From the NCBI GenBank assembly GCA_045401115.1, contig CP174359.1, forward strand, positions 652,667 through 716,666: 64,000 bases of DNA, given 5' to 3'. Below, piece by piece: positions 1 through 64,000 of this stretch. Below the pieces are notes generated by a model, which worked only from the letters and a program-made list of their open reading frames with translations, did no database searches and was not told the DNA's origin. The position numbers and the translations under genes were made by a program. The DNA comes from Candidatus Phycocordibacter aenigmaticus (GTDB taxonomy: Bacteria > Patescibacteriota > Minisyncoccia > Phycocordibacterales > Phycocordibacteraceae). How positions within the stretch are numbered: position 1 is the stretch's first letter; every line of letters starts with the position of its first letter.

Positions 1-3000
1 CATCAGGAAGTATAACCACAACCTTTGTATTGTCTTCGGTGCGAATTTCTGACACTTCTCCTGATACTTGTGACACGATACCTGAACCCTTCGGTGGTCG
101 TTTGTCGAAGAGTTCTTCAACACGCGGCAAACCATGGGTGATGTCACCACCAGCTGTTGCAGTACCACCAGAGTGGAACGTACGCATAGTAAGCTGTGTA
201 CCCGGCTCACCAATAGCCTGAGCAGCAACAGTACCCACCGCTTCACCAAGGTCGATAAGATTACGGTTTGTTAAATCAATACCGTAACAAAGCTGACAAA
301 TACCGCGATTTGATTCACACGTCATTGGTGACCGTGCAAAGATTTCTTCAATACCCGCGTCACGAATTTCTTGCGCAATTTCCTGGGTAATCAATGTACC
401 TCGTTTGAACGATACACCTTTTTCATCGATCGCTTTTGCAAGCACACGACCGAAGATAAGTTTTGCAAGATCGGCTTCCATACCGCTTGGCCGAACTTTC
501 TTAATTGAGACACCTTCTTTCGTACCACAGTCATGCTGAGACACCACGACATCTTGCGCGACGTCAAACAAACGACGTGTCAAATATCCAGCTGATGCTG
601 TCTTAAGTGCGGTGTCTGAAAGACCTTTTCGTGAACCGTGTGTGGTCGTAAAGTACTCGGTTGGGGTAAGCCCCTCTTTCATACCGGAGACAATTGGGAA
701 CTCGATGACTTCACCTCGGGTGTTGTTCATAAGACCCTTCATACCGGTCATCTGCACCAAGTTACCAGTTGAACCACGAGCACCTGACTGAATGATGGTC
801 GCGACCGATGAATGTGGATCCATAGATGGAACCACGTGTTGCTCAAGATCGGTTTTCGCTTTCATCCAAAGTTCAATTGAGAGACGTACACGCTCTTCTT
901 TTGTCAGCAAACCTTGGTCATACTGCTCTCTAATTGACTTCACTTCTTCGAACGCTTTGTCGATAATATCTTGTTTCTCTTTCGGAGTCTTAAGATCATC
1001 GATACTCCAACTAATACCCGAATGCGTTGCAAATCGGAAACCAAACGTTTTAATCTTATCGAGAATTGCAGGAATTTCTTCCAAACCGTATTTCTTAATA
1101 AGGTCGTTTACCAATGCAGATAATTTACCTTTAGTAATCTCTTCGTTCACGTACGGATAATCAGACGGTAGGATCGAGTTAAAGAGCAGACGTCCAACCG
1201 ATGTTTCAAATCGTTCGCCGTTAAATATGTCGTAGCGTTTTGTTTGAGATGGCTGTACCCATACTTTTGCTTGAAGGGCGATATCACCAAAGTCATGCGC
1301 GAGGATGGTGTTGTTAGGAGTCGCAAAGTATTTTCCTTCACCTTTTACTCCTTCAACAATACGGGTCATCCAGTACACACCAAGTGCGATGTCATGACTT
1401 GTGGCGACAACCGGATCTCCTGATCCCGGCTTGAGCACGTTACGATTCGCGGACATGATAGTCTTTGCTTCAAGCTGTGCTTCTTCAGAAAGAGGCACGT
1501 GTACCGCCATTTGGTCACCATCAAAGTCAGCGTTAAACGCCGGACAAACGAGTGGATGTAGTTGAATAGCATTACCTTCAATCAGGATTGGACGGAATGC
1601 TTGGATACCTTGGCGGTGAAGTGTCGGTGCACGGTTTAGAAGTACGTATTTACCTTCAATCACCTCTTCAAGAATCGCCCATACTTCGGGGATGCCTTCT
1701 TCAATAAGGCGTCCTGCTCCACGAATATTATGTGCAAGATCGCGCGCAATTAGACGTGAGATAACAAACGGACGGAAGAGTTCAAGCGCCATGTGTTTTG
1801 GTAGACCACACTCGTCAAGTGAAAGTTCCGGACCAACGACAATGACTGAGCGGCCTGAGTAGTCAACACGCTTACCAAGCAAGTTGAAACGGAAGTATCC
1901 CTGTTTACCTTTAAGATAATCGGCGAGTGATTTCAGTGGTCGCTTCTGCGCTGATGAGCCCGGTGAGAATGCACTACCGCCACGGCGAATAGAATTATCA
2001 AGCAGGGCATCAACCGCTTCCTGCAAGATACGCTTTTCGTTACGCAAAATAACGTCAGGCGCGTGAATGTCACGAAGCTTGGTGAGTCGGTTGTTACGGT
2101 TAATAACACGACGGTAGAGGTCGTTCACGTCACTTGTTGCATGGCGACCTGAGTCAAGCGCCACCATAGGACGAAGTGCTGGTGGGGTTACAGGAATCCG
2201 GGTAAGGAACATCCATTCAGGACGTACTCCTGCTGCGTGCATTGAGCGCACTAACGTGAGTCGTTTGTTCAACTTTTCACGCTCAGCAGCACCTGCTTTT
2301 TCAAGACGCTCTTCAAGTTTCCCAATGAACTTATCGAAATCAATTTTCTTAAAGAGTTCATAAATCGCTTCTGCACCAATACCTGCTTCAAAGAATGTGC
2401 CGTACTTCACTGAGAAGCGGTGGTAATCAATCTCATCAAGCACGATACCTTCACGAATTGATTCAATGTCTGACTTTGCTTCAAGCATGCGCTTCTTGAG
2501 CTCTGCCTGTGCCTTTTCATTCGTTATAGTCTTTAGCTTGGTTTTGTATTCGCTTTCAAGCTCTTTAACTAAACGATTACGTTCACCTTCGTTCACCTTG
2601 GTTACAATGTAGCCGGCAAAGTAAATCACTTTTTCAGCATCAGCTGCGGTGACACCAAGAATAAGGGCGATACGACTCGGTACACTGCGAAGGAACCAAA
2701 TGTGCGCTACGGGAGTAATGAGTTCAATGTGCGCCATGCGTTCACGACGTACCACTGAGCGCGTTACCTCGACACCACATTTTTCACAAATAATGCCGCG
2801 GAAACGTACTCCTTTGTATTTGCCACAGTAACATTCGAAATCCTTGTCCGGACCAAAGATGCGTTCGTCGAACAGACCGTCTTTTTCAGATCGTTGTGTT
2901 CGATAGTTGATTGTTTCTGGTTTTCGTACTTCACCCCACGACCAGTCAAGAATACGTTCAGGACTTGCCAATAGGAGTTGCATCCAATCGAAGTCTGATG

Positions 3001-3031
3001 TATCCGGTATTGATCCTCGTTTTTGTTCCAT
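1..3031 (-). CDS. rpoC: DNA-directed RNA polymerase subunit beta' (partial; C-terminus lies beyond window start)
   Basis: Reverse-complement from ATG at 3031..3029 translates [16 protein letters not shown]...[15 protein letters not shown]..., the conserved beta' N-terminus with its zinc-finger region. The ORF runs off the window edge and lies directly downstream of rpoB, the canonical order. Confidence 0.9.
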
Positions 3032-3054
3032 AATACTTTTTTTATCTTTGGCGA

Positions 3055-6000
3055 CTAATTACTGCGACTTTGTGTATCCTCATGTTCGTCATTCTTACCA
3101 AGAACAACGTTCAAACAAAGACCACGAAGTTGGTTTAAGAGCACATTGAACGATGCCGGTGTATGTACATGTTCAATAGTCTTACCTTTTACAATGGCGT
3201 CAAACGCGGCACTCCGACCTTGAATGTCGTCTGACTTAATAGTGAGCATTTCTCGCAGCGTATAAGCCGCGCCATATCCAAGAAGCGCCCAGACTTCCAT
3301 TTCTCCAAACCGTTGCCCTCCGTTTTGAGCCTTACCTCCGAGAGGTTGCTGTGTAATGAGAGAGTACGGACCAATAGAGCGCATGTGAATTTTATCTTCA
3401 ACCATGTGGTGAAGTTTTAGAACATACATGTAACCGACAGTAACGTTTTGTTCAAACGCTGAACCTGTACGTCCGTCATACAACGGTACAGTACCGCTTG
3501 GATCAAATCCTGCCTCTACTAATTCACTGCGAATCTCCTCTTCAGTAGCACCAGCGAACGGCGGTACAACTGCTTGGTAACCAAGCGTGTGTGCGGCAAG
3601 ACCCAAGTGAACTTCGAGAATTTGCCCAAGGTTCATACGACTTGGCACACCCAATGGAGTTAAAATGATGTCCACCGGTTCACCATCTTCGGTATATGGC
3701 ATATCTTCAATAGGAAGCACTTTTGAAATAACACCTTTGTTACCGTGACGACCAGCAAGCTTATCACCCACTGTCACGTTACGTACTTGCGCTACTGTCA
3801 CATAAATCTTCTTGATGGTTCCTGATTCAAGTGAATCACCACGCTCACGTGAGAATACTTTTACACCAACAACACGACCACGTTTACCACCTTCTAAACG
3901 TAAACTTGTGTCTTTTACATCTTTTGCCTTCTCACCGAAGATAGAACGAAGAAGACGTTCTTCTGGTGTGAGTTGCGTTTCTCCTTTTGGTGTAACTTTA
4001 CCTACAAGAATGTCTCCAGTACGCACTTCTGCACCGATACGCACAACACCCTCTTCATCAAGGTTCCGTAAGCGTGTTTCAGAAACATTAGGGATATCAG
4101 GAGTGGTCATTTCCGGACCAAGTTTGGTGTCACGCACCGCGACTTCAAATTCCTCCATGTGAATGGTTGAGAATTTACTCTCACGAACCAAACGCTCAGA
4201 AATAATAATAGCGTCTTCATAGTTGGCACCTGCCCAACTCATAAATGCTACTCGAACATTTTGTCCAAGCGCAAGCTGTCCACGATCAGTTGATGAGCCG
4301 TCAGCAAGCAATTCGCCACGTTTTACTTTTTGATCCAATGATACGGCAGGACGATGATAAAACGCTGAGAATTCATTCGTCATTGAGAATGGCTGTAAGC
4401 GATACTCACGGGTTTTACCTTTTTCGTTCTTAACCGCAACATGATTTGCATCAACTGCAGTGACCGTACCTGCTTCGTCGGCATATACCAAACGACCTGT
4501 GTCACGTGCTGCTGTTTCTTCCATACCAGTTGCTACAAGCGGTGCTTCGGCAACCACACATGGTGTTGCCTGCTTCTGCATGTTTGAACCCATGAGCGCG
4601 CGGTTTGCATCGTCGTTTTCAACAAACGGGATAAGCGATGTGGCAATTGAAAACATTTGATTAGTAGCGACATCAATATATTCCACTTCTTTTTTAGGAG
4701 TGAGCGTTGGTTCACCGTTGCGTCGTGCCTCAATAGTGTCACCAATAAGTTCACCTTTTTCATTCATTGGAACTGCAGCATGCGCAATCGAAACACGTTC
4801 CTCTTCAAATGCATTAAGATACTCAATCTTGTCGGTAACCACACCATTTTCTACTTTTGCGTATGGTGTTTCAATAATACCGAATTCATTAATTTCAGCA
4901 TACGCGGTCAAACGAAGGATCAAACCAATGTTTTGTCCTTCTGGAGTCTGGATTGGACAAAGACGACCATAGTGTGATGTGTGTACGTCACGTACTTCAA
5001 AACCGGCACGTTCACGTGTGAGACCACCGGGTCCAAGCGCTGAAACAGTACGAAGTTCTTCAAGTTCCTCAAGAATGTTTTGCTGTTTACCGAGTTGTGA
5101 AAGTGAGTTTGCAGTAAAGAATTCTTTAATTGCCGCAGCAAGTGGGCGCGGGTTTACAATCTGAATCGGAAGTGAAGTTTCCACGTCGATAGTCGACATT
5201 CTGTCTTGAATGTTGCGCTTCATACGTGAGAGACCAACACGAACACGTGTTTCCATAAGTTCACCGATTTGGCGAACACGACGAAAACCAAGATGGTCAA
5301 TATCATCTGGCTCAGCATGCGGCGTATTATTCAATTCAACGATATGACCGATAATAGTGATCATGTCTTCAAGAGAAAGAGTACGTCTGTCGAGTGATTT
5401 CTCATCCATAGGAAGATCAAATCGTTGATTGAAACGATGTCGACCAGGATACGAAATGTCATATCGCTCTTTTGAGAAGAGTCCAAGTACGTAATCACGT
5501 GCAGTATCAGGGGTCGCTAAGTCGCCATCACGAAGACGTTTATAGATCTCAATAAAAGCCTCTCCTTGCGTTTCAGCTGAGTCTTTTTCAAGCGTTGCTT
5601 GAATTGCCGCTTTACCATGTGGCACACGGTCAAACAGTGAAAGAATGTCTCGGTCATAGGTTGCGCCGAGAATACGAAGCAATGATGTTGCGGGGAATTT
5701 TCGCTTACGGTCAATTTTGATGAAGATTGCACCATCAGGCTCTGACTCAAGTTCAATCCATGCGCCGCGCGCAGGAATAATCTTTGCACCAAAACAACGC
5801 GTTCCTTTTACTTCTTGTACCGTAAAGAACACACCGAATGAACGGGCAAGCTGCGGCACAATAATACGCTCAACACCGTTAATGATGAATGTTCCATGAC
5901 TTGTCATCATCGGAATGTCAGCTAAGAATACCGATTGTTCTTTTTCCGTACCAAGTTGTTTATTAATAAGTTTAACCGTCGCTTTCACTGGAGCGTCGTA

Positions 6001-6246
6001 GGTCATCTTATTTTCCTTGGCAGTGTATTCATCTACCTTTGGTTCACCAACCTCATAACCAGTAAAGGCAAGTTGGAATTTTTTCTTTGAGTAATCGTCA
6101 ACCGGAGAGAACTCTTTAAGAAGATTTGGAATACCTTCACCTAAAAAGGTATTAAAACTCTCTACCTGCGGAGCAACGAGGTCTGGCATTGGCACCCGGG
6201 CCTCTCGATAGCGCTTAAAGCGCTTTTGTGTAATATTTTTTCCCAT
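3055..6246 (-). CDS. rpoB: DNA-directed RNA polymerase subunit beta
   Basis: 1115-aa ORF in the supplied track. The conserved N-terminus [31 protein letters not shown] begins at an internal ATG (6246..6244), so the start is trimmed to it. Beta-subunit motifs are present throughout. Confidence 0.93.
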
Positions 6247-6426
6247 AACGCAAGAGAAAACGCATAAAGCCCCCACTCGCGGGCCTGCGCCTTTGTATAA
6301 ATTTATGAATAACTCGTGATTTAAACTGCTCTCTCCCCCGGAACTCAATCGAATCTGTGTATGAAGCCTATCATACGTGGCATATCTATTCCCGTCAAGC
6401 AACGAGAATGTGGATACATAACCAAC

Positions 6427-7077
6427 CTACTGTTCACCCGCTTCCCGACGCCAACGATCTATTTCGGCATGGTTCCCAGAAAGGAGTACCTGAGGGACTG
6501 CGTACTTTTTTCCTTTCCATATGAGAATCTCGGGACGAGTATACGTTTCCGACGAAGCAACTCTTTCTTCTTCCACCGACTCAAATTTTCCTAATACTCC
6601 GGGAATCTGACGGCTTATTACATCAATAACCACCAGTGCCGGCAACTCGCCACCAGTGAGTGTATATGAACCAATAGAAAGCTTACGTGCTTTGAGAATC
6701 TTTTGCACACGCGCATCTACGCCTTCATACCTACCACAAATAAGAATAATATGTTTCTTCTTCCCTACTAATTTCCGCGCATAGACATTTGAAAAATCCT
6801 CACCAGAGGCATCGAAGAAAATAATTTCTACATTTTTTCTATCCTTCCTACCGAGCGCTTTATCAACCGCCCGTAATACGCTTTCCGCTTCGAGCACCAT
6901 ACCGGGACCACCACCATAAGGTTTTTGGTCAACACGGCGATGTTTATCCTTGGTAAAATCCCGTGGATTATAAAAAGAAACTTTTATTTTCTTATCGGTA
7001 ATTGCTCTACCAATAATGGATGTACCTATATACGAATCAAACGATTCTGGAAACAGTGTGACGACGTGGAAGTGCAT
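6427..7077 (-). CDS. trmD: tRNA (guanine37-N1)-methyltransferase
   Basis: 216 aa. MHFHVVTLFPESF...YGGGPGMVL...RYEGVDARV matches the TrmD SPOUT family. Confidence 0.9.
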   Translation of the reverse strand: MHFHVVTLFPESFDSYIGTSIIGRAITDKKIKVSFYNPRDFTKDKHRRVDQKPYGGGPGMVLEAESVLRAVDKALGRKDRKNVEIIFFDASGEDFSNVYARKLVGKKKHIILICGRYEGVDARVQKILKARKLSIGSYTLTGGELPALVVIDVISRQIPGVLGKFESVEEERVASSETYTRPEILIWKGKKYAVPQVLLSGNHAEIDRWRREAGEQ

Positions 7078-7146
7078 AGGGACAGTATATAGTAGATAGT
7101 AAGTAGAAGGTAGAAGGTGAAAAGTGGTCGGTGGTAGGTAGAAAGA

Positions 7147-7176
7147 AAAACCCTCGCCGCGGCGAGGGTTTTAAGT
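7147..7176. terminator. GC-rich perfect palindrome (aaaccctcgccgcggcgagggtttt) flanked by A/T runs; bidirectional intrinsic terminator
   Basis: Read directly from the sequence. It lies between the KH-protein gene end and trmD. Confidence 0.6.
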
Positions 7177-7204
7177 TGTTCTTTTCAACTTTTCAGCGCA
7201 ATCT

Positions 7205-7519
7205 TTAGAGCTTGAGATCTTCAAGTGCCTCATCAACACTCTTTGAAGCTGACGGGTGACTTGCGTGTCCAGTACCACCTTCAGGTTCACTAATTTTGAG
7301 ATTAACGCGTGCATTGTGCTTCATACCTACCACACGAAGAAGGATGCGGATCGCTTTGGCAGTGTTGCCTGAACGACCAATAACTTTACCCATATCGGCA
7401 GGATTAACATCGAGCGTTAAAAGGACTCCCATTTCATCTACTTGGCGTTTTACCTTTACATCGTCCGGATTATCAACCAACGTTTTAACAACGTATTCAA
7501 GAAATTCTTGGTCTTGCAT
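7205..7519 (-). CDS. KH-domain RNA-binding protein (YlqC/UPF0109 family)
   Basis: MQDQEFLEYVVKTLVDNPDDVKV...GKVIGRSGNTAKAIR is a KH motif. It sits between rpsP and trmD as in the conserved rpsP-KH-(rimM)-trmD operon. Start trimmed to the ATG at 7519. Confidence 0.8.
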   Translation of the reverse strand: MQDQEFLEYVVKTLVDNPDDVKVKRQVDEMGVLLTLDVNPADMGKVIGRSGNTAKAIRILLRVVGMKHNARVNLKISEPEGGTGHASHPSASKSVDEALEDLKL

Positions 7520-7663
7520 ATCTGTAATAGCTTTTCTGTTTAAGGGATAATAACTGGAGTATGCCGTGAAAAACAAAAAAAGTCAAAGTGTATACGAATG
7601 CACAGCTGACCGAGCCACCGGTACTGATGACGGACGTCGGACGTCCGTCATATAAAAACACTA

Positions 7664-7690
7664 CGTGATTTGTAGTGTTATGTGTAGCGC
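7664..7690 (-). terminator. Weak hairpin (acactac..gtagtgt) plus T-run on the minus strand, downstream of rpsP
   Basis: 7-bp AT-rich stem followed by TTTTT on the minus strand. A nearby 11-bp perfect palindrome (gacggacgtcggacgtccgtc, about 7634..7656) has no T-run. Confidence 0.3.
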
Positions 7691-7705
7691 TATGTTACAG
7701 GAGTG

Positions 7706-8173
7706 TTATGATGCTGTCTTTTCTGCCTCTTCTGAAGGCTGATCATCCTCAGGTGCCGCCTCTTCTGTTTTTTCTTCTTCAGCAGCAGGAGTAGACGCTT
7801 CTTCTGATGATGTATCAGCTGCACCTTCATCTGCTTCTGATGATTCTGACTCAGTAGCATCAGAAGGATCCTGTTCTTCTTCTACTTCTTCTTTTACGAT
7901 AGGAGTCTTCTTAGGAAGCACGTTCACCTTTTCTCCTTTAATGATTCCTTGAGAAACCAATAAATTATGGACTGTGCCTGAAGCCTTGGCGCCGTGTGAA
8001 AGCCAATGTTGAACCGCTTCAGCGTCAATAGAAGTTTGTTTTGTTTTTGGATGATGTGAACCAACTACAGCAACATTGCGACCAGCACGTGGAGATGCAG
8101 TATGTTCAGCAACCACAATACGAAATGCGGGGTCATTACGCCTACCAGTACGTTGAAATCGAATCTTTAACAT
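7706..8173 (-). CDS. rpsP: 30S ribosomal protein S16 with a long acidic Glu/Ser-rich C-terminal extension
   Basis: N-terminus MLKIRFQRTGRRNDPAFRIVVAEH is canonical S16. The last ~70 aa are low-complexity and acidic. Confidence 0.9.
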   Translation of the reverse strand: MLKIRFQRTGRRNDPAFRIVVAEHTASPRAGRNVAVVGSHHPKTKQTSIDAEAVQHWLSHGAKASGTVHNLLVSQGIIKGEKVNVLPKKTPIVKEEVEEEQDPSDATESESSEADEGAADTSSEEASTPAAEEEKTEEAAPEDDQPSEEAEKTAS

Positions 8174-8324
8174 GTGCCGAGAACTATAGCCTGTTTATGG
8201 AAAAATGACAACCCCATTCCCCACTCAGTATCCCCACTGCAGATTGAGCTACGGAAAAAACAAAAGAGGAATTCTATGTGGTATTTATTGTGTCAAAAGA
8301 AGTGTAAGGGTATAGTGCAAGGTA

Positions 8325-10253
8325 GTGAATACAAAACATACAGACTCACAGGGGAAATTAAGTGGCGTGATTCAGGTTACTAAAAGCGGTAAGGGTTTTC
8401 TCTTGCAAAGCGATACAGATGATATTGAGATTCCGCAAGAATGGGTACATACTGCCCTTTCTGGTGACGTGGTTGAAATAGCACGACAACGTAAATACGG
8501 AAAACTCATGGGGCGCGTAGTGCGTGTCATTGAACGAAAGACCTCGTCTTTTGTTGGTGAATTAGTAAATACACCAAAAGGTGTACAGCTGAAACCTGAC
8601 AATGGCCGCATCCATTTTAATTTTGCTATTGAAGGAACACCAGGAACAGGCGTTGGTAATAAAGTCGTCGGCTCTGTTGTTGAGTGGGAGTCAACACCAC
8701 CACGCGTCAAAATAGAGCGCGTGCTTGGCCCGGCTGGTGACCATGAAACCGAGATGCACGCAATTCTCGTTGAGCGTGGCTTCGAAAGTGACTTCCCACC
8801 TTCAGTTAAAAAAGCGGCTGATGAATTATATGAAAATGCATGGGATGAAAAAGAAATCGCTACACGTGAAGATTTTAGAGACACATGCACACTCACTATT
8901 GACCCTGAGGATGCTAAGGACTTCGATGACGCTATCTCCCTTAAAGAACTCCCCGACGGTTCATTCGAGGTAGGTGTGCATATTGCTGACGTATCTCATT
9001 TTGTTCAGCCAGGCGGTGCAATCGACCGCGAAGCATATGACCGTGGCACTTCCGTATACCTTGTTGACCGCACCATCCCTATGCTGCCGCCACAACTCTC
9101 AGAGGACCTTTGTAGCTTACGTCCCGAGGTTGACCGTCTCGCTTTCTCGGCAATTTTTACCATCAATACAGACAACGAAGTAGTGGACCGACGTTTTGTC
9201 CGTGGCATTATTCGCTCACAAAAACGATTTGTATATGACGACGCTGATATTGCACTTAAGGACGCCGAAATTCCCTACCATAAAGAACTAAACCGCTTAT
9301 GGGATCTTGCCCGCACACTGCGCGAAAACCGTAAAAAAGAAGGCGCTATCATGTTTGAGACGCCGGAAATTAAACCGGTACTCAATGAGAAAAATGAGGT
9401 ATCCGGATTTAAAACATCTGAATACACCGAGAGCCATCAGTTGATTGAAGAGCTCATGCTTCTGGCAAACCGAGAAGTTGCTTCGTTTGTTACTAACCGA
9501 CTTGGCAAAAAAAACTTACTCTTCATATATCGCGTTCATGACACTCCAGATACTGATCGGTTAGATGAACTTAGTGTATTCCTACGCGCTATTGGATACA
9601 ATCTAAAACAGTCGAAAGATGGAGTTTCTGTACAAGACCTCAATCAACTATTAATGGAAGCCAAAGGAACACCCGAAGAGCAACTTATCCAAACAGCGAC
9701 TGTACGCACAATGTCAAAAGCAATCTATGCTACTAAGAATATTGGTCACTTTGGTCTCGCGTTTGCAAACTATACTCACTTTACGTCACCTATTCGGCGT
9801 TATCCCGACCTTATTGTGCATCGTATACTCGGCGATTTGATTGAAGGTAAAAAGATTACTATTGATCCTACGGTGCAAGCAGAACGCGCCATTCATACCA
9901 GTGCCCGCGAAGCTGCTGCCACTGAAGCTGAACGTACGAGCGTTAAACTTAAACAGGTAGAGTATTTTGCAAACCATATTGGCGAAGCACGAGAAGGAGT
10001 TGTGTCAGGAGTTACTGACTGGGGTATTTATATACGCGACAATGAAAGCGCTGCCGACGGTATGATTCGTCTCGCAACACTCAATGATGATCATTACACC
10101 CATGACCGTAAAACATTTTCAGTTATTGGAGAACGAACTGGAAAAAAAATCCAACTCGGTGACCCAGTAACTGTAGTAGTAGATGGCGTGAATATTGATG
10201 ACCGCACTATCGATTTTAAGTTAAAAGAGGCACATCCAAAGCACAGCAAGTAG
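8325..10253 (+). CDS. rnr: Ribonuclease R / RNase II-family 3'-5' exoribonuclease
   Basis: 642 aa. Cold-shock/OB N-region, then an RNB catalytic signature (HFGLAFANYTHFTSPIRRYPDLIVHRIL) and a C-terminal S1-like region. Confidence 0.85.
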   Translation: MNTKHTDSQGKLSGVIQVTKSGKGFLLQSDTDDIEIPQEWVHTALSGDVVEIARQRKYGKLMGRVVRVIERKTSSFVGELVNTPKGVQLKPDNGRIHFNFAIEGTPGTGVGNKVVGSVVEWESTPPRVKIERVLGPAGDHETEMHAILVERGFESDFPPSVKKAADELYENAWDEKEIATREDFRDTCTLTIDPEDAKDFDDAISLKELPDGSFEVGVHIADVSHFVQPGGAIDREAYDRGTSVYLVDRTIPMLPPQLSEDLCSLRPEVDRLAFSAIFTINTDNEVVDRRFVRGIIRSQKRFVYDDADIALKDAEIPYHKELNRLWDLARTLRENRKKEGAIMFETPEIKPVLNEKNEVSGFKTSEYTESHQLIEELMLLANREVASFVTNRLGKKNLLFIYRVHDTPDTDRLDELSVFLRAIGYNLKQSKDGVSVQDLNQLLMEAKGTPEEQLIQTATVRTMSKAIYATKNIGHFGLAFANYTHFTSPIRRYPDLIVHRILGDLIEGKKITIDPTVQAERAIHTSAREAAATEAERTSVKLKQVEYFANHIGEAREGVVSGVTDWGIYIRDNESAADGMIRLATLNDDHYTHDRKTFSVIGERTGKKIQLGDPVTVVVDGVNIDDRTIDFKLKEAHPKHSK

Positions 10254-10291
10254 AACGAGATTCCCCTATTACAGACTTGAGTATGTATATG

Positions 10292-11560
10292 TTATGTACG
10301 TAGTTTGTTAATGCGACCACGAGCACGCTCTGCTTCAATAATACGTTCTACGCCCACAGCAAATGCTGCTGTGCGAAATGAAGTTTCGTGTTTGTATGCA
10401 AAACGAGAGACTACCTGCCACGCCTCAGTCATCACATCAGTAAGCCTTTGATTCACTGATTCACGAGTCATAATTTCACCAGTTCGTGATGCAATCCATT
10501 CAAGATATGACGCGGTGACTCCACCAGCATTTGCCAAAATATCCGGTAATACAACTATGTTGCGTTCTTTTAAAACTGCGTCACCTGCAGCTGTTGTAGG
10601 ACCATTAGCAAGTTCAAGTACTGTATGGACACGCATCTCCTGAGCAACTGTGTCATTAATAACGCCATCAAGTGCTGCGGGTATTAAAATATCAGCGTCC
10701 ATCGTAAGTATTGCATCAGGTTCTCCGCATTGTATATCGTCATCGTCACATAAATCATGGAGAGAGCCACCTTCTTTTTTTATTTTCTCAAGGCGTTTTG
10801 GGTCAAGTCCGCTTTTACACTGCACAGATCCCTGGGAATCAGCAGCTCCCACGATACAGTACCCCTGTTCATGCAGAAGACATGCTGCAGTGGCACCTGC
10901 GTTACCAAAACCATGTACTGTTACCCGTACGTTTTGTGGATTGAGACCTTTTTCCTTTATGTATGCATTTAATACCACCACACCACCAAACGCAGTTGCT
11001 GTATCACGCCCAGGAATACCGCCAAGTGAAAGTGGTTTACCGGTGAAAGTTGCAGGAAGGTTTTTTTGAGCACGAGCTTCATATGCGTCTAGCATAACCC
11101 CCATTAAACGTGCGTTTGTGTACACATCAGGTGCTGGGATATCTTTATCAGGACCAAGTACATCAAAAAACGCGGAAGCATAGGCGCGAGCAACGGCATC
11201 AATTTCATCAGATGAATATTCTTTTGGGTTAAACATAACTCCCCCTTTACCTCCACCGAGTGGCACGCCAACAATTGCACATTTTATCGCCATCATTGCA
11301 CTCAGTGCTTTTACCTCATCTTCATCTGCCTTTGGATGAAAACGAATACCACCTTTGTATGGGCCACGTGCATTATTAAATTGCACACGATATGCCGGCA
11401 GTGATACTTCTTCTCCGTCATGCATTACCTGAAGCATGCGATGTTCAATAGTATTCGGGGTTAGTAAGCACATCCGCTCCGCTTCGGAGAGTTTAAGAAG
11501 TGCAGCAGCACTCTCAATATGTGCACAGTATTCATCAAATGGGTGCAGGGTGGCATTCAT
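10292..11560 (-). CDS. gdhA: Glutamate dehydrogenase (Glu/Leu/Phe/Val dehydrogenase family)
   Basis: 422 aa. KGGIRFHP and GVPLGGGKGG motifs and the overall ELFV-dehydrogenase architecture. Confidence 0.85.
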   Translation of the reverse strand: MNATLHPFDEYCAHIESAAALLKLSEAERMCLLTPNTIEHRMLQVMHDGEEVSLPAYRVQFNNARGPYKGGIRFHPKADEDEVKALSAMMAIKCAIVGVPLGGGKGGVMFNPKEYSSDEIDAVARAYASAFFDVLGPDKDIPAPDVYTNARLMGVMLDAYEARAQKNLPATFTGKPLSLGGIPGRDTATAFGGVVVLNAYIKEKGLNPQNVRVTVHGFGNAGATAACLLHEQGYCIVGAADSQGSVQCKSGLDPKRLEKIKKEGGSLHDLCDDDDIQCGEPDAILTMDADILIPAALDGVINDTVAQEMRVHTVLELANGPTTAAGDAVLKERNIVVLPDILANAGGVTASYLEWIASRTGEIMTRESVNQRLTDVMTEAWQVVSRFAYKHETSFRTAAFAVGVERIIEAERARGRINKLRT

Positions 11561-11583
11561 ACCTTTAGCATACTGCTCCTTTT

Positions 11584-13779
11584 TTATTTCGCAACACTGA
11601 CCGCTTCTTCAAGTTTAACGGAAAGTACCTTTGACACTCCATCACCGCCCATGGTCACACCATACAGAATACCCGCTCGACTCATCGTTTCTCGGTTATG
11701 GGTAATCAGCAACAGTTGCGATTTTTCAGAAAGCGCGGAGACCATATCACCATAACGACGACTATTTGCTTCGTCGAGCGCGGCATCAGTTTCATCAAGA
11801 ACTAAGAATGGTGGTGGGTTGACTGATGACATAGCAAAAATAAGCGCGATTGAGGTCAATGCACGTTCCCCTCCTGAAAGCATTACTAAACTCTTAATAC
11901 GTTTTTGGGGCACCGAAAGTGCTAGATCAACACCGGCCACCGATTGTTCTTCTTCGTTGTCATCTTTATTGTCCTGGTTAAATTCATCACTTGCTATAGC
12001 ACGTGCTTTACGAGGGGTTTCTTTTGTGAAAACAAGTTTTGCACTTCCCCCATCAAACATGAGTCCAAAAAATCGAGAAAACTCAGCATTAATGGACATA
12101 ATACCTTTTTCAAAACGAGTACTCAGCTCAGTATCCAAATCCGCAATGAGCTGTTGAAGTGAGGCTGCTGATTCTTCAAGATCTTTTATTTCCGTCTCGA
12201 GAAAACGTTCCCGCTCAGACACCTCTTCATATTCTTTAAGCACATCGTCACCACCTCCGGCGCCCGCTTCTTCGATACGCACTTTTACTTTTTGTAATGC
12301 TCGTTTTTCTTCTTCTTGTTCAGTGCGTGAGACTGATGTTGCTAACGAAGTATCCACTTCATATGTAACTGCTTGAGAACCAACAAGCACACCAACTTCA
12401 CCGAGTTCGCGTTTCAACTCTTCCTCCTCAAGCGCCAATCGTGAAAGACGGTCGTTAAGTGTTTGGACCTCATGGGCAATATCACGCTCTTTTGCTGAAA
12501 GCGTGAATAATTCACGTTCTTTCTGACGTTCTTCAGTCCGCGCCTCATCAAGCTCTTTGCGCAGCGCATCGAGTTCGTGCGTAAGCGCTGCTTCTTGTTC
12601 AGTAAGGGAACGCGCCTTTACTTCATACGTTTCCTTTTCTGCCGCAAGTTTATCAATTGATTCCGTGGCTGACGCATCATGAGTAATCAATGATCGAAGT
12701 TGTGTAAATACATTTTGAACGAAAACACGAAGTGTATCTACTGACGCTGTATGTTCTTCAAGGGATTGCTCGTGCGTATCAACCATTTCGGAAAGTGCAC
12801 TACTGGAAACCGAAGCCTCCTGTGTAGTACTACGTAATGCTTCAAGTTGTCCTGAAAGACGTGCCGCTTCTTGGGCAGCAACACTCTTACTCGCGCGCAC
12901 CGTGTCAATTTCTTCGGAGAGAGAAACTATTTTTTGTGATTGAATATTATCGGTGTTCGATGCAATAACCGCACGTGCTTCTTGTACCTGTAATCGCACC
13001 GCCTCTAGTGCTGCTTGTTTCTCTTTTTTTGCATCCGTAAGACGCGCTTTTTCAACACGTATATATGCATCTTCACGCATAAAATAGACCCGAAATTTGT
13101 CTACTGCGTCTCGTCTTAAATCTTCTGTCTTTTTGATTTTATCTACCTGACGTTTAAGAAAACGAAGATGAGGTTGTACTTCTCTACGAAGTGCCTCAAC
13201 CTGTCGTATATTCTCCTGAGTTTTTTCAAGTTTTCGAGTGCTCTCTTCTTTTTTATATTGATATACCTTCAGACCGAGTGAATCCTCAAGCATTTCCCGA
13301 CGTTCTTTGGGTGAAGCGGACAGAATTTTGTCTGCCTCACCTTGCGAAATAATATGATGACTCGATTGTCCGATATTAGCATTCGCGAGTACATTAAAAA
13401 CATCTTTAAGGCGCACCGTAGCGCCGTTAATACGATACTCATTACTTCCATCACGATTCACTACCCGCTCCACTAAAACCTCATCGAAATCAATATCAAG
13501 GAACCGCGAAGTATTATCAAATGTAAGCGCAACACTGGCACGGTTGGCACGGCCAATAGTGTTCGATCCATTCCAAATTAAATCTTCGCCACGCTTACCA
13601 CGCATTGATTTCATTGATTGCTCACCAAGCACGAAGCGTATCGCTTCGGCAACATTGGATTTTCCTGAACCGTTTGGACCTACAATCGCAACAATAGAAT
13701 TTGAAAAATCAAACGATGTTTTTTTGGCAAACGATTTGAAGCCAGATACTTCAAGCTTAGCGAGATGCATTCCACTCAT
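11584..13779 (-). CDS. smc: SMC-family chromosome segregation ATPase (short, no canonical hinge)
   Basis: 731 aa. N-terminal MSGMHLAKLEVSGFKSF...GPNGSGKSN (Walker A), a long coiled-coil middle, then C-terminal LSGGERALTSIALIFAM (signature) and LVLDETDAALD (Walker B). It lies near rnc, as in the conserved rnc-smc arrangement. Confidence 0.7.
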   Translation of the reverse strand: MSGMHLAKLEVSGFKSFAKKTSFDFSNSIVAIVGPNGSGKSNVAEAIRFVLGEQSMKSMRGKRGEDLIWNGSNTIGRANRASVALTFDNTSRFLDIDFDEVLVERVVNRDGSNEYRINGATVRLKDVFNVLANANIGQSSHHIISQGEADKILSASPKERREMLEDSLGLKVYQYKKEESTRKLEKTQENIRQVEALRREVQPHLRFLKRQVDKIKKTEDLRRDAVDKFRVYFMREDAYIRVEKARLTDAKKEKQAALEAVRLQVQEARAVIASNTDNIQSQKIVSLSEEIDTVRASKSVAAQEAARLSGQLEALRSTTQEASVSSSALSEMVDTHEQSLEEHTASVDTLRVFVQNVFTQLRSLITHDASATESIDKLAAEKETYEVKARSLTEQEAALTHELDALRKELDEARTEERQKERELFTLSAKERDIAHEVQTLNDRLSRLALEEEELKRELGEVGVLVGSQAVTYEVDTSLATSVSRTEQEEEKRALQKVKVRIEEAGAGGGDDVLKEYEEVSERERFLETEIKDLEESAASLQQLIADLDTELSTRFEKGIMSINAEFSRFFGLMFDGGSAKLVFTKETPRKARAIASDEFNQDNKDDNEEEQSVAGVDLALSVPQKRIKSLVMLSGGERALTSIALIFAMSSVNPPPFLVLDETDAALDEANSRRYGDMVSALSEKSQLLLITHNRETMSRAGILYGVTMGGDGVSKVLSVKLEEAVSVAK

Positions 13780-13791
13780 ACCGATTCCCTA

Positions 13792-14310
13792 TTAATTTAA
13801 CCGAATGTTATACGATTCAGCGCCACCCCCACGACCTTCCCCATCTAACACACCTCCGCAAGTTACATTTCGAAATTCATCGTAATTAGCGTTTTCTGGT
13901 TTATCCATTTGACTTGCAAACAACACTGCGTAGGTTCTATTACCACAGGTATGAGAACCATCATAGTAATAATAATACGAGTCATTACTATTTGCTGCAG
14001 GGTCCGCTAAACTTCCATCAACATACGGCTCAATAAGATTGCGAAACGTCTCATTGGTAGCAATATTGCCGTTTGCACCTTCAGACTCAAGAGGAAACGT
14101 ACGGTTATCAACAAAATATAATTCGAGCGCTTTATGAATCTGCCGTAAATCAGCAACACGTCGTTTATCACGCGCGTCGAGTCTCGCATCAGTCAGTGCT
14201 GCTAAGCCTAACGAAGACAGTAATCCAATGATGGCGACAACAATAAGCAGCTCAATAATCGTAAAACCTTTTGATAAGAAATGTGAATGATTCTGTGAGT
14301 GATAACGCAT
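13792..14310 (-). CDS. Type IV pilin / pseudopilin-like protein
   Basis: Contains the class III signal-peptide motif KGFTIIELLIVVAIIGLL (prepilin N-methylation site). Start trimmed to an internal Met (MRYHSQN...) just upstream of the motif. Confidence 0.7.
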   Translation of the reverse strand: MRYHSQNHSHFLSKGFTIIELLIVVAIIGLLSSLGLAALTDARLDARDKRRVADLRQIHKALELYFVDNRTFPLESEGANGNIATNETFRNLIEPYVDGSLADPAANSNDSYYYYYDGSHTCGNRTYAVLFASQMDKPENANYDEFRNVTCGGVLDGEGRGGGAESYNIRLN

Positions 14311-14320
14311 ATACATATAA

Positions 14321-14581
14321 TTAACGAACATAATCAGGAACCGACTCTCCGGGACGTAATTGATCTTCTCCGAGCGTTTTTGGTTCTGGGATAGATTGTG
14401 CAAATAAGTATATACTGACGCCAATTAATACCATTGCAACAACTGCTAATAATACTGCCGCATCAGACGGATTTTTAATGATTCCAGTACGCGCTAACTG
14501 ATAGGCAAATCCTTTAGGTTCGGGCCGCGCGATACTTAGATCGTTATATTCAGTATTTTCATTGAAAGTAATCTTGCTCAT
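14321..14581 (-). CDS. Small hypothetical membrane protein
   Basis: 86-aa ORF with a single predicted TM helix (AAVLLAVVAMVLIGVSIYLF). No recognisable family. Confidence 0.4.
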   Translation of the reverse strand: MSKITFNENTEYNDLSIARPEPKGFAYQLARTGIIKNPSDAAVLLAVVAMVLIGVSIYLFAQSIPEPKTLGEDQLRPGESVPDYVR

Positions 14582-14645
14582 TACTCACTTAGTATACCTG
14601 CACATGAGTGAAGGCACCACAGATTTTGCCCACGGTTTCTCAACA

Positions 14646-15359
14646 CTATGCTATGTGTTTTTCCTCAGAAAGAGCGCGCGCTGCAGCTTTTTGTTCAGCG
14701 TCTTGTTTTGACCTTCCTTCACCTTTACAAATTACGATATCTCCCACTGAGAGCGAAACTATGAAATGTTTATCGTGATCAGGACCCTCGGCACGTACCA
14801 CCTCATAATGTGGTGTCATGCCGTATTTTGCTTGCGCTAATTCTTGAAACGCACTTTTAGCATCTTTCCATGCTCCTGTTTCCACCACCTCATCAATACG
14901 TGTTACCACATGCTTTGTTATAAATTGTCGAGCGGTTTCATACCCTTGATCAAGGTAAAGCGCACCAATTACCGCTTCAAAGGTATTCGCTAAAAGGCTG
15001 GTACGGGCACGTTCAAGATCTTTTGCTTCACCACGAGAAAGAAAGAGAGGTTCATGCATGGAAAGAGATTCAGCTACAGAAGCAAGCATTGAAGTGTTCA
15101 CTAACGCGGCACGATACGCTGTCAGCACCCCTTCAGGAGTCTCTGGGTAATGTTCAAAAATATAATCAGTAACCACTAACTCAAGCACTGCGTCGCCAAG
15201 AAACTCGAGACGCTCGTTGTGCTCAATTGGCATATTCGATTCGTTTACATAAGACCGGTGCGTGAAGGCGGTACGAAGTAAGTCTATATCATTAAAAGAA
15301 ACACCTATACGATTCTGGAACTCATCTAAGGCTCTCTGAGGGTTACTGTTCATATACAT
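14646..15359 (-). CDS. rnc: Ribonuclease III
   Basis: 237 aa. RNase III signature ERLEFLGDAVLELVV plus a C-terminal dsRBD-like region. Confidence 0.9.
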   Translation of the reverse strand: MYMNSNPQRALDEFQNRIGVSFNDIDLLRTAFTHRSYVNESNMPIEHNERLEFLGDAVLELVVTDYIFEHYPETPEGVLTAYRAALVNTSMLASVAESLSMHEPLFLSRGEAKDLERARTSLLANTFEAVIGALYLDQGYETARQFITKHVVTRIDEVVETGAWKDAKSAFQELAQAKYGMTPHYEVVRAEGPDHDKHFIVSLSVGDIVICKGEGRSKQDAEQKAAARALSEEKHIA

Positions 15360-16237
15360 TTCTGCTGCGCCACCACCATACCTAAATTCATGATACCGCG
15401 CAAATCTTCATAACAATCAAGTGATTCTAATTCCTCGGCAGTAAACCACTGCGCGTCAGTCACATTTTCTTCTTTTTGAATACGTAACGGGGTTTTAGCA
15501 CTGCACGCAACAAAGTATCCGACACGACGTGTGACTACACCGACATCTGGATCATGTGCTGTATATTCATGTTCACCAATAGGAGCAGTGACTTTTTTCA
15601 ACTCTATACCTAATTCCTCTTGTGCAACACGTACTGCTGCTCCGTCGGAAAGTTCTTTACCTTGATAGTGTGTCTTAGGGAGCGTCCATACATTAAACGG
15701 GTCAAGGACCAATGCTACATACAATGTGTCATTCTCAAACGAACACACCATGACACCAGCAAGATGTTCAACTTCGGTATGTTTCTTTTCTTCAGGTGCC
15801 TCTTCTTTACGTGGACTGCCCATATCACGATACACCGCCCCCAATACACCATTTATAAAACGTCCACTTGAATCTCCTCCAAATGTTTTTGCAAGTTCTA
15901 TCGCTTCATTAAGAGCTACTTTTGGAGGTACTGAAATTGATGTGCCAAAGAGAAGCTCAAATAATCCGATACGAAGAATATTCCGATCAACAGCAGCGAT
16001 TTTCTCAATTGGCCATTGCGGTGCCGCTTTACGAATAACCGCATCAATTTCACTTCGCTTTACTGTAATACCGCGTACCAACTTTAGAGAAAAAGCAGCA
16101 TCTTCATCTTCATGCGGAAGAGCAGCAGTGTTCTTTTGTAATGTTTCAGTAACAGTGTCACATGATAGGTCACCATACACATCTGCCGCAAACAGTGCTT
16201 GTAATACGCTAATACGTGAAAGATGTCGTGATGCCAT
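15350..16237 (-). CDS. nusB: Transcription antitermination factor NusB fused to a C-terminal Nudix hydrolase domain
   Basis: The first ~140 aa are NusB-like (ISVLQALFAADV...FINGVLGAV). The C-terminal ~150 aa carry a Nudix-box-like E-x7-RVAQEELGI core. It is one uninterrupted 295-aa ORF. Confidence 0.7.
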   Translation of the reverse strand: MASRHLSRISVLQALFAADVYGDLSCDTVTETLQKNTAALPHEDEDAAFSLKLVRGITVKRSEIDAVIRKAAPQWPIEKIAAVDRNILRIGLFELLFGTSISVPPKVALNEAIELAKTFGGDSSGRFINGVLGAVYRDMGSPRKEEAPEEKKHTEVEHLAGVMVCSFENDTLYVALVLDPFNVWTLPKTHYQGKELSDGAAVRVAQEELGIELKKVTAPIGEHEYTAHDPDVGVVTRRVGYFVACSAKTPLRIQKEENVTDAQWFTAEELESLDCYEDLRGIMNLGMVVAQQKCI

Positions 16238-16358
16238 AAAGAACTACTGCGGTGCGGAAAACCCGCACACATATCTCATAGCTTATAGCAAAATACCAAA
16301 AAGAAAAGCCATCTGTTACCGATGACTGTTTACTTCTCTGGAGTGAGCGTGGAGAGGA

Positions 16359-16652
16359 TTATTTCTCTTCCTTTTTTGTTTTCTTTTTTGGCGCCACTTT
16401 TTTAGTATTTTTTGGTGCTGTTTTCTCTTCTGCTTCTGCTTCAGCAACAGGCGCGTCTGTTACCTGTGTTTTTCCTTTCGTGTTTTTATCCATTACTGAA
16501 CGTCCACGATATGTGGTGCCATCAAGCAATGCACGGTGACGTGGATGAACTGAACCGCTGTTTTTTTCAACAGAAAGACGCTCGCCCTTAAGCGCATGAT
16601 GACTGCGGCGATTTTTTGTGTGTGAGCGCGTTGCGCGCATGCGTACTACCAT
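16359..16652 (-). CDS. rpmF: 50S ribosomal protein L32 with Lys-rich C-terminal extension
   Basis: RATRSHTKNRRSHHALK matches the L32 N-terminal motif. The C-terminal tail is KKVAPKKKTKKEEK. Confidence 0.8.
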   Translation of the reverse strand: MVVRMRATRSHTKNRRSHHALKGERLSVEKNSGSVHPRHRALLDGTTYRGRSVMDKNTKGKTQVTDAPVAEAEAEEKTAPKNTKKVAPKKKTKKEEK

Positions 16653-16710
16653 ATGGCGAGAATATTACATGAAAAGGCGCATAATAGCAACTCCTACAGC
16701 GCACCTCTCA

Positions 16711-17004
16711 TTAATTTACCTTATGAGCATATTCAGACCTTTTAGCGTGCACGTACTCATTCATTAAATGGTCCATAGAAGGACCGAGGAAATATGCACG
16801 CGCAGACCATATACCTCCTAGTGTTACTGCGCCGCCACCTATTTTTAAGAGATCAAGAGGACCAAAATCCGGCCCATCAATAGATTCATATACGAGATAC
16901 AGTAAGAGACCTGAAAGTGCGAGCAATAACGCCTTACTGCTTTCAGTTTTATGTGTCATCTCCTCAGACACCCGCTCAGGTGAACGAATAATTTCCTGCT
17001 TCAT
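16711..17004 (-). CDS. Hypothetical membrane protein
   Basis: 97-aa ORF with two hydrophobic segments. No recognisable family. Confidence 0.35.
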   Translation of the reverse strand: MKQEIIRSPERVSEEMTHKTESSKALLLALSGLLLYLVYESIDGPDFGPLDLLKIGGGAVTLGGIWSARAYFLGPSMDHLMNEYVHAKRSEYAHKVN

Positions 17005-17032
17005 AATTTGAATAGTAATGTCTTATGCTTAC

Positions 17033-17464
17033 TTATTCATCATCAGGACCCATTTCCTTAATGAAGTCATTTAATACACTTTCGGTAGAAACTGCAAGGA
17101 TTTCTAGTAATTCTTTCTGATCAAAATTTGCATTAAAAAAGGCCGCAACTGCTGGTAGATCTGGTTTTCCCCCGCCACCCTGCGCTGCCTCCACTGTTCC
17201 CATCAGTTCTTCACGTTGTTCGTCGGTCATCTTCTCACTGAGTCGCACTAAAAGGTCGGCACCAACTGCTTCCATTAATTTTTGTTCTACCTCTTTACGG
17301 TCCCTATCAGGGATACGCAATTCGTTCAACGTCTCATCAATACGTTGGTAAATACCCATTACCTGTCCAGCAAGCTCTTTCTGTGCAGCATCGGCTTGTG
17401 GTGCAGCGTCAGCTTCTTCTACCGTATCAACATCATTATTGTGGTGATTATTTGTGTCATTCAT
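17033..17464 (-). CDS. Hypothetical acidic protein
   Basis: 143-aa ORF with biased Asp/Glu composition. No recognisable family. Confidence 0.35.
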   Translation of the reverse strand: MNDTNNHHNNDVDTVEEADAAPQADAAQKELAGQVMGIYQRIDETLNELRIPDRDRKEVEQKLMEAVGADLLVRLSEKMTDEQREELMGTVEAAQGGGGKPDLPAVAAFFNANFDQKELLEILAVSTESVLNDFIKEMGPDDE

Positions 17465-17507
17465 ATAGCACTACTATGCTCTAAGCGTTTCAAAAAGTCA
17501 AAAGATA

Positions 17508-18110
17508 TTACGTAATTGTCTTTGTTTTAAGCCATGTTTTCCTATGAAGAGGGCACGCACCGTGCAGAGTGATTGCTTCATAATGCGCTTTCGTTCCATA
17601 ACCTTTGTGTCGTTCAAAACCATATTCCGGATATTGAATTGCGTGGCGCTCCATCTCCCTGTCACGCTCAGTCTTTGCAAAAACACTTGCAAGCATTATG
17701 GAAAGCTCTTTTTGGTCGCCTTTAATTATTGTTTGTTGATGTACATACCCTATTGGTGCCTTAAGTGAACCATCAAGACGTACATCACACACTTTTGGGT
17801 CTATGGCGAGCGCGGTAAGCGCTTCTGTCACCGCTAATTCTAATGCTGGTACAATACCCTTTTCATCAATATCGTTTGCTGGAACAGCGTGCACTCCTAC
17901 ACGCAGCTCACCTCTTTCTCGTCTTTCATCTATAATTGCGCGCAAGGTATCACGTTTTTTGGGTGTCAGTTTTTTTGAATCATTAATACCAGGGAAATCA
18001 GATACTGAAAACGTTTTGTTTAACCCAACCGCTGCAACCATAACAGGTCCTGCAATAGGACCACGGCCGACTTCATCTATTCCAATAATAATACGTGCTG
18101 TTGTGTTCAT
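17508..18110 (-). CDS. rnhB: Ribonuclease HII
   Basis: IIGIDEVGRGPIAGPVMVAAV, including the RNase HII DEDD-family N-terminal motif. 200 aa. Confidence 0.9.
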   Translation of the reverse strand: MNTTARIIIGIDEVGRGPIAGPVMVAAVGLNKTFSVSDFPGINDSKKLTPKKRDTLRAIIDERRERGELRVGVHAVPANDIDEKGIVPALELAVTEALTALAIDPKVCDVRLDGSLKAPIGYVHQQTIIKGDQKELSIMLASVFAKTERDREMERHAIQYPEYGFERHKGYGTKAHYEAITLHGACPLHRKTWLKTKTIT

Positions 18111-18166
18111 AATAGTTTTCCCTAGCAGAGAGTGGATGAGCGCGGTAAGCTATAGGTATTAGATAT

Positions 18167-21100
18167 ATGGAACTCACCCACCTCTCAGTACACTCACACT
18201 ATAGCCTACTTAATGGATTACCACAGATTGATGTGTTGGTGACACAAGCAAAAAAAGATGGGATGAACGCACTCGCGCTTACCGACCGCAACAATCTGTA
18301 TGGCGCTATTGAATTCTATAAAACGTGTACTAAGAATGACATTAAACCCATTATCGGTGTTGACTTAGATATTGACCTTGGTGTGCGTACGCGCCTTATT
18401 CTCCTTGCTGAAAACAATACCGGCTATCAGAATCTACTACCATTAGTATCAGATGCGCATATTGCACATAAAGGCGATCCGCACGCTACACGTGAGAGTT
18501 TAATGCAGTATAGCGAAGGGTTGATAGTGCTGATTCCAGGCGACGCTTTTGCTGCCGGTGGCATAACACTCGCAAAGGCGGTGCAAGAAATATTTCCAAA
18601 AGAAGCAATATATGCGCGGGCGGAATGGAGCAGTAGTGAATCTGAGCGCGCTCAACATCGCGCATTAGCTATTGAAGCAGGTATCCCATTTATCGCTTCA
18701 GATGATATTTTTTATATTAACTCCGAGGATAGTAACGCCCGAGAAATTGTACGAAAAATTGCCGACCCGGGCGCAGAACCTGATCCTAAAGACCGGACGT
18801 TTATTGATTTAAAAACATTTAAAGAGCGTTATCGAGAACAACCAGACGCACTTGAAAATATACATACTGTTATTGAGCGCACCTCAGTAACATTAGAATT
18901 GGGTTCATGGACATTCCCCGACTTCCCTATTCCAAAAGACACAACGTACGAAGATGAATTACGACGCGCCACCGAAGAAGGTCTGGTTGAGCGTGGTATG
19001 GAAAAAACAAAAGAAGTAGAAGAGCGGCTCGAATATGAACTCTCGGTTATCAACACTAAAGGGTTCGCACCATACTTCCTTGCAGTGGCCGACCTTCTTA
19101 ATTTTGCCAAAGAACACGACATTCTTACCACCACGCGCGGCTCTGCTGCCGGCTCGTTGGTTTCCTACCTCACCGGTATTACCAATATTGACCCAATTAA
19201 ATACAAACTCCCATTTGAGCGTTTTTTAAACCCAGAACGTCCAAAAGCGCCGGACATCGATATGGACTTTGCCGATAGTAAGCGCGACCAGGTAATTGAA
19301 TATGCGCGACAAAAATACGGCATTGAGAGTGTGGCACAAATCGGTACGTTCGGAACACTTATGGCACGCGCTGCGGTACGCGATGTTGCCCGTGCCCTTG
19401 GATACCCATATGGCGTTGGTGATCGTATCGCAAAACTTATTCCTTTTGGAAGTCAGGGTTTTCCTATGACTATTGAAAAGGCACTCGAGATAGAAGAAGA
19501 TTTACGACGCCTTTACCAATCTGATGAAGACGTAGAAATTATTATTAATACTGCGCGTAAAGTAGAAGGAAATGCCCGACATATGGGTGTGCATGCTGCC
19601 GGTGTGGTTATCGCGGCCGGACCAGCAACTGCTTTTACACCGCTTCAATGGGATCCACATGGAGAATCAATTGTTACTCAATACGATATGCACGCTGTTG
19701 AGGATGCCGGGCTTCTTAAGTTTGACTTTCTTGGTTTAAAAAACCTTTCAGTACTCGGAGATGCCATTGAACGCGTGCGCACACGCAAAAAAGAAGAAGT
19801 GGATATTGAAAATATTCCACTTGATGACCCTGCGGTTTTTGCCATACTCGCTCGCGGCGAAACAGAAGGTGTATTCCAACTCGGTGGCGCCGGTATGACT
19901 CGTTATCTCAAAGAACTCGCACCAACATCTATTGATGATATTAACGCTATGGTTGCGCTCTACCGACCTGGACCCATGGAATCAATCCCGCAATATATTG
20001 CACGTAAACGAAATCCTGAATTAATTACGTATCCGGATCAACGCCTTGAGAAGATTCTTGACCGATCGTATGGAATTATCACCTACCAAGACGATGTCTT
20101 GCTCACTGCTATTACACTTGCTGGATATACTTGGCTTGAAGCCGATATCCTACGTAAAGCAATGGGTAAAAAAATTCCGGCAGAAATGGAAGCCCAAAAA
20201 GAAAAATTTATCGACGGATGTGTTGATTATGGAAAACTTTCTGTTGCAAAAGCCGAATCAATATGGAAATTGATTGAGCCGTTCGCAGCGTATGGATTCA
20301 ATAAAGCACACGCTGCCAGCTATGGTATGGTTGCCTACCAAACCGCATACATGAAAGCCCATCACACCGCTGATTATATGGCTTCACTCATGTCCGCTGA
20401 TTCAGGTAATACTGAAAAAATTGCCATTCATGTTGCTGAATGTGTTCGACTCGGTATTGATGTACTCCCTCCTGATGTGAACGAGTGTTTTATTGACTTC
20501 ACTGTAGTGGATGAAAAAACAATTCGTTTTGGACTTGGTTCCATAAAGAACTTTGGTGGCGTCGCGGCAAAAGCAATTATTGAAGAGCGCACCGCGAATG
20601 GTCCCTTCACTGGTGTGGGTGATTTTGCATTTCGCATGGACAGCGGCAGTGTGAATAAACGTGGCATTGAAGCGCTGATCAAGGCAGGAGCTTTTGACCG
20701 ATTTGGTGACCGTACCGATATGATTGCGCATATGGACGAGATTTTGGCAGCACAAAGCCGTAAAAGCACCGCACCGGAAAACCAAGCAGCGCTCTTTACT
20801 TTTGAAGCAAAAGCTCCAGAAATCTCTATTAAGACTACCGACGAGACGTCACTTGCGGACAAGCTTGAGTGGGAAAAATCGCTACTCGGTATTTATGTAT
20901 CCGGACATCCTGTTGACCGCTTTAAAGAAGAATTGGCAGCGTATCCTGACTCAATAGCAAATGCTATTGCCGATGAACGAAAAGGGTTCCCGCAAATCAT
21001 TGGTGGCGTAATTGATACCGCAAAACTTATTTTGACCAAAAAAGGTGATCGTATGGGTTTCTTTACTATCTCTGACCGCACTCACTCAATAGAAGCAGTG

Positions 21101-21232
21101 GTGTTTCCAAAAACGTATCAGGAGGTAAAAGATATACTAACCGAAGGCACATGTATTCTTGCTAAAGGTAAAATATCATACCGCAATGACGAGCCATCGC
21201 TACTTATTGATAAGGTCAAAAAACTTGGGTAG
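18167..21232 (+). CDS. dnaE: DNA polymerase III subunit alpha
   Basis: 1021 aa. N-terminal PHP domain (LSVHSHYSLLNGL), the Pol III alpha catalytic core and a C-terminal OB-fold region. Confidence 0.9.
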   Translation: MELTHLSVHSHYSLLNGLPQIDVLVTQAKKDGMNALALTDRNNLYGAIEFYKTCTKNDIKPIIGVDLDIDLGVRTRLILLAENNTGYQNLLPLVSDAHIAHKGDPHATRESLMQYSEGLIVLIPGDAFAAGGITLAKAVQEIFPKEAIYARAEWSSSESERAQHRALAIEAGIPFIASDDIFYINSEDSNAREIVRKIADPGAEPDPKDRTFIDLKTFKERYREQPDALENIHTVIERTSVTLELGSWTFPDFPIPKDTTYEDELRRATEEGLVERGMEKTKEVEERLEYELSVINTKGFAPYFLAVADLLNFAKEHDILTTTRGSAAGSLVSYLTGITNIDPIKYKLPFERFLNPERPKAPDIDMDFADSKRDQVIEYARQKYGIESVAQIGTFGTLMARAAVRDVARALGYPYGVGDRIAKLIPFGSQGFPMTIEKALEIEEDLRRLYQSDEDVEIIINTARKVEGNARHMGVHAAGVVIAAGPATAFTPLQWDPHGESIVTQYDMHAVEDAGLLKFDFLGLKNLSVLGDAIERVRTRKKEEVDIENIPLDDPAVFAILARGETEGVFQLGGAGMTRYLKELAPTSIDDINAMVALYRPGPMESIPQYIARKRNPELITYPDQRLEKILDRSYGIITYQDDVLLTAITLAGYTWLEADILRKAMGKKIPAEMEAQKEKFIDGCVDYGKLSVAKAESIWKLIEPFAAYGFNKAHAASYGMVAYQTAYMKAHHTADYMASLMSADSGNTEKIAIHVAECVRLGIDVLPPDVNECFIDFTVVDEKTIRFGLGSIKNFGGVAAKAIIEERTANGPFTGVGDFAFRMDSGSVNKRGIEALIKAGAFDRFGDRTDMIAHMDEILAAQSRKSTAPENQAALFTFEAKAPEISIKTTDETSLADKLEWEKSLLGIYVSGHPVDRFKEELAAYPDSIANAIADERKGFPQIIGGVIDTAKLILTKKGDRMGFFTISDRTHSIEAVVFPKTYQEVKDILTEGTCILAKGKISYRNDEPSLLIDKVKKLG

Positions 21233-21239
21233 TTGCAGT

Positions 21240-21366
21240 GTTTTTTAGGGTATGCTCTAATGACTCTAAGTGTCGGTGTTGCTTTGCAGCATCGGAAGCT
21301 CGGTGGAACCGCGGTTGAGCACAATCGTCCGAGCATGGTAAAAGAATCTCATCTTTTACCATGCTC
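21240..21366 (+). promoter_or_regulatory. T-box riboswitch leader (probable Thr-responsive) with an intrinsic terminator, upstream of thrS
   Basis: The conserved T-box core GGUGGAACCGCGG is at 21292..21304. Its 5' flank GCUCGG can pair with CCGAGC, which is also the 5' arm of an 18-bp perfect terminator hairpin (21317..21360) followed by TTTTTT. Pairing is therefore mutually exclusive, as an antiterminator/terminator switch requires. A candidate ACU specifier sits at about 21254. Stem I would be unusually short. Confidence 0.55.
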
Positions 21367-21410
21367 GGACTTTTTTAATTCTTTAGAAATTATTCTTAAC
21401 CACCACCTCT

Positions 21411-23147
21411 ATGAACAAAGAACTTGAACACAAACGCCACACTCTCGCTCACCTCTTAGCTGCGGCTGTAGGACAGCTTTACCCGCACGCAAAGCTCACC
21501 CTCGGACCCGCTATTGATGATGGATTTTACTATGATATCGATTTTTCTGAAGGAGAAAAACCTGGTGAAGCAGAACTGAAGAAAATTGAAAAAATAATGA
21601 GGAAACTTCTTCCGTCATGGAAAGAGTTTACTCATAAAGAAATGAGTAAAGAGGAAGCTAAGGAACATTTCGAGAGCAACCAATTTAAATTAGAACTCAT
21701 TGATGAGATTGATGCGCGTGATGAAAAAATTACCCTCTATACGATTGGTAATTTTTCCGACCTGTGTCGTGGTGGACATAGTGAGAATCCTGCAAAAGAA
21801 ATTGCACTTGATTCATTTATGCTTGATCGTATTGCCGGCGCGTACTGGCGCGGTGATGAAAAAAACCCAATGCTCACCCGCATCTATGGCCTCGCATTCG
21901 ATACCAAAGAAGAACTAGATGCATACCTTGCTCAACGTGAAGAGGCGCGTAAACGCGACCATAAAAAACTTGGTGCAGAGCTTGGGCTCTTTACTATTTC
22001 CCCGCTTGTTGGATCAGGGCTGCCACTTTTAAAACCAAAAGGTATGATTATCCGACGAGAAATTGAAGAATACCTCTGGGAACTTCATAAAAACAAGGGA
22101 TACGACCGAGTGTGGACACCACATATCACAAACTTGTCACTTTATGAGACAAGTGGGCATGCGGAAAAATTTGGTGAAGAACTGTTCCGTGTTAAAGGAG
22201 GCGATGAAGACTTCGCTTTAAAACCAATGAACTGCCCACACCATATGCAGATTTTTGCTGATGACCAATTTTCATACCGTGATATGCCGGTACGTTATTT
22301 TGAACCCGCAACAGTATATCGTTATGAAAAATCCGGTCAACTTTCCGGCCTTACCCGTGTACGCGCCATCACTCAAGATGACGGACATTTGTTCTGTCGC
22401 GTCTCGCAAATTACCGAAGAGGTATCGGAAATTATTTCTATTGTTCGCGCATTCTACGAAACCGTGGGATTACTCGATGATTATTGGGTGAGTCTATCTG
22501 TGCGTGGCCCAGAGGGTATGTATCTCGGCGGTGATGCAGTATGGGATCAAGCAGAGACTGCACTTGAAGAAGCAGCTCAAAAAAATGAATTAAATTATAC
22601 ACGTGTTGAAGGTGAAGCAGCATTCTACGGACCAAAGCTCGACTTTATGTTTAAAGACGCGATTGGTCGTGAGTGGCAACTCGCAACTATTCAATGTGAC
22701 TTTAACCTCCCTGAGCGCTTTAAACTGGCATATACTAACGAACAAGGAGAGAAAGAACAGCCAGTTGTGATTCATCGTGCTATCTCAGGATCTATTGAAC
22801 GTTTTATGGGCGTACTGATTGAGCATTATGCTGGAGCCTTCCCTCTTTGGCTTGCGCCAACACAAGTAAAAGTGCTTCCAGTGTCTGAGTCGCACCAGGC
22901 GTATGCTAAGAGCGTTATGGAAAAACTTGCTGAGGCAGGAATTCGCACTGAACTTGATAACGAAGAATCCCTTGGTAAACGTATCCGCCAGGCGAATATT
23001 GAGAAAGTCCCCTACTTCTTTGTGATTGGTGATAAAGAAGTAGAGGCCGGAACGGTGACTGTAGAAGGGCGTGGAGGCAATGAAGGAGCTCAGGACGTTG
23101 ATGCGGTGATTGCCATGCTCGCTGAAAAGATCAAAGAGCGTTCATAG
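21411..23147 (+). CDS. thrS: Threonine--tRNA ligase (lacks the N-terminal TGS domain)
   Basis: 578 aa. HTLAHLLAAAVGQLYPHAKLTLGPAIDDGFYYDID aligns to the ThrRS N2 editing-domain start. Class II catalytic and anticodon-binding regions follow. Confidence 0.88.
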   Translation: MNKELEHKRHTLAHLLAAAVGQLYPHAKLTLGPAIDDGFYYDIDFSEGEKPGEAELKKIEKIMRKLLPSWKEFTHKEMSKEEAKEHFESNQFKLELIDEIDARDEKITLYTIGNFSDLCRGGHSENPAKEIALDSFMLDRIAGAYWRGDEKNPMLTRIYGLAFDTKEELDAYLAQREEARKRDHKKLGAELGLFTISPLVGSGLPLLKPKGMIIRREIEEYLWELHKNKGYDRVWTPHITNLSLYETSGHAEKFGEELFRVKGGDEDFALKPMNCPHHMQIFADDQFSYRDMPVRYFEPATVYRYEKSGQLSGLTRVRAITQDDGHLFCRVSQITEEVSEIISIVRAFYETVGLLDDYWVSLSVRGPEGMYLGGDAVWDQAETALEEAAQKNELNYTRVEGEAAFYGPKLDFMFKDAIGREWQLATIQCDFNLPERFKLAYTNEQGEKEQPVVIHRAISGSIERFMGVLIEHYAGAFPLWLAPTQVKVLPVSESHQAYAKSVMEKLAEAGIRTELDNEESLGKRIRQANIEKVPYFFVIGDKEVEAGTVTVEGRGGNEGAQDVDAVIAMLAEKIKERS

Positions 23148-23161
23148 ATCCCTCGTTCATA

Positions 23162-23203
23162 TAAAAAATAAACGGCTCACCGAGGTGAGCCGTTTATTTT
23201 TAA
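23162..23203. terminator. Bidirectional intrinsic terminator; member of the ATAAACGGCTCA...TGAGCCGTTTAT hairpin family
   Basis: aaaaaataaacggctcaccgaggtgagccgtttattttt: a 14-bp stem with an A-run upstream and a T-run downstream. It lies between convergent thrS and the surface-protein gene. Confidence 0.7.
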
Positions 23204-23328
23204 TTGTAAGCCTAAAGAGTTTTCTAAAAGAGGTGGAGTTCAAGGCGCTGAGGTTTTTTGCGGTGAGCCGTACTGCTAGATACGGTGAGCCGGAAAAAGT
23301 ACCGAGAGCAACGAAGAAATACGCTCTT

Positions 23329-26300
23329 TTAGGAAACTCTGACGTCGAATGCTTGTGCGAGCGCAATCTTGAGGTTAGTGAATTGTGAGGTGTAACTGGT
23401 ATCAAGTGCGTGAGCAAATACCTCAACCAGTTCTGAAAGCGCCGCATCAGAAACCGTTGCTGCCTTTTCTTTAATATCCAAGTCATTAAACTCAGTGCCT
23501 GTTTTGCGCGATCGGCAGAGACGGTCAAGTGTGGTGGCAATTGCTGTTGCGAACCGTGTTGCTGATACTCCTTCAGACTCTATCTTTGCAAGCAATGTAA
23601 ACGCCTCGTCACGATTACCTGAGAGTAATGCGGCAACAAATCGATTCACTGCTTCACCTTCAAGTGCTGGAGCTTTTGCATCTGACTGCGCATGAGATGT
23701 GTGTGCCGGCGCTTCAGGTGACTCTTCTACCACTGACTCCTCCTGTGGAGTGTTTGTTGACTCGGTCGCGCGGATTAACTCACGAACACGAGTGCCTGAG
23801 AGATGGATCCATCCGTCTTCACGTGGAATAGTGCGTACGGCCTCATTCAGTACGTCACCAAACGCTTTAAGTGTTTCGGCACGTTCGGTACGTAAATGAG
23901 TCGCAACCATCACAGCTTCTGGTGAGAGGAGGATGCCTGCAGCGTGTGCACGTGACTCAATAACATCACTTAACTCAGGCAACGCACCTGCGGCATTTGG
24001 TGTGTATACTACCGACGGACGTGATGCCGGTGCAGCGTGTCTTTGAGGTGCCGGCGCTACTGATGGCGCCATAGTTGCAGCAGCAACTGGTTCTACATCA
24101 CGCTCAAACTCATCCGCTTCATTAAACTGCGGTGCTGCTGTTGTATTGTCATATGATGGCGGTTCATAGTCGTGGTAATCACGAGCATTAGATGTTTGCG
24201 GCACTATGCCAATACGCTCTGCAAAGAACCGTAGACTACCGCGCCCAATAAGGACATAGGTAATGCCGAGACTCCATAGCGCGACTGCCAACCAGAAGAG
24301 CATAGTCAGGAATGGACCTGCCTCAAAACCAGTATATGGAACCTGTGCCAGTGATACGAATGATGCGCCGAGCACCTCACCTCCTGGAGCACTCGCCAAA
24401 GAGACGTTTGGCTGATTTAAACCACCACCACAATTAGTACAACCGGTATTAACACGAACTTCCGCAGAACAAGTGACATCACCATGGGGACCTGAGAAAG
24501 TTGCAGTGTAATTAGTATCAGTTGATGGGAACAATGTATTAGTTGTGCCGCCTCCAACCGGAGATATTGAACCAACATTATTATCAATGCTGCCGCTCGT
24601 TACGTTCGCTGAGGTCCAAGTCAGTGTAATTGAGTCACCAGTATCAATCTGTGAATCAGATGCGGTAAGTGTACACGCAGGTACTGGATCTGGTGGTTGA
24701 TTCACGGTTACTGTAGTGCTACAGCTTGTTGTGTCGCCTGCACTGTTTTTTGCAACACCAGTAAATGTTCTCGTGCTTGTCAGCGGAACAGTATCTTTTG
24801 AACCACTACCAATACTTACTGAACCGATACCTTGATTAATTTCAAAAGAAACGGCATTTTGTGTACTCCACTGGAGTGTTGAAGTTGCATTGAGGTCAAC
24901 CACACTTGGGTTTGAGGTGAGTGTACACACTGGAGCATTAGGTGTAGGAGGTGGATCAATAGTAATAGAACACGTACGCTCTGCGCCAGCACTGTTTCTC
25001 ACTTTAAGGTTGTAGGTACCTGCGCCCACGGTCTTTGAACCATCTTGTGGTGTGATGCCAGCACCGTTAAGGAATGCGGCAGCAGCATTGCTAATAGTCC
25101 AACTCAATTCTGTAGTAGTTTCACCCATAGCAATTGCTGGTGCATCAATAGTACACACTGGAGGGTTAGTCACCACCTGTTTGTTTTTAAAGACGACTGC
25201 GGCACATGAAGACCCACTTGGTACATTCACTACACCGCCTGATGGGGTCACTGAAATCAAATCCCATGAACTACCCGCGTCCACTTCAGTCACTGTATGT
25301 AGTCCAGGAGTGACGTTATCAAAACGTGCGTGTCCATTAGCGTCTGAGGTAACAGTTCGACTACCTAGTTTAAAGGTGAACTGCGCAACCGGTGTGAGCG
25401 GTGCTCCGGTAGTATCAAACGTTTCTTTCAGAATACGGATACATCCAGGGGCTGGAGGTATTGGCGGCGGATCAATAGTAATAGAACATGTACGTTCAGC
25501 ACCGGCGCTATTTCTCACTTTGAGGTTGTAGGTACCTGCGCCCACGGTCTTTGAACCATCTTGTGGTGTGATGCCAGCACCGTTAAGGAATGCGGCAGCA
25601 GCATTGCTAATAGTCCAACTCAATTCTGTAGTAGTTTCACCCATAGCAATTGCTGGTGCATCAATAGTACACACTGGAGGGTTAGTCACCACCTGTTTGT
25701 TTTTAAAGACGACTGCGGCACATGAAGACCCACTTGGTACATTCACTACACCGCCTGATGGGGTCACTGAAATCAAATCCCATGAACTACCCGCGTCCAC
25801 TTCAGTCACTGTATGTAGTCCAGGAGTGACGTTATCAAAACGTGCGTGTCCATTAGCGTCTGAGGTAACAGTTCGACTACCTAGTTTAAAGGTGAACTGC
25901 GCAACCGGTGTGAGCGGTGCTCCGGTAGTATCAAACGTTTCTTTCAGAATACGGATACATCCAGGGGCTGGAGGAGGAGTTTCAACAGTAATTGCTGCCG
26001 TACAGGTGGCAGTATCTCCGGCACTGTTTTGAACAGTACCAGTATATACGAACGTACCTGCACTTCCTGGTGTTATAGATTTTGTCCCATTTGCAATTGG
26101 ACTCGTCCAAAGAGAGAGCGCTCCCACTCCACGATTAATAGAAAAACTTGTTGCGTTGCGTGTTTCCCACGTAATATCAGCATCTTCGCCGAGTTCAATA
26201 GTACTTGGTGCGATGGACATTGTACATACAGGTGGCTGGATTTGCGGAGCAACAGTGACCGTATCAGAACACGTAGCGGTGCGACCAGTAGCACTCGTTA

Positions 26301-26742
26301 CCGTCATAGTGTATGTGGTACTTCCGACCGGAGGAGTAACTGAACGGGTACCGTTTGAGATATTTACCGCCCCAATATTTTGATTAATAGTTGCAGTACT
26401 TGCACGCGTGGTCGTCCAAGACAGGTTGGTGCTGTCACCAAAAGACAGAGAAGATGGGTTCGCGGTAAGTGTACATACTGGAGTAATGTGACCGCCACCG
26501 CCGCCACCGCCATCACCGCCACCGCCGCCGATAGTGCCACCGCCGCCGCCCCAACCGCCGCCACCACCACCGCCGCCGTCGTGCTTAATACAAGTATGAC
26601 AACTAATAATCGCGTTGGCAGTATTGATACCTCGATCCACAACACTTTCTGAAAGGTCCACTGTAAACCATGCCCCGGCAAAAAGCAGGATAAATATAAA
26701 AAATGAACGAGCAATGGTGTTATATACGTTGTTATTTATCAT
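23329..26742 (-). CDS. Giant cell-surface protein with N-terminal signal/anchor, poly-Gly tract, about 7 Cys-bracketed Ig-like repeats, a TM helix and a ~350-aa cytoplasmic tail
   Basis: 1137-aa ORF with N-terminal hydrophobic FFIFILLFAGAWF. A Gly tract (GGGGGGGGWGGGGGTIGGGGGDGGGGGGG) is encoded by the GCC/ACC-repeat DNA at about 26490..26580. Repeated ~85-aa modules follow the pattern PVCT...LxW...TCxxTITV, alternating with prealbumin/Cna-B-like modules. The motif VPYTG is followed by a TM helix and basic residues (RGSLRFF). The start overlaps the upstream sortase stop (ATGA). Confidence 0.75.
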   Translation of the reverse strand: MINNNVYNTIARSFFIFILLFAGAWFTVDLSESVVDRGINTANAIISCHTCIKHDGGGGGGGGWGGGGGTIGGGGGDGGGGGGGHITPVCTLTANPSSLSFGDSTNLSWTTTRASTATINQNIGAVNISNGTRSVTPPVGSTTYTMTVTSATGRTATCSDTVTVAPQIQPPVCTMSIAPSTIELGEDADITWETRNATSFSINRGVGALSLWTSPIANGTKSITPGSAGTFVYTGTVQNSAGDTATCTAAITVETPPPAPGCIRILKETFDTTGAPLTPVAQFTFKLGSRTVTSDANGHARFDNVTPGLHTVTEVDAGSSWDLISVTPSGGVVNVPSGSSCAAVVFKNKQVVTNPPVCTIDAPAIAMGETTTELSWTISNAAAAFLNGAGITPQDGSKTVGAGTYNLKVRNSAGAERTCSITIDPPPIPPAPGCIRILKETFDTTGAPLTPVAQFTFKLGSRTVTSDANGHARFDNVTPGLHTVTEVDAGSSWDLISVTPSGGVVNVPSGSSCAAVVFKNKQVVTNPPVCTIDAPAIAMGETTTELSWTISNAAAAFLNGAGITPQDGSKTVGAGTYNLKVRNSAGAERTCSITIDPPPTPNAPVCTLTSNPSVVDLNATSTLQWSTQNAVSFEINQGIGSVSIGSGSKDTVPLTSTRTFTGVAKNSAGDTTSCSTTVTVNQPPDPVPACTLTASDSQIDTGDSITLTWTSANVTSGSIDNNVGSISPVGGGTTNTLFPSTDTNYTATFSGPHGDVTCSAEVRVNTGCTNCGGGLNQPNVSLASAPGGEVLGASFVSLAQVPYTGFEAGPFLTMLFWLAVALWSLGITYVLIGRGSLRFFAERIGIVPQTSNARDYHDYEPPSYDNTTAAPQFNEADEFERDVEPVAAATMAPSVAPAPQRHAAPASRPSVVYTPNAAGALPELSDVIESRAHAAGILLSPEAVMVATHLRTERAETLKAFGDVLNEAVRTIPREDGWIHLSGTRVRELIRATESTNTPQEESVVEESPEAPAHTSHAQSDAKAPALEGEAVNRFVAALLSGNRDEAFTLLAKIESEGVSATRFATAIATTLDRLCRSRKTGTEFNDLDIKEKAATVSDAALSELVEVFAHALDTSYTSQFTNLKIALAQAFDVRVS
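24962..25993 (-). repeat. Exact in-frame tandem duplication (2 x 516 bp) inside the surface-protein gene
   Basis: About 470 bp are identical at period 516, for example the 25001.. and 25517.. copies of ctttRaggttgtaggtacctgcgcccacggtctttgaacc... This yields two identical 172-aa protein units and the identical plus-strand shadow ORFs 25052..25531 and 25568..26032. Confidence 0.85.
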
Positions 26743-27365
26743 AGAATAGAATGGGTACTATAGAACGCCTCAACAACATAACGTTCACCTGGTTCACCAA
26801 ATGAGTTACATGTTGAAAGGATTAAGTTTTGTGAATTTTCTTTAAGTGGAATCAATGCGTCTGATGCCTGCACTAATGATACGGACTGAACAGTATACTC
26901 ATACAGAGTGTTATCTGAATATACTTTGATCACGTCGCCGGCTGAAAGTTTTTGAAGACCGTTAAAAGCTTTAAAAGCTTTGTTTTGTACAACAGGCAAA
27001 CCGCTTTGGTGACCAAAAAGGAACATCGTGGATCGTTCCCCTAAACGCGCCGACCCTGGATATCGCACTGCTCCGTTAAGTAGCGCATTATCAAGGTCGG
27101 TAATGGCTGTTGATGTAGGATTTTCAATCTTTGTATCAACACCAATAGACGGTATTACGACACGAGTTGGTGCCTCAACATATTGAGGCATTTCCACTGG
27201 GGTTTCCTCTGATGCAGTTTCAGCAGCAACAGATTCCTCTTGTTGCGGTGCTTCTGGTACAAAGTCAACGAGAAAAAGTATCACTGCTGTGATGAAAAAT
27301 ACACCGAAAAATACCATTAACAAACGGATTGGGTGTATATCACGATTTGATACTCTTTGCGTCAT
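26739..27365 (-). CDS. Sortase-family transpeptidase
   Basis: 208 aa with an N-terminal TM anchor. Conserved sortase blocks are VIPSIGVDTKI, RYPGSARLGE, MFLFGHQ and ILSTC (the TLxTC catalytic Cys motif). Confidence 0.75.
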   Translation of the reverse strand: MTQRVSNRDIHPIRLLMVFFGVFFITAVILFLVDFVPEAPQQEESVAAETASEETPVEMPQYVEAPTRVVIPSIGVDTKIENPTSTAITDLDNALLNGAVRYPGSARLGERSTMFLFGHQSGLPVVQNKAFKAFNGLQKLSAGDVIKVYSDNTLYEYTVQSVSLVQASDALIPLKENSQNLILSTCNSFGEPGERYVVEAFYSTHSIL

Positions 27366-27603
27366 AATCTGTGTGTCGCTGCTGTCAAATAACTGTCTCT
27401 TATCGGTATTCAGCGACTCCTGGGCCTATTCCAGGTTGGAACCAATTCTATATATGAAAATAGGATTTGTCAAGTCTTTCATTATTCATCCATATACTGC
27501 GCGCTCTTTGGCTAAAGGTCATTTTATGATAGGTAATCATACGTATAGTACGCTGCGAGAAAACTTGACAAAACCTTTTTTATGTTATATATATGCATTA
27601 CAT

Positions 27604-28650
27604 ATGAATACAGAAAATAATCGAAATCAGAACGGCGCGACACGAGCCGTGACCCGTGTGTTTGCTGTTATTGGCTTTATCGCGATAATTCCGTTTGGTC
27701 TCTGGGCAAGTGTGTCTGTTGCTCGAGCAATGCCTGATGCATTCAGCGCGATAGCATCTGCGTTAGTATCGGTTACGTCAGTGTTTGTCTCTGCAGATGA
27801 AACAATCACACTTTCTGTCCCCTCTTTAACTGTACAATCAGGTGATTCATTCGTGCTTTCTTGGGAACATACACAAAAACGCACCGAGGGACGTTACACA
27901 TTAAGCTATGGATGTGTTGAGGGAGTGACAGTGCATCGACCGACAACACAAAATGCATCTGCTGAATTTGCATGTAACACTCCTGTTGAATTTCTTAACG
28001 CCAATAATTCGGTCGTGTTAACTGTAAAGTCAACGCAAAACCGCTTTGTTGACTTACCGATTACCCTCGCGTTTACTCCGCAAAGCGCAGGTGTACCAAC
28101 AGTAACCGCTAACACACTTATAACTATTGAAAATAGCGCTCTTACCGGTAGTCCTACGGTGACCGAAACCTCTACTCCCACACGACCAACAACACCAACT
28201 CGTGGAGAAGAAACAACCACTATTGATGTGATTAATACTACTGGACCAGCAGCAAGTGATCCAAATGGTTTTGTTGACCTCTCAGCACGTCTTATTGAGG
28301 TGGGTGTCGTTGATAAAGCTACCGGTGAATTTACCGCAAGCTCAACGCCAAGTCGTTCAGTTATTGGTAAACGCGTTGCGGCACGGTTTGCTATTGAAAA
28401 CAACGGGACTAAGACCAGTGATCAATGGACCTTTAACGCGGTGCTTCCAACCTACCCTTCACATATCTACAGCTCCCCTACCCAGCAGATACTTGGCCCG
28501 GGTGACCGTATTGAGTTTACGCTTGGATTTGACTCTTTCGAGCAAGACAACGAAGGAGTACTTATTGTGAACGTTGATCCAACGCAACGTATCAATGAGT
28601 CAAATAAGGATAACAACATCCTCCGCGCTCCTATTACGGTTATTGATTAA
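27604..28650 (+). CDS. Secreted/membrane-anchored hypothetical protein with Thr/Pro-rich linker and a CARDB-like C-terminal domain
   Basis: The start is taken at the internal ATG 27604 (MNTENNRNQ...), because the longer ORF would overlap the sortase gene. It has an N-terminal TM/signal (VFAVIGFIAIIPFGLWASVSVARA), a TPTRPTTPTR linker and a C-terminal block KRVAARFAIENNGTKTSDQWTFNAVLP...GDRIEFTLGFD, loosely CARDB-like. Confidence 0.55.
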   Translation: MNTENNRNQNGATRAVTRVFAVIGFIAIIPFGLWASVSVARAMPDAFSAIASALVSVTSVFVSADETITLSVPSLTVQSGDSFVLSWEHTQKRTEGRYTLSYGCVEGVTVHRPTTQNASAEFACNTPVEFLNANNSVVLTVKSTQNRFVDLPITLAFTPQSAGVPTVTANTLITIENSALTGSPTVTETSTPTRPTTPTRGEETTTIDVINTTGPAASDPNGFVDLSARLIEVGVVDKATGEFTASSTPSRSVIGKRVAARFAIENNGTKTSDQWTFNAVLPTYPSHIYSSPTQQILGPGDRIEFTLGFDSFEQDNEGVLIVNVDPTQRINESNKDNNILRAPITVID

Positions 28651-28674
28651 TCAATTAATAACTGTATCCTCTTA

Positions 28675-28710
28675 AAACAGCACCTACTTATAGGTGCTGT
28701 TTTTTATAAA
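28675..28710. terminator. Bidirectional intrinsic terminator (aaaacagcacctacttataggtgctgtttttt)
   Basis: 10-bp stem flanked by AAAA and TTTTTT. It lies between the convergent secreted-protein gene and gyrB. Confidence 0.65.
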
Positions 28711-28728
28711 ATATTCAAAGAAAGTTGA

Positions 28729-30852
28729 TTAAATATCGAGATTAGCAGCTTTAGCATTACTTTGGATAAATGATTTTCGTGCAGGAACATCAGTGCCCAT
28801 AAGGATGTCAAAGATGCGGTCGGCTTCTTGTGCGTCGTTAATGGTTACCTGCTTCAATACCCGACGTTCCGGATCCATGGTGGTTTCCCAAAGCTCTTCC
28901 GGATTCATTTCACCGAGACCTTTGTATCGTTGTAGTGAGAATTTACTCTGACGCTTTTTCTTTGCTGGTGTCTCCTCTTCTTCCTCATCTCCATTTTCAC
29001 CCTGTTCAGCTTCGACAAGATTTTCTACTTCATCAACATCTTGTTTACCAACAATGGCATTCTTCTCAGCTTCAGTGAAGGCGTAGAATACTTCTTTACC
29101 TTTCTTAATTTTGAAAAGAGGTGGTTGAGCAATATAGAGATATCCACCCTCTACCACTTCTTTGAAGTAGCGATAGAAAAGTGTGAGAAGAAGAGTGCGA
29201 ATGTGCGCACCGTCAACATCTGCGTCAGTCGCAATAATAATTTTATGGTAGCGTAATTTTGAAACATCAAATAAGTCACCGATTGCCGTACCGAGTGCTA
29301 CGACCAGCGCTTTGATTTCGTTTGATGCGAGCATCCGGTCAAGTCGTGCGCGCTCTACGTTTAAAATCTTTCCACGAAGCGGCAAGATGGCTTGCGTGCG
29401 ACGATCACGACCCTGCTTACTTGAGCCACCTGCAGAGTCTCCCTCCACGATGAACAACTCAGATTCTTCAGCACTTCTACTTTGACAGTCAGCAAGTTTA
29501 CCCGGTAAGGTCATACCCTCAAGCGCGCCCTTTCTCAGTACTGAGTCTTTTGCTGCCTTTGCCGCTTTACGTGCTTTAAGTGCAAGTAAACTCTTACTAC
29601 AAATAGACCGTGCTTCATCAGGATGCGTTTCCAAAAAGTCCGCGAAACTTTCTGCAAACACAGTGTCTACCGCGCCACGTGCTTCAACCGAGCCGAGTTT
29701 TGCCTTGGTCTGTCCTTCAAACTGAATTTCCGGCATCTTTACCGAAATAACGGCAGTAATACCCTCGAGCACATCGTCACCAGTGAAATTCTCTTCTCCT
29801 TCTTTTACGAGTTTATTTTTACGGGCATAACTATTTAAAGTTCGCGTGAGCGCTGTCTTAAATCCAGTTACATGCATACCCCCTTCCGGCGTATGAATAT
29901 TGTTTGCAAATGCAGTCAACCTTCCAGAAATATCGTCAACATACTGAAGGGCAATCTCTACTGAAACATCTTCAACCTCTTTATCAATATAGAAAATTGT
30001 TTTATGCACCGCTTTTTGAGAACGGTTATTGAATGACACAAGAGAACGTAGTCCTCCTTCGAAATAAAACGTTTGTGATGGTGCCTGCAAGCCAAGGAAA
30101 CGTAGATATAACTCCCCACTTAAGTCAGGTACTGCAGTGTGTTCACGCAAATCCCATACCGCAATACGTGTTCCTTTTACTAAGTACGCCTGCTGACGTA
30201 GATGAGAAACGATACGCTTCCATTCATATACAACTTCTTTAAAGATTTCTTCGTCAGCTTCAAACGTAAGAATGGTACCGGTAAAATCTGAAGGTCCCAC
30301 TTTTTTTACTTTTGCCTTCGCCTTGCCACGTGCATATTCCTGCATGTAATGTGCACCGTCACGATGTACATCGACACGCGTATATACTGAGAGCGCGTTC
30401 ACGACCGACACACCAACTCCATGAAGACCACCGGATACTTTATAACCACTTTCATCACCGCCGAATTTACCACCAGCGTGAAGCGTGGTCATAATCGTTT
30501 CAAGTGCTGAAACTTTTGTTTGTTTATGTATATCAACCGGAATACCACGGCCATTGTCTACTACACGAATACGATTCCCAGGGAGAAGCGCCACCTCGAT
30601 ATCATTAGCAAAGCCACCCATCGCTTCGTCACGTGAGTTGTCAAAAACCTCCCAAATAAGGTGGTGCAGACCATCCGGACCAGTGGTGCCAATATACATA
30701 CCGGGACGTTTACGTACCGGTTCGAGTCCTTCAAGGACTGAAATCTGCTCTGCGCCGTATGAGCCTGCCGCCGCCTTTTTAGCGGTTTTCTTAGCAGCTG
30801 GTGCTTTTTTAGCAGCGCTTTTCTTGGTCGTTTTCTTAGGTGTATTAGGCAT
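28729..30852 (-). CDS. gyrB: DNA gyrase subunit B with Lys/Ala-rich N-terminal extension
   Basis: 707 aa. A KKTTKKSAAKKAPAAKK tail precedes SYGAEQISVLEGLEPVRKRPGMYIG (GHKL ATPase). TOPRIM and C-terminal GyrB regions follow. Confidence 0.9.
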   Translation of the reverse strand: MPNTPKKTTKKSAAKKAPAAKKTAKKAAAGSYGAEQISVLEGLEPVRKRPGMYIGTTGPDGLHHLIWEVFDNSRDEAMGGFANDIEVALLPGNRIRVVDNGRGIPVDIHKQTKVSALETIMTTLHAGGKFGGDESGYKVSGGLHGVGVSVVNALSVYTRVDVHRDGAHYMQEYARGKAKAKVKKVGPSDFTGTILTFEADEEIFKEVVYEWKRIVSHLRQQAYLVKGTRIAVWDLREHTAVPDLSGELYLRFLGLQAPSQTFYFEGGLRSLVSFNNRSQKAVHKTIFYIDKEVEDVSVEIALQYVDDISGRLTAFANNIHTPEGGMHVTGFKTALTRTLNSYARKNKLVKEGEENFTGDDVLEGITAVISVKMPEIQFEGQTKAKLGSVEARGAVDTVFAESFADFLETHPDEARSICSKSLLALKARKAAKAAKDSVLRKGALEGMTLPGKLADCQSRSAEESELFIVEGDSAGGSSKQGRDRRTQAILPLRGKILNVERARLDRMLASNEIKALVVALGTAIGDLFDVSKLRYHKIIIATDADVDGAHIRTLLLTLFYRYFKEVVEGGYLYIAQPPLFKIKKGKEVFYAFTEAEKNAIVGKQDVDEVENLVEAEQGENGDEEEEETPAKKKRQSKFSLQRYKGLGEMNPEELWETTMDPERRVLKQVTINDAQEADRIFDILMGTDVPARKSFIQSNAKAANLDI

Positions 30853-31047
30853 CTATATAAGCATTAAAAATGGCGCCTCGCGGGCCTCATATATTATACC
30901 ATCCGTATGCGTGAAAATCTCCCACATATAACCCCCCTCGTCAGGACTTCAATAGTCCCCGTTCTTTCCTCGATACACTCTGATTCATCCCCGCAACGGG
31001 GTTGATGGGTATGGACGGGAGGCTCATTTTTACATACACTAGAGGCT

Positions 31048-32184
31048 ATGACCAACATCAATATCCCTCGTGACGAAGAGCGCGCACTTATCAACAAACT
31101 TGACGAACGCACTGACGCTGAGGCGGCACGTATTAAGCGTTATCTTAGTATGCCTGACCTCTCCCGTACCCCGAGCAGTCCTCTTGCTGATATGGTGGAA
31201 CGAGTAAAGAGTGTCCCTACACTTAAGGATTTTGATGATATTACTATTCCTGAGGTGGTGCCAGCAAACATCTGCTTTGACCTCTTTGATTTCACAGCCG
31301 ACCATCCCGCTCGTTCAAAATCAGATACGTATTATCTTGATGAAGAAAATATCCTACGCACACATGATACGGTCTTTTGGTACTACTACTTACACCTACC
31401 TGAGGTACAAGAGAAAATTAAAGCCGGTGAATCGTTTGGCACCGTTTGTTACGGAAAGGTATATCGTAAAGATGAGATTGACCGGCACCATATGAATGTG
31501 TTTCATCAATTCGGCGGCTGGTTTCTACAGCCCGACTCAGAAGGTATTCTTGAGCTTGACTCACTCAAAGCAGTGCTCTCTGAGGTGGTTGAAAGTGTTT
31601 TTGGAGAGGATGCTGAATATCGTTTTAATGAAGACACATTCCCCTACACCGATCCCTCTCTTGAAGTAGAGGTGAAGATTAACGGTGAATGGATTGAGAT
31701 TTTAGGTGGCGGTATGCCTAAAAAATCAGTGCTTAAGAATATGGGCATTGAGGGATATAACGGCTGGGCATTTGGTTTCGGTCTGGAGCGTCTCGCTATT
31801 ATTTCTATGAAACTCCCTGATATTCGCCTTTTATGGAGTGATGATGAACGCGTAACAAAACAGCTCACACTTGGTCAAGAATTCCAAGAAGTATCTAAAT
31901 ATCCACCAGTTATTCGTGATATTTCTTTTATTGTACCGAATACTTTCACCCCAAATGATTACTTTGATATGGTGCGTGATACTGTGGGCGACGATATGGT
32001 CGAAGAGGTTGAACTCCTTGATAAATATGAGAATGAAGAAAAGTTTGGTGTTGGTAAATTAAGTTATGCATATCGTATTGTGTATCGCTCTCTGGATCGC
32101 ACACTCACGAGTGAAGAGGTGGATGCGCTCCATAAGAAGCTTGAAGCGGCAACAGTAGAACACTTCGATGCCGAGGTTCGCTAA
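31048..32184 (+). CDS. pheS: Phenylalanine--tRNA ligase, single-chain type: PheS catalytic core fused to a C-terminal FDX-ACB anticodon-binding-like domain
   Basis: 378 aa with class II motif 3 (GWAFGFGLERLAII). The last ~95 aa (PPVIRDISFIVP...VEEVELLDKYEN...GKLSYAYRIVYRSLDRTLTSEEVDALHKKLE...HFDAEVR) match the FDX-ACB fold normally at the PheT C-terminus or in mitochondrial monomeric PheRS. The usual PheS N-terminal coiled-coil is reduced. Confidence 0.8.
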   Translation: MTNINIPRDEERALINKLDERTDAEAARIKRYLSMPDLSRTPSSPLADMVERVKSVPTLKDFDDITIPEVVPANICFDLFDFTADHPARSKSDTYYLDEENILRTHDTVFWYYYLHLPEVQEKIKAGESFGTVCYGKVYRKDEIDRHHMNVFHQFGGWFLQPDSEGILELDSLKAVLSEVVESVFGEDAEYRFNEDTFPYTDPSLEVEVKINGEWIEILGGGMPKKSVLKNMGIEGYNGWAFGFGLERLAIISMKLPDIRLLWSDDERVTKQLTLGQEFQEVSKYPPVIRDISFIVPNTFTPNDYFDMVRDTVGDDMVEEVELLDKYENEEKFGVGKLSYAYRIVYRSLDRTLTSEEVDALHKKLEAATVEHFDAEVR

Positions 32185-32204
32185 AAAACACTTCTTACTT
32201 TACT

Positions 32205-32240
32205 TAAAACACCAGATACGTATCTGGTGTTTTTTAAAAC
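32205..32240 (+). terminator. Intrinsic terminator downstream of pheS (aaaacaccagatacgtatctggtgtttttt)
   Basis: 9-bp stem plus T-run, read directly from the sequence. Confidence 0.65.
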
Positions 32241-33136
32241 CCACTCACTCTATAAAAAAGTTCGCCATCTTTAATATACAGAGATCCGTCAATAACACGG
32301 AATACTGCTTGAGGCGCAGTAGCAACTTGTACGAGCAATCTGGGCTGACGTATGTCTGCTTCAACCAAAAAGACGCCTGAGTGTTCAGTTTGGTATAGCA
32401 CCCCGCCGGCAAAGAACTGCGCATGAGTCACTGTTTTTTTGCCTTCCTCAAGAAAGAAATGGGAAACACAAAGGGATGGGCGTGTACAAAATGAGCTTGG
32501 TGGTGCAGTATTGCGTGTCCATTTTAAAAGTAAATTACCGTTATTGATCACCAACGCTGCTCCGTCACTTTCTGCAACAGGTAGTGATGGCTCAGCGGTA
32601 TCGTGCTGTGTGCTTGACGCGACTGTATTTACATCATTATCAGTGGTAGTGCTTACTGTAAATGCTTCTTGCAGGCGAATATACTCTCGCTCACTTACAT
32701 ACTGTGTGGTCGATGTCGCATTAGTCGTGGTTGCATGTATTTCAAGGTCCTGCTCTACCTGTACAAGCCTCATCTCAATGGGTTGCGGTACCACAAACAT
32801 TGAAGCATTAGTCACTAACTGAGACTCAACAACGATGTCTTTTGACCATGTATGATAACCGTCTTTTCTCCCCTGCACTACATACGACCCCGGTTCGATA
32901 TTATCTAAAAAGAAAGACTTTGAAAAAAGACTTGTACGGCCAATCACTTCACCATTCAGGTGTATTGAAGTTCCTGAGATTGGTGCCGAAAGATATACTC
33001 CTCCATTTGAAACAAGCGAAAAGCCATCAAGACGATACCCTGACGCATAAAGCACTACAATAGGCGTAATGAGCGCAAAGAGCGCAAAAAATAGCAATGA
33101 TACGATACGGCGCGTTTTAAGAGAGAGCGGTTCCAT
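32234..33136 (-). CDS. Membrane-anchored hypothetical protein with PEGA-like domain
   Basis: 300 aa with an N-terminal TM (IVSLLFFALFALITPIVVLYASGY). The block GEVIGRTSLFSKSFFLDNIEPGSYVVQGRKDGYHTW resembles a PEGA domain. It lies downstream of the GT2 synthase gene. Confidence 0.5.
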   Translation of the reverse strand: MEPLSLKTRRIVSLLFFALFALITPIVVLYASGYRLDGFSLVSNGGVYLSAPISGTSIHLNGEVIGRTSLFSKSFFLDNIEPGSYVVQGRKDGYHTWSKDIVVESQLVTNASMFVVPQPIEMRLVQVEQDLEIHATTTNATSTTQYVSEREYIRLQEAFTVSTTTDNDVNTVASSTQHDTAEPSLPVAESDGAALVINNGNLLLKWTRNTAPPSSFCTRPSLCVSHFFLEEGKKTVTHAQFFAGGVLYQTEHSGVFLVEADIRQPRLLVQVATAPQAVFRVIDGSLYIKDGELFYRVSGF

Positions 33137-33149
33137 ACACTTATTCTAC

Positions 33150-33400
33150 CGCAAGGATGGGGTTTTATCGTCCTTACTCTTAGGAGAAAGCGAAGTTTGC
33201 TCCCGGCGAGCGTTCGGTAGTGAAGAAGAATTATCTTCTTCACTACCCTCTCTGATCTTGGTGGTAAGCACAGCTTGCTCCCGGCGAGCGTTCGGAAATG
33301 TATAAAAGATTACTTTCATACATTTCCCTCTCTGCTCTTGGGAGTAAATAAAGTTTGCTCCATGCGTCGGTTCGACAATACAGAAGGATTACCTTCTGTA
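33150..33400. repeat. Three tandem ~79-bp units, each with a conserved 23-nt core (gtttgctcccggcgagcgttcgg, or variant gtttgctccatgcgtcggttcga) and a unit-specific perfect 12-13-bp hairpin with an identical ATTA loop
   Basis: Cores start at about 33195, 33273 and 33353. The hairpins are gtgaagaaga-atta-tcttcttcac, ggaaatgtataaaag-atta-ctttcatacatttcc (one mismatch) and acaatacagaagg-atta-ccttctgtattgt. Each is followed by a semi-conserved ccctctctg-N-ctttgg block. The stem sequence differs completely between units while pairing is kept. Confidence 0.75.
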
Positions 33401-34950
33401 TTGTTCTCTCTCGACTTTGGAGTGACCCAGAAACCAATATATTTTTTAAACGCCAAACGAAGTTGCGCTTCAATGCCGGGAATGGCACTAAAAATAATCA
33501 TAGTAAATGGCACTAAAAGCCATTGGAGCCATAAACGCACAAAAGCAAACCGGCTGTGGTTTTTCGGACGTACCGGCATTAGGCGCATACCGTAAATAGC
33601 TAAAAATACCAACCCGAGCATTGCGGCGGTTAAAAACCATGATGAAATAATCGGAAGGTTATATGAAAGCACTGTTGCGTTAAACGCAGCACCACCGATT
33701 AATAACGGAAGCCACCCAACCGCAAACAGGAAAAGTGGTTGCACCGCCAACGACCACGCCCCCTCAATATGAACGCCGAGCAAATGAATTTTTTTTCTCA
33801 GAGGAATACGTGAGTTTTTTATAAAATGGAACATAAGGTAAGGAATATTTTCCGCGCTTCCATACATCCACCGCAAATGTTGTTTATATAAACGTGATGC
33901 CGTACTAAAGAAACCAGGACCGACATTTGCATCCATAGAAACCGGATACAGTATCGGGACTACCCTATAGTTACCGTCGTAGTGCATAAAAAGATTAAAG
34001 AAAATGCGAGAATCTTCGTTCACCATATTACGTTGCCAATAATCAGCTTCAACAAGCGCTTTTAGAGGAATAGCGTGAGATGAAAATGTTGAGAGACGTT
34101 CCGGTCGTTCTTGTTGAATGAGTTGCCAAAATGTTGAAGAATACGCCAAAATGCGAGAAAGAGTCGGTGATGACCAAATATTATTGTTATAGAGCGGTAC
34201 AGGTTGAAACGATGCATGCTGCGCATCTTCTGTGGTTAAAAAATTCCAAGTTACACACGAAAAATAATCGGGATAAATCACCGTATCAGCATCGAAGGCA
34301 GATACGAGTACGTTCTCATATGCAAAACCATGTGTATCAACTACACGTTTCGTCGCCTCACGCGCTGCGTGTGCAATGTTTGAACCCTTCCCGGCAATTT
34401 CTCCTACAATGTCTGCAGGATGTACCGTAATAATAATTTCAAGAAATGTGTCTTGAAAAGCTTCTTGAACACGCTGTGCTATTTCATATGCTTCTGTGCC
34501 AGCACGCTCTTCAGCGCCAAGCACGACTGCAATTTGCTTGGTGTTAAAACGTGACTCAGCAAGCGCTCTCACACTCTCATAGAGCACTTCATAAGGCTCT
34601 TTATAGAAAGGGAAAATAACGACATGATGCACATCGTCAGCTCGTAGTTTAGTAAGCCGCTCACTCCAGTCAATAGTTAAATTGTGTCTGAGGCGATGAA
34701 AACTGTGCCGTAAATGAATAGTGAGGAAAATAGTTTTAAAAAGCCAATAAGCTGAAAAACCAATAGTAAAATATGCAACGATCTTCGGTATAAAGAATGA
34801 AAGTATGATGAATACTATGAGCGTACCAACCGACAAAATACCGGGGATAGTTTCAAAAAAACGATAGAGTGTGCGATCGCTTCCAGAAAGGTCAGAAGCC
34901 CGGCCAATATGTAAATACTCGTTTCTGCGTTTTTTTTCCATATTTTTCAC
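33316..34950 (-). CDS. Processive family-2 glycosyltransferase (cellulose/chitin/hyaluronan-synthase-like polysaccharide synthase), polytopic membrane protein
   Basis: 544-aa ORF with multiple TM helices. Motifs VVIFPFYKEP, FDADTV (DxD) and QHLRW (QxxRW) are diagnostic of processive GT2 synthases. The annotated 3' end reads through the hairpin repeat array, so the true stop may differ. Confidence 0.7.
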   Translation of the reverse strand: MKNMEKKRRNEYLHIGRASDLSGSDRTLYRFFETIPGILSVGTLIVFIILSFFIPKIVAYFTIGFSAYWLFKTIFLTIHLRHSFHRLRHNLTIDWSERLTKLRADDVHHVVIFPFYKEPYEVLYESVRALAESRFNTKQIAVVLGAEERAGTEAYEIAQRVQEAFQDTFLEIIITVHPADIVGEIAGKGSNIAHAAREATKRVVDTHGFAYENVLVSAFDADTVIYPDYFSCVTWNFLTTEDAQHASFQPVPLYNNNIWSSPTLSRILAYSSTFWQLIQQERPERLSTFSSHAIPLKALVEADYWQRNMVNEDSRIFFNLFMHYDGNYRVVPILYPVSMDANVGPGFFSTASRLYKQHLRWMYGSAENIPYLMFHFIKNSRIPLRKKIHLLGVHIEGAWSLAVQPLFLFAVGWLPLLIGGAAFNATVLSYNLPIISSWFLTAAMLGLVFLAIYGMRLMPVRPKNHSRFAFVRLWLQWLLVPFTMIIFSAIPGIEAQLRLAFKKYIGFWVTPKSRENNTEGNPSVLSNRRMEQTLFTPKSREGNV

Positions 34951-35051
34951 ACACCTTTCCTATCAACTTAAAACCGTACGTTATACCCTTATATAAACCG
35001 TAGCATGACTTTCATACGTCATTGATTACTACTCTCTATAATTAATGAGTG

Positions 35052-35125
35052 AGCCACCTCCCAGATTCGAACTGGGGACCTACGCTTTACAAGAGCGCCG
35101 CTCTAACCAACTGAGCTAAGGTGGC
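35052..35125 (-). tRNA. tRNA-Thr (anticodon UGU)
   Basis: Minus-strand sequence GCCACCTTAGCTCAGTTGGTTAGAGCGGCGCTCTTGTAAAGCGTAGGTCCCCAGTTCGAATCTGGGAGGTGGCT folds as a cloverleaf. It has a 7-bp acceptor stem, a D-arm, a 5-bp anticodon stem with loop CTTGTAA (anticodon TGT) and a T-arm GGTTCGAATCC-like. No CCA is encoded. Confidence 0.85.
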
Positions 35126-35151
35126 AGAATTACTATGCACCAACAAGACTA

Positions 35152-35544
35152 CTATACCGAATCATTGTGTTTTTTTCCATCCTTTTTTGAATCACCAATA
35201 TCTTTAAGAAATGGCGATGGACTACGAAGATCAGCACTGTACCTTCGCGAAGGATGTGTACGGTGACCAATGCGCGAAAGCGTTTTCTCTGCCTTACGAA
35301 GCGCTTTTGCGCTACTCACCACAAGAGTATGCGTCGCTTGATGTATTGCCTGAAAAAACCAAACACGGTAGGTGCGCGGTATATCACCCAGCACGAGTGT
35401 GCGCCAAAGCCTGGTCACCGCACGGTCAAGCGCATCACGCGTCTTGGCAAACACACGCACACCATGCGCGCTTTCAATAATACGAAACGTAATAAACGCG
35501 ATCATACCCGCAAGGCCAACGCTAAACAAGATAAATGCGATCAT
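35152..35544 (-). CDS. Hypothetical membrane protein
   Basis: ORF with an N-terminal TM (MIAFILFSVGLAGMIAFITF) and basic composition. Start trimmed to avoid overlap with tsf. Confidence 0.35.
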   Translation of the reverse strand: MIAFILFSVGLAGMIAFITFRIIESAHGVRVFAKTRDALDRAVTRLWRTLVLGDIPRTYRVWFFQAIHQATHTLVVSSAKALRKAEKTLSRIGHRTHPSRRYSADLRSPSPFLKDIGDSKKDGKKHNDSV

Positions 35545-35551
35545 AGATACC

Positions 35552-36133
35552 CTACCGAGTACTATACCGCGTAAATTCACCTACTTCTATACGTTCTCCA
35601 AATTTTTGTGTCGCGCTATCAATAAGGTCACGAATGGTTTTCTCAGGATCCTTAATGAATTCTTGTTCCATAAGCACGATCCCCTTAAGATACGCGTCCA
35701 CTTTACCCTGACGAATCTTTTCTTTAAGATCATCAGGCTTATCAGCTACCTCTTCATCAAACATTGCGTTAATTTCAGCAAGACGTTCTTCAGGGATATC
35801 ATCACGTTTTAAGTATGCTGGGTTTGCAGCGGTAATGTGCATAGCAATATCGTATGCTAATGCAACAAATTCTTCATTGTTAGAAACGAAATCAGTTTCT
35901 GAAAGAAGAAGCACCATTGAACCAGCAGCACGGTTACTATGGATGTACGCTGATACTGCTCCTGCACCAAGGTCTCGATCTGCTTTTTTTGCAGCAATAG
36001 CTGCACCTTTTTCTTGAAGAATCTGAAGTGCTTTATCATAATCACCTCCCGCCTCTTCAAGCGCCTGTTTACACTGCATTACCGAAATACCGGTAGCATC
36101 TCGTAACTTTTTTACATCTTCAGTACTTGCCAT
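35552..36133 (-). CDS. tsf: Elongation factor Ts (short form)
   Basis: 193 aa. N-terminal UBA-like VKKLRDATGISVMQCKQALEEAGGDYDKA is the EF-Ts signature. It lies downstream of rpsB as in the rpsB-tsf operon. Confidence 0.88.
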   Translation of the reverse strand: MASTEDVKKLRDATGISVMQCKQALEEAGGDYDKALQILQEKGAAIAAKKADRDLGAGAVSAYIHSNRAAGSMVLLLSETDFVSNNEEFVALAYDIAMHITAANPAYLKRDDIPEERLAEINAMFDEEVADKPDDLKEKIRQGKVDAYLKGIVLMEQEFIKDPEKTIRDLIDSATQKFGERIEVGEFTRYSTR

Positions 36134-36165
36134 AGGAAAAAATTCTTTAGTGTTTTTTATTTGTA

Positions 36166-36939
36166 TTATGCGGAAGTTGTTTCAGTTTTTTTCACTGATG
36201 CACCAGAAGAGATACCATCGCGGTATGCTCGGACAAGTTCATCAAGAAAGAATTGGACACTCGCCCGTGATGCATCGTTTCCAATAATTGGATGTTGCAC
36301 TTTAGTGACGTCACAATCAGAGTTAAGAATACCAATAACCGGAATACCACTGTCATTCGCTTCTTTCACCGCAATGCTCTCAGCACGAGTATCTACTACC
36401 ATCAATGCCTGCGGTAAAGAATCCATGCCTGAAAGACCGCTAAAAGTCTCTTCAAGTTTAGCAATTTCCCGACCAATCAAAAGTCGTTCTTTTTTTGTAT
36501 ATTTCTTTGCAAGGACTCCTGTCTCACGTTCCTCGGTGAGGTCAGCGAGTCGTTGTACGCGCTTTTTGATTTCAGAAAAGTTGGTCAGTGTACCGCCAAT
36601 CCAACGCCCAGCAACATACGGCATATCGAGTGCATCGGCAGCTTCACGAGTGCTTTCACGCACTTCAGGTTTACCACCAACAAAAAGAACCTTCTTTCCG
36701 TCTGCTCCAAGAGAGCGCATAAAAGCAAGCGCCTCTTCAAGTTTTTCAGAACTTTTAGTTAAATCAATAATATCGTTTTTACCCTTACTCCCGAAGATAA
36801 AATCACGCATTGATGCGTGGCGACGCGCACGTGAGTATCCAAGGTGAGCTCCCACATTAAAAAGTGCGCCGAGTAGTGAGTTCGGTGTGTCTTTAGTAGC
36901 TTCTGTTTGACTATCGGTCATGTTCGAAAAATGTACCAT
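36166..36939 (-). CDS. rpsB: 30S ribosomal protein S2
   Basis: 257 aa with the S2 family signature LLGALFNVGAHLGYSRARRHASMRDFIFG. Confidence 0.9.
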   Translation of the reverse strand: MVHFSNMTDSQTEATKDTPNSLLGALFNVGAHLGYSRARRHASMRDFIFGSKGKNDIIDLTKSSEKLEEALAFMRSLGADGKKVLFVGGKPEVRESTREAADALDMPYVAGRWIGGTLTNFSEIKKRVQRLADLTEERETGVLAKKYTKKERLLIGREIAKLEETFSGLSGMDSLPQALMVVDTRAESIAVKEANDSGIPVIGILNSDCDVTKVQHPIIGNDASRASVQFFLDELVRAYRDGISSGASVKKTETTSA

Positions 36940-36969
36940 GAGTGGCTTGTTTAGGCAATAGAATAGGTC

Positions 36970-37929
36970 TTATTGCACCTGCGCATCATTTTCAAGCGCC
37001 GTTGCAGCTTCTTGCACATCAGAAAGAATATCTTCTATATTGCCCAATAAAATACCCTCGATATTATGCCAACTCTTTTTAATACGATGATCGGTTACCC
37101 TATCCTGAAGAACGTTGTATGTACGAATTTTTTCACTCCGGTCACCGGTTCCAATTTGATTACGACGCACTTCAGCATGTTTTTGTGCCTCTTCTTCTTC
37201 AAATTGCGACTCAACTTTTGCAGTTAAAATTTCCATAGCTTTCTCACGGTTTGCTTGCTGACTACGTGCCGAATCACTCCGCACCTCAATACCAGTTGGA
37301 ATGTGCACTAACCGTACTGCTGTCTCAACTTTGTTCACATTCTGTCCACCCGCGCCACCGGAGCGGGAAAATTCCATATGAATATCTTCTGTTTTAAGTT
37401 CAATCTTTGGTTTTTTACGAATAGGAAGCACTGCTACACTTGCGGTTGATGTATGAATACGACCTGACTTTTCCGTCTCAGGTATACGCTGTACACGATG
37501 TACACCAGTCTCGTAGCGTAATTTCTCGTATACCCCCTTCCCTTTTATCTCGGCAGAAAGACTGTCAATCGGTTTTACGTCCCACCCTTGTTGCCCGGCA
37601 TAGTTTTCATACATGGTAAAAAGATCATGAGCAAAAATATTCGCCTCATCGCCACCTGCGCCAGCGCGAATTTCCATCACCACCGCAACAGGCTTTTCTC
37701 CTTCCTTTACCTCTTCAGTAGCAATATCTGCCATGTTTTTTTCAAGCGCGATTTGTTGCTCTTCAAGCACCTTTCGTTCTTCCTCGGCAAGCTCCTCCAT
37801 CGAAGGGTCTTCGGCAACCATATGGGTAATTCGTTCAAGCTCCTTGGAAATGCGCTCATACTCACCAGCAAAGAATGCAGTGCGCGGGTTCTCTTTGTAT
37901 TCGTGTAGTTGTGTTTCGTTTATAGCCAT
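36970..37929 (-). CDS. prfA: Peptide chain release factor 1
   Basis: GGQ motif ([26 protein letters not shown]) and an RF1-type tripeptide region [17 protein letters not shown] (PxT class, not SPF). Start trimmed to MAINETQ (ATG 37929). Confidence 0.8.
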
Positions 37930-37974
37930 AGATAAAAAGCAGCACCTGTGTACTGCTTTATAGTATATCAAGCG

Positions 37975-38229
37975 TTATTTCTTTGCTTTCGCAGCACGCT
38001 GTTTAAACTTCTCAACGCGACCAGCGCGGTCAATAGTAGTCTTTACACCAGTATAAAACGGATGTGAGGCTGAACTAATTTCCATTGTATAGAGAGGATA
38101 CTCGTTTCCGTCATCCCACTTTGCTGTTGCTTCGGTCTCTACTGTTGAGCCAATAAGAAAACGCGTACCAGAACTCTGGTCTTCAAAAATCACCTTGCGG
38201 TAGTTATCTGGGTGAATATCCTTTTTCAT
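37975..38229 (-). CDS. rpmE: 50S ribosomal protein L31
   Basis: [21 protein letters not shown]... is the canonical L31 N-terminus. 84 aa. Confidence 0.88.
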
Positions 38230-38280
38230 GTGAAGAAACTATAACAAAAAACACCAGAAATGCAATGAACTCTGTTCTCC

Positions 38281-39687
38281 TTAAGAACCCGCCAATTGAT
38301 TAATAAGTCGCTGGAATTCATCAGCAAACCCCATCACGCCATCTCCATAAAATGCGTATTGTGGTTTATTAGCATTATTCCATCCAGCGAAGTAGCGAAG
38401 TGCGGCACACTTTTCTGGATCATTTGTTAGTTTACATGTGGAGGTTTCTTTCCCCGCACCATTGTCCGCCATTAACATACCGGTTGCCGTAAACGCGTCT
38501 TCGTTATTGTAGGGATTTGACGGGTCGTTGCCTTTAAGGGCAATACGAATACGGTCTTTGTTTGCCCGATACTCCCACGGACCCTGCCAAAATGCATCCC
38601 AGCTCATAGAACGTGAAGCATTGTTACAGTCACCTGTTTTAACGTTGATAAACCCGCCATAACAAACCCAGGTGGACGGAATAAACTGACTCGGCCCCAT
38701 AGCGCCTCCCCAGCCATAACTTGGCGCTTGAGAAACCGGCACACTGTCAGGGTCAAGGCCGAGTGTGTCCATAATATACGTAAATACCGGTTGATCACGT
38801 GTTGGGTGCATGTCAGTACGCCATGAACCGGTACCAAGAAATTCTCCTAATCGTGTCTCCTGTTTAAGAATTGCAAGAATCAGTGCCGGGCGAACCCCCA
38901 CTGCACTCCCGGCACGTTCAGCATGGTCGAGGGCTTGTCCGAACGGAATGGCCGCCGAATCACGAAGTGAGAAAAGTTCTGCGCGAATCTCAGATGCGGT
39001 TTTCTCAATTGAATTAATTAATTCTTGGTATGCGTCTTCTTCGCCTTGAGTAACCCTTAGAATTTCTGCTCGCTGTGCTTGGCGTTCCTCAATTTTGCGT
39101 TTTTCAAGTACCTGAAGGGTCCGTAGCTCTTGCTCTTCAATGCGTCGAGCCTCAAGGGCGCTCCGTTCTTCAGCAGTCACGTCTTTTGTATCTTCAATAT
39201 CGTAAAATGATTCTCGTAAGGAGGCTTTAATAACGGCAAACGCATCAACATCGGCAAAAAAATCAGATACGTTCTTTGAAGCTAACACGAATTCAGCTAG
39301 TGTATGATCATCAATTTCGTTTGTTTTTCGTAAAATATTTGCCAGTGATTCCTTTTCTCGGGCAAGCTTTTTATCAAGCTCAGTGATGGTCTCTGATTTT
39401 TCGCCAATATCATTCGTGAGTGATCTGATAGAGAGGTCACGGGCGCGTATGGAAAGTTGCGCTTTTTCTATCTCAGCATCAAGAATAGCGATGTCTCGTT
39501 CCAGCGAAACACGTTCTCGTTGTTTCTCTTCCAAAAAAACCGATTGATTTTCAATTTCTGCTTCAAGCGCAGCAAGGTCACGCTTTAGTTGCTCACGACG
39601 TTCAGCGACATCATCGGCACCAACCGCTTGGATGGTGCCAAGCGGAAGAAGTATCAGTAGTGCAAGTGTCGCAACAACAATTCTCAT
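38281..39687 (-). CDS. Secreted coiled-coil protein with C-terminal lytic-transglycosylase-like (MltB/SLT-like) domain
   Basis: Signal peptide MRIVVATLALLILLPLGTIQA, about 230 aa of coiled coil, then ILKQETRLGE...GAMGPSQFIPSTW, resembling the murein transglycosylase catalytic region. Start trimmed to ATG 39687. Confidence 0.6.
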   Translation of the reverse strand: MRIVVATLALLILLPLGTIQAVGADDVAERREQLKRDLAALEAEIENQSVFLEEKQRERVSLERDIAILDAEIEKAQLSIRARDLSIRSLTNDIGEKSETITELDKKLAREKESLANILRKTNEIDDHTLAEFVLASKNVSDFFADVDAFAVIKASLRESFYDIEDTKDVTAEERSALEARRIEEQELRTLQVLEKRKIEERQAQRAEILRVTQGEEDAYQELINSIEKTASEIRAELFSLRDSAAIPFGQALDHAERAGSAVGVRPALILAILKQETRLGEFLGTGSWRTDMHPTRDQPVFTYIMDTLGLDPDSVPVSQAPSYGWGGAMGPSQFIPSTWVCYGGFINVKTGDCNNASRSMSWDAFWQGPWEYRANKDRIRIALKGNDPSNPYNNEDAFTATGMLMADNGAGKETSTCKLTNDPEKCAALRYFAGWNNANKPQYAFYGDGVMGFADEFQRLINQLAGS

Positions 39688-39747
39688 AGTGTCCCCTTTA
39701 GTATAGCAAGTGTGACGCACTCCTCCCATAATTACACTGGGTACTAA

Positions 39748-39778
39748 TAAAACCCGACGAGTCGGGTTTTATATTTTT
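39748..39778 (-). terminator. Intrinsic terminator downstream of rplY (aaaacccgacgagtcgggtttt)
   Basis: 8-bp GC-containing stem with flanking A/T runs, read directly from the sequence. Confidence 0.55.
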
Positions 39779-39796
39779 GAAAATATGATGTCTAAA

Positions 39797-40462
39797 CTAG
39801 TCTTCTTGTTTTTCAGAATCACTCTCTTCACTATCACCCTCTTCTTCTTTCTTGCCACGATCCTCTGAAATACCAATAGCATCCATATCAGGCTCTTCAG
39901 CTGATTCCTCTGTCTCCTCTTCAGGCATTGCAAGCGTTACCACTGTTTCTTCAGGATCAGTAATTAACGTCACTCCGGCAGGAAGTGAAATGTCTCCTGC
40001 AGAAATGGTATCGTCAAGTGTCTTGAGGCTAGAAATATCAACCACAAACTCATGCGGCAAGTTGGTTGCTTCAGCTTCAATAGTGATTTCATGAAGTGCC
40101 TTGATAACATTCGCACCAAGCTCTTTGACCGCTGAAGATTCTCCAGTAAATTCAATAGGAATCTCCACCTCTACTTTCTGTCCTTTCTTTACGATATAGA
40201 AATCTGCATGACGTGGCTCATTTGCCAATGGGTCAATATCAATCTCATGGATCAGCACATTTTTTACCTCACCATCAATAGATAATTTGATAATAGTTGA
40301 TTCACCTGCGTCTTTGAATACACGAGTAAAATCAGACGTAGCAACTTCGATTGCAATCGAATCTTCCTGTGCACCATACACCACAGCTGGCATACGACCT
40401 TCCGCACGGAGTGTTTGTACGCCTTTTCCTGTTATTGATCGTTTTTGGGCATTAAGTTCCAT
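39797..40462 (-). CDS. rplY: 50S ribosomal protein L25 / general stress protein Ctc with acidic C-terminal tail
   Basis: MELNAQKRSITGKGVQTLRAEGRMPAVVYG is the L25 N-terminal signature. 221 aa. Confidence 0.85.
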   Translation of the reverse strand: MELNAQKRSITGKGVQTLRAEGRMPAVVYGAQEDSIAIEVATSDFTRVFKDAGESTIIKLSIDGEVKNVLIHEIDIDPLANEPRHADFYIVKKGQKVEVEIPIEFTGESSAVKELGANVIKALHEITIEAEATNLPHEFVVDISSLKTLDDTISAGDISLPAGVTLITDPEETVVTLAMPEEETEESAEEPDMDAIGISEDRGKKEEEGDSEESDSEKQED

Positions 40463-40522
40463 ATATGCATGGGAGTATAACCCGTGGTCTTATAAATGGC
40501 AATAATCTATTCCGAATAAAAC

Positions 40523-42181
40523 CTATTTAAAATCAAGATGAGCAAAGGGTTCATAATCACCCCGAATGACCTTCTTGCCGGGATTAAAAATGTCCTGTGG
40601 GTCAAAAGTTTCCTCGACACGGTTAAAAAGTTCCGTCATGCGTGGACCAAACATACGCTCAACATACGGGGTACGCACGAATCCATCGTTATGTTCACCG
40701 GAAATCGAACCTTTATAAGACAACACCAGTTCATATACTCGGTCAGACAGTTCCGTAATAAGTTTTTTTGCATCAGGTCGATTTGGATCAAGCAGTGGGA
40801 TGATATGAAAATTACCGTCTCCTACGTGTCCAGCAATAGTATAGATAAGATCATATTCTTTCAGAATGGCATTAAGTTTTGGTAAAAATTCAGGTAATGA
40901 TTGCGGTGGCACCACGAAATCATCAATAAACGGTGCAGTGCGTTTATTGCGCACCTTACTACGCAGCAGGTTAAAGCTCTCGCGGCGCACCGTCCAATAT
41001 TTACGCGCCTCTTTTTCATTCTTTGCAAGGAACGTGTCGACAGCGTCCCCATGTTCCATTTTTACTTCAGCAATAAGTGCTTCAGCTTGTTTTAGTGCTT
41101 CAGCTTGCTCTTGTGCACGAAATTCAACAAGCAGCACCAGCTTAGGAACTCCCCCGGTAAGGAGACGCCATATTTCAGGCAAAAACGATATTCCAAGTTG
41201 AAAAATATTTGATTTCATACTCAACGCAAATTCCGGAAAATACCGTACTGCTAGAGAGAATGTGTTATCGTCATACGATTCAAAACTATTCGGCTTATGC
41301 GCAAGCACGGTGGGAACCAGTGTGCCGAGATCATCAATAGAATCCACAAATAGCACCGCCATAGCTGCGTATGGTTTTGGCTCTACCAAACGAAACTTTA
41401 TTTTAGTGATAATACCCATAGTGCCTTGTGAGCCCACCATTAAACGCGCCAAATTTAAACTCGTGATTCCGTCGCCAATATCCCACAATGCATACCCAGA
41501 TGAGTTTTTCTCAACATGTGGTTTTTTCTCTTTTATAATGTCACTGTTTTCTTTTACTAATGAACCGATCCTGCGATACATTTCTCCTTCGAATGAATCT
41601 TCAGACATTTTTTTCATCAGTGCCTCGCCTGAGAGCGCTTTGAGCGTATACACGTTGCCGTCAGCAAGTACCATCTCAAGTTCTTCTACATAGCGCGCAG
41701 TTTTTCCGTATTTTAAATTACGTTCTCCACCAGAGTCGTTCGCTGCCATACCACCGACAGTACACAACTCCCGGGAAGCGGTATAGCTCGGCAAAATAAA
41801 ACCTTTTTCGCGCGTCCGCACATCAAAATCACGATAAAACACCCCTGGTTCAACTACTGCATACCCGCCGTCAGCGTCTTCCCCCACCTCACACACAGTG
41901 TTGAAATGCGGAAGCATGTCAATCACAATTGAGTCACTCAGTGGCCCACCACTCATATCAGTACCGGCAGACCGCGCGGTAATACTTATCTCTTCGCCTG
42001 CGTCTCGTTTAGTATTTACAAAATCCACCAGCGCCTGTACGTCAGCGGTATCTCGCGGTGCCACCACTACCGTCGGTTTGAGTACAAATAGACTTGCGTC
42101 TCGACTAAACTTCTCTCGTGTTTCTGAGGAATCATCAACATCTCCACGAACAACGGTACGTAATTCATCAGCTAAACTCAT
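40523..42181 (-). CDS. FAD-linked oxidase (GlcD/D-lactate dehydrogenase-like, FAD-binding PCMH-type)
   Basis: 552 aa. N-terminal FAD-binding domain (VVVAPRDTADVQALVDF...ARSAGTDMSGGPL) plus an FAD-oxidase C-terminal domain. Confidence 0.7.
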   Translation of the reverse strand: MSLADELRTVVRGDVDDSSETREKFSRDASLFVLKPTVVVAPRDTADVQALVDFVNTKRDAGEEISITARSAGTDMSGGPLSDSIVIDMLPHFNTVCEVGEDADGGYAVVEPGVFYRDFDVRTREKGFILPSYTASRELCTVGGMAANDSGGERNLKYGKTARYVEELEMVLADGNVYTLKALSGEALMKKMSEDSFEGEMYRRIGSLVKENSDIIKEKKPHVEKNSSGYALWDIGDGITSLNLARLMVGSQGTMGIITKIKFRLVEPKPYAAMAVLFVDSIDDLGTLVPTVLAHKPNSFESYDDNTFSLAVRYFPEFALSMKSNIFQLGISFLPEIWRLLTGGVPKLVLLVEFRAQEQAEALKQAEALIAEVKMEHGDAVDTFLAKNEKEARKYWTVRRESFNLLRSKVRNKRTAPFIDDFVVPPQSLPEFLPKLNAILKEYDLIYTIAGHVGDGNFHIIPLLDPNRPDAKKLITELSDRVYELVLSYKGSISGEHNDGFVRTPYVERMFGPRMTELFNRVEETFDPQDIFNPGKKVIRGDYEPFAHLDFK

Positions 42182-42274
42182 GCTTATTATTATAACTCAC
42201 GTGAAATATTTAATAGTTTCTGTACCCCACTACTTGATACAGGATGTCTAAAACCCAGTGGTATACTACACACC

Positions 42275-43000
42275 ATGGCTTTTGTGCACGCAGGAGAAGA
42301 GCACCGTAAACACGAAGATCTCGTAGAAGCTCTCAATGACCCTGAAACATTCAAAAAATACAAAGAATCCTGTGATAATCAGCCGGTTTCTTTTCTCCCT
42401 CATATACTCGGACACTTTCTTATTGCCGCCGGCAACACGCTCTACGGGAAAAAGCCGTCATATCTTAAATTTCGCGCCGTAGAAGTTATTGCGCGCGTAC
42501 CCTACCATTCATGGGTTGCAGTTAGTCACACGTTACTTACTCGATTCTATAAAGATGAGAAACGCGCGTTGGTACTCTGTGCCGATGGAGAATTTGCGCG
42601 CCTCTCCCAAGAGAACGAGACAATGCATGTGGTGGTTATTTCAACACTTACTGAAAATGAAGAGCGTGGCAACGTTATTACTCATACCATTATCCCACTG
42701 ATGTTTGCGCTCTTTTATTACTGGGTCAGTTACCTTATTTATCTCTTTAAACCACGATGGTCACTTGAGTTGAACTACCTTTTTGAGAATCATGCTCTTG
42801 AACAGTATGATGAATTTCTCAAACAAAACGAAGAATCACTCAAGAGTAAACCTATTGAGAGCGAGTTTCTCTCATGGTATGGCCGTGAATTTAGGACGCA
42901 GTACGATTTTTTCCAATCAGTACGTAATGATGAACTCATCCACAGGAACCGTTCAATCCACACCACTTCGTGGCGAGAAAAAACTACATCTCCCCAATAA
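42275..43000 (+). CDS. Alternative oxidase / plastoquinol terminal oxidase (AOX/PTOX)-like di-iron carboxylate protein
   Basis: All four AOX iron-ligand motifs occur in order: AVEVIARVP (LET-like), ENETMH (NERMH), YLFENHALEQYDEFLK (LEEEA..H.Y.EFL) and VRNDELIHRN (RADEAHHR). Size is 241 aa. Confidence 0.72.
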   Translation: MAFVHAGEEHRKHEDLVEALNDPETFKKYKESCDNQPVSFLPHILGHFLIAAGNTLYGKKPSYLKFRAVEVIARVPYHSWVAVSHTLLTRFYKDEKRALVLCADGEFARLSQENETMHVVVISTLTENEERGNVITHTIIPLMFALFYYWVSYLIYLFKPRWSLELNYLFENHALEQYDEFLKQNEESLKSKPIESEFLSWYGREFRTQYDFFQSVRNDELIHRNRSIHTTSWREKTTSPQ

Positions 43001-43041
43001 TTACATTGCCTCTTTTGAACGGTGGTACACTAAAACAACAT

Positions 43042-44007
43042 ATGAACAATATAGATTTTTTAGCTATTGGCGACACTGTTACTGACGCATTTATTACCTT
43101 AGAAGATATTCGCATTGATACCGATCCTGACCCTGAGGATCAAGGGCAAGATGAAATTTGTTTCCGTTTTGGCGACAAACTACCGTATGAAGAACTGACC
43201 ATCACCCCAGGTGTGGGTAATGCTGCAAACGCGGCAGTCTCTGCCCATAGACTTGGACTCAACACCGCTCTGGTAACCGATATTGGTGGTGATACGTTTG
43301 GTAAGGAAATTCTTGAATACTTTGCTGGAGAAGGGCTCAACACTGAGTATGTACGGGTCCATGACAATATTCCTACGAATTATCATTTTGTGCTGTCACA
43401 CAATGCAGAACGTACTATTCTCATTAAACATCAAGCCTACCCATACGCACTTTCTCATATTGAACCACCCAAAACACTGTATTTCTCTTCTATCGGAGAA
43501 GGCACTGAGGAATATCATGACGCTATTGCGGATTATGTTGAAGCGCACCCCGATATACTTTTTGCATTCCAACCTGGCACCTTCCAAATGAAACTTGGCA
43601 AAGAGCGCCTCAAGCGTATCTACGCTCGCGCGAACATGGTGTTTGCAAACAAAGAAGAATACCAACGCATTCTTGAATCGAAGAGTGATGATGTTGAAGC
43701 GCTTCTACAAGAAATGAAAGAACTCGGTCCTGATACTCCTATTCTTACCGACGGACGAAACGGCGCCTATGCGCTGACTGAAGAAGGAATTGAACACGTA
43801 TCAATGTTCCCCGACCCAGCGCCTCCGAAAGAGCGCACCGGTGCTGGTGATGCGTTCTCGTCAACCACCGCAGCGTTAGTAACAGAAGGTTTCTCTCTTA
43901 AAGATGCGATGAAACGTGGCACTATCAATAGTGCATATGTCGTACAAAAAACCGGCGCACAGGAAGGACTACTCACTCGTGAAGCAATCGAAGAAAAACT
44001 CAAATAA
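43042..44007 (+). CDS. PfkB/ribokinase-family carbohydrate kinase
   Basis: Start at ATG 43042 (MNNIDFLAIGDTVTDAF..., N-terminal Gly-rich substrate motif). The C-terminal TGAGDAF anion-hole motif is present. Confidence 0.75.
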   Translation: MNNIDFLAIGDTVTDAFITLEDIRIDTDPDPEDQGQDEICFRFGDKLPYEELTITPGVGNAANAAVSAHRLGLNTALVTDIGGDTFGKEILEYFAGEGLNTEYVRVHDNIPTNYHFVLSHNAERTILIKHQAYPYALSHIEPPKTLYFSSIGEGTEEYHDAIADYVEAHPDILFAFQPGTFQMKLGKERLKRIYARANMVFANKEEYQRILESKSDDVEALLQEMKELGPDTPILTDGRNGAYALTEEGIEHVSMFPDPAPPKERTGAGDAFSSTTAALVTEGFSLKDAMKRGTINSAYVVQKTGAQEGLLTREAIEEKLK

Positions 44008-44025
44008 GAAGCATAGAAAAAACAA

Positions 44026-44096
44026 AAAATAAACGGCTCAATGACTGAGCCGTTTATTTTTTACCGCATTTTTGGTCAACACCCGGGTGTTGACCA
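44026..44096. repeat. Composite palindromic element: hairpin H (ATAAACGGCTCA-atga-CTGAGCCGTTTAT, with A/T runs) plus 24-nt perfect palindrome P1 (TGGTCAACACCCGGGTGTTGACCA)
   Basis: H is at 44026..44062 and P1 at 44073..44096, between the convergent kinase and ABC permease genes. The same H+P1 pair recurs in inverted order at 49825..49908, and H alone at 23162..23203. Confidence 0.75.
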
Positions 44097-44123
44097 GGGA
44101 GGTGGTGGGAGTTTTTAGGTGCC

Positions 44124-44924
44124 CTACTCTCGGATGCGCCAGCCAGTGCGGAAGAGATGTACTACAAGGAGTGAGAGCACGACGATAAGCCCAAGTATCA
44201 TTGACGCGCCAATAAGTAGGTTCAACTCGTGAATGCCAATGGTGGCGAAGCGCATCATGTCGATGAAGTAGAAAAATGGGTTCGCACGGGTAATGTTTTG
44301 CACCAACTCTGGCAGGAATGTTATAGAGTAAAACATGCCACCGAGCATGGTGAGTGGCGAGATAATGAACGTATTGAGAATGCCAAGTTGTTCAAAACCG
44401 TTTGCCCAGAGCCCCACTAAGATACCGAGTAAGGCAAAAATAATAGAGATAGCGATAACCGTCAAAAGGAATACAAACGGATGCACAATAGATACCGCAC
44501 CAAAGAACAATCCAATAATTAAGATACCGCTGCCGACGAATAGCGCACGCAGTACGGCGCTTGCGACAAAACCAATGAGCATTTCGATGTACGAGAACGG
44601 CGCCACTAACACTTCGTGAATACTCTTGACCCACCGACCGAAGTACACCGAACTTGCGGTGTGTTCAAAAGAACTGGTGAGAATGTTCATAGTAAGAATA
44701 CCTGGAAACACAAATGCCATATATGACACACCGCTAATCAAGTCTATTCTCTTACCCAACACAAACCCGAAGATAAAAATAAAGAGAGTCGCGGAAATAA
44801 GTGGTGCCGCGAACGTTTGCACCTTCACCCGTAAAATACGGTTCATCTCCTTTCGAATCAGTGTTCTAAGGCCTATCCAGTTGATTCCGTAGCGAAATGT
44901 TAGTTTGTTACTTTCTTTGTTCAT
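44124..44924 (-). CDS. ABC-2 type transporter permease
   Basis: 266 aa with 6 predicted TM helices. It lies immediately downstream of the ABC ATPase gene. Confidence 0.7.
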   Translation of the reverse strand: MNKESNKLTFRYGINWIGLRTLIRKEMNRILRVKVQTFAAPLISATLFIFIFGFVLGKRIDLISGVSYMAFVFPGILTMNILTSSFEHTASSVYFGRWVKSIHEVLVAPFSYIEMLIGFVASAVLRALFVGSGILIIGLFFGAVSIVHPFVFLLTVIAISIIFALLGILVGLWANGFEQLGILNTFIISPLTMLGGMFYSITFLPELVQNITRANPFFYFIDMMRFATIGIHELNLLIGASMILGLIVVLSLLVVHLFRTGWRIRE

Positions 44925-44934
44925 ACGGGATTAA

Positions 44935-45669
44935 TTAGCGTCCTTCTCCTTTAGTTAATTTCAGATACATCGTCTCAAGTCGATCACCGTCTTTCATAAA
45001 CTCAGCGCGATCCGCCTCAGCAACAATGGTCCCATTATTAATAATGCCAATACGTGAACACAGACGCTCAACTTCTTCAAGATAGTGACTCGTTAAGATA
45101 ATGGTCTTCCCTGCCTCATTAATGCGCTGTAGATGGTCCCATAACTCATGACGAAACTCTACATCCACGCCAGCCGTCGGCTCATCAAGGATAAGGAGGT
45201 CAGGGTCATGCACCATGGCACGCGCCAACATAACGCGGCGTTTTAGCCCTCCTGAGAGGTGTTGAAACTGTTTTGTAGCATGCGACTCAAGATTAAATTG
45301 CTTCAATAATTCAGTGATACGTTCTTTACGTTGTTCTTTTGGCATACCAAAAAAACCAGCATTATAGTCAAGAATCTGCCACACTCGTGCAAAGATATCG
45401 ACGTTAAAATCTTGCGGAGAAAGCCCTACCTTTTTACGTGCCTGGCGGTAGTCATTCACCACATCAATACCGAACACTTCAAGTGTGCCGCCTGTGGGCA
45501 TCGCAATACCGGTTAAGCAGTGGATGGTTGTTGACTTCCCTGCTCCGTTAGGTCCTAAGAGCCCAAAGAACTCACCCTGAGGAATGGAGAGTGATACGTC
45601 ATTAAGCGCTACCGTACCGGTCGCGTACGTTTTTTGTAGATTATGTATAGCAACCGCAGCCTGTGTCAT
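44935..45669 (-). CDS. ABC transporter ATP-binding protein
   Basis: Walker A GPNGAGKST, signature LSGGLKRRV and Walker B LLILDEPTAGVD. Confidence 0.88.
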   Translation of the reverse strand: MTQAAVAIHNLQKTYATGTVALNDVSLSIPQGEFFGLLGPNGAGKSTTIHCLTGIAMPTGGTLEVFGIDVVNDYRQARKKVGLSPQDFNVDIFARVWQILDYNAGFFGMPKEQRKERITELLKQFNLESHATKQFQHLSGGLKRRVMLARAMVHDPDLLILDEPTAGVDVEFRHELWDHLQRINEAGKTIILTSHYLEEVERLCSRIGIINNGTIVAEADRAEFMKDGDRLETMYLKLTKGEGR

Positions 45670-45726
45670 AGTCGCATTATTCTAACACAGCCCGATACGC
45701 TGTTTTAAAAAAGTAGGAAATGAAAA

Positions 45727-46734
45727 TTACTTACGTGACTGAGCGCGTTCTACAGCTGCAACAATCGCTGTAGCATCAAGCCCGTACTGAGTAATAAGTT
45801 CTTCCGGGTCGCCTGACTGACCAAATATATCCTGCACCCCGACACGCTCAATTGGAACCGGATGCGTACTGCTTAAAAATTCAGCAACCACACTACCAAA
45901 TCCGCCTGCTGCTTGGTGCTCTTCAACTGTCACCACAGCACCTGCTGTTTGCGCTGCTTCAAGTACACTCTTCTCGTCGAGCGGTTTTATTGTGTGACTG
46001 TTTAGAACTGACACCGCGATTCCTTTTTCTTCAAGCATACGCGCCGCTTTTAACGCTTCATGAAGCAGAGGTCCGCAACCAATAATCGCAACATCTGGTT
46101 TGGAACTTTCCCACATCATATACGAAGTTCCAATAGAAAATGGGGTGTCGTTAGTGGTCATGAGTGGTGTTTTCTCGCGGGCAAAGCGCAGGTAGGTTGG
46201 TTTACCATTCTGCGCGGCGGCAATAACTGCCTTCCGTGCTTCCTCGGCATCTGCCGGATACAGCACCACCATATTGGGCAACATACGCATTAGTCCAATG
46301 TCTTCTAACATTTGGTGTGTCGCACCGTCAGGCCCCACCGACACTCCCGCGTGCATCCCGCAGATTTTTACCGGTTGCTCATTGAGCGCAACAGTGGTGC
46401 GGATTTGCTCATAGTTCCTCCCGGGATTAAAAGCTGCATATGATGCCACAAACGGAATTTTTCCGGCGGCAGCAAAGCCACTGCCGACACTTACTAAATT
46501 TTGTTCAGCTACACCAAGTTCAACATATCTATCAGGAAACTCTTTTTGAAACCAACTCGCTCGGGTTGAATCAGCAAGATCAGCACAGAGCACCACCACG
46601 TTCTTATCTTCCTTACCAGCTTCGACTACCCCCTCACCAAAACCATTACGAGTCGGTGCACGATCTGTATCTTCTTCAAAAAGTTTTTTATTCAAATGTA
46701 TATTTGGATTTATCATATTATTCACTATCGCCAC
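45727..46734 (-). CDS. Transketolase, C-terminal subunit (split tkt)
   Basis: 335 aa with pyrimidine-binding and C-terminal transketolase domains (GVAEQNLVSVGSGFAAAGKIPFVASYAAF). Confidence 0.85.
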   Translation of the reverse strand: MAIVNNMINPNIHLNKKLFEEDTDRAPTRNGFGEGVVEAGKEDKNVVVLCADLADSTRASWFQKEFPDRYVELGVAEQNLVSVGSGFAAAGKIPFVASYAAFNPGRNYEQIRTTVALNEQPVKICGMHAGVSVGPDGATHQMLEDIGLMRMLPNMVVLYPADAEEARKAVIAAAQNGKPTYLRFAREKTPLMTTNDTPFSIGTSYMMWESSKPDVAIIGCGPLLHEALKAARMLEEKGIAVSVLNSHTIKPLDEKSVLEAAQTAGAVVTVEEHQAAGGFGSVVAEFLSSTHPVPIERVGVQDIFGQSGDPEELITQYGLDATAIVAAVERAQSRK

Positions 46735-47584
46735 ATTCTATTTTTCCATCAAGAGAACGGATAATTTTTAAGAATTTTTGTGCTTCTTCTTTGTTTGGCG
46801 GCTTGCCGTGCCACGTGTAGTCGAATTCTATTTCCGGCACTCCTTTACCAGGAATGGTGTGCGCCAAAAGCAGTGTTGGTTTTTCATAAATAGCGTGCGC
46901 TTCGTTAGACGCGTCAACTATTTCTTCCATATTGTGACCGTCAATTTCGATAACATGCCACCCGAATGCTTCATATTTATCTCGAATCGGTTCAAGCGGC
47001 ATTACCTCCTCCGTCATGCCGTTAATCTGGATGTTGTTACGGTCCATTATTGCAGTAATATTTGAAAGACGATTGTTACCCGCAAACATTGCTGCTTCCC
47101 AAATATTTCCTGCTTGTTGTTCACCATCACTCATAGCACAGTATATGCGATGTTTCTTACCATCCATACGTGCTGCATATGCCATACCGGCGGCTTGTGA
47201 AAGACCACTTCCCAATGGACCAGAAGTGGTTTCCATACCAGGCAAGCGCGTACGCTCTGGGTGCCCCTGTAGACGTGTACCGAATTTACGGAGCGTTAAA
47301 CACTCTTCAATGGGAAAATAGCCGGCATGTGCCATAGCCGCGTAACGCACCGGCACAATATGTCCGTTTGAAAGCACTAAACGGTCACGTTCCTCCCATT
47401 CAGGATCCTCCGGTTTATGGTTCATTATATGAAAATAGAGCGCGGTAAAAATATCAGCCATACCAAGAGGACCTGCGGTATGACCACTCCCCGCTTCAGT
47501 CAGCATTTCAATAATAGTTTCGCGCACAGCACGCGCTTTTTCTTGTAGATGCGTGACTTCTTTGTCAGTAATCGTTTTAGACAT
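46718..47584 (-). CDS. Transketolase, N-terminal (TPP-binding) subunit (split tkt)
   Basis: 288 aa with the thiamine-diphosphate motif GSGHTAGPLGMADIFTALY. It overlaps the C-terminal subunit gene by 17 nt. Confidence 0.85.
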   Translation of the reverse strand: MSKTITDKEVTHLQEKARAVRETIIEMLTEAGSGHTAGPLGMADIFTALYFHIMNHKPEDPEWEERDRLVLSNGHIVPVRYAAMAHAGYFPIEECLTLRKFGTRLQGHPERTRLPGMETTSGPLGSGLSQAAGMAYAARMDGKKHRIYCAMSDGEQQAGNIWEAAMFAGNNRLSNITAIMDRNNIQINGMTEEVMPLEPIRDKYEAFGWHVIEIDGHNMEEIVDASNEAHAIYEKPTLLLAHTIPGKGVPEIEFDYTWHGKPPNKEEAQKFLKIIRSLDGKIECGDSE

Positions 47585-48260
47585 GAGTAAGTTGTGTTAT
47601 TGCGGCAGCAGGATCATTTGAGGAAAAAATAAACGAACCGGATGCAAGACGATTTGCGCCAGCTGTTATAAGACTTGGTGCAACTTCTGCATTTACACCA
47701 CCGTCTATTTGAATAATAGCATTAGGATACGCTTCTCGAATTGAACGCACCGTGGAAATAGTTTTTTCTGAAAATGGCTCACCTTGTTTGCCAATATGTT
47801 CAATACCCATAACCTGCACATAATCAACATGATGCATATATAGAGCAAGCTGTGCCATATCTGTGTCTGGCATCACTGCTACGCCAAGCTCAATGTCGTT
47901 GTCAAATGCAATACGCTTAAGCGCATTCAAATCGTGGGTCGCGTTTATGTGAAAAATTGCCCGAGTAATACCGAGCCTACTCCACTGTTCAAGTAATACT
48001 TCCGGTTGATGCACCATTAAATCAACTTCGAAATTAAACACCTCTTGGAACGGAAGTCCTTCGTGTCCCTCGACGATACGTGTAAATTCTTCTGTGTCAC
48101 CCGCATGCATTGGCCACGTACGCATTGGCACGAACACACCGTCACATACATCAAGTTGTACGTATGGCGCTATGCCTTGTACACGCGCAAGATGCCCCTC
48201 TATTTCCTTAAGAGTAGGCACTAAAATAGCAGGCAGCACCTCAACATTCTTCATGTTCAA
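47577..48260 (-). CDS. rpe: Ribulose-phosphate 3-epimerase
   Basis: 227-aa TIM barrel. QLDVCDGVFVP and C-terminal IQIDGGVN blocks resemble Rpe, and the gene sits in a pentose-phosphate cluster. Confidence 0.65.
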   Translation of the reverse strand: MNMKNVEVLPAILVPTLKEIEGHLARVQGIAPYVQLDVCDGVFVPMRTWPMHAGDTEEFTRIVEGHEGLPFQEVFNFEVDLMVHQPEVLLEQWSRLGITRAIFHINATHDLNALKRIAFDNDIELGVAVMPDTDMAQLALYMHHVDYVQVMGIEHIGKQGEPFSEKTISTVRSIREAYPNAIIQIDGGVNAEVAPSLITAGANRLASGSFIFSSNDPAAAITQLTHV

Positions 48261-48693
48261 TACGAGTTATTTTATCCAGTCGTCGTTGATGCCTCTCTGC
48301 GGGATCACGTTCAGTGGCAAGAAATACATCAGCATACTCACGCACCTCGCTCTCATTAAGAACATCGGCAGCGAGTGTAATTACGTTTATATCGTCGTGT
48401 GCGCGAGCGTGATGAACTGATTCTTTTGAATAACCTACGGTAGCGCGCACGCCGCGCACCTTATTAGCAACCACATCCATACCCATACCAGAGCCACATA
48501 ATAAGATACCGCGTGCCTCACTATCGCGAGCGACTGCCTGCGCTACGGGGTACGCAAAATCAGGATAATCATCAGTTGAATCTTCTTCAAACGCGCCCAT
48601 ATCTTCAACGGTATATCCCGATTCAATAAGATATTGCTTGAGCACCTCTTTGTCTTGGTACCCTCTGTGATCTGCGCCAATGTATACCTTCAT
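48241..48693 (-). CDS. rpiB: Ribose-5-phosphate isomerase B
   Basis: 150 aa. MKVYIGADHRGY...ILLCGSGMGMDVVANK matches the RpiB/LacAB family. Confidence 0.85.
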   Translation of the reverse strand: MKVYIGADHRGYQDKEVLKQYLIESGYTVEDMGAFEEDSTDDYPDFAYPVAQAVARDSEARGILLCGSGMGMDVVANKVRGVRATVGYSKESVHHARAHDDINVITLAADVLNESEVREYADVFLATERDPAERHQRRLDKITRIEHEEC

Positions 48694-48696
48694 AGA

Positions 48697-49725
48697 TTAA
48701 ATATGGGAGCCGGTCTTAGTGACGTGCGTGACCAGTGTGTTGGCGTAGCCCATTTCATTGTCGTACCACGAGAACACCTTTACTAAATTACCACCTACCA
48801 CACGAGTAAAATCAAGATCTGCAATTGAGGCATGCGTATCACCAATAATGTCGCTGGAGACGATTGGGTCTTCGTTCACTCGGAAAATACCGTGCCAGCG
48901 CTTCTCTTGAGCGGCTGCGCGCAAGATATCATTCACTTCTTCTGTTGAGGTATCGCGTTTTGATACAAAAGTAATATCAACAAGCGAACCAACTGGTACC
49001 GGCACGCGCATAGCCACACCATCAAATTTATCCGAGAGTTGCGTCAGTGCTTGTGTGGTTGCCAACGCAGCGCCAGTAGTAGAGGGGACAATATTCGCTG
49101 CTGCTGCACGACCACGTCGTGGGTCTTTTTTTGATGGCCCATCAATCAGTGCTTGTGAGGCAGTGTATCCGTGTACGGTATTAAGTAATGCTTTTTCCAC
49201 ACCGAGTGTTTCGTCAAGAATAGCCATAAGCGGCGTACCAGCGTTTGTCGTACATGATGCGTTTGATGAAATGTCACACGTCTTGAGTGTATCGTCATTC
49301 ACTCCCATTAATACTGTAGCGCCAGAAACCCCTGCCTGTTTCGGATCATCTTTAACTGGAGCACTGACCACGACGCGTTTTGCGCCGGCAGTGAGATGCG
49401 CTTTTGATTTTTCATAACTAGCGAAGACACCTGTTGCTTCAACCACCACATCTACATCGTGTTTTTCCCATGGCAACTGTGCTGGATCACGCTCTGCATA
49501 GAGTGGAATTGTATCCGAACCAACAGTAAGCTCATTCTCCCCAGCAACAACACGTTCCGGAAATCGACCATAAACTGTGTCATAGCTCAGTAGATAGGCC
49601 AGGTTCTCAGGATCAGCGAGGTCATTGATGGCGACAATAGTAATATTGGGATTGGCGTGTGCGAGTCGATAGAATGCACGCCCAATTCTACCGAATCCAT
49701 TAATAGCTACGTTTAATTTTTTCAT
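48697..49725 (-). CDS. gap: Glyceraldehyde-3-phosphate dehydrogenase
   Basis: NAD-binding LNVAINGFGRIGRAFYR plus the catalytic region. Start trimmed to MKKLNVAING. Confidence 0.88.
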   Translation of the reverse strand: MKKLNVAINGFGRIGRAFYRLAHANPNITIVAINDLADPENLAYLLSYDTVYGRFPERVVAGENELTVGSDTIPLYAERDPAQLPWEKHDVDVVVEATGVFASYEKSKAHLTAGAKRVVVSAPVKDDPKQAGVSGATVLMGVNDDTLKTCDISSNASCTTNAGTPLMAILDETLGVEKALLNTVHGYTASQALIDGPSKKDPRRGRAAAANIVPSTTGAALATTQALTQLSDKFDGVAMRVPVPVGSLVDITFVSKRDTSTEEVNDILRAAAQEKRWHGIFRVNEDPIVSSDIIGDTHASIADLDFTRVVGGNLVKVFSWYDNEMGYANTLVTHVTKTGSHI

Positions 49726-49824
49726 ATCCACATTGTAGCGCATCATTTATACCCCCTCTCCACATCTCGTTATCGCCACTAATAGTGAGTTATGGGTTAA
49801 GAATGCTGAAAATGCTCTATACAC

Positions 49825-49908
49825 CCCTTGGTCAACACCCGGGTGTTGACCAAGGGGTGGTAACCCATAAAACATAAACGGCTCAATGTATTGAGCCGTT
49901 TATGTTTT
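49825..49908. repeat. Second copy of composite palindromic element: 34-nt perfect palindrome (CCCCTTGGTCAACACCCGGGTGTTGACCAAGGGG) plus hairpin H (ATAAACGGCTCA-atgtat-TGAGCCGTTTAT)
   Basis: Read directly from the sequence, in inverted order relative to the 44-kb copy. It lies between the 3' end of the YcnI-like gene and the gap start. Confidence 0.75.
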
Positions 49909-49931
49909 ATCTTCCACCTACCACGTATTAT

Positions 49932-50453
49932 TTAAGATCGCCTTCCGTAGACCAGCGATGTCACGACGAACCCAATAACAAGCCCGACAGCAATACCAAT
50001 AAGGTTTGAAGAGCTGAAGAAACCACCGCCACTGTTCGTATTTGCAACTGCACCACCAACGACAGTGAGTGTGAATTCAGTACTTGCTATTGCTTCATCT
50101 TCATTTTGATAACGGGCACTCACTGTGTATTCTCCAGCATACGGAAACACATAACTCAAACGTGACCCACCGAATTCGGCGTTATGCACACCAGTTGCTA
50201 ATGTCGTGCCGCGTTCTCCTTCAATACGCACCCACACATCGGAAAAATCATGAAAACGTTCTTGATTACGTAAAATCTCAAAATCAAAGATAACTGCTTC
50301 ACCGACCTCCGGTGCCGGAGAACTGTATCCAATATCAAGCGCATATCCATTCACCTCATCTTCGTGGGATGTCCCCCATGAATGAGCACCTACCACACCA
50401 GGAGCGAGTAAAAATAGAAACGTGACGAGGAAAGTAGCTACAAATTTCATCAT
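49932..50453 (-). CDS. Secreted protein with N-terminal His after the predicted signal cleavage site and a C-terminal TM anchor (YcnI/CopC-like architecture; putative metal-binding)
   Basis: Signal peptide MMKFVATFLVTFLFLLAPGVVGA, then mature HSWGTSHEDEV..., a beta-rich middle and a C-terminal TM helix IGIAVGLVIGFVVTSLVY plus RRS. Confidence 0.4.
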   Translation of the reverse strand: MMKFVATFLVTFLFLLAPGVVGAHSWGTSHEDEVNGYALDIGYSSPAPEVGEAVIFDFEILRNQERFHDFSDVWVRIEGERGTTLATGVHNAEFGGSRLSYVFPYAGEYTVSARYQNEDEAIASTEFTLTVVGGAVANTNSGGGFFSSSNLIGIAVGLVIGFVVTSLVYGRRS

Positions 50454-50854
50454 TTAACTATGATAACACCAGTGAAGTATGGCGCAAGGTGATCGTGGAA
50501 ATCCCACTCTCCTGTTTGACCGAATGTGAATTCCCACGTTTCTTCCGCCGATACTGGTCGTTTTGGATCAAACTCAGGATAGTCACGATGTGATGGATGA
50601 AGGTTAGATGCCGGCCAATGTGGTTTTTTAAGTTCCGTATTAAACACCACAGTATCCCCTTCCTCTATCTCGAGTTCTTCTGGGACATATCCGGTTTCAG
50701 TAAGTGTGATGGTGTGAATAACACCAGTGGCGTTAGTAATTGGTTGATTATTTACTTCCTCTTTTGATGAGTTGTTTTGGGAAAAGAAAAACACCGCCCC
50801 TGCAAGTACAGCTAGGAGCACTATAACAACACCGAGTACACGTTTATCACCCAT
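50450..50854 (-). CDS. Membrane-anchored stand-alone cupredoxin-like domain protein (Cys ligand replaced by HDH)
   Basis: 134 aa. N-terminal TM, then ITLTETGYVPEELEIEEGDTVVFNTELKKPHWPASNLHPSH...ETWEFTFGQTGEWDFHDHLAPYFTGVIIVK. This matches the cupredoxin_1-like strand pattern (GDTVxFxN...H...TFxxxGxYxYxCxxHPxMxGxIxV) with C-x-x-H-P-x-M replaced by H-D-H-L-x-P. Confidence 0.6.
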   Translation of the reverse strand: MGDKRVLGVVIVLLAVLAGAVFFFSQNNSSKEEVNNQPITNATGVIHTITLTETGYVPEELEIEEGDTVVFNTELKKPHWPASNLHPSHRDYPEFDPKRPVSAEETWEFTFGQTGEWDFHDHLAPYFTGVIIVK

Positions 50855-50866
50855 AGAATAAAAAAA

Positions 50867-52309
50867 TTATATCACGTCTTGCGGACAGTATGCAGCCAGC
50901 TCAGGAGTAAGCGTGTTGCAGATACGTCTTGTTTTCTCCACGCTATACCATCCATCTAAATCACCAAGAACTTCTGTATAGCAAGCATCCTTATGGGTCA
51001 CTGAAAGGGTCGCATCTGCACAAAAATCAAGCGCGGCTTCATATTCTTTTTCTGGAATTCCATGTTCAAGGAGACCGTGAGCAAAACCAGCGATACACCG
51101 GTTTTGGTGTGTACCAAGTCGACGACATACATCAACAACCTCAGCACTATTGAAAGACGGCAATTCATTGTACGCATACAAACCTGCAAGATATTCAAGG
51201 GCCACATTCAAATGCGGTTCTTTTGTGCCTGAAAGCACTGCTTGAGCTGCAGGGAGGAATTGATTATCGGCCATCCAGAAAATAACCGAGTTCATGTTAC
51301 CGTAGCATGATTCAGCATACTGTCCTTCTTGTGCAGCGCACAGAGTAACCGGGTTTTCTTTTGACACATCCAATCCATACTCATTATTAATATATAAATT
51401 TGCAATGCCGTTAAATAAACCTGACGCACAACGGAATCGTTCTTCCTCCCCCTCTGACGCAACTTCACATTGCGCAAGTGCCGCATCTATTACTGCCGAT
51501 ACGCTGCCAAATTCTCCTGTATTCGCAATAAAAGTTTCCATCACCCCATGGCCAATGCCGTGATAACACTGCAAACGTGCATCGGGCGCATCCCGCCCCA
51601 CTGCTTCGCCAATCGCTTCACACACACCGCCGGCACTCGCAATATCATCGGTGGCACCAAGATATGCTTCCATAAAACCATGATGGAAGCCTGAAGCACA
51701 TGCTGACGCTTTTGGTGTCATGATTGAATTTGAGTCTTTACGATAAAATCCATAACTTGCCAAGCCAATATTATGCGCAATGTAGTGACAAGACTGCGCA
51801 AACTCAGGTTCGCTTTCATAGAGTTCAGCCACTTTGTCATACGCTGCGCCAAGCCCATCTTCAGCAAGTGCAAGAAAAATATCGTCCTGCCAGCACGCAA
51901 GATTACCTCCCCGAGAAATACAACTATCTGTTAATTCACCATCTACACCAGTGACGCGTACGATACCAAAATAAAATGGTGCGAGATGGTCATGATATTT
52001 AAAAAGACCTGATTCCGTGAAGGTAAACTCCCACGTGGCTCCTGGCGGCAGTGCTTGTTGCGTATCAAACTCGGGATATGCTTCGTGTGTTGGATGAAAA
52101 TCAGAAGCCGGCCAAAAATATTTGTTACTTCTATTAACAAATGTCACTGTCTCCCCCACAGCAACCGTAATCTCAGTTGGTGAAAAACCATTTTCAGTGA
52201 GCAGCACAGTACGCGGCGGTGTTACTATCAGATTGATAAGTAACACCAAGCCCGTTATCATTATAACGCTCCCAACTCCAACCAATACTCCTTTTTTATT
52301 TTTATTCAT
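50867..52309 (-). CDS. Paralog family member A1: TM anchor + cupredoxin-like domain + Cys/His-rich helical repeats
   Basis: The cupredoxin-like block (GETVTFVNRSNKYFWPASDFHPTHEAYPEFD...TWEFTFTESGLFKYHDHLAP) is followed by repeats such as SCHYIAHNIGLASYGFY, CASGFHHGFMEAYL and CYHGIGHGVMETF. Start trimmed to Met15. Confidence 0.65.
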   Translation of the reverse strand: MNKNKKGVLVGVGSVIMITGLVLLINLIVTPPRTVLLTENGFSPTEITVAVGETVTFVNRSNKYFWPASDFHPTHEAYPEFDTQQALPPGATWEFTFTESGLFKYHDHLAPFYFGIVRVTGVDGELTDSCISRGGNLACWQDDIFLALAEDGLGAAYDKVAELYESEPEFAQSCHYIAHNIGLASYGFYRKDSNSIMTPKASACASGFHHGFMEAYLGATDDIASAGGVCEAIGEAVGRDAPDARLQCYHGIGHGVMETFIANTGEFGSVSAVIDAALAQCEVASEGEEERFRCASGLFNGIANLYINNEYGLDVSKENPVTLCAAQEGQYAESCYGNMNSVIFWMADNQFLPAAQAVLSGTKEPHLNVALEYLAGLYAYNELPSFNSAEVVDVCRRLGTHQNRCIAGFAHGLLEHGIPEKEYEAALDFCADATLSVTHKDACYTEVLGDLDGWYSVEKTRRICNTLTPELAAYCPQDVI

Positions 52310-53780
52310 AAACAAAATCGTATGAGCAATATTTCTGATACGGTTCCTCAATAGTATTACATATATCCGCTACCTTCTCTTTTGTATAAATCCCCTTAAA
52401 GGTGCGAGTAATATTCCAGTAGCATACGTCCCGTTCATGAGCAGTGAGTATGTCGGTACGACAAAAATCCAAAGCTTTTTCATATTCACGATTTGGCTCG
52501 CCAAAGGCTGCAAATGCACCCGTTAATCCTTTCATACAATCTGTTTGTAAAAACTGCGGTAAGCGCCGGCAGTCATATACTAAATCGGAAAAATCATCTT
52601 CAAGAATACGTGCGCCAAGTGCACCAGCAGCAAATGAATTAATAATCGTACCGGCAATCAAATCGTCAGGAATAGTGGAGATGTGTTTCTCATATATCAT
52701 TCCCATATCAATATTTACCTCAGTATTGAGTTTCATTGCGACTTCGTAGTAGCACGCACGTGCAATTTCATCACTTTCAAATGAAGCGCATAATATAAAC
52801 GGTTTATCATCAGAATAATGTAATCCAAATTGATTGTTCCACATCCAGTCAGCGATGACATTAAAGGCGCCTTGGAGGCATTGTTCACGCAGCGGAGTCT
52901 CTTTAAGTCGATCACACGCGGTGAGGGCGGGAGCAACTAACTTTTCTGTATTTCCCCAATCTTCAATATTAAGGGGTTCAGGGACAAAGCCGTGCCCAAT
53001 GGCGTGATAGCAGTTTAATTGTATCCATGGCAATTCATCTTCACGTCCGGTAAGGTTCTCACAAATTTCAAGTGCGAGATCGTAGTCCGGTTCATCGCGC
53101 AGGAAATGCTCAAGGAATCCATGGTAGTAACCGTAGCCACAGTACGAAGTTTCCGGCGGGAACTCCAATTTACTCATGTCTTTGTGACCAAGATACAAAC
53201 CATACTCAACTTCACCGAGTTTGTGTGCCATCCAGTGACATCCGATAGAACTAAATTCGGGTTCGTTTTCATACAGCTCTTCGAAGAGTGCGAACGACTC
53301 TTTTACTCCCTCAGTTTCTAACGTATTGGCAAGTTCCCGTTCCCAACATGCCTGTTTTTCTGACGCGCTTAATTCATCAGAACGTTCAATACAACTCACC
53401 ACTTCAGTGACATCACCTACAAGAATCTGGCCTCGAAAGTAGGGACGGAGATGGTCGTGGTACCACCACACACCATCTTTTTTAAACGTAAACTCCCAAC
53501 GCTCACCCGGTTTTATCGGCCTACCCACATCAAACTCGCTGTATATTTCATGTAGTGGATGGTTGTCGGATGCGACCCACAACGAATGACTACTCTTGTT
53601 TAAAAAAGTAACTGTGTCCCCTGAATCAATCACGAGTTTCTTTGGCGAGAAGCCACTGTCTTTTAGAACGACTGTGTTTGGCGTTAACGGCTGATACTGA
53701 GACAATGCCAATCCTCCCACAAGAAACGTGAGTGCGAGAATGCTAATAATGATGAGAGCGGGTCGTAAAAAAATATTCAT
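52302..53780 (-). CDS. Paralog family member A2 (cupredoxin-like + Cys/His-rich repeats)
   Basis: 492 aa. GCHWMAHKLGEVEY, YCGYGYYHGFLEHFL and NCYHAIGHGFVPEP. Near-identical to A3 over long stretches at the nucleotide level. Confidence 0.65.
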   Translation of the reverse strand: MNIFLRPALIIISILALTFLVGGLALSQYQPLTPNTVVLKDSGFSPKKLVIDSGDTVTFLNKSSHSLWVASDNHPLHEIYSEFDVGRPIKPGERWEFTFKKDGVWWYHDHLRPYFRGQILVGDVTEVVSCIERSDELSASEKQACWERELANTLETEGVKESFALFEELYENEPEFSSIGCHWMAHKLGEVEYGLYLGHKDMSKLEFPPETSYCGYGYYHGFLEHFLRDEPDYDLALEICENLTGREDELPWIQLNCYHAIGHGFVPEPLNIEDWGNTEKLVAPALTACDRLKETPLREQCLQGAFNVIADWMWNNQFGLHYSDDKPFILCASFESDEIARACYYEVAMKLNTEVNIDMGMIYEKHISTIPDDLIAGTIINSFAAGALGARILEDDFSDLVYDCRRLPQFLQTDCMKGLTGAFAAFGEPNREYEKALDFCRTDILTAHERDVCYWNITRTFKGIYTKEKVADICNTIEEPYQKYCSYDFVYE

Positions 53781-53814
53781 AGCGTACTCTTACATGCTCG
53801 ATATATGTACTGCG

Positions 53815-55290
53815 CTATTCATATGAGTATTCATAAGAGCAGTATTCTTTATATGGCTCTGCAATATTGGTACATACCTCTGCCATTTTCTCTTTTGTAT
53901 AAACCCCTTTAAAGGTGCGGGTAATATTCCAGTAACATGTGTCTCTTTCTTTCTCTGTAAGTATATTCATACTGCAAAAATCTATTGCCTTTTCATATTC
54001 ACGATTTGGCTCGCCGTATGCCACAAATGCACCCGTTAATCCTTTCATACAATCTGTTTGTAAAAACTGCGGTAAGCGCCGGCAGTCATATACTAAATCG
54101 GAAAAATCATCTTCAAGAATACGTGCGCCAAGTGTAGTTGCCATAAATGAATTAATGACCATACCTGCGATTCTTTCGTTTGGTATATCAGAAACATATT
54201 TCTCATGCGCCAATATGACATCGTTATCAACCTTTGGATTTAACTTCATTGCCACTTCGTAGTAACACGCTTCTGATGTATACGTATCTTCAAAAAGAGC
54301 ACATATTTCAAGTGGTGTGTCGTCTGGGAAATACAAACCAAATTGGTTATTCCACATCCAGTCAGCGATGACATTGAAGGCACCTTGGAGACATTCAACA
54401 CGAAGTGCCTGCTCGTCAAGCCGATTACACGCATTCAGTGCAGGTGCTACCAGCTCTTTTGGCTTCCCCCACTCTTCAATATCGAGTGGTTCGGGAACAA
54501 AGCCGTGTCCTATGGCGTGGTAGCAATTCAACCGTATGCGTGGCAATTCATCTTCACGGCCGGTAAGATTCTCACAAATTTCAAGTGCGAGATCGTAGTC
54601 CGGTTCATCGCGCAGGAAATGCTCAAGGAATCCATGGTAGTAGCCGTAACCACAGTACGAAGTTTCCGGCGGGAACTCCAATTTACTCATGTCTTTGTGG
54701 CCAAGGTAAACGCCATACTCAACTTCACCGAGTTTGTGTGCCATCCAGTGACATCCAATTTGACTAAACTCAGGCTCACTCTCGTATAATTTTTTAAAGA
54801 GTACAAATGATTCCTTCACCCCTTCAATTTCCAGGGTATTGGCAAGTTCCCGCTCCCAACATGCTTGCTTCTGTGATGTATTCAACTCGTCGGAGCGTTC
54901 AATACAACTCACCACTTCAGTGACATCACCTACAAGAACCTGGCCGCGAAAGTAGGGACGGAGATGGTCGTGGTACCACCACACACCGTCGTTCTCGAAT
55001 GTGAACTCCCAACTCTCGCCGGGCTGTATGGGCCTGCCTATATCAAATTCAGTATAGATGTCATGTTGTGGATGGTTGTCGGATGCAACCCATAACGAAT
55101 GACTGCTCTTGTTTAAAAAAGTCACTGTACCCCCTGAGTCAACCACGAGTTTCTTTGGTGAAAAACCACCATCTTTCAGTACGACTGTGTTTGGTGCTAA
55201 GGATTCATAATTGGAGACCACGATTCCGGCCGCGAAAAATGCGAAAGCAAGAATACTGATGATAATACTGGGTCGTAAAAAAATATTCAT
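53815..55290 (-). CDS. Paralog family member A3 (cupredoxin-like + Cys/His-rich repeats)
   Basis: 491 aa. About 85% identical to A2 (same motifs). For example nt 54040..54130 equals 52530..52620. Confidence 0.65.
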   Translation of the reverse strand: MNIFLRPSIIISILAFAFFAAGIVVSNYESLAPNTVVLKDGGFSPKKLVVDSGGTVTFLNKSSHSLWVASDNHPQHDIYTEFDIGRPIQPGESWEFTFENDGVWWYHDHLRPYFRGQVLVGDVTEVVSCIERSDELNTSQKQACWERELANTLEIEGVKESFVLFKKLYESEPEFSQIGCHWMAHKLGEVEYGVYLGHKDMSKLEFPPETSYCGYGYYHGFLEHFLRDEPDYDLALEICENLTGREDELPRIRLNCYHAIGHGFVPEPLDIEEWGKPKELVAPALNACNRLDEQALRVECLQGAFNVIADWMWNNQFGLYFPDDTPLEICALFEDTYTSEACYYEVAMKLNPKVDNDVILAHEKYVSDIPNERIAGMVINSFMATTLGARILEDDFSDLVYDCRRLPQFLQTDCMKGLTGAFVAYGEPNREYEKAIDFCSMNILTEKERDTCYWNITRTFKGVYTKEKMAEVCTNIAEPYKEYCSYEYSYE

Positions 55291-55323
55291 AGTGATGTTA
55301 TTCTCCTCACTGTATATACTGCG

Positions 55324-56796
55324 TTATTCATACGTACAATATTTTTGATACGGTGCCGCAATCAGTGCGCACACTTTTTCCATTTTATCTTTTAGATACA
55401 CTGCTTCAAATGTACGGACAATATTCCAGTAACAAATATCTCTCTCTTCTTCAGATAGTATATCCAAATTACAAAAATCAATTGCTTTTTTGTATTCGTT
55501 CTCTGGTTCACCAGCAGCCATAAATGCTGCAGATAATCCTTTCATGCAGTCTGTCTGTAAGAATTCTGGTATCTGCCTGCACTCATACACAAAACGGGAA
55601 AAGTCGTTGTTGAGAATGTCTTGACCAAGAGCGCTCGCTGCAACAGAACTCAGCACCATACCTGCAATAGCTTCATCGGGTATATGAGATATGTATTTAT
55701 TATATGCACGCACAATATTATTATCAACACTCGGGTTCAGTCGCATTGACACCTCGTAATAACACGCAGACTTCTTTTCATGATCATCAAAAGATGCGCA
55801 GAGAGCAAGAGGTTTATCTTCTGGGTAGTACAAACCAAATTGGTTATTCCACATCCAATCACCAATTACATTAAACGTCCCTTGATAACATTCGTGACGC
55901 TCGTCGTCACGGCTCATTCTCTCACATGCGTCTAACGCCGGAGCAACCATTTTCCGTGGGTCTCCCCACACTTCAACATCATCCGGCTCAGGAACAAATC
56001 CGTGACCGACCGCATGATAGCAGTTCAAGCGAATTCGTGGGATTCTATCTTCAAGTCTGGTAATGAGTGTTTGACAGAACTGGTTGGCGGCATCGTAATC
56101 AGGGTCGTCACGTAGGTAATGCTCCAGAAATCCATGATAGTAGCCGTATCCACAATACGATGTCTCCGGAGGAAATTCTAAACGAGAAAGATCTTTATGG
56201 GTTAGGAATTCGCTATACTCAACCTCACCAATTTTATGCGCCATCCAGTGACATCCAATAGTAGTAAAATCTTTATCTGTATTATACAGTTCAGTAAATA
56301 ATTCGAACGAAGCTGTGGTTCCATGTTCCTTAAGTTCGTTTGCAAGCTCTCGCTCCCAGCACGACTGTTTATCCTCAATTGACGCTCCTTCGAGTTCATC
56401 GAGACAACTCTTTGATTCGTCGGCATTACCCACCACCACTTTTCCGTTGTAGTAAGGGCGCAGATGGTCGTGATACCACCAGACTCCCTCTTTTTCAAAA
56501 GTAAACGTCCACGATTCATTTTTCTCAAGTGGATGTCCTGCATCAAACTCCGTATATAAAGTATGCTGAGGATGATTATCAGAAGCAGGCCAAAATGAAA
56601 ATGAGCCTTTATTTATAAATGTTACCGTCTCCCCCACTTGAATTGCTATTCGCGAGGGATGAAAACCACCATCTTTAAAAACAACTGTGTTTGGTCCCAC
56701 AGGTGTATAGTTAGACACCACGATTCCGCCTACGAGAAACGCGAGTGCGAGAATGCTAATGATAATAAAAGCGGAAAGAGGTGCTGAAATTTTCAT
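55324..56796 (-). CDS. Paralog family member A4 (cupredoxin-like + Cys/His-rich repeats)
   Basis: 490 aa. GETVTFINKGSFSFWPASDNHPQH...WWYHDHLRPYY, GCHWMAHKIGEVEY and NCYHAVGHGFVPEP. Confidence 0.65.
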   Translation of the reverse strand: MKISAPLSAFIIISILALAFLVGGIVVSNYTPVGPNTVVFKDGGFHPSRIAIQVGETVTFINKGSFSFWPASDNHPQHTLYTEFDAGHPLEKNESWTFTFEKEGVWWYHDHLRPYYNGKVVVGNADESKSCLDELEGASIEDKQSCWERELANELKEHGTTASFELFTELYNTDKDFTTIGCHWMAHKIGEVEYSEFLTHKDLSRLEFPPETSYCGYGYYHGFLEHYLRDDPDYDAANQFCQTLITRLEDRIPRIRLNCYHAVGHGFVPEPDDVEVWGDPRKMVAPALDACERMSRDDERHECYQGTFNVIGDWMWNNQFGLYYPEDKPLALCASFDDHEKKSACYYEVSMRLNPSVDNNIVRAYNKYISHIPDEAIAGMVLSSVAASALGQDILNNDFSRFVYECRQIPEFLQTDCMKGLSAAFMAAGEPENEYKKAIDFCNLDILSEEERDICYWNIVRTFEAVYLKDKMEKVCALIAAPYQKYCTYE

Positions 56797-56805
56797 GGAG
56801 TCTTT

Positions 56806-58050
56806 TTATTGTATATCATTAGCGTTTGGTTGAATATTATATCCTTCTTTGTTTAAACACTGCGTACTCCATGGTTCAGGTAGTGTTCGGCAAAACGTTT
56901 TAAATGGCTCTGAATCCGGTATAAAGTTAAACGTTGAATAGAATAACAGTTCATCGTAGCACCGCTGACCAACACCATGCTCTTCAGCTATTTCACACAA
57001 ATCAACCGCGCGCGAGGCAAGGCGATAATCGGTTTCAATAAACCGCGATGCTGAATTTGCAAAACACTGCCCTTGTCGCTCTTGCGGCAATCCTTCACAA
57101 ATCGGAACAATCCGGCTCGCATCAAAATTAAATTGAGCTGTTAACACATAGAACATCGCATTGTAACAACGATGCATTGACTGCCCATCAGGTACAAGAT
57201 TACAAAATCGCTGGAGTAAGTTCGGGTCACTAAGCTCCTCGCGATAGAGCGGCCAACTTTCTCGATGACATGCCGCACGACGCTCGCCAGAAAATGTTCT
57301 GCAAAACGCTTCGGCTTCTGCTTGGGTTTCCGGCTCTATATCCTCAACGAGGGCGAAATCCTCAGGCTCAAGCGGTTGAAAAATCTGCATGTAGGCGCCC
57401 TCATAACATGTTTGTGTATAATCGCGCTCGCCTTTTTTTGCCACTTGATCACATACTCCGGTTGCCTCACTGATATGAGCATCAGTAATATACATAGAAA
57501 GATGTCCTAGAGCGTGGTAACAACTTGCCTGTTCAAGACCAGTAAACGTTTTTGCTTCACTATTTTCACAGATAGTATCAAGTTGAGGAATGAGTTCTTG
57601 AAGTTCTTCACCTACAAAAACCTTATCGCGGAAACGCTCTTGAAATGCACCGTGAATAGCACCGTTTGAACAAACACCGGTCGGTGCACGCGCAATAACT
57701 TCAGTCCATTTAGAAAGGTCCTTAGCTGCTTCTTTAGCAGATAAGTTATGACCAAGTACATGGCAATAAAAATAACTAGGGTCACGTTCCTGTACTTTAA
57801 CTGTTACTTGAAACGCTTCCTCCATAGTAAGTCCTTTATCCATAAGACGCGGTATCTCGGTATCGTAACAATGAGGCGCATTATTTTCTTCCGCACACGC
57901 TTCCATCACCTCGTCAGCGAGCTCTGCAAAGGTTTTACCAGACGTACCGACAGTATCTACAAACAAGCCCTGCAGCTGCCCTGCAGCTGCATAGCCTATA
58001 ACAATAAGAACTAAAATACTGATTATAAAAATATTTTTCTTTTTTTGCAT
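56806..58050 (-). CDS. Paralog family member B1 (signal anchor + Cys/His-rich repeats, no cupredoxin domain)
   Basis: 414 aa. YCHVLGHNLSAKEAAKDL, CSNGAIHGAFQERF and CYHALGHLSMYI. Paralogous to 61354..62610. Confidence 0.6.
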   Translation of the reverse strand: MQKKKNIFIISILVLIVIGYAAAGQLQGLFVDTVGTSGKTFAELADEVMEACAEENNAPHCYDTEIPRLMDKGLTMEEAFQVTVKVQERDPSYFYCHVLGHNLSAKEAAKDLSKWTEVIARAPTGVCSNGAIHGAFQERFRDKVFVGEELQELIPQLDTICENSEAKTFTGLEQASCYHALGHLSMYITDAHISEATGVCDQVAKKGERDYTQTCYEGAYMQIFQPLEPEDFALVEDIEPETQAEAEAFCRTFSGERRAACHRESWPLYREELSDPNLLQRFCNLVPDGQSMHRCYNAMFYVLTAQFNFDASRIVPICEGLPQERQGQCFANSASRFIETDYRLASRAVDLCEIAEEHGVGQRCYDELLFYSTFNFIPDSEPFKTFCRTLPEPWSTQCLNKEGYNIQPNANDIQ

Positions 58051-58055
58051 ACAAT

Positions 58056-59057
58056 TTATGGACGATCTTCAATGCCTTCGGTTAAATCAGCTAATCTCAG
58101 ACATCGATCTCTCTCCTGTGGAGATACTAACACGCAAAATTGTTCTGGTTCATCGCGAAGCTCATCTAAAGCATAGAAACTCCATGACGCTCCCGCTAGA
58201 CACGCCACCTCCCCAAGGGAACCAAACGCAGCGCAATGTTCACGTACACGCGGCGCGTTGTATTCAGTACTCGGTGCTAAATTAGATCCAATACCCATAA
58301 AACATCGCTCACGATAGATAGACGACGCAATATCACCACATACAGCTTTTTGTTGCTGAATGTTGTTATTCAACATCCGCAAAAACCACTGACCAAGTTC
58401 AAAATAGCAAGACTCTCGAAAAACCTCATCGACTTCAGTGCAGGGAGTATATGGGTCATTTTTATTAAACTCCCGGGGTTTCGGTATTTCTCCATCAGGA
58501 CCAACAACAAGTGGAGTGTTGTACTCCATAAACACTCCTGAAGTACAGCCTAAAAGTTGGGTGACTTGAGTAGTTTTTGCACATAACTCAAGTGCTTTAG
58601 AGACACTCTCATATCCGACATATTCCATAATACCGTGACCGATACCATGTTGGCACCCGGTACCTAAGACTGAGTACGCATTAACACATTGTGTATCAAG
58701 CTCACTGATTACAGAAACACCTTCTTCACTAATTGCTCGCCCAAAAAACCCATGGAAACAACCGAAACTAAAACTTGCATCACAGTAACGGATACCCGCA
58801 ACACCTTCATGTTCATAAAAAAGCTCTCCGATAATATGTGTTGAAAGATGTCGCCTCTCAAAGGGTGCGACTTGATTCTTCTTTTTAAATTCAGAAAATG
58901 CATCCTGCGCACCTACTTTATTAATGCGTGTATCCCAATACGCACGATTATAGGACTCACTCTCTATTGAATAGATTGGATGTGAGTCAGCGGTTAAAAA
59001 TGTGCCGATAAACATACCGACAATGATAAGTACTCCAAATATTGCAAAACGTCTCAT
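58056..59057 (-). CDS. Paralog family member C1 (signal anchor + Cys/His-rich repeats)
   Basis: 333 aa. FSFGCFHGFF, CQHGIGHGIMEY and GCTSGVFMEYNTPL. Paralogous to 59060..60091. Confidence 0.6.
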   Translation of the reverse strand: MRRFAIFGVLIIVGMFIGTFLTADSHPIYSIESESYNRAYWDTRINKVGAQDAFSEFKKKNQVAPFERRHLSTHIIGELFYEHEGVAGIRYCDASFSFGCFHGFFGRAISEEGVSVISELDTQCVNAYSVLGTGCQHGIGHGIMEYVGYESVSKALELCAKTTQVTQLLGCTSGVFMEYNTPLVVGPDGEIPKPREFNKNDPYTPCTEVDEVFRESCYFELGQWFLRMLNNNIQQQKAVCGDIASSIYRERCFMGIGSNLAPSTEYNAPRVREHCAAFGSLGEVACLAGASWSFYALDELRDEPEQFCVLVSPQERDRCLRLADLTEGIEDRP

Positions 59058-59059
59058 AG

Positions 59060-60091
59060 TTACATAATATCAGCATCTTCAGTTGGACAGGGAGAATAGT
59101 ATTCAGAAATACTCTCACTACATACTAATGCAGCATCTTCATATCCAGCACCATCAAACATAACGCTCCACGCGGCTGACGCGCGACATAAATATCTACC
59201 TTTTTCTGTAGGCATGAGCCCACACCCTTCATTTACTTTATACGGATCAAAATTAACACTTGGAGCCACAACACCACCTAATCCATGGTAACAATTTCGT
59301 ACATAGCTTTCTAAAGGAGACCCGGCACAAAGCGCGCCAATCTTTTCAAAATCATAGTTATATACCTGCCCCCACCACTGTGGTAATTCGTGATAACACG
59401 AATCCCTAAATTCCACCGCAACAGTGTCACATGGCGCATAGGGGTTCTCTGGATTAAGAGGCCGAGGTTCAGTAAAGAAGACTCCTTCGTCAGAATAGCG
59501 TAGCGGTGTGTTGTATTCCATAAACACACCGCCGGTACAACCAGCTATCGGGTTCGGTTGGGTTGTTTTTTTACATAACTCAAGCGCTTTTGCTAATTGT
59601 CCACCACCAAAATATTCCACCAATCCGTGACCAATGCCATGCCGACATGCAGATGGGTCACCATATGTTACTGCGCTACACGCCTCATCTAATTTTGTAA
59701 TACTACTAATTCCTTCAAAAGAAACTGCGTTGGTAAAAAAACCATGATAACAACCAAACGCAAACTGTGGGTCACAATATCGCACTCCTTCTATTCCCTC
59801 CGAAACAAGTAACTCTTCCCCAAAAATATGCGCAGCATTATGTTGTGTTCCAAAATCAGCATGTTGATAATCAGTAACAAAACGAGCATATGCCTTCTGA
59901 GGACCCTGAGTCGAAAGAAGATCTGTTATGCGCGTCCGCACCTGTGCCGGATCTACTCCATATCCTCCTCTATCGGCAACTAATGTGTCTTCTGTATTTG
60001 GTATAGATGGCTTAATAAAGGAATGTATAAAAAACCATAAAAAAATTCCTGCCAGAATCACCACAAATAGAAACAAGGCATTCTTTTTCAT
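59060..60091 (-). CDS. Paralog family member C2 (signal anchor + Cys/His-rich repeats)
   Basis: 343 aa. FAFGCYHGFF, CRHGIGHGLVEY and GCTGGVFMEYNTPL. Confidence 0.6.
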   Translation of the reverse strand: MKKNALFLFVVILAGIFLWFFIHSFIKPSIPNTEDTLVADRGGYGVDPAQVRTRITDLLSTQGPQKAYARFVTDYQHADFGTQHNAAHIFGEELLVSEGIEGVRYCDPQFAFGCYHGFFTNAVSFEGISSITKLDEACSAVTYGDPSACRHGIGHGLVEYFGGGQLAKALELCKKTTQPNPIAGCTGGVFMEYNTPLRYSDEGVFFTEPRPLNPENPYAPCDTVAVEFRDSCYHELPQWWGQVYNYDFEKIGALCAGSPLESYVRNCYHGLGGVVAPSVNFDPYKVNEGCGLMPTEKGRYLCRASAAWSVMFDGAGYEDAALVCSESISEYYSPCPTEDADIM

Positions 60092-60095
60092 ACCT

Positions 60096-61313
60096 TTATG
60101 TATTATTTAAACAGAAATTACGGTGCGGACCTTCCGGAAGGCGGTTACACAAAGGCGCTGCTGATTTAGTGTTGCGCATGAAATAAACAATTGTCTCTGA
60201 AAGGTGTCGGTAGCAGGCATTCCGTTCTCGTTCATCTTCGGCAATAGCGCAAAAAGTAAAAGAGGCATCAGGGTTATTTTCACCTCCCCAAAACAACGAT
60301 CCTAAGGCACTTGCATTACACGCCATTCTACCCGCCTCATTATCGGTAAGCGCACACCACTCCCGTATCCGTTGCAATGACTCTTTCGGAGCAGACCCGA
60401 TGTCGCGTATATCCCTGTCCTGCGCAAGCACGAGAAATTCCTTACCGAACCCTCCGTAACACGCCTCCCATTCAGCTCTGTTCTTTTTTGGTATTTCATC
60501 ACAGTAGGTAAACGCTTTCTCATAGTCTTCAGGTTGCGGGCGGGCGAGATCGGCACCGGCGCTGACAAAAAGGTGTGGAGTAAGATAGGTGTAACAAATC
60601 GGGCGTACAAGTTCAGGCATAAACGATGCGTTGCATGGCGCAAGTGGATCATCCTCTTTAAAATAATTATCTTTCTCTAACTCCCATGCGTTTCGATCAT
60701 GGACACCAGCAAACATTTCCATTGTTGCCCCGCCGACACATTCAACATACTCACGATTTTGGCGCGCTTCACTACCGGTTTGCGCACACATCTCAATTGC
60801 CTGTTCAAAATTATAATTTGCATACGCGAGTATGCCATGTCCAAGTCCGTGAAAACACATTGTATAGGCACCCGAGCCGCCTGGCGCATTACTGCATGCC
60901 TCAGCTATTTCATTGAGCGCCCCCTTCCCTTCTTCAGAAAAAAGTCCGACCACTATTGAGTGTGAACAGGCATTACGAAAATCGGGAGTACAATCATAAA
61001 TACCGTCTATCCCTTTTTGTTTATATAATATGTCACCCACCACATGACCTAACAGGTGAAGATCCGTTCCTGGTGCAATGTCCGCCTGGAGCAGCGCTTG
61101 AAACGCATACGCCCCTCCTTTTTCCTCAGCAAGATTCTCAAAAAAATCAGCGTACTCGTCAAAAGAAAGTGGGTTTCCTTTCAAATCAGCAACTTCACGA
61201 TGCGGCTGTGCGAATGAATCAGTGACTATATAGCCCACACCAACCAACACCATGATGCCCACTACAAATAAAACGGATTTTATTTTCTTCATATGTGTCA
61301 CAATATCAGACAT
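60096..61313 (-). CDS. Paralog family member D (signal anchor + Cys/His-rich repeats)
   Basis: 405 aa. HLLGHVVGDILY, MCFHGLGHGILAY and VECVGGATMEMF. Confidence 0.6.
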   Translation of the reverse strand: MSDIVTHMKKIKSVLFVVGIMVLVGVGYIVTDSFAQPHREVADLKGNPLSFDEYADFFENLAEEKGGAYAFQALLQADIAPGTDLHLLGHVVGDILYKQKGIDGIYDCTPDFRNACSHSIVVGLFSEEGKGALNEIAEACSNAPGGSGAYTMCFHGLGHGILAYANYNFEQAIEMCAQTGSEARQNREYVECVGGATMEMFAGVHDRNAWELEKDNYFKEDDPLAPCNASFMPELVRPICYTYLTPHLFVSAGADLARPQPEDYEKAFTYCDEIPKKNRAEWEACYGGFGKEFLVLAQDRDIRDIGSAPKESLQRIREWCALTDNEAGRMACNASALGSLFWGGENNPDASFTFCAIAEDERERNACYRHLSETIVYFMRNTKSAAPLCNRLPEGPHRNFCLNNT

Positions 61314-61353
61314 AAAACGTACTTAGTATATCAGAATCCTCACCAATACATTC

Positions 61354-62610
61354 TTACAGATCAAAAATAGAGAGGTTAGATCCTTCACCTGCCTGGCAGC
61401 GTTCTTTATATGAGTGCGGCAAGAGTCCACAAAAATGTTCAAAGCGTTCAGTGCCCGGAACCGTACTAAACGATGAATAAAATAACAATTCATCCCAACA
61501 TCGCTTCCCCACACCTGTTTTTTCTGCCCGCTCACAAAATTCAATTGATTGTTCAAGAAAATCATCATCAATCTCTAAAAAACGAGAACTAATATTTGCA
61601 TAACATTGAGCCATACGTTCATCAGAAAGACCTAAACAAATCGCCTCTAGCCTGTCTTGGTTAAATTCAAAATGTGCCGTGAGTACATAAAAGATAGTAT
61701 TATAACAACCTTGAATCCCACGTTCTGTAGTGTATACACCACAGAACCGATCCATTCCTTTTATGGTTTTTATATCTTCCAAAAAAAGTGGCCAGGATTC
61801 ACTATTACATGATTCTCTTGGAATACGATCAAATTGTGCACAAAAATCACGCGCTTCCGTTTGTGTTCGCGGTGCTCGATCAGCAATAAGCGCGATGTCT
61901 TCAGGTTCAAGTGGTTGGAAAATTTGCATAAAAACCCCATCGTAACAATTACGCACAAACTCATATGGTTCACTCCGTGTGACCACCGAGTCACATAAAT
62001 TTACTGAAGCTTTAGCGTCTGCATCGTGAATATACATCGTAAGATGTCCAATCGCATGGTAACAACTGGTTCGCTCAAGCTCAGTAAATGTTCGAGTTGC
62101 AGTATCTTCACAAATAGTTTTTAATTTTGGTTTTAACACACCTAACTCTTCTGAAGAAACATTTTCATCTCGAAACCTTTCCTGAAATGCACCGTGTAAG
62201 CAGCCATTTGAACATTGGCCGACCGGGCATCGTGCTACCACATCAGTCCATTGCGAAAGGTCTTTTGCAGCTTCTTTAGCGGAAAGATTGTGTCCTAACA
62301 CGTGACAATAGTAATAACGTGGATCCTCTTTTTGTATAAGCGCAGTTACCTCAAACGCCTCTTCCATTGAAATGCCTCGTTGTAATAATTTTGGCACTTC
62401 TTCATCATAACAAGTCGGGGCGTAGTTACTTTCGGCACACACTTTTAGAATTTCTTTAGCATATCCCTCAACCCCACCACTTCCGTCACTTTGTATAATA
62501 GAAGCGACCAAAGTGACCGCACTGTAGCTCAGAAAAAATACTAAGAATAGAAAAGCACCAAGTACAAATCTTTTTCTAATATCAGACTGATTATTGTTCT
62601 TTTGCATCAT
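61354..62610 (-). CDS. Paralog family member B2 (signal anchor + Cys/His-rich repeats)
   Basis: 418 aa. YCHVLGHNLSAKEAAKDL, CSNGCLHGAFQERF and CYHAIGHLTMYI. Clear paralog of B1. Confidence 0.6.
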   Translation of the reverse strand: MMQKNNNQSDIRKRFVLGAFLFLVFFLSYSAVTLVASIIQSDGSGGVEGYAKEILKVCAESNYAPTCYDEEVPKLLQRGISMEEAFEVTALIQKEDPRYYYCHVLGHNLSAKEAAKDLSQWTDVVARCPVGQCSNGCLHGAFQERFRDENVSSEELGVLKPKLKTICEDTATRTFTELERTSCYHAIGHLTMYIHDADAKASVNLCDSVVTRSEPYEFVRNCYDGVFMQIFQPLEPEDIALIADRAPRTQTEARDFCAQFDRIPRESCNSESWPLFLEDIKTIKGMDRFCGVYTTERGIQGCYNTIFYVLTAHFEFNQDRLEAICLGLSDERMAQCYANISSRFLEIDDDFLEQSIEFCERAEKTGVGKRCWDELLFYSSFSTVPGTERFEHFCGLLPHSYKERCQAGEGSNLSIFDL

Positions 62611-64000
62611 TCAAACATTCTTCTTTATACTTATCAGGCATGGTAGCGCATAATGCTGTTTGTGTCTTTTCAGTCGAATAAAGTTCGGCAATACGATTAA
62701 TATATCTCTCAAAACATATTGCGGACGATTCCTCTGTACCTAAATCTACACAAAAACTACTTACTTTAATAGATGGCTCAACACCCCAATAATCAAACGC
62801 TGCATCAAAAGCACCTATAATACATGATTTGTAATACGCACGAGGCATGAGCGAACAGGTGCGTTCTACTTCTTGAGCATTACGTAACGTATTACTACTG
62901 GTATCACGACCTATGCTGTTAAAACACGCATCAACAAAACCTTCTTCCGCTCCCAGACATACATCAATTACTTCCTGGTAATCACGGGTAACTACCGCAA
63001 ACATCCAAGAAGTCTGCATTTGATAACACTTCCGTTTAGCAGTATGATCCTCAACCGTGTCACAAGGATAATAAAGATTATCAGTACTAACCCAATTCGT
63101 ATAATGCCCATTAATGCCGGCGGAAAAACCTAATGCTGTGGTTACATTTTCCATAAATACCCCACCATAACAAAAATCTGTTTTTTCTTTTTCAGAAAAC
63201 GAACGGCACGCTGAAAGAGCTTTTGGTAAATCATAATCAAGAAATGCCATAAGTCCGTGTCCCGCGCCATGGAAACACTGATTACGTTCAAATGGAACTT
63301 TAAGAGAAGTACATAAAGCATTGAGTTCTTCTTTAAAACTTCCGGAACCCACTTCCCAAAAAAACGCTTCAATGAAGCCGTGGTAAAAACCGGAATGACA
63401 CGCTGAACTGCCATCTTTAAGAATTTCCTTTCCGAATACATCATATGCTGCTCGCCCAACATAGTGAGCCGCACTATGGCAACTAAAATTTGAACCTTCT
63501 CCACTTTCTTCTGAAATTTTTTCTATCGTACGACGTGGACCAATCTGAAACACTACACGACGGATCTCAATATCATCGGGTGCATAATGGTATACCCTTT
63601 CTGCTTCATAATTTTTATCTGAAAAAAGATCTTCTTTGTCTAAGACAGTACCAAGCAACAACCCCTCGGAACCGCTTCTAATAGATGCGAGGCCTGGGAT
63701 GGTATTTGATTCTGTACGTATGATAGCGTGTAAAAAATATCGTACTGCTTTCGTTATATGATATATCACCGAACCAACATACTCACTATTGGGGTTCACT
63801 ACTACAGTGCCTGAAGATTGTAACGAGAGATGATCATGAAAATTCCAAAAGCCGGGTTCTCGGAACGTAAACGTATATTTACCGTTGGGAGGTATCGGTT
63901 CGCACGCGTCAAATACGTATTCTTCAATAAGAGAGCCGCAACGACGTATATCTGAACCAGGATATGCAGCGTGTGTGGGGTGGAAATTTGAAGCAGGCCA
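62591..64000 (-). CDS. Paralog family member A5 (partial; the N-terminal cupredoxin-like domain continues past the window end)
   Basis: The frame continues upstream of the listed GTG start. Translation of 63800..64000 gives WPASNFHPTHAAYPGSD...KYTFTFREPGFWNFHDHLS, followed by CHSAAHYVGRAAY, CHSGFYHGFIEAFF and CFHGAGHGLMAF. Confidence 0.6.
   Translation of the reverse strand, partial: WPASNFHPTHAAYPGSDIRRCGSLIEEYVFDACEPIPPNGKYTFTFREPGFWNFHDHLSLQSSGTVVVNPNSEYVGSVIYHITKAVRYFLHAIIRTESNTIPGLASIRSGSEGLLLGTVLDKEDLFSDKNYEAERVYHYAPDDIEIRRVVFQIGPRRTIEKISEESGEGSNFSCHSAAHYVGRAAYDVFGKEILKDGSSACHSGFYHGFIEAFFWEVGSGSFKEELNALCTSLKVPFERNQCFHGAGHGLMAFLDYDLPKALSACRSFSEKEKTDFCYGGVFMENVTTALGFSAGINGHYTNWVSTDNLYYPCDTVEDHTAKRKCYQMQTSWMFAVVTRDYQEVIDVCLGAEEGFVDACFNSIGRDTSSNTLRNAQEVERTCSLMPRAYYKSCIIGAFDAAFDYWGVEPSIKVSSFCVDLGTEESSAICFERYINRIAELYSTEKTQTALCATMPDKYKEECLNDAKEQ

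Follow-up and report, generated by a model that had tools for sequence, protein, structure and literature searches.

Multicopper oxidases and nitrite reductase possess an H-x-H at the position of the type-1 (T1) Cys and a further His after the T1 His, and these residues are inter-domain type-2 and type-3 (T2/T3) copper ligands. FtrA is an Ig-like, Cu-binding periplasmic protein of the P19 family that pairs with FtrB. FtrB (Cup-II, PDB 8VUK) and the N-terminal Cup domain of EfeO (Cup-I) are without the His/His/Cys set of T1 sites, and Cu(II) binding via Asp and His is still proposed for both, the copper ligands of FtrB being the D-x-x-H pair D118/H121 (PMC11966278). YcnI (DUF1775) from Bacillus subtilis is a monohistidine-brace Cu(II) protein, which passes Cu(II) to another copper domain of beta-sandwich type, the CopC domain of YcnJ (PMC8424229). 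For the Bacillus anthracis protein 'Cupredoxin_1' (PDB 4hcf, 4hcg, and 4hci; PF13473), the depositions include a Cu and a Zn structure (4hcf, 4hcg); no account of its ligands has been published, and the HPxH and HDH motifs described below are not evidenced there. Published metabolic models of CPR bacteria employ single-domain cupredoxins as electron donor to NirK (PMC5581439, PMC12931201). No literature was found on Cys-less or three-His single-domain cupredoxins, or on the CPR family presented here.

The domains encoded at 50450-56796 belong to a large family that has not been described before. Its members have a cupredoxin fold, are anchored in the membrane, and come from ultra-small CPR bacteria. 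Within the window, which is the whole 64,000-nucleotide stretch of DNA that was analysed, all five ORFs of this segment, which lie on the minus strand, encode a TM helix at the N-terminus and, behind it, a domain of ~90 aa, and the domain sits outside the cell, anchored by the TM helix (Table 1). Each protein has one cupredoxin domain. The preliminary description had reported these ORFs and their Cys-less domains with H-D-H, and both are confirmed: Cys is absent from all five domains, and in the fusion proteins it does not appear until residue 129-144, past the domain. Its figure of five to six paralogues was also correct, as a sixth copy with the same motifs lies beyond the segment that it covered. 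The stand-alone protein is 100% identical to P0035 (ACJKTH_03820).

Table 1. Coordinates and characteristics of the cupredoxin-like, S173, and alpha-solenoid genes in the window.
Feature	Coordinates	Strand	Characteristics
S173 partner gene, 173 aa	49932..50453	(-)	start overlaps the stop of the cupredoxin gene (ATGA)
Stand-alone protein, 134 aa	50450..50854	(-)	TM anchor residues ~6-24; Cys-less cupredoxin domain ~46-134; motifs W80-P-A-S-N-L-H86-P-S-H89 and F-H120-D121-H122-L
Fusion protein, 494 aa	50867..52351	(-)	TM, cupredoxin-like domain ~48-133, then all-alpha domain with 16 Cys and His cluster
Fusion protein, 492 aa	52302..53780	(-)	architecture as in the 494-aa fusion; cupredoxin-like domain ~34-121
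Fusion protein, 491 aa	53815..55290	(-)	architecture as in the 494-aa fusion; cupredoxin-like domain ~33-120
Fusion protein, 490 aa	55324..56796	(-)	modelled; TM 7-28, cupredoxin 37-122 (H75, H78, H109, D110, H111), alpha-solenoid 131-487 (invariant H183, H187, H221, E225, H261, H265, and 16 Cys)
Five tandem paralogues, 414, 333, 343, 405, and 418 aa	56806..62610	(-)	TM anchor and Cys/His-rich alpha-solenoid only
Sixth fusion protein	62594..64000	(-)	cut off by the window end; C-terminal half of cupredoxin-like domain at 63692-64000 (WPASNFHPTH...FHDHL, 2-Cys insertion), then alpha-solenoid

The fold of the domain is that of a cupredoxin. It has the Greek-key beta-sandwich of 7-8 strands by which the fold superfamily is defined, the family profile matches amicyanin in the PDB (E 7e-9), and hhalign relates the family to canonical T1 repeats with a probability of 97% (E 2e-10). 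Against PF13473 (Cupredoxin_1), the five copies in the window reach 17.4-26.4 bits, all just under the gathering cut-off of 27 bits, whereas many close homologues exceed it, with P0097 reaching 67.5 bits. In every alignment made, Asp is aligned with the T1 Cys ligand. The earlier reading of the sequence as a cupredoxin in which H-D-H replaces the Cys ligand is partly supported. The C-terminal T1 ligands are likewise missing. Position 124, which corresponds to the C-terminal His, is A/R/S/N, and His occurs there in only 13 of the 257 homologous domains from public data; position 127, which corresponds to the axial Met, is F/Y (Met in only 9/257). In the predicted model, the C-terminal ligand loop is a tight two-residue hairpin. 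The place of the N-terminal His varies with the method, and four alignments gave three placements: column 79 in the 5fc9 and amicyanin-profile alignments, A82 by phmmer, and H86 by hhalign. Column 79 is favored, since the closest structure aligns almost without gaps and a strand runs from 81 to 83 in the model. The N-terminal ligand is thus most likely at column 79 and not conserved, as this column is mostly Phe (176/257, His in 27/257). A query with the first-His loop alone found no match. If H86 is instead the equivalent of the T1 His, the site could be a remodelled T1 pocket.

Compared with the Cup-III cupredoxins Nmar_1307 ('purple cupredoxin', PDB 5fc9), amicyanin, and plastocyanin, the family therefore lacks Cys, the C-terminal His, and Met, and most likely the N-terminal His as well, but has four other invariant His. 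Moreover, it has a membrane anchor and, in many cases, a fused helical domain of 370 aa. The five-copy alignment (134-aa numbering) has the invariant residues W80, A82, S83, H86, P87, H89, Y92, E94, F95, D96, W107, F109, T110, F111, G115, H120, D121, H122, L123, and P125. Among the 257 homologous domains, H86 is present in 253, H89 in 246, H120 in 249, and H122 in 247. Position 121 is Asp in 243, Asn in 7, and Cys in 7, and these Cys belong to canonical T1 repeats of P0150, none of which is an HDH-family domain. All four His occur together with D/N121 in 246/257. The conservation of the motif positions is far beyond chance. D96 was rejected as a ligand, as the F-D pair also occurs in the canonical T1 repeats of P0150.

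In plastocyanin, the region of H120/H122 and H86/H89 would correspond to the 'remote' face around Tyr83, the face on which the His ligands of type-2/type-3 copper are found in nitrite reductase and multicopper oxidases. A type-2-like His site is proposed here because the face bears these residues in those proteins. H120 and H122 would flank the former Cys position, and H86 and H89 would lie in the loop past strand 4; by homology, the four His may converge on one place. Three or four of them may together make one mononuclear site of type-2-like character that is exposed to solvent and whose metal would most probably be Cu(II). D121, which is Asn in a few members, would act as a second-shell or structural residue that fills the former T1 pocket along with W80. 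FtrB and EfeO are comparable in lacking the T1 set; however, neither the Cup-II nor the Cup-I domain is the closest structural match of the family, and the D-x-x-H of FtrB is not reproduced, as D121 is there but the +3 residue is Ala/Arg/Ser.

The pairing of FtrB with FtrA is reminiscent of the partner S173, which occurs fused to the cupredoxin domain in some proteins. S173 has a signal peptide ending in ..VGA|H24, a small Ig-like beta domain, and a hydrophobic C-terminal segment at 145-170 as TM anchor. H24, D40, and W74 are invariant among 119 homologues, and H24 is preceded by A/G/S in 119/119. In Pfam, NCBIfam, and PDB profiles, S173 gave weak Filamin/PKD hints only and no match to DUF1775, CopC, PCuAC, or P19; none of 120 homologues has a Pfam domain. 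S173 and YcnI are both extracytoplasmic and share the signal peptide, the mature N-terminal His, a conserved carboxylate and Trp, a small beta-sandwich, and the C-terminal TM anchor. In contrast to YcnI, S173 has no DUF1775 HMM match and no CopC/CopD neighbor, and its partner is a cupredoxin-like domain. The N-terminal His, carboxylate, and Trp of mature S173 may mimic the monohistidine-brace Cu(II) site of YcnI. The best explanation, offered tentatively at slightly less than an even chance, is that the family lost the T1 electron-transfer site and gained a histidine-only site for metal handling with S173. The cupredoxin domain would handle metal jointly with S173, which is co-translated with it and in some proteins fused to it, and the pair would capture metal at the cell surface and hand it on. 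A probable role as recipient or partner falls to the His-cluster alpha-solenoid, which is either on the same polypeptide or the product of an adjacent gene.

The role of a plastocyanin- or amicyanin-type electron carrier, for example as NirK donor, is implied by database labels and by the CPR reconstructions (PMC5581439, PMC12931201), and the relationship to amicyanin in fold and sequence is real; nonetheless, this reading is very improbable. All copies, like 243-250 of the 257 homologues, have Asp in place of Cys and lack the C-terminal His and Met, the eight homologues named 'plastocyanin' by JGI have neither Cys nor Met in the site, and the NCBIfam plastocyanin/amicyanin models give only 13-23 bits where 88-110 are required (21.2 bits at best for TIGR02656, cut-off 87.85, and 23.0 for TIGR02657, cut-off 110.2). 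Judged by these residues, the reading is effectively refuted, and an HDH-family domain cannot have such a role; family members more likely belong to a system that handles metal, probably copper, at the cell surface. Gene context leaves the identity of the metal unfixed, and all-His sites bind Zn, Ni, and Fe as well as copper. A site for Zn, Ni, Fe, or Mn, with which a genome-reduced episymbiont scavenges from the environment or its host in the manner of 'anglerase'-type capture proteins, is unlikely. It would agree with the Zn-containing deposition of the related B. anthracis protein, with several recently reported families of signal-peptide and His1 proteins in which Ni or another metal is bound (PMC12537917), and with the lack of a cuproenzyme client in the window or of a recurrent one in 75 neighborhoods. 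On the other hand, the fold descends from copper proteins and its nearest relatives are copper proteins without exception, Cu(II) is the metal of N-terminal His/carboxylate/Trp sites of the YcnI kind, and no permease is linked to the cluster. The listed neighbors include no FTR1/EfeU-type Pfam family. Moreover, the Irving-Williams series favors Cu(II) at exposed N-donor sites.

It is also improbable that the domain is a non-metal module for protein-protein or ligand binding, in which His, Asp, and Trp form a hydrogen-bond network or a surface docking to the alpha-solenoid, S173, or a host-cell molecule, as in metal-free ephrins and some Cup domains. Copper enzymes, copper transporters (CopA/CopD/FTR1), and chaperones are missing from the window and do not recur in the 75 neighborhoods; D121 tolerates Asn; fusion partners elsewhere are adhesion-type modules, e.g., fn3 and PG-binding domains; and the predicted structure of the 490-aa fusion, in which a short linker joins the domains, has a pTM of 0.84, suggesting a fixed interface with the helical domain. 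However, an extracytoplasmic domain of ~90 residues with four invariant His, kept in 246/257, bears a typical metal-site signature, a strand H-x-H with an H-x-x-H in the neighboring loop is a classic chelating arrangement, and the partner S173 has its invariant mature N-terminal His. The fusion in cis, with the same short linker and pTM, is consistent with a catalytic inter-domain center, where the His cluster of the cupredoxin would face H183, H187, H221, H261, H265, and E225 of the solenoid. With one or more copper ions bound there, the protein would be an extracellular oxidase or oxygenase on the multicopper-oxidase principle. The His cluster of the solenoid does not vary and occurs in every paralogue, and the nitrite reductase and multicopper oxidase motifs (H-C-H, H-S-H, HPxHxH) place His around the Cys position as in H120-D121-H122, a likeness at motif level only, as are the LHPxH and WWYHDH matches given below. 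As in the family, a His pair follows the T1-His position in these enzymes, and there both the pair and the His around the Cys position point to the neighboring face and bind non-blue copper. The interface of these enzymes is formed by two or more cupredoxin domains, or by a trimer; the family has a single cupredoxin domain per protein. Still, the center is quite unlikely. The His spacing past the T1-His column is +7/+10 instead of +3/+5. From its stand-alone form and from the fusions with S173, it is evident that the domain also works when no solenoid is covalently joined to it. Similarity to multicopper oxidases is not significant: PDB laccase gave E 0.45-2, Pfam Cu-oxidase_3 gave weak matches on WWYHDH (E 0.02-0.1), and the best domain of the family HMM against E. 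coli CueO scored -3.0 bits, with only an LHPxH fragment matched (CueO 442-446). Equally doubtful is the broader proposal that a free-standing, non-blue type-2-like site, with the blue site deleted, docks in the fusion proteins on the invariant His cluster of the disulfide-stapled solenoid, forms an inter-domain copper center there, and is loaded by a YcnI-like N-terminal-His chaperone, which would make the family a hitherto unknown, CPR-specific class of extracellular copper oxidases or oxygenases.

Family members are labelled 'plastocyanin' or 'cupredoxin', and a NirK-donor role is chemically untenable for the HDH family; therefore, CPR models should check the cupredoxin on which they rely. 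An invariant four-His cluster on a T1-less cupredoxin scaffold would be a natural case in which the fold has been turned to a non-blue site, and it bears on the origin of multicopper oxidases. The combination of His-cluster cupredoxin, N-terminal-His protein, and His-cluster alpha-solenoid has no name and no literature, and two of the three modules are without a Pfam family. None of the non-family genes recurs in more than 11 of the 75 loci. The three-module system makes up about half of the genes in its neighborhoods, is likely a major cell-surface function of CPR episymbionts, and spans ~13 kb of the ~721-kb contig.

A domain of about 90 residues is common to a 134-aa stand-alone protein and to the N-termini of four proteins of about 490 aa encoded in the same array. 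Numbered as in the 134-aa protein, the residues W80-P-A-S83, H86-P-x-H89, Y92, F95-D96, W107-x-F-T-F111, G115, and H120-D121-H122-L123, among others, are invariant in the alignment of the five copies, and none of the five complete domains contains a Cys, as the preliminary description had claimed. A truncated sixth copy (WPASNFHPTH...FHDHL) was detected with the family HMM, which agrees with the five to six paralogues counted at the outset and shows the ORF given as 402 aa to be a further fusion protein. The same residues are invariant in 65 close homologues. Among 257 homologous domains, collected from two homologue searches and an exhaustive search, 253 have H86, 246 have H89, 249 have H120, and 247 have H122; at position 121, Asp is found in 243, Asn in seven, and Cys in seven. 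The complete residue set is found in 246 of the 257. The conservation first read from the paralogues thus holds, and on these alignments the HPxH and HDH motifs are a property of the whole family, referred to here as the HDH family.

Features of the cupredoxin-solenoid array and of other genes in the window
Feature	Position	Strand	Remarks
Array, single strand	49932-64000	-	loci ACJKTH_03815 to ACJKTH_03840 (exact sequence matches)
S173, 173 aa	49932-50453	-	downstream; signal peptide and C-terminal anchor
134-aa protein	50450-50854	-	hydrophobic N-terminal anchor helix and cupredoxin-like domain
Four ~490-aa fusion proteins	50867-56796	-	N-terminal anchor helix and cupredoxin-like domain
Five solenoid-only proteins, 333-418 aa	56806-62610	-	N-terminal hydrophobic anchor helix
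Sixth fusion ORF	62594-64000	-	extends past the window end; N-terminus beyond the window
Truncated sixth domain copy	63692-64000		
Ten tandem alpha-solenoid paralogues	50867-64000	-	membrane-anchored, disulfide-stapled
FAD-linked oxidase	40523-42181		
AOX-matching ORF, 241 aa	42275-43000	+	
Predicted large surface protein, 1137 aa	23329-26742	-	SpaA-like prealbumin-fold domain
Predicted large surface protein, 453 aa	27289-28650	+	CARDB domain

With its annotated TTG start, the 494-aa ORF shares 50 nt (52302-52351) with the end of the upstream 492-aa ORF. A more plausible start is the internal Met at residue 15 (MNKNKKG), directly before the TM helix.

All five complete copies consistently hit PF13473, though below threshold, at 17-26 bits against a cut-off of 27. 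A profile of the 65 sequences matches amicyanin at E 7e-9 and 9cck, the C-terminal cupredoxin domain of an archaeal NirK-type protein, at 4e-7. The AF2 model has a pLDDT >90 over most of the domain, and Foldseek gives a target-normalised TM of 0.80 to plastocyanin 1bxu and likewise to 5fc9. By profile and model, the domain is a cupredoxin, as had been proposed, and the same results place it nearest to the classical single-domain cupredoxins and not to the EfeO/FtrB Cup domains. P0150, a relative of 1154 aa from the exhaustive search, has about nine tandem cupredoxin repeats. Most of these carry a canonical F-x-C-x-x-H-P-x-M type-1 site and two lack the Cys, so that the HDH family adjoins true blue-copper domains in sequence space.

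The type-1 (T1) blue copper site, which in canonical cupredoxins has His, Cys, His, and Met ligands, is lost. In every alignment, D121 occupies the position of the Cys ligand, bearing out the suggested replacement of the canonical Cys; the C-terminal His corresponds to position 124 (Ala/Arg/Ser/Asn) and the axial Met to position 127 (Phe/Tyr). These placements are the same against amicyanin and against the canonical P0150 repeats (profile-profile, probability 97%), and the ligand loop in the AF2 model is collapsed to a two-residue hairpin. The N-terminal His ligand is harder to align because its loop is seven residues longer than in the P0150 repeats. It is placed at column 79 by the amicyanin profile alignment and by a near-gapless alignment to 5fc9, whose 'VPHN' lies opposite positions 78-80, at A82 by pairwise phmmer, and at H86 by hhalign. 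Column 79 is favoured from sequence and model, since the gapless alignment is to the closest structure and the short strand 81-83 of the model is the expected start of strand 4. This column holds Phe in 176 and His in 27 of the 257 domains, the stand-alone window protein being among the His cases. On this reading, all four T1 ligands would be substituted, and H86 and H89 would lie at +7 and +10 from the old His position. D96 also occurs in the canonical T1 repeats of P0150 and is therefore probably structural. Asn replaces D121 in seven otherwise intact sequences, a tolerance more in keeping with a hydrogen-bonding or second-shell residue than with an obligatory ligand.

When 1.84 billion representatives were searched exhaustively with a profile, 10,734 matched at E<=1e-3, 4,735 at <=1e-10, and 520 at <=1e-30, and a scan of species-representative genomes confirmed 169 loci. 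Nearly all belong to Patescibacteria/CPR (Paceibacterota, Kaiser-, Nomura-, Doudna-, Gottesman-, and Sungiibacteria, and Microgenomates). A few MAGs are labelled otherwise, yet have the same gene clusters. Loci labelled Acidimicrobiales (L053), Verrucomicrobiia (L055), and, in several cases, 'uncultured Gammaproteobacteria' share the CPR-type cluster in which solenoid paralogues stand beside the cupredoxin and S173; the labels of these contigs are probably wrong or the contigs mis-binned. The domain occurs alone (~130 aa), fused to a helical domain (~490 aa), at the C-terminus of 310-380-aa proteins, and in a few large proteins with fn3, PG-binding, or canonical cupredoxin repeats.

The start codon of the gene for the partner protein S173 overlaps the stop codon of the stand-alone cupredoxin gene (ATGA), and the pair is kept in related genomes. 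Of 75 loci, 37 have an S173 homologue no more than 6 kb away, and 11 of the 150 best representative proteins, as well as two loci, are natural S173-cupredoxin fusions. The fusions are ordered as signal peptide, S173 domain, TM helix, basic linker, TM helix, and cupredoxin domain, a topology that puts both domains outside the cell. Cleavage at the predicted signal-peptidase site would leave His as the first residue in each of 119 S173 homologues, and the residue before it is always A/G/S. D40 and W74 are invariant in this set and E31 is 89% conserved; the body is Ig-like and ends in a C-terminal TM anchor. This layout is that of Bacillus subtilis YcnI, which has a signal peptide, an N-terminal His27 binding Cu(II) via amine and imidazole, Glu50, a conserved Trp137, a beta-sandwich, and a C-terminal TM helix (PMC8424229). 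In general, His directly behind a signal peptide marks metal-binding proteins (PMC12537917). S173 matches neither DUF1775 nor any other model; what is proposed is thus a function like that of YcnI, not membership of its family. The S173 proteins form an unannotated family laid out like a histidine-brace or YcnI-type metal protein.

The helical domain is a Cys/His-rich alpha-solenoid with no relative in Pfam, NCBIfam, or the PDB. Its invariant residues in a 33-sequence alignment include H183, H187, H221, E225, H261, and H265 (numbering of the 490-aa fusion, 55324-56796), held in the motifs C-H-x3-H, C-x2-G-x2-H-G-x2-E, and C-x-H-x2-G-H-G. Judged by eye, solenoid-only paralogues show the same motifs; they lie within 6 kb in 66 of 75 loci. 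The ten paralogues of the window take up ~13 kb of the ~721-kb contig, and 66 of 75 related loci have comparable arrays. A single homology cluster accounts for 370 of 753 neighbourhood ORFs and includes all three modules, joined via fusion proteins; across the 75 neighbourhoods, every other family is found in 11 loci at most. The HDH cupredoxin is part of an undescribed, CPR-specific surface system of three modules.

In cupredoxins, the residue before the Cys faces away from the T1 copper, toward an adjacent 'remote' face. Plastocyanin has Tyr83 at this place and nitrite reductase His135; in multicopper oxidases it is the first His of H-C-H. The residues that follow the T1 His at a short distance lie on this face too, namely the acidic patch 42-45 of plastocyanin, His100 of nitrite reductase, and the H-P-x-H-x-H of multicopper oxidases. 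The remote face bears the type-2/type-3 copper ligands in nitrite reductase and multicopper oxidases. By analogy, H120, H122, H86, and H89 probably map to this face. In the simplest model, they would form a solvent-exposed mononuclear site of three or four His, and W80 and D121 would fill the vacated T1 pocket. The interpretation in the preliminary description is supported in part: the fold and the Cys-to-Asp change stand, and for the site a revised nature and location are put forward from sequence comparison.

We tentatively prefer, with slightly less than even confidence, a metal site of non-blue, type-2-like character that probably binds Cu(II). It would serve extracellular metal capture and hand-over with the YcnI-like S173, and the His-cluster solenoids would probably act as partners or receive the metal. 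Functionally, the closest precedent is FtrB, which binds Cu(II) via Asp118 and His121 and, although a cupredoxin, does not have the type-1 His/His/Cys set (PMC11966278). The ligands, the structure class, and the gene context of the HDH family are all different. The window encodes no copper enzyme, transporter, or chaperone. A site for a metal other than copper is an unlikely alternative to the preferred Cu(II) site. The conserved face may also be a surface for interactions without metal, which is about as doubtful. A catalytic copper centre between the cupredoxin domain and the His-bearing solenoid is rather improbable. Any likeness to multicopper oxidases is confined to motifs. Escherichia coli CueO is unmatched by the family HMM (best domain score -3.0 bits, with only 'lHPsH' against L442-H-P-F-H446), and PDB laccases reach only E 0.45-2 in the profile search. 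A plastocyanin-like electron carrier is by far the least credible reading and is effectively excluded by the sequence. Two studies of CPR take single-domain cupredoxins or 'plastocyanin' as the electron donor of NirK (PMC5581439, PMC12931201), and those proteins may or may not belong to the HDH family. 'Plastocyanin' is the JGI label on eight HDH-family members, and as the site holds neither Cys nor Met in any of the eight, misassignment is a genuine risk. No description of the family was found in the literature.

Elsewhere in the window, two large surface proteins are predicted. A further ORF, next to the FAD-linked oxidase and a PfkB kinase, has an E 4e-11 match to Pfam AOX, the family of alternative oxidase, which is a di-iron quinol oxidase; this match is surprising, as a Patescibacteria genome should be without a respiratory chain.
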